Positions 1 to 434 of a stretch of 434 bases of DNA are shown one piece after another. The notes under the pieces are model-generated. The model saw nothing but the letters and a program-made list of their open reading frames with translations, did not search any database and was not told where the DNA came from. The position numbers were made by a program, and so were the translations under genes. How positions within the stretch are numbered: the first letter of the stretch is position 1; every line of letters starts with the position of its first letter. Origin of the DNA: Escherichia coli (GTDB lineage Bacteria > Pseudomonadota > Gammaproteobacteria > Enterobacterales > Enterobacteriaceae). The stretch lies in the NCBI RefSeq assembly GCF_003334355.1, contig NZ_QOWP01000107.1. One strand, written 5' to 3'.

Positions 1-41
1 TCAAAAACATCGCATTTAACTATATTGTGAGGCTTGCATAA
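1..41 (+). CDS. 3' end of an upstream gene (partial, 5' end outside window), probably the side tail fibre gene that normally precedes tfa; codons begin at nt 3 and translate ...[12 protein letters not shown]
   Basis: Seen in sequence: the frame beginning at nt 3 is the only + frame open from the window start to the tfa start (the other two + frames stop at 17-19 TAA and 28-30 TGA). It ends at TAA 39-41, sharing one base with ATG 41-43. Established knowledge: tail fibre genes in lambdoid, Mu and P2-like phages sit directly upstream of their assembly chaperone, often with overlapping stop and start. Only 13 codons are visible, so the product identity is inferred. Confidence 0.45.
27..32 (+). 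promoter_or_regulatory. Shine-Dalgarno / ribosome-binding site for the tfa-like CDS (GTGAGG, core GAGG at 29-32)
   Basis: Seen in sequence: the purine-rich GAGG motif ends 8 nt before ATG 41, a typical spacing for enterobacterial translation initiation. It lies inside the last codons of the upstream ORF, consistent with translational coupling. Confidence 0.5.
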
Positions 42-434
42 TGGCATTCAGAATGAGTGAACAACCACGGACCATAAAAATTTATAATCTGCTGGCCGGA
101 ACTAATGAATTTATTGGTGAAGGTGACGCATATATTCCGCCTCATACAGGTCTGCCAGCAAACAGTACCGATATTGCACCGCCAGATATTCCGGCAGGCT
201 TCGTGGCTGTTTTCAACAGTGATGAGGCATCGTGGCATCTCGTTGAAGATCATCGGGGAAAAACCGTCTATGACGTGGCTTCCGGCGACGCGTTATTTAT
301 TTCTGAACTCGGTCCGTTACCGGAAAATGTTACCTGGTTATCGCCGGGAGGGGAATATCAGAAGTGGAACGGCACAGCCTGGGTGAAGGATACGGAAGCA
401 GAAAAACTGTTCCGGATCCGGGAGGCGGAAGAAA
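41..434 (+). CDS. tfa: Phage tail fibre assembly protein (Tfa family chaperone), N-terminal 131 codons; 3' end runs past the window edge
   Basis: Seen in sequence: ATG at 41 is followed by 131 sense codons with no stop up to the window end (last full codon 431-433), with an SD upstream and enterobacterial-style codon usage. Established knowledge: the translation matches, from memory, the N-terminus of E. coli prophage tail fibre assembly proteins (TfaE/TfaR/TfaQ-like), which share their conserved part with lambda Tfa, Mu U and P2 G. These paralogs are nearly identical, so I cannot say which one this is; the symbol is generic. No search was run. Confidence 0.9.

Follow-up and report, generated by a model that had tools for sequence, protein, structure and literature searches.

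The side tail fibre gene stf and the tail fibre assembly gene tfa together form a textbook host-range module that lambdoid, P1-like, P2-like, Mu-like and T4-like phages exchange with one another, and they are at the same time a textbook case of recombination between phages and defective prophages. [quoted passage not shown] The side fibres of Ur-lambda bind OmpC (PMC12617516). For the Tfa protein of phage Mu, PMC9608196 describes a non-conserved N-terminal domain that binds the distal fibre and a conserved C-terminal helical domain that is proposed to trimerise. In T4, gp38 serves as the chaperone of the long tail fibre protein gp37, and lambda Tfa is able to replace it (PMC9659904 citing Montag et al. 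1989). According to published work, the chaperone remains on the mature fibre in Ur-lambda and Mu, whereas T4 gp38 is not found in the mature virion (PMC9608196).

Here we analyse a stretch of 434 nt, called the window below, in which, with high confidence, we recognise the Rac allele of the junction between the two genes of a lambdoid prophage's side-tail-fibre cassette, with bases 41-434 making up codons 1-131 of a tfa gene of 191 codons. The gene is an already known and ordinary tail fibre assembly gene of the Rac-prophage/lambda type. As a preliminary description of this DNA had anticipated, its relevance is a matter of annotation accuracy and hygiene only, since everything from the gene and its family to the genomic context and the mosaic distribution is known already; nothing is added to the established picture of stf-tfa exchange.

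Over its full 434 nt, the window is 100% identical to many E. coli chromosomes, in which it covers the end of stfR (or of a tail fibre pseudogene) and the start of an annotated tfaR gene. It is matched at 99% identity or more by 360 records, and a related copy is present in 4442 of 5426 complete genomes, at a median of 2 and a maximum of 7 places per genome. The counterpart in K-12, TfaR of the Rac prophage (b1373), also has 191 aa, occupies the same locus, is identical in its C-terminal 60 residues and shares its neighbours with the allele described here (stfR upstream; pinR, ynaE/ydfK, uspF and ompN downstream). It differs within the window by 10 nt and 4 aa (A63S, D83N, G103E, Y106F), the allele here being WP_000885599.1, and MG1655 can therefore be discounted as the origin of the window.

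The window is also 98.2% identical to phage lambda 21933-22366 (stf/tfa), with 426 of the 434 nt the same. Window base 41 corresponds to lambda 21973, the annotated start of orf-194/tfa, while orf-314, which is the 3' part of stf, has its end in window 3-41; tfa follows stf directly with the same TAATG and GAGG in both. The Tfa residues encoded in the window agree with those of lambda at 130 of 131 positions, the sole difference being V97F (valine here, phenylalanine in lambda). Unlike the protein described here, lambda Tfa has 194 rather than 191 aa, the part past the window being 90% identical, and downstream of tfa lambda carries ea47, whereas the chromosomal Rac copy is followed by pinR.

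The stf-tfa junction and its coding frame

The window opens on the 3' end of stf/stfR, the last 12 codons and the stop TAA (39-41) of which occupy 3..41 (+), as seen from the translation and from the annotation of lambda orf-314/stf and E. coli stfR. This stop overlaps the start of tfa in a TAATG at 39..43 (+), and in lambda, K-12 and other relatives the annotated fibre CDS likewise ends on the starting base of tfa. A GAGG at 29..32 (+), 8 nt before ATG 41, resembles a Shine-Dalgarno element and may act as one; a single lambda-derived record (lambda imm21/imm434) annotates a ribosome_binding_site under the window match. The junction gtgaggct(t/g)gcataATG is conserved in eight of nine relatives, and the C-terminal Stf peptide ahead of tfa is identical in eight of the nine. 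Judging from this arrangement, translation of stf and tfa is probably coupled through the TAATG overlap and the upstream GAGG. A scan of the window for promoters and terminators stayed at chance level: it found no terminator and a single promoter-like site, on the minus strand, where 0.6 were expected.

The tfa CDS (41..434 (+)) begins with ATG 41-43 and is free of stops up to base 434, which gives 131 codons in 41-433 and one base of codon 132. No start is possible before ATG 41, as there is an in-frame TAA upstream at 17-19 and no ATG, GTG or TTG in the codons at 20-40. This is the sole long open frame on the plus strand of the 434-base window. A stretch of at least 131 codons that is open in some frame was seen in 61 of 5000 mononucleotide shuffles of the window, and the length of the open frame by itself is only moderate evidence for a gene. 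We regard homology and the substitution pattern as decisive.

The 131-aa product matches the Pfam family Caudo_TAP (PF02413) with E 4.7e-8, residues 72-130 aligning to positions 1-69 of the 131-position model from nt 254 onwards, and it matches PHROG 105, 'tail fiber assembly', with E 1.6e-66. In the exact-match genomes the CDS has 576 nt, and the resulting 191-aa protein matches PF02413 with E 1.9e-42 over model positions 1-130 of 131; NCBIfam gave no match, whether searched with 131 or with all 191 aa. Among 1.84 billion cluster representatives, the 131-aa query found 1745 relatives at E<=1e-3, many of them proteins of 190-200 aa with 35-55% identity. The length is in line with that of the family (~175-205 aa; 191 aa here, 191-205 aa in relatives and 175 aa in Mu gpU), and so is the position directly downstream of the fibre gene on the same strand, which is shared by lambda, K-12, and the P1-like and P2-like relatives.

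The nine relatives used for the coding comparison belong to lambdoid, P1-like or P2-like phages or to Gifsy prophages of Salmonella, and range from 98% to ~66% nt identity. Over codons 1-131, and where dS is unsaturated, dN/dS lies between 0.05 and 0.19. The differences among the nine are concentrated at third codon positions of the tfa frame; 6 of the 7 differences within the CDS relative to lambda, and 6 of the 10 relative to K-12, are synonymous changes at third positions. The N-terminus M(A/T)F(R/K)MS is kept in all nine. As read from these comparisons, the substitution pattern shows that purifying selection acts in the tfa frame.

These results bear out the preliminary description in several respects. 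It had placed the real CDS at ATG 41 with the frame still open at 434, and the 131 stop-free codons, the homology and the substitution pattern agree with that; it had named the product as a phage tail fibre assembly chaperone, which is what both the PF02413 and the PHROG 105 matches indicate; and its estimate of a full length of roughly 190-200 aa proved accurate, as extension in the 3' direction in the exact-match genomes reaches a stop after 191 codons. Similarity to Tfa proteins is evident in Pfam and PHROG as well as in the tfaR genes of E. coli and lambda tfa. Past the window the frame continues in the exact-match genomes, with neither an early stop nor a frameshift, into the conserved C-terminal region, as seen in the full-length PF02413 match and in a match of residues 127-191 to Mu gpU.

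Overlapping frames and the Rfam IS009 match

The list of ORFs supplied with the window was made by a program that reports complete ORFs only; it found four of at least 20 aa in the window, of which two have at least 60 aa. The preliminary description had pointed out that only two ORFs were listed and that both lie in other frames, and this holds at the threshold of 60 aa: one is a 93-aa ORF at 105..386 (+), in the +1 frame relative to tfa, the other a 77-aa ORF antisense to tfa at 20..253 (-). The tfa CDS is missing from the list because the lister leaves out ORFs that run off the end of the sequence. For annotation, this means that a list of complete ORFs can hide a CDS cut by the window edge while showing two spurious ones.

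It might be argued that one of these two ORFs is the real gene and that the long open frame is incidental; both are complete and start with ATG, and 105..386 (+) is free of stops in seven of the nine relatives. We consider this extremely improbable. At 66-73% nt identity, the amino acid identity of 105..386 (+) is only 31-48%, against 68-76% in the tfa frame; there are three stops in each of two P2-like relatives, and its start codon is changed from ATG to ACG in Gifsy-1 and Gifsy-2. Its ATG is an out-of-frame reading of AAT-GAA (Asn22-Glu23 of Tfa), and in 7% of synonymous re-draws of the Tfa codons this frame stays open by chance. The antisense ORF at 20..253 (-) carries one or two stops in eight of the nine relatives, and its amino acid identity is 29-60% in the diverged relatives. 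Neither ORF is annotated in any record examined (lambda, two exact-match genomes, K-12). As genes, both are effectively refuted by the stops and the loss of amino acid identity in relatives.

The other feature that overlaps tfa is a match to the Rfam family IS009 (RF02111), which reportedly goes back to the E. coli sRNA prediction study of Chen et al. in 2002. Inside the tfa frame, window 384-434 (+) aligns to positions 1-51 of the 199-position model with 41.8 bits and E 1.9e-8. This score is under the gathering score of 117 because the match is cut by the end of the window; the extended gene matches all 199 nt and reaches 220.9 bits. Full 199-nt matches of 218-228 bits are present in tfaR, in lambda tfa and in the tfaD gene of K-12 (DLP12), on the coding strand of tfa (L002 6384-6582, L004 4755-4953, L001 3384-3582 and L012 9857-10055).

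Taken at face value, these scores, with the first 51 model positions falling in the window, would favour a dual function, in which 384-434 is part of a genuine IS009 sRNA gene that overlaps the 3' part of the tfa mRNA or is processed from it. The 199-nt stretch does fold somewhat better than shuffles (z = -2.3), which again would favour an sRNA, but the predicted minimum free energy structure differs from the Rfam consensus. Every full match that we examined lies wholly inside the tfa CDS, on its coding strand and in its 3' third. When the consensus structure was evaluated on the nine diverged tfa genes only, 79.2% of cells could pair, compared with 76.4% in column shuffles; pairs with changes on both sides numbered three among these nine sequences, a value reached by 65 of 500 shuffles, and many pairs are broken in three to six of the nine. 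Covariation among these genes is thus not convincing. Where columns are conserved, they correspond to codons that are conserved in Tfa (LQDA, WKKYRV).

We therefore believe that the dual-function reading is very unlikely, and that the IS009 conservation is best explained by the conserved C-terminal domain of Tfa; from these comparisons it looks like coding sequence rather than structured RNA. The related idea that the 3' third of tfa, which begins with the 51 nt at window 384-434, also yields a stable structured RNA processed from the stf-tfa mRNA is very unlikely indeed. If it were true, an E. coli genome would have several copies of such an RNA, tfa being carried on many prophages, and the RNA could act as a regulator in its own right. 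With the coding interpretation, the practical consequence is a different one, namely that an Rfam-based pipeline would call the 3' part of tfa the ncRNA 'IS009'.

Domain architecture and the fibre client

An AlphaFold2 model of the protein, computed from a 59-sequence alignment that was taken from the representative search, has a mean pLDDT of 95; it consists of an all-beta domain (strands within 10-116) followed by a helical hairpin (118-152 and 158-176). With an alignment of only 10 sequences, the pLDDT of the N-terminal domain was below 50 and the AlphaFold2 model unusable. By the model from 59 sequences, the window encodes the whole N-terminal beta domain together with 14 residues at the start of the C-terminal one.

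Residues 1-54 (41..202 (+)) make up the N-terminal part of the beta domain, as delimited by the model (pLDDT 95), by conserved columns and by alignments; they comprise a predicted hairpin at 10-32 and a near-invariant loop at 37-48. They have no counterpart in Mu gpU, whereas residues 11-54 can be aligned with T4 gp38. The core beta unit, residues 55-117 (203..391 (+)), is defined by the Pfam match, the model and the alignment with Mu gpU, in which it corresponds to residues 27-~105; its pattern is VAVF..W..EDHRG..VY..G..GPLP..T..P..W.G..WV, and W65, G91, P102, W109 and W114 are invariant across the 59 homologues. Residues 118-131 (392..434 (+)) are the start of helix 1 of the C-terminal helical hairpin, according to the model and the match to Mu gpU; in the full-length protein of the exact-match genomes the C-terminal region is predicted as a helical hairpin with a pLDDT above 90.

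Sequence and profile searches of the PDB gave just one match, Mu gpU/Tfa (5YVQ chain B), and only for residues 123-191; residues 127-191 match 5YVQ_B with E 3.1e-8, and profile searches give 3.8e-14 and 2.4e-14. A comparison of profiles with hhalign extends the relationship to residues 55-191, aligned with Mu 27-175 at a probability of 98.7%, which agrees with the range of 62-192 reported from HHpred for lambda Tfa (PMC7291167). In addition to this profile homology and the clear conservation of the C-terminal helical domain, Mu resembles our locus in that gpU is encoded directly after its fibre gene, and PMC9608196 indicates the same two-domain logic. It differs in that the likeness of the N-terminal domain escapes both HMMER and Foldseek; when the complete model was compared with known folds, nothing informative came up for the beta domain.

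The relationship to T4 concerns the very domain that the window encodes: a tblastn match to gp38 covers residues 11-131 with 34% identity (E 1e-9). The client fibre tips are homologous as well, as the C-terminal 250 aa of StfR from the exact-match genome L003 match the gp37 tip of T4 (2XGF_A) with E 6.9e-86. By these sequence matches, Tfa belongs to the lambda Tfa / T4 gp38 subtype, the chaperones of gp37-type fibre tips. The tfaR copy here belongs to a temperate lambdoid prophage, whereas T4 is a virulent myovirus. Across lambdoid, P1-like and P2-like phages, tfa travels with the part of the fibre gene that encodes the last ~230 aa. As the fold searches were uninformative, the proposed binding of the fibre by the N-terminal domain rests on the hhalign alignment, the homology to T4 gp38 and this co-inheritance with the fibre tip.

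By transfer from the homologues of lambda, Mu and T4 to the Rac/lambda-type allele, we suggest the following chaperone mechanism. Tfa would be translated just after Stf, probably in the coupled manner outlined for the junction above. Its variable N-terminal beta domain, which takes up most of the window, would then bind the C-terminal receptor-binding region of the Stf chains, a gp37-type tip, while the conserved C-terminal helical domain (from residue 118) would oligomerise and thereby hold three chains in register, so that the fibre tip can trimerise and fold.

Some relatives depart from the usual architecture. In P0011 (356 aa) and P0013 (652 aa), a core unit of ~55-60 aa occurs in tandem, with four and eight matched stretches, respectively, and is followed by one normal C-terminal helical domain; the pattern of the unit is PP..G...VF......W...EDHRG..VY....G....I..LGPLP...T, and the window protein has it once (about residues 44-102) and then a half unit. 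We know of no chaperone for which a fibre-binding domain expanded by repeats in this way has been described. Two further proteins are fusions: in P0002 (686 aa) Tfa is joined in frame to the C-terminal part of gpJ, and in P0004 (443 aa) it is joined to a fibre whose junction is altered (...SSKGRV|MAFRMSEQ). Such fusions may have arisen by deletion within prophage tail regions, or they may be artefacts of gene calling.

Rac prophage context, use of the gene and mosaicism

In two exact-match genomes, the gene order around the window is (gpJ-lom-)stfR-tfaR-pinR-ydfK-ynaM ... uspF-ompN. The annotation of K-12 MG1655 has this order at the right end of its Rac prophage. The serine invertase gene pinR lies 98 nt downstream of tfaR in convergent orientation (L003 6714-7304 (-); L004 5085-5675 (-)), a placement that resembles that of the invertase genes beside the invertible fibre/tfa segment of Mu. 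In Mu the gpU gene lies in the invertible G segment together with an alternative S'/U' pair; at the Rac locus no invertible segment was found. The search for inverted repeats between stfR and pinR returned just one weak pair of 21 nt with 76% identity (L003 4156-4176 / 6548-6568), and there is no obvious invertible segment or alternative fibre/tfa pair.

The location in Rac raises the question of whether the gene is still in use. The prophage is annotated as cryptic in K-12, where only lomR', stfR and tfaR are left of the tail genes, and in the exact-match genome L002 the fibre gene upstream of tfaR is a pseudogene, interrupted by a stop and lacking its N-terminus. The copy in the window may, given these two observations, never be used, and it is possible, if on balance doubtful, that tfa is a functionless relic, intact in sequence but residing in a decayed, cryptic Rac that builds no fibre. 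The frame would then persist because there has been too little time for decay, or because active phages restore it when they recombine with the prophage. Lambda is known to recombine with exactly the stf-tfa region of Rac (PMC3945230), and a copy of this kind would, even as a relic, act at least as a sequence reservoir.

Another exact-match genome, L003, argues against a relic, as it carries gpJ, lom and a full-length stfR of 1132 aa directly upstream. The tfa frame is, moreover, intact in all copies examined, at a dN/dS of 0.05-0.19 relative to K-12 and lambda. A relic would in any case concern the current use of the gene rather than the encoded product, and is not in conflict with the identification as tfa, the reading that we keep and that no observation made here speaks against.

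The similarity of relatives to the window at the DNA level breaks off at differing internal points; some phages share just the 5' half, as in Gifsy-2, which matches window 3-195 only, and others just the final ~85 nt, as in phage 2B8, which matches window 351-434 only. Break points as varied as these are the mosaic pattern expected of a recombination-prone cassette, and the one towards the 3' end is near the domain boundary at residue 118.

The surroundings of tfa differ in some of the relatives. In Gifsy-1, an ORF with a Macro domain (L010 688-1512) separates tfa from the side tail fibre gene; the last 11 nt of this ORF are shared with the start of tfa, and it replaces both the usual C-terminus of the fibre and the TAATG junction. 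In the P1-like phage Ro157c2YLVW (L005 2161-2733 (-)) and in phage 613R2 (L006 2120-2683 (-)), the next gene after tfa is on the other strand and encodes a serine O-acetyltransferase; in 613R2, where the 3' end of tfa is extended, the two genes overlap by 37 nt.

Two minor observations concern database records and the wider neighbourhood. MW057783.1, deposited as 'Campylobacter phage CJLB-4' (48,361 bp), matches the window with 98.2% identity at 21853-22286, coordinates that are near those in lambda (48,502 bp); to judge from the 434-nt match only, this record looks like a lambda genome under another name, through contamination or mislabelling. Finally, a match to the sRNA MicC (L002 10757-10877 (+); 125 bits, gathering score 90) lies beyond the end of the prophage and is unrelated to tfa; it falls into the ompN-nifJ/ydbK intergenic region, which we take to be the usual site of MicC.

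Follow-up and report, generated by a model that had tools for sequence, protein, structure and literature searches.

The question raised by this locus is whether a stop codon and a start codon that share a single base tie the synthesis of a tail-fibre chaperone to that of its fibre, or whether the overlap is simply the way in which two phage genes have been packed together. The window, by which we mean the whole stretch of 434 nucleotides of Escherichia coli DNA analysed here, carries the end of the fibre gene and the first part of the chaperone gene. The original prediction, made from the letters alone, was that the arrangement is typical of translational coupling and that it supports the first of two in-frame ATG codons as the true start of the chaperone gene.

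By sequence comparison, the window belongs to a Rac-type lambdoid prophage of E. coli and covers its stfR/tfaR junction. Loci that are 100% identical to it are present in many E. coli chromosomes, with the gene order gpJ, lom, stfR, tfaR, pinR at the Rac position adjoining ompN and nifJ, and a related copy is found in 4442 of 5426 complete genomes. The Rac prophage of K-12 MG1655 matches the window at 97.7% identity with unchanged geometry, the end of stfR (b1372) and the start of tfaR (b1373) both falling on nucleotide 1432411. Phage lambda (21933-22366) matches at 98.2% identity; here nucleotide 21973 is common to two genes, as the last base of orf-314 (the 3′ portion of stf) and the first of orf-194 (tfa). 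The one-base overlap between stf and tfa is long known and is already contained in the lambda and K-12 reference annotations. The two genes and the elements of their junction lie in the window as follows.

1 to 41, plus strand: 3′ end of stfR (lambda stf/orf-314), with sense codons at 3-38 and the stop TAA at 39-41, according to the translation, the intact locus L003 and K-12 b1372.
29 to 32, plus strand: Shine-Dalgarno (SD) core GAGG for tfa, 8 nt before ATG41 and inside the fibre-gene codons GTG AGG (Val-Arg).
39 to 43, plus strand: TAATG overlap, the fibre stop at 39-41 and the tfa start at 41-43 having nucleotide 41 in common (spacing of -1 nt).
41 to 434, plus strand: first 131 codons of tfaR (191 amino acids in full), taking in the fibre-binding domain at the N-terminus and the beginning of the conserved C-terminal one.

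The short piece of reading frame upstream of the overlap had been expected to belong to a long tail-fibre gene, and its extension in the 5′ direction from nucleotide 3 bears this out. In intact copies the frame is open for 1132 codons (L003, 2643-6041, annotated stfR), and a domain search of the C-terminal 400 residues of the 1132-aa product detects Collar, gp37_C and His-rich Phage_fiber repeats; in degraded prophages a 183-nt remnant of stf is located upstream of a 100% identical window (L005). In translation, the frame from nucleotide 41 runs through to position 434 without a stop, and its identification as tfa is upheld by matches of TfaR to PF02413 (Caudo_TAP; residues 72-191, i-E 1.9e-42) and to phrog_105 (residues 1-191, E 1.5e-98), and by a match of the C-terminal 65 amino acids to Mu U in PDB 5YVQ (5YVQ_B, E 3.1e-8). 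An NCBIfam search with both the fibre and the chaperone protein returned zero matches. Six of the seven coding differences between the window and lambda are synonymous in the tfa frame. Two other open reading frames, one of 77 amino acids on the minus strand (20-253) and one of 93 amino acids in the +1 frame of the plus strand (105-386), were treated as chance frames within the tfa coding sequence, and a promoter-like match on the minus strand (47-19) is at shuffle level only.

Two side observations concern the chaperone gene itself. The Rfam family RF02111 ('IS009') matches the plus strand of L003 at 6384-6582 (220.9 bits, E 1.2e-55), which corresponds to position 384-434 of the window and onward; all of the match falls in the part of tfaR that encodes the conserved C-terminal half, and this family of sRNA candidates may in truth consist of tfa coding sequence or of tfa pseudogenes. 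Codon 83 encodes Asp in the window and Asn in the Rac prophage of K-12 MG1655, and both the D83N change and the deletion of tfaR are reported to raise the mutation frequency in W3110 (PMC12549603, 2025), which is an unexpected phenotype for the chaperone gene of a cryptic prophage.

At the junction the letters of the window read ...ATT GTG AGG CTT GCA TAA TGG CAT TCA GAA TGA..., and the stop and the start share one nucleotide exactly as had been proposed (T39 A40 A41 and A41 T42 G43). The claim that the SD is buried in the upstream coding sequence holds as well. Its GAGG forms a duplex of -5.6 kcal/mol with the 3′ end of 16S rRNA, and a lambda imm21 record (OM418625) annotates the same bases as a ribosome binding site. 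TAATG is observed twice in the window where 1.13 occurrences are expected, and as many are reached by 63 of 200 shuffles, so that the motif alone is not beyond chance and is notable only because it joins two long real genes. Similarly, SD-like sites of -5 kcal/mol or better form seven clusters within 434 nt, which makes the presence of an SD by itself weak evidence.

A second in-frame ATG follows the overlap closely.

53 to 55, plus strand: in-frame ATG (Met5), an internal methionine without an SD at usable spacing.

Comparison of the two candidates gives good support to ATG41, and not ATG53, as the start of tfa, which agrees with the preference expressed beforehand. The best SD pairing available to ATG53 is -2.0 kcal/mol, and it comes from the same GAGG, at least 15 nt away. 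In MHG7, 813R1 and mEp213, where the N-termini of the chaperones are unrelated, Met5 is absent and the overlapped ATG is kept. In homologs down to 43% identity the pattern M-x-F-x-M-S is retained, Met1, Phe3 and Met5 all being conserved while residue 2 is A, T, S, V or D. Phe3 is invariant with synonymous variation between TTC and TTT, and codons 2-4 therefore behave as coding sequence.

Initiation at ATG53 might be imagined either as the sole start or as one of two that give two isoforms, in the style of lambda S107/S105, which is the type of a dual-start gene. Conservation of Met5 together with Ser6 down to 43% identity (STYP1, SEN1, ESSI2, PD328) would be compatible with this, and a ribosome that has terminated could in principle shift 12 nt further to ATG53. 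However, no homolog has an SD within usable distance of ATG53, codons 2-4 behave as coding sequence, the junction homologs that lack Met5 begin at the overlapped ATG, and the equivalent of ATG41 is used in all annotations examined. A dual start implies two codons that each recruit ribosomes; with no SD at ATG53, and with homologs that do without Met5, this is not what is found here, and initiation at ATG53 is very improbable.

ATG41 is also favoured by a locus in which the chaperone gene has acquired another partner. In L013 (IMGVR_UViG_2660237951_000013, 2940-3010) a near-identical Tfa (MDFRMSEQ...) stands behind an unrelated fibre C-terminus, which ends in ...HTHTFNKQYSVSDIK (...SVSDIK) and is followed by an 8-nt gap before tfa. 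The recombination joint is located exactly at the tfa start codon, and an independent and stronger SD, GAGGTGA, is placed for the codon equivalent to ATG41 (TAGAGGTGAAC-ATG). As judged from these features, L013 is a natural recombinant fibre/chaperone locus. Exchange is visible among E. coli copies too: some match the window only from nucleotide 107 or over 134-404, and these mosaic breakpoints suggest that the fibre end and the first ~30 codons of tfa have been swapped as a block in some lineages.

With ATG41 as the start, coupling could be brought about in two ways, either by the unfolding of RNA or by reinitiation. In the first, a hairpin would hide the SD and AUG of tfa until a ribosome arriving at the end of stf opens it, and the minimum-free-energy fold does pair UGAGGCU (28-34) with 43-50. 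In that fold AUG41 is mostly in the loop, with G43 paired, and shuffled sequence folds as well as the junction does (z = 0.03 and 0.29). Furthermore, the pairing of 28-34 with 43-50 is absent from a consensus of six homologs (-3.26 kcal/mol, 0 compensatory pairs), and no significant local structure is detected at the junctions of the overlapping homologs (local z -0.96 to +1.0). A masking hairpin over the ribosome binding site of tfa was rejected as neither significant nor conserved, which leaves coupling by unfolding barely credible.

Coupling by reinitiation needs no masking structure (PMC6728339; review PMC12548453), and several features of coupled pairs are present: the genes are co-directional, they overlap at a spacing of -1 nt, and the SD is embedded in the fibre gene. 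Between the genes, neither a sigma-70-like promoter nor a terminator was detected on the plus strand, where promoter-like counts are at shuffle level, and an internal plus-strand promoter for tfa was dismissed; stfR-tfaR has been treated as an operon (PMC12549603). According to two reports (PMC6728339; PMC10666635), gene spacings of -4 and -1 nt occur most often in E. coli, and overlaps are enriched among the subunits of heteromeric complexes. In PMC10666635, efficient reinitiation is counted as allowed at spacings of -8 to +6 nt, and coupling collapses by ~20 nt. When overlapping E. coli pairs were tested directly, four of five were coupled, and removal of the SD reduced reinitiation in four of five (PMC6728339). 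The coupled pairs of Huber et al. resemble stfR/tfaR in being co-directional, in their stop/start overlap, in the SD placed in the upstream gene and in products that form heteromeric complexes (PMC6728339; PMC10666635), although the pairs of 2019 had 4-nt overlaps and not the 1 nt of stfR/tfaR (PMC6728339). The literature searched, with the lambda profiling paper and J Bacteriol papers of 1987 and 1992 lying outside the search, contained nothing specific on ribosome profiling, start mapping or coupling of stf/tfa.

By analogy with these pairs, we consider it probable (at roughly 0.65) that measurable translational coupling from stf to tfa exists; it would probably be partial. A ribosome terminating at the UAA would be held in place by the contact between SD and anti-SD and would reinitiate at AUG41, so that some of the Tfa synthesis would be proportional to Stf synthesis. 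Such proportionality would suit a chaperone whose binding to the fibre tip has a fixed stoichiometry and which remains attached to the fibre, as in Ur-lambda and Mu. In relatives of TfaR, folding or trimerisation of the fibre needs TFA; the complexes of TFA with the fibre tip are stoichiometric (3:3 in Pam3), and the virions of Ur-lambda and Mu still carry their TFA (PMC9608196). As the SD and AUG are not masked by structure, fresh 30S subunits probably also initiate independently, and with independent initiation added the coupling would be partial and not obligatory. Lambda PaPa carries a frameshift in stf that ends orf-401 at 20855, which amounts to a natural premature stop more than 1.1 kb upstream of tfa.

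The alternative that deserves most attention is that the overlap is inherited compact packing, with tfa initiating de novo at an accessible SD and translation of Stf having no meaningful effect. The lack of masking structure and the ordinary strength of the SD would both be expected in that case. Overlaps are routine in lambda, where 15 of 60 same-strand neighbour pairs overlap by 4 nt and two by 1 nt (M/L and orf-314/orf-194), 17 of 60 in all and whatever their function, so compaction alone could explain the arrangement. The bioBF pair, overlapping yet uncoupled, is the one exception among the tests of Huber et al. (PMC6728339), and it illustrates the independent initiation that an accessible SD permits. 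Against this stands the majority of tested overlapping pairs, which are coupled with masking structure not required.

A scan of viral contigs gave only relatives of at least 95% identity, which are too close for a test of conservation, and divergent homologs were reached via tblastn of annotated phages. Of 86 close loci, 85 keep the junction, as do eight further divergent lineages, seven with the 1-nt overlap and one, HK106, with a 4-nt overlap. Seventeen fibre/chaperone junctions were examined for spacing, and in all 17 the chaperone gene is located directly 3′ of the fibre gene, co-directional as in stfR and tfaR.

Spacing of -4 nt: HK106 (shifted to ATGA).
Spacing of -1 nt: Rac, lambda, STYP1, SEN1, ESSI2, PD328, MHG7, 813R1 and mEp213.
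Spacing of +2 nt: Mu S/U and Mu S′/U′.
Spacing of +3 nt: P2 H/G.
Spacing of +5 nt: Ralstonia phage Dina.
Spacing of +7 nt: Pseudomonas DVM-2008.
Spacing of +8 nt: L013.
Spacing of +27 nt: T4 g37/g38, the sole junction outside -4 to +8 nt.

These spacings bear on the packing explanation from both directions. Homologous pairs separated by gaps of 2-27 nt (L013, P2, Mu, Ralstonia, Pseudomonas, T4) indicate that the overlap is not obligatory, as expected if it is mere compaction. On the other side, 16 of 17 junctions lie at -4 to +8 nt, which is near the range of -8 to +6 nt and well below the ~20 nt given in PMC10666635. An SD is kept as GAGG, GAGA, AAGG or GAGGTGA (-2.7 to -7.1 kcal/mol) across 11 overlapping or near-identical junctions, and no SD is detectable at the junction of Ralstonia phage Dina. 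Initiation that depends on the SD only is hard to reconcile with MHG7 and 813R1, where the SD is a weak GAGA (-2.7 kcal/mol) and the exact 1-nt overlap is kept. On balance, compact packing without meaningful coupling is possible, though rather unlikely.

The alignment of the divergent lineages places the junction within a short block that is conserved as a whole.

6 to 43, plus strand: conserved junction box of about 38 nt, comprising the fibre C-terminal strand ...N(I/V)AFNYIVR(L/A)A, the SD and the stop/start overlap.

In alignment A1, where the box occupies columns ~351-393, no other block is conserved throughout the 10 lineages; its flanks are unalignable on both sides in MHG7, 813R1, mEp213 and HK106, and conservation of the box itself as DNA extends over P2-like, P1-like, lambdoid and Nonagvirus phages. 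Inside the box nearly every codon shows a synonymous or conservative change. The two final codons of the fibre gene differ between lineages (LA, AA, AK, AS), while the distance from SD to ATG and the overlap are fixed, with the exception of HK106. A rare-codon argument for the SD, that Arg is always encoded by AGR in the box, was set aside as weak: AGR accounts for 14 of the 47 Arg codons of stfR, and the lineages share ancestry. Since the box is shared by descent, with approximately one origin for the 10 lineages, and is constrained by the protein, the persistence of the overlap is modest evidence of selection on the overlap itself. It might be speculated that the box has a triple duty, as fibre C-terminal strand, as ribosome binding and reinitiation site for the chaperone, and as homology anchor for the exchange of chaperone genes; we regard this as unlikely. 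If it were true, selection for reinitiation, and not for the protein alone, would help to hold the box in place across P2-like, P1-like and lambdoid phages.

The stfR/tfaR junction can also be viewed beside the known fibre/chaperone systems. The closest is stf/tfa of lambda, which has the same TAATG overlap, the same SD and the order J-lom-stf-tfa, its junction being identical to that of the window except for one synonymous difference at nucleotide 11. The lambda Tfa has 194 amino acids whereas TfaR has 191, and ea47 lies downstream in lambda whereas pinR lies downstream in the Rac-type allele. Lambda has just one further 1-nt stop/start overlap, that of M and L, which also joins tail assembly genes, although the proteins are unrelated. 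P2 H/G and Mu S/U and S′/U′ have the same gene order, tight apposition and a chaperone of the same family (the C-terminal domain is homologous), but the genes are separated by gaps of 3 nt in P2 and 2 nt in Mu, and the fibre C-termini differ. T4 gp38 is distantly homologous to TfaR, detectably so at 29% identity over residues 11-188, and its gene directly follows the distal fibre gene 37. Here a 27-nt spacer (L097, 2477-2506) includes a very stable GGGGCUUCGGCCCC hairpin between GGAG and the AUG of gene 38 (z = -3.1), and the features of this spacer characterise T4 gene 38 as a gene that has a structured ribosome binding site of its own in place of an overlap.

The fibre/chaperone pair of Mu is, unlike stfR/tfaR, located in an invertible segment. 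At the Rac-type locus pinR, of the invertase family, lies 97 nt downstream of tfaR on the opposite strand (L003, 6714-7304), and an invertible cassette of the Mu G, P1 C or e14 P type was considered as the context and rejected. An adjacent invertase is present, but the search for inverted crossover repeats flanking stfR/tfaR detected only weak inverted repeats of 16-21 nt, and no second inverted set of fibre tip and chaperone is annotated at the stfR/tfaR loci. pinR has the look of an orphan invertase whose invertible cassette has been lost.

The arrangement at stfR/tfaR is ordinary and compatible with the routine overlaps of lambda. The analysis confirms the annotation of tfaR from ATG41 and an arrangement that permits reinitiation, and beyond annotation this matters little. 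There is some practical use for the engineering of lambda-type side tail fibres and their chaperones with regard to host range: when fibre tips are swapped, keeping the native TAATG junction with its embedded SD is probably a safe way to preserve the expression of the chaperone.

Follow-up and report, generated by a model that had tools for sequence, protein, structure and literature searches.

A tail-fiber/tfa junction in Escherichia coli, very likely of a Rac-type prophage and part of a single fixed cassette beside a serine recombinase gene

We found that the window, the whole 434-nt stretch of Escherichia coli DNA analyzed here, spans the junction of the side tail-fiber gene stfR with tfaR and very likely (we put the probability at about 0.9) belongs to a lambdoid (cryptic) prophage of the Rac type, at its right end, where it is a single, fixed copy. 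The stfR/tfaR junction of Rac and lambda is already known and is in itself an ordinary locus. The first-pass annotation had proposed a prophage host-range cassette, possibly an invertible one; the cassette stands, with J and lom upstream, whereas all structural tests go against its being invertible.

The window opens with the 3′ end of a side tail-fiber gene of the stfR/lambda stf type (positions 1–41, plus strand), recognized from its translation and from annotated coding-sequence ends. Read in frame 3, it supplies the last 12 codons and the stop at 3–41 (TAA at 39–41) and is 100% identical to the ends of the annotated stfR or tail-fiber coding sequences in six loci (L001–L003 and L015–L017). 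Directly 3′ of the fiber gene and on the same strand, a tfa gene of the tfaR type, which encodes the fiber assembly chaperone, runs as a stop-free open frame from 41 to 434, covering the 5′ 131 of its 191 codons; stfR and tfaR are so annotated in the Rac, phage and lambda loci. The fiber stop TAA and the tfa start codon (ATG, 41–43) share one base in a TAATG at 39–43, and a GAGG motif read from the sequence as Shine-Dalgarno-like (29–32, plus strand) lies 8 nt 5′ of that ATG, with the lambda imm21 and imm434 records carrying an annotated ribosome_binding_site beneath the window match. Translational coupling of stf and tfa would fit the TAATG overlap.

The tfa part of the window is identical to the loci encoding tfaR WP_000885599.1, and its product differs from lambda Tfa at one of 131 residues (V97F). 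Full-length Tfa, taken from a 100%-identical locus, matches the Pfam family Caudo_TAP (PF02413; residues 72–191, E = 1.9e-42) and PHROG 105 'tail fiber assembly' (E = 1.5e-98), the fiber gene upstream of tfa matches tail-fiber PHROGs, and NCBIfam assigns no family to TfaR or StfR. The direct succession of a fiber 3′ end and tfa, initially read from the letters alone, is thus borne out by translation, annotation and the Pfam and PHROG matches. The minus-strand open reading frames (77, 24 and 22 aa) and an out-of-frame plus-strand frame of 93 aa are without support, and a promoter and terminator scan of the window returned no terminator and one weak minus-strand promoter-like match at chance level. 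The Rfam family IS009 (RF02111) matches the plus strand at 384–434, within the tfa coding sequence, with its model positions 1–51 (41.8 bits, the match being cut at the window end), and at full length (199 nt) it lies on the sense strand of the tfa 3′ half (L001 10384–10582) and scores 220.9 bits, the gathering score being 117. What is named an 'sRNA' family may be no more than tfa coding sequence.

The surroundings were read from the six loci, all 100% identical to the window and chosen for carrying it, each with 5–10 kb on either side. Gene order is the same in all six: fiber gene, tfaR, a 98-nt spacer, convergent pinR, ydfK, ynaM and the host genes uspF-ompN-nifJ, with the 3′ end of pinR facing tfa across the spacer. 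Rac of K-12 has the same layout (stfR, b1372; tfaR, b1373; pinR, b1374) and shares the genes, their order, the TAATG junction and the site beside uspF/ompN with the window-type loci, differing in ten substitutions across the window (97.7% identity) and in that the upstream fiber gene is truncated in many carriers. An intact fiber gene with J and lom upstream (J-lom-stfR-tfaR) occurs in one of the six, L001. In the remaining five, the fiber gene is truncated, fused (e.g., directly after a holin gene) or interrupted by internal stops (L002 7834–10041; L003 9859–10041; L015 3206–5041; L016 2039–5041; L017 4907–5041), and with truncated or fused fiber genes in five of six contexts the tail module would be non-functional in most carriers. 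None of the six has a damaged tfaR (WP_000885599.1) or pinR (WP_000086519.1), and each gene is identical throughout the set; the intactness of tfaR proves nothing here, because the contexts were selected on the window.

The same module is found in functional phages: in 2H10 and mEp460_ev081, J-lom-stf-tfa is succeeded by that recombinase gene, again convergent. The lambdoid placement of the side tail fiber, behind J and lom in the late tail operon, is seen in L001, 2H10, mEp460_ev081 and lambda. Lambda stf (orf-401/orf-314) and tfa (orf-194) stand in the same J-lom-stf-tfa order as in the Rac-type locus, but in lambda tfa is followed by ea47 and the b region with no pin, and the similarity to Rac ends at the tfa stop codon. 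In K-12-type genomes, nearly identical blocks of tfa 3′ end and pin are present in Rac and in Qin on one chromosome; these are potential substrates of homologous recombination for large rearrangements.

As reference architectures of invertible segments we used the e14 P segment (L004) and the G segment of phage D108 (L014), e14 serving also as the control for the site scans and tblastn searches. Mu and D108 resemble the Rac-type locus in that a fiber gene followed by a tfa-type chaperone gene forms a host-range unit, and e14 has distant homologs of the fiber/tfa pair, with TfaE 35% identical to TfaR and a 10-residue fiber ending on record, although e14 and the Rac-type locus show no similarity at the DNA level. 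Unlike the Rac-type locus, e14 has a convergent arrangement of stfP-tfaP and tfaE-stfE′ bounded by 26-bp pix sites (L004 4779–4804 and 6606–6631), and the 5′ end of pinE lies beside pixR, its start 55 nt beyond that site, whereas Rac-type pinR is reversed. D108 likewise differs, with the order S-U-U′-S′-gin, annotated inverted repeats and the 5′ end of gin beside the segment.

Nothing comparable surrounds the Rac-type cassette. Annotation of the six contexts within 5–10 kb on either side contains no second, inverted tfa/fiber pair; tblastn against the Rac-type and phage loci (L001–L003, L005–L009 and L015–L017) returned one tfa and one fiber tip, both on the plus strand, and found no second fiber/tfa set over all 46 kb of the complete 2H10 genome; in the e14 control it did recover the convergent tfaP/tfaE pair. 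Around the cassette no inverted repeat exceeds 25 nt at 76% identity, and only short pairs at chance level occur there and inside the window. For the crossover sites, we scanned every Rac-type locus, and 2H10 from end to end, with pix, taken from the e14 sequence, and with gix and hix, one D108 gix being read from an annotated repeat; these scans detect sites resembling pix, gix or hix. The best score in the Rac-type loci was 15–17 of 26, shuffles of the 2H10 locus (L009) reach 17–20 and the e14 control gave 21–26. No AAACCNNGGTTT core lies near the cassette, and the Rac-type loci lack a flanking inverted pair of Din-type sites (about 26 bp, with an AAACC-NN-GGTTT core). The site and repeat scans thereby confirm for the window what the first-pass annotation had remarked, namely that it contains neither a crossover site nor an invertase gene. 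In the flanks, where that annotation had looked to a serine-invertase gene, a convergent fiber/tfa pair and crossover sites, the six contexts yield a serine recombinase gene but neither of the other two. Flanks empty of an inverted copy, an invertase and phage structural genes alike, which it had named as the outcome that would count against it, are not what we found, because pinR lies 98 nt 3′ of tfaR and tail genes lie upstream.

Population data point in the same direction. We followed the junction with a 251-nt probe that joins the 3′ end of tfa, the spacer and the 3′ end of pinR. Of 2,811 matching records, 2,670 (95%) carry it unbroken, and sampled records without an intact probe are mostly partial matches that lack pin. 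Were an inversion endpoint to lie at tfa/pin, a fair share of genomes would show a broken probe; the junction is instead essentially invariant. All HSPs between L001 and eight other loci are collinear, and both orientations were not found among finished genomes, each assembly reporting one, so that an inversion at low frequency may escape notice there. When the full sequences of Rac and Qin were surveyed by BLAST in published work, inversions were seen in e14 only and in neither Rac nor Qin (PMC12529663), P-segment inversions being present in 33% of 562 surveyed E. coli genome sequences (PMC12529663); this survey agrees with our structural tests.

The neighboring recombinase itself is of another kind than the e14 and Mu-type invertases. 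PinR belongs to the wider serine recombinase superfamily and matches PHROG 125 'DNA invertase' (E = 1.2e-68), with sub-threshold matches only in NCBIfam; among solved structures Gin is closest (E = 3e-29), with gamma-delta resolvase not far behind (E = 3e-22). PinR shares 38% identity with PinE and 37% with D108 Gin (37–39% overall), against 79% between PinE and Gin, which indicates that PinR is not a Din-type invertase. Nor does pinR show the arrangement of a Gin/Cin/Pin/Hin-clade invertase gene, whose 5′ end lies beside a crossover site. The phage collection holds 11 records with PinR homologs of at least 95% identity and one at 60–80%, the rest falling below 60%; the plasmid collection holds at least 239 records at 80–90% and at least 1,521 at 60–80%, i.e., at least 1,760 plasmid records at 60–90% against the one phage record at 60–80%. 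Judged by these homologs, the close relatives of PinR (60–90%) are mostly plasmid-borne. One of them, an 82%-identical homolog on plasmid pE371_1 (L018; 196 kb, with tsh), has no tail genes nearby.

On the side of pinR away from tfa we uncovered a conserved 26-bp dyad, GAGACCCAAAATCGATTTTGTGAAAA, which contains a perfect 14-bp palindrome (CAAAATCGATTTTG) in a 12+2+12 site about 130 nt 5′ of the pinR start (L001 11436–11461). Its version in 2H10 (L009 25112–25137) is changed symmetrically at both ends (AAAAATCGATTTTT) with the dyad kept, and the 2H10 genome contains no second copy. Further dyads, AAAATAAT/ATTATTTT, occur near pinR at L001 11352–11371, and pE371_1 displays dyads with a different half-site (TGTCCGAAACCG GT CGATTTCGGACA) in the analogous position 5′ of its homolog (L018 6673–6745). 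The conserved dyad may be a PinR-binding or res-like site, and by analogy with resolvase-type systems the candidate sites of PinR itself would adjoin its promoter.

The limits of the cassette can be drawn from what different replicons share. The block common to lambda, Rac, pE2855-2, pTB212 and a myovirus-type phage-plasmid begins at about L001 9039 and ends with the stop codon of tfa at 10605, and the similarity in it is collinear and confined to the plus strand in lambda, pE2855-2, pTB212 and the AR_0067 plasmid. Within stfR, 5′ of the window, lies a hypervariable gap of about 200–260 bp (about L001 9640–9900), the rest of the cassette being 85–96% conserved; this gap is probably the receptor-contact region. 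The tail-module layout of pE2855-2 resembles that of P1, and PLSDB typing assigns the plasmid an IncHI1B replicon. A single, fixed cassette without an inverted partner is also what pE2855-2, pTB212 and the AR_0067 plasmid carry; the PLSDB gene tables, which are incomplete, list no invertase for them, and open-reading-frame and repeat checks of pE2855-2 agree. Strain CE0007a (L008 7002–7112) shows the last 110 nt of tfa joined to a different fiber type with its own small downstream open reading frames, and behind the residual tfa come the same spacer and pin gene, which places a recurrent mosaic joint inside tfa at L001 10505. The joint reflects replacement of a cassette by recombination, which has long been known in tail-fiber genes, and not site-specific inversion.

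Some alternatives to a fixed Rac-type cassette have to be weighed, none of which we regard as likely. The one that survives best, at long odds, holds that the locus is a relic in which an ancestral lambdoid stf-tfa-tfa′-stf′-pin array lost its second half and its sites and left an orphan invertase. Linkage of pin genes to fiber/tfa modules in several phage types and the retention of a constant block of tfa 3′ end and pin beside different fiber cassettes would fit such a history. So would the reported activity of PinQ/PinR on the e14 pix sites: PinQ is reported to flip, in trans, the P segment of e14 (1,797 bp), yielding StfE2, which blocks adsorption of phage T2 (Kirigo et al., NAR 2025, PMC12529663; preprint 10.1101/2025.03.28.646004), and PinR, which is 99% identical to PinQ, is treated as equivalent by the authors (PMC12529663). 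Against a relic, however, no remnant of a second tfa or fiber is recognizable even at the protein level and the gap between tfa and pin is only 98 nt, pinR points the wrong way for the pattern of Mu and e14, its close relatives are plasmid recombinases without fiber genes nearby, and its candidate dyad sites lie 5′ of it, on the side away from tfa.

Slightly less probable still is that the window comes not from chromosomal Rac but from a phage-plasmid or a free phage of the lambda kind, with no recombinase as a neighbor. The window is matched in 4,442 of 5,426 complete E. coli genomes, with 360 records at 99% or more, and is 100% identical to numerous loci on chromosomes that are annotated as stfR/tfaR. 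Its DNA identity to lambda orf-314 (stf)/orf-194 (tfa) is 98.2%, lambda and its relatives reach 97–98.6%, and the cassette is also displayed by phage-like plasmids at 84–94% identity, all of which leaves some room for such an origin. Set against this, the only 100% matches seen lie in E. coli chromosomes, and all six contexts examined sit at the Rac site; phages reach 98.6% at best and plasmids 98.2%. Since lambda-type phages without pin are themselves 98.2% identical, pinR is a predicted neighbor of the window, on the strength of the 100% matches. Two database records call for separate mention: the 'Campylobacter phage CJLB-4' record MW057783.1 (48,361 bp) has the same identity to the window as lambda and a coordinate close to that of lambda, and a 'Salmonella enterica plasmid' (NZ_CP082339.1) has the exact length of lambda, 48,502 bp, and again its identity to the window. 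Both are probably lambda DNA, mislabeled or carried over.

We give very little credence to the idea that PinR-type recombinases rearrange the adjacent fiber-tip/tfa cassette by way of sites unlike pix and gix, for example through recombination of Rac with Qin at their identical tfa-3′/pin blocks, or at the lone 26-bp dyad 5′ of pinR, either of which might serve; if true, the rearrangement would amount to a host-range or defense switch that is invisible in finished assemblies. An active Din-type segment flipped by the adjacent recombinase, in the manner of Mu G, P1 C or e14 P, is the least credible of all, for although a serine recombinase gene sits 98 nt 3′ of tfa in every 100%-identical context, matches the 'DNA invertase' PHROG 125, has Gin as its nearest solved structure and belongs to the PinQ/PinR pair reported to invert DNA (PMC12529663), the locus has no second inverted pair, crossover sites or flanking inverted repeats, pinR turns its 3′ end toward tfa unlike pinE and gin, its product shares 37–39% identity with proteins that are 79% alike, the junction is unchanged in 95% of records and the published survey saw inversions in e14 alone (PMC12529663).

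Returning to the fixed Rac-type cassette, we take the C-terminal tip of the fiber to be its receptor-binding part; lambda Stf binds OmpC reversibly (PMC7291167), and a specificity for OmpC is predicted from the 98%-identical lambda module. The downstream tfa, putatively coupled to it in translation, would encode a chaperone for folding of the fiber trimer that stays on the virion, a role suggested by 99% protein identity, given that lambda Tfa assists assembly of the fiber trimer (PMC7291167). In Mu the N-terminal domain of Tfa contacts the receptor-binding domain of the fiber (PMC7291167; PMC11338833), and in the Rac-type locus the N-terminal part of Tfa co-varies and travels with the fiber tip as one exchangeable cassette, occurring in lambdoid phages, on a phage-like plasmid whose tail module shows P1-type synteny and in myovirus-type phage-plasmids. 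Its diversity arises by recombinational replacement (mosaicism) and not by site-specific inversion. PinR, for its part, is a small serine recombinase that would have no target in cis around the cassette and that, according to the published work, can flip the e14 P segment in trans. Because PinR here is of a different lineage, in the wrong orientation and without a partner cassette or crossover sites, the locus carries a caution for the reading of other prophages, in that a fiber-tfa order beside a serine recombinase gene is not by itself the sign of an invertible host-range switch.

Follow-up and report, generated by a model that had tools for sequence, protein, structure and literature searches.

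A two-module model has been published for the tail fibre assembly chaperone (Tfa) of phage Mu. In this account (North et al. 2019), as it is presented in PMC9608196 and PMC7291167, a non-conserved N-terminal domain binds the distal end of the fibre, trimerisation and assembly are mediated by a conserved C-terminal helical domain, and the chaperones of Ur-lambda and Mu both stay on the mature virion. C-terminal oligomerisation and the need for such a chaperone in fibre trimer assembly are likewise described in the literature on Mu Tfa and on Pam3 gp25.

The described genes closest to the locus considered here are lambda tfa (orf-194, NP_040605) and two genes of Escherichia coli K-12, tfaR (b1373) and tfaQ (b1546), which are the same gene in the same place after stf, with the same TAATG overlap between the two reading frames. 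Over 191 aa the protein is 96.3% identical to lambda Tfa, 97.9% to K-12 TfaR and 98.4% to TfaQ. Its N-terminal part is slightly closer to lambda (one amino acid difference in 131), and its C-terminal part is identical to that of Rac and Qin and 90% identical to that of lambda, whose Tfa is three residues longer than the 191-aa protein of the TfaR type. More distant relatives with the same role, the same place after a fibre gene and the same Pfam family are Mu U (Tfa-Mu, PDB 5YVQ chain B), Mu U' and P2 G, all of phrog_136. They also have the published two-module architecture in common with our protein. In the C-terminal helical module, the last ~60 residues of Mu U and P2 G are 43-45% identical to ours, and the likeness to Mu U' is weaker, at 27% identity over aa 115-181 with an E of 0.015-0.03. 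Prophage e14 contributes two further relatives: TfaE (b1156, phrog_105) is homologous from end to end, the identities in its three segments being 33%, 42% and 43%, and TfaP (b1155, phrog_188) has the C-terminal module in common, at 43% identity over 44 aa. TfaP differs from our protein in carrying the C-terminal half of the Pfam domain only (model positions 58-130) and a different short N-terminal part, and it is undetectable with the fragment of the protein that our stretch of DNA encodes. The fibre chaperones gp38 and gp57A of phage T4 offer an analogy of function. Parts of lambda Stf and Tfa can reportedly replace parts of T4 gp37 and gp38, in work that is said to go back to Montag et al. 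1989 and Hashemolhosseini et al. 1996.

The window, by which we mean the whole 434-nucleotide stretch of E. coli DNA that was analysed, is 98.2% identical to lambda 21933-22366, where orf-314 (the 3' part of stf) and orf-194/tfa are annotated, and many E. coli chromosomes have loci annotated stfR/tfaR that agree with it at 100% identity. Of 5426 complete E. coli genomes, 4442 have matches to its sequence, at a median of two places per genome. Bases 41-433 of the plus strand form an open reading frame of 131 codons that begins MAFRMSEQ and is still open at the 3' end of the window. In one of the 100%-identical loci (L002 6041-6616, strain 504838) the corresponding full protein has 191 aa, and its residues 1-131 are the translation of the window; the window therefore holds 131 of 191 residues, or 69%, and the last 60 residues lie outside it. 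The original prediction, made from the letters of the sequence, had held that only the N-terminal part of a chaperone was captured and that this amounted to about the first two-thirds of the protein, and both statements agree with the identical locus. Relative to lambda, the coding differences number seven, of which six are synonymous and one non-synonymous. Because six of seven are synonymous, the frame is best read as a real gene under purifying selection and not as a chance open reading frame. Its best PHROG match is phrog_105, 'tail fiber assembly', which the full protein reaches at E 1.5e-98 and the fragment at E 1.6e-66, and an NCBIfam search returned no family for either. We thus list bases 41-433 as codons 1-131 of 191 of a tfa gene of the tfaR type that the window truncates, on the strength of its identity to lambda and E. 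coli genes. We hold with high confidence that the window is the stf/tfa junction of a lambdoid E. coli prophage of the Rac/Qin/lambda type and that its chaperone is to be read as a two-module protein. This is an ordinary tail fibre assembly chaperone gene of the lambda/Rac type, and the gene, the family and the two-module architecture were all already known.

Upstream of the chaperone, frame 3 of the plus strand encodes the last 12 codons and the TAA of the side tail fibre gene (stf/stfR; 3-41), and lambda orf-314, K-12 StfR and StfQ, and the Stf of L002 all finish with these same 12 residues. The two genes meet in a TAATG (39-43), with TAA at 39-41 and ATG at 41-43, just as the annotated end of stf and the annotated start of tfa share one base in lambda (21973) and likewise in E. 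coli. The tfa ATG is preceded, at a distance of 9 nt, by a GAGG (28-31) that can be read by eye as a possible Shine-Dalgarno sequence. The overlap is of a kind typical of translational coupling, and together with the GAGG it suggests that synthesis of fibre and chaperone may be coupled in this way. As expected of a member of the Tfa family, tfa lies directly downstream of a tail fibre gene on the same strand in lambda, L002 and K-12 Rac and Qin alike, and the full order in L002 is J, a lom-like gene, stfR (1132 codons), tfaR (191 codons) and, on the opposite strand, pinR.

Several observations concern the surroundings of this junction. The gene that comes directly 3' of tfa on the opposite strand encodes a Pin-family invertase (pinR/pinQ), both in the 100%-identical locus L002 (6714-7304, minus strand) and in K-12 Rac (L005 5085-5675) and Qin (L007 3623-4213). 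In Mu and e14 an invertase adjoins an invertible fibre/chaperone segment at the corresponding place. L002 and K-12 Rac and Qin have no second annotated stf/tfa set. Two predicted proteins, P0001 (443 aa) and P0003 (686 aa), run from a fibre C-terminal region in frame into a complete Tfa; these may be either Stf-Tfa fusions that arose through a frame change at the TAATG junction or artefacts of gene calling. Finally, GenBank record MW057783.1 is named 'Campylobacter phage CJLB-4' (48,361 bp, host C. jejuni), and its bases 21853-22286, in lambda-like coordinates, are 98.2% identical to the window. Judging by this one match, the sequence may be that of lambda, in which case the record would be wrongly labelled or a contaminant.

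How much of the family resemblance such a fragment retains depends on where along the protein the resemblance lies. We carried out the comparison, domain by domain, that had been proposed with the original prediction, against Mu U, P2 G, lambda Tfa and the E. coli prophage paralogues, and took in Mu U' as well. In blastp searches, aa 1-131 found nothing below E = 1 in Mu U, Mu U', P2 G or TfaP. With aa 132-191 alone, by contrast, Mu U was matched at 44.6% identity (E 1e-12), P2 G at 42.9% (E 2e-12) and e14 TfaP at 43% (E 3e-7). Searches of PDB sequences behaved in the same manner: the full protein matched Mu U (5yvq_B) at E 3e-8, over aa 127-191 only, and the search with the fragment lacked Mu U and returned matches at chance level (2q30_A at E 0.25, xylanases at E 1.4). 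A profile of 68 sequences of the lambda-type subfamily also matched Mu U only at profile positions 123-193.

Family models place the common part in the same region. Against the Pfam family Caudo_TAP (PF02413), the full protein aligns over aa 72-191 with model positions 1-130 of 131, for 144.9 bits (E 1.9e-42), and the fragment aligns over aa 72-130 with model positions 1-69, for 33.7 bits (E 4.7e-8), so that about three-quarters of the family score comes from the ~60 residues outside the window. Among the PHROGs, phrog_105 takes in TfaR, lambda Tfa and TfaE, phrog_136 takes in Mu U, U' and P2 G, and TfaP falls in phrog_188; wherever one of these families hits another, the hit maps to the last ~70 residues. 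Five PHROGs that the full protein matches (phrog_136, 188, 3792, 5572 and 2341) were lost with the fragment. Since TfaP carries Pfam model positions 58-130 only, the common core can be placed at approximately TfaR aa 119-191, of which about a dozen residues fall within the window. These results support the view that the C-terminal module ties lambda Tfa, Mu U, P2 G and TfaP together and that truncation to the fragment abolishes pairwise detection of Mu U, P2 G and TfaP. Two elements of the original prediction are borne out here. The C-terminal portion is indeed what is conserved across lambda Tfa, Mu U and P2 G, with 43-45% identity in aa 132-191 and none found with the fragment; and the expectation that comparisons based on the fragment could underestimate distant relatedness proved too cautious, as none of the pairwise matches to Mu U, P2 G or TfaP survives the truncation.

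The predicted structure divides the protein at nearly the same place. An AlphaFold2 model built on alignment A1, the 68-sequence profile of lambda-type homologues, has a mean pLDDT of 97.5 and a pTM of 0.77; its strands all fall between aa 10 and 116, and three helices follow at 118-152, 158-176 and 179-184. The beta-rich N-terminal domain of this model (aa 1-117; bases 41-391, plus strand) lies wholly inside the window; it is the subfamily-specific part and would bind the fibre tip. Only the first 14 residues (aa 118-131; 392-433, plus strand) of the long helix 118-152 are encoded in the window. This helix opens the conserved C-terminal helical module, whose remainder (aa 132-191) is outside; with residue 131 the last one encoded, the window lacks almost the whole of the module by which the subfamilies are connected. 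The three helices of the module are present in the 100%-identical full-length locus, where the module aligns to Mu U 113-174, including YRVLLNRVDTS...EWP, and thus has the family motif ...RVDTS..P...WP; none of this motif is in the window. A Foldseek search of the model against the PDB returned nothing at E <= 0.001, and structural similarity to the N-terminal fold of the Mu U type (5YVQ chain B, residues ~1-100) was not found.

The difference between the two parts of the protein is not, however, one of all or nothing. Bases 254-430 of the plus strand encode the first half of Caudo_TAP (aa 72-130, model positions 1-69 of 131), and because the Pfam domain starts at aa 72, the fragment includes a weakly conserved first half of it and can still be assigned to the family. 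Mu U, for its part, matches the entire Pfam model (Mu U aa 40-175), so that aa 72-117, with the ...KW(N)G..WV.D hairpin, are also common to Mu U at the profile level. Among 67 full-length homologues below 60% identity, the mean identity is 35.8% for aa 1-131 versus 45.6% for aa 132-191, and the bias of conservation toward the C-terminus within the lambda-type subfamily is thus real but modest. In comparisons with relatives of the same subfamily, such as e14 TfaE, which gives an E of 1e-25 with the fragment and 1.5e-33 with the full protein, most of the score is carried by the fragment. Compared with lambda Tfa the pattern is even reversed, aa 1-131 being 99.2% identical and aa 132-191 90% identical, because this tfa allele is a recombinant. 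The statement that the N-terminal portion varies more between phages consequently stands across subfamilies, is of modest weight within the lambda type (36% versus 46%), and does not apply to the comparison with lambda itself.

The recombinant character of the allele is visible at the nucleotide level. The gene (L002 6041-6616) is 1.8% diverged from that of lambda (L001 3041-3625) in nt 1-393 and 13.7% diverged in nt 394-576, and its divergence from K-12 Rac (L005 4412-4987) is 2.5% and 0% over the same two intervals; in nt 394-576 it is likewise 0% diverged from both Rac and Qin. By its pattern of divergence, the tfa allele is a mosaic, and its junction falls close to the boundary between the domains, a short way beyond where the window ends. 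A wider sample of the family may point the same way: among the best 150 cluster representatives, 29 match the N-terminal part only and 24 the C-terminal part only. Some of these are fragments, and several are complete-looking proteins at >90% identity, a distribution that is consistent with shuffling of the two modules.

Three other readings of these data have to be weighed. The original prediction had itself been set against one of them, namely that the fragment already has the conserved domain of the family, or that conservation is approximately uniform along the protein, so that truncation would cost little in comparisons. Across subfamilies we largely did not find this: the fragment yields only 33.7 of the 144.9 Pfam bits, every pairwise and PDB match to Mu U, P2 G and TfaP disappears with it, and so do the matches to the five PHROGs named above. 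In favour of uniformity, the fragment retains a Caudo_TAP match (E 4.7e-8) and reaches phrog_105 at E 1.6e-66 and e14 TfaE, whose homology runs the whole length, at E 1e-25, the two parts differ in identity by only 36% versus 46% across the 67 homologues of the same subfamily, and the whole Pfam model is matched by Mu U. We consider near-uniform conservation improbable as a general description, and for comparisons across subfamilies it is already largely refuted.

The two remaining readings concern the gene itself. Its 100%-identical copies lie in the context of Rac-like cryptic prophages, next to pinR, ydfK and uspF, and Rac and Qin are annotated as cryptic prophages in K-12, so one might take the open reading frame for a decaying remnant that provides no working chaperone, in which case any argument from its domains would have merely historical value. 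Decay is hard to reconcile with a frame that stays open through all 191 codons in the identical loci, with the 6:1 ratio of synonymous to non-synonymous substitutions relative to lambda, with an upstream stf that is a full 1132-codon gene in L002, and with the occurrence of the sequence in 4442 of the 5426 complete genomes, and we regard decay as quite unlikely. There is an exceedingly small chance, in our estimation, that the real gene is instead a 77-aa open reading frame on the minus strand (20-253) or a 93-aa frame in another register of the plus strand (105-386). Both owe their candidacy to a mechanical list of open reading frames, whereas all annotated records put tfa in the frame that starts at 41, and it is to this frame that the homology, the Pfam and PHROG matches and the synonymous bias belong. 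With annotation, homology and substitutions all favouring the frame at 41, we rejected the two other frames as mechanical products of the search.

Returning to the reading of the locus as encoding a two-module chaperone, the comparisons fit the published Mu model and allow a mechanism to be sketched. The N-terminal domain of Tfa, specific to one type of fibre tip, would bind the receptor-binding C-terminal end of Stf. The C-terminal helical module (~aa 118-191), which is common to lambda Tfa, Mu U/U', P2 G and e14 TfaP, would oligomerise and so hold three fibre chains in register for trimer folding, a step that we carry over from the published work on Mu. Both fibre binding and oligomerisation are thus attributed to this protein by analogy and should be understood as probable roles. 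Lambda, Rac and Qin have the same Tfa N-terminal domain together with the same HxH-repeat end of Stf, and Mu and P2 have another N-terminal domain together with another fibre end, ...INGTWYNVA. The type of N-terminal domain therefore appears to go with the type of fibre C-terminus, an association that, at the level of sequence, is one of co-variation only. On the fibre side, the C-terminal region of Stf (L002 2643-6041) carries HxH repeats, which presumably resemble the metal-binding needle of T4 gp37. In blastp comparisons of Stf C-termini, the tips vary between alleles, with 70-85% identity over the last ~250-320 residues, and the last ~30 residues are invariant.

A tentative extension of this model concerns the construction of the N-terminal domain. 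When slices of the alignment were compared with one another by hhalign, aa 38-67 paired with aa 93-116 (P = 4e-4), and a regular expression of the form LPxNxT...PP...(F/W)(N/D)...W found both units, 55 aa apart. The motif of the first unit, found by both approaches, spans aa 38-65 (152-235, plus strand) and that of the second aa 93-114 (317-382, plus strand). One homologue, P0029 (652 aa), has eight tandem copies of the motif at a spacing of 54-55 aa, followed by a single C-terminal helical module. It is possible, if rather doubtful at present, that Tfa's N-terminal domain is built from a repeat of ~55 aa that occurs in two copies here and in at least eight in some homologues. If this is true, chaperones of the Tfa type have an extensible, repeat-based fibre-binding part that is structurally undescribed, and a confident AlphaFold2 model that finds no match among solved structures would be in line with such a part.

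Our findings bear on how fragmentary phage and prophage sequences are to be read. When a contig or window ends at codon 131 of tfa, the putative fibre-specific domain is kept and the module common to the subfamilies is lost. Used as a query in pairwise searches, a fragment of this kind misses relatives of the Mu U, P2 G and TfaP types, and profile scores drop about four-fold. For the family as a whole, the comparisons provide a small independent confirmation, on a chaperone of the lambda/Rac type, of the two-module architecture that was published for Mu Tfa.
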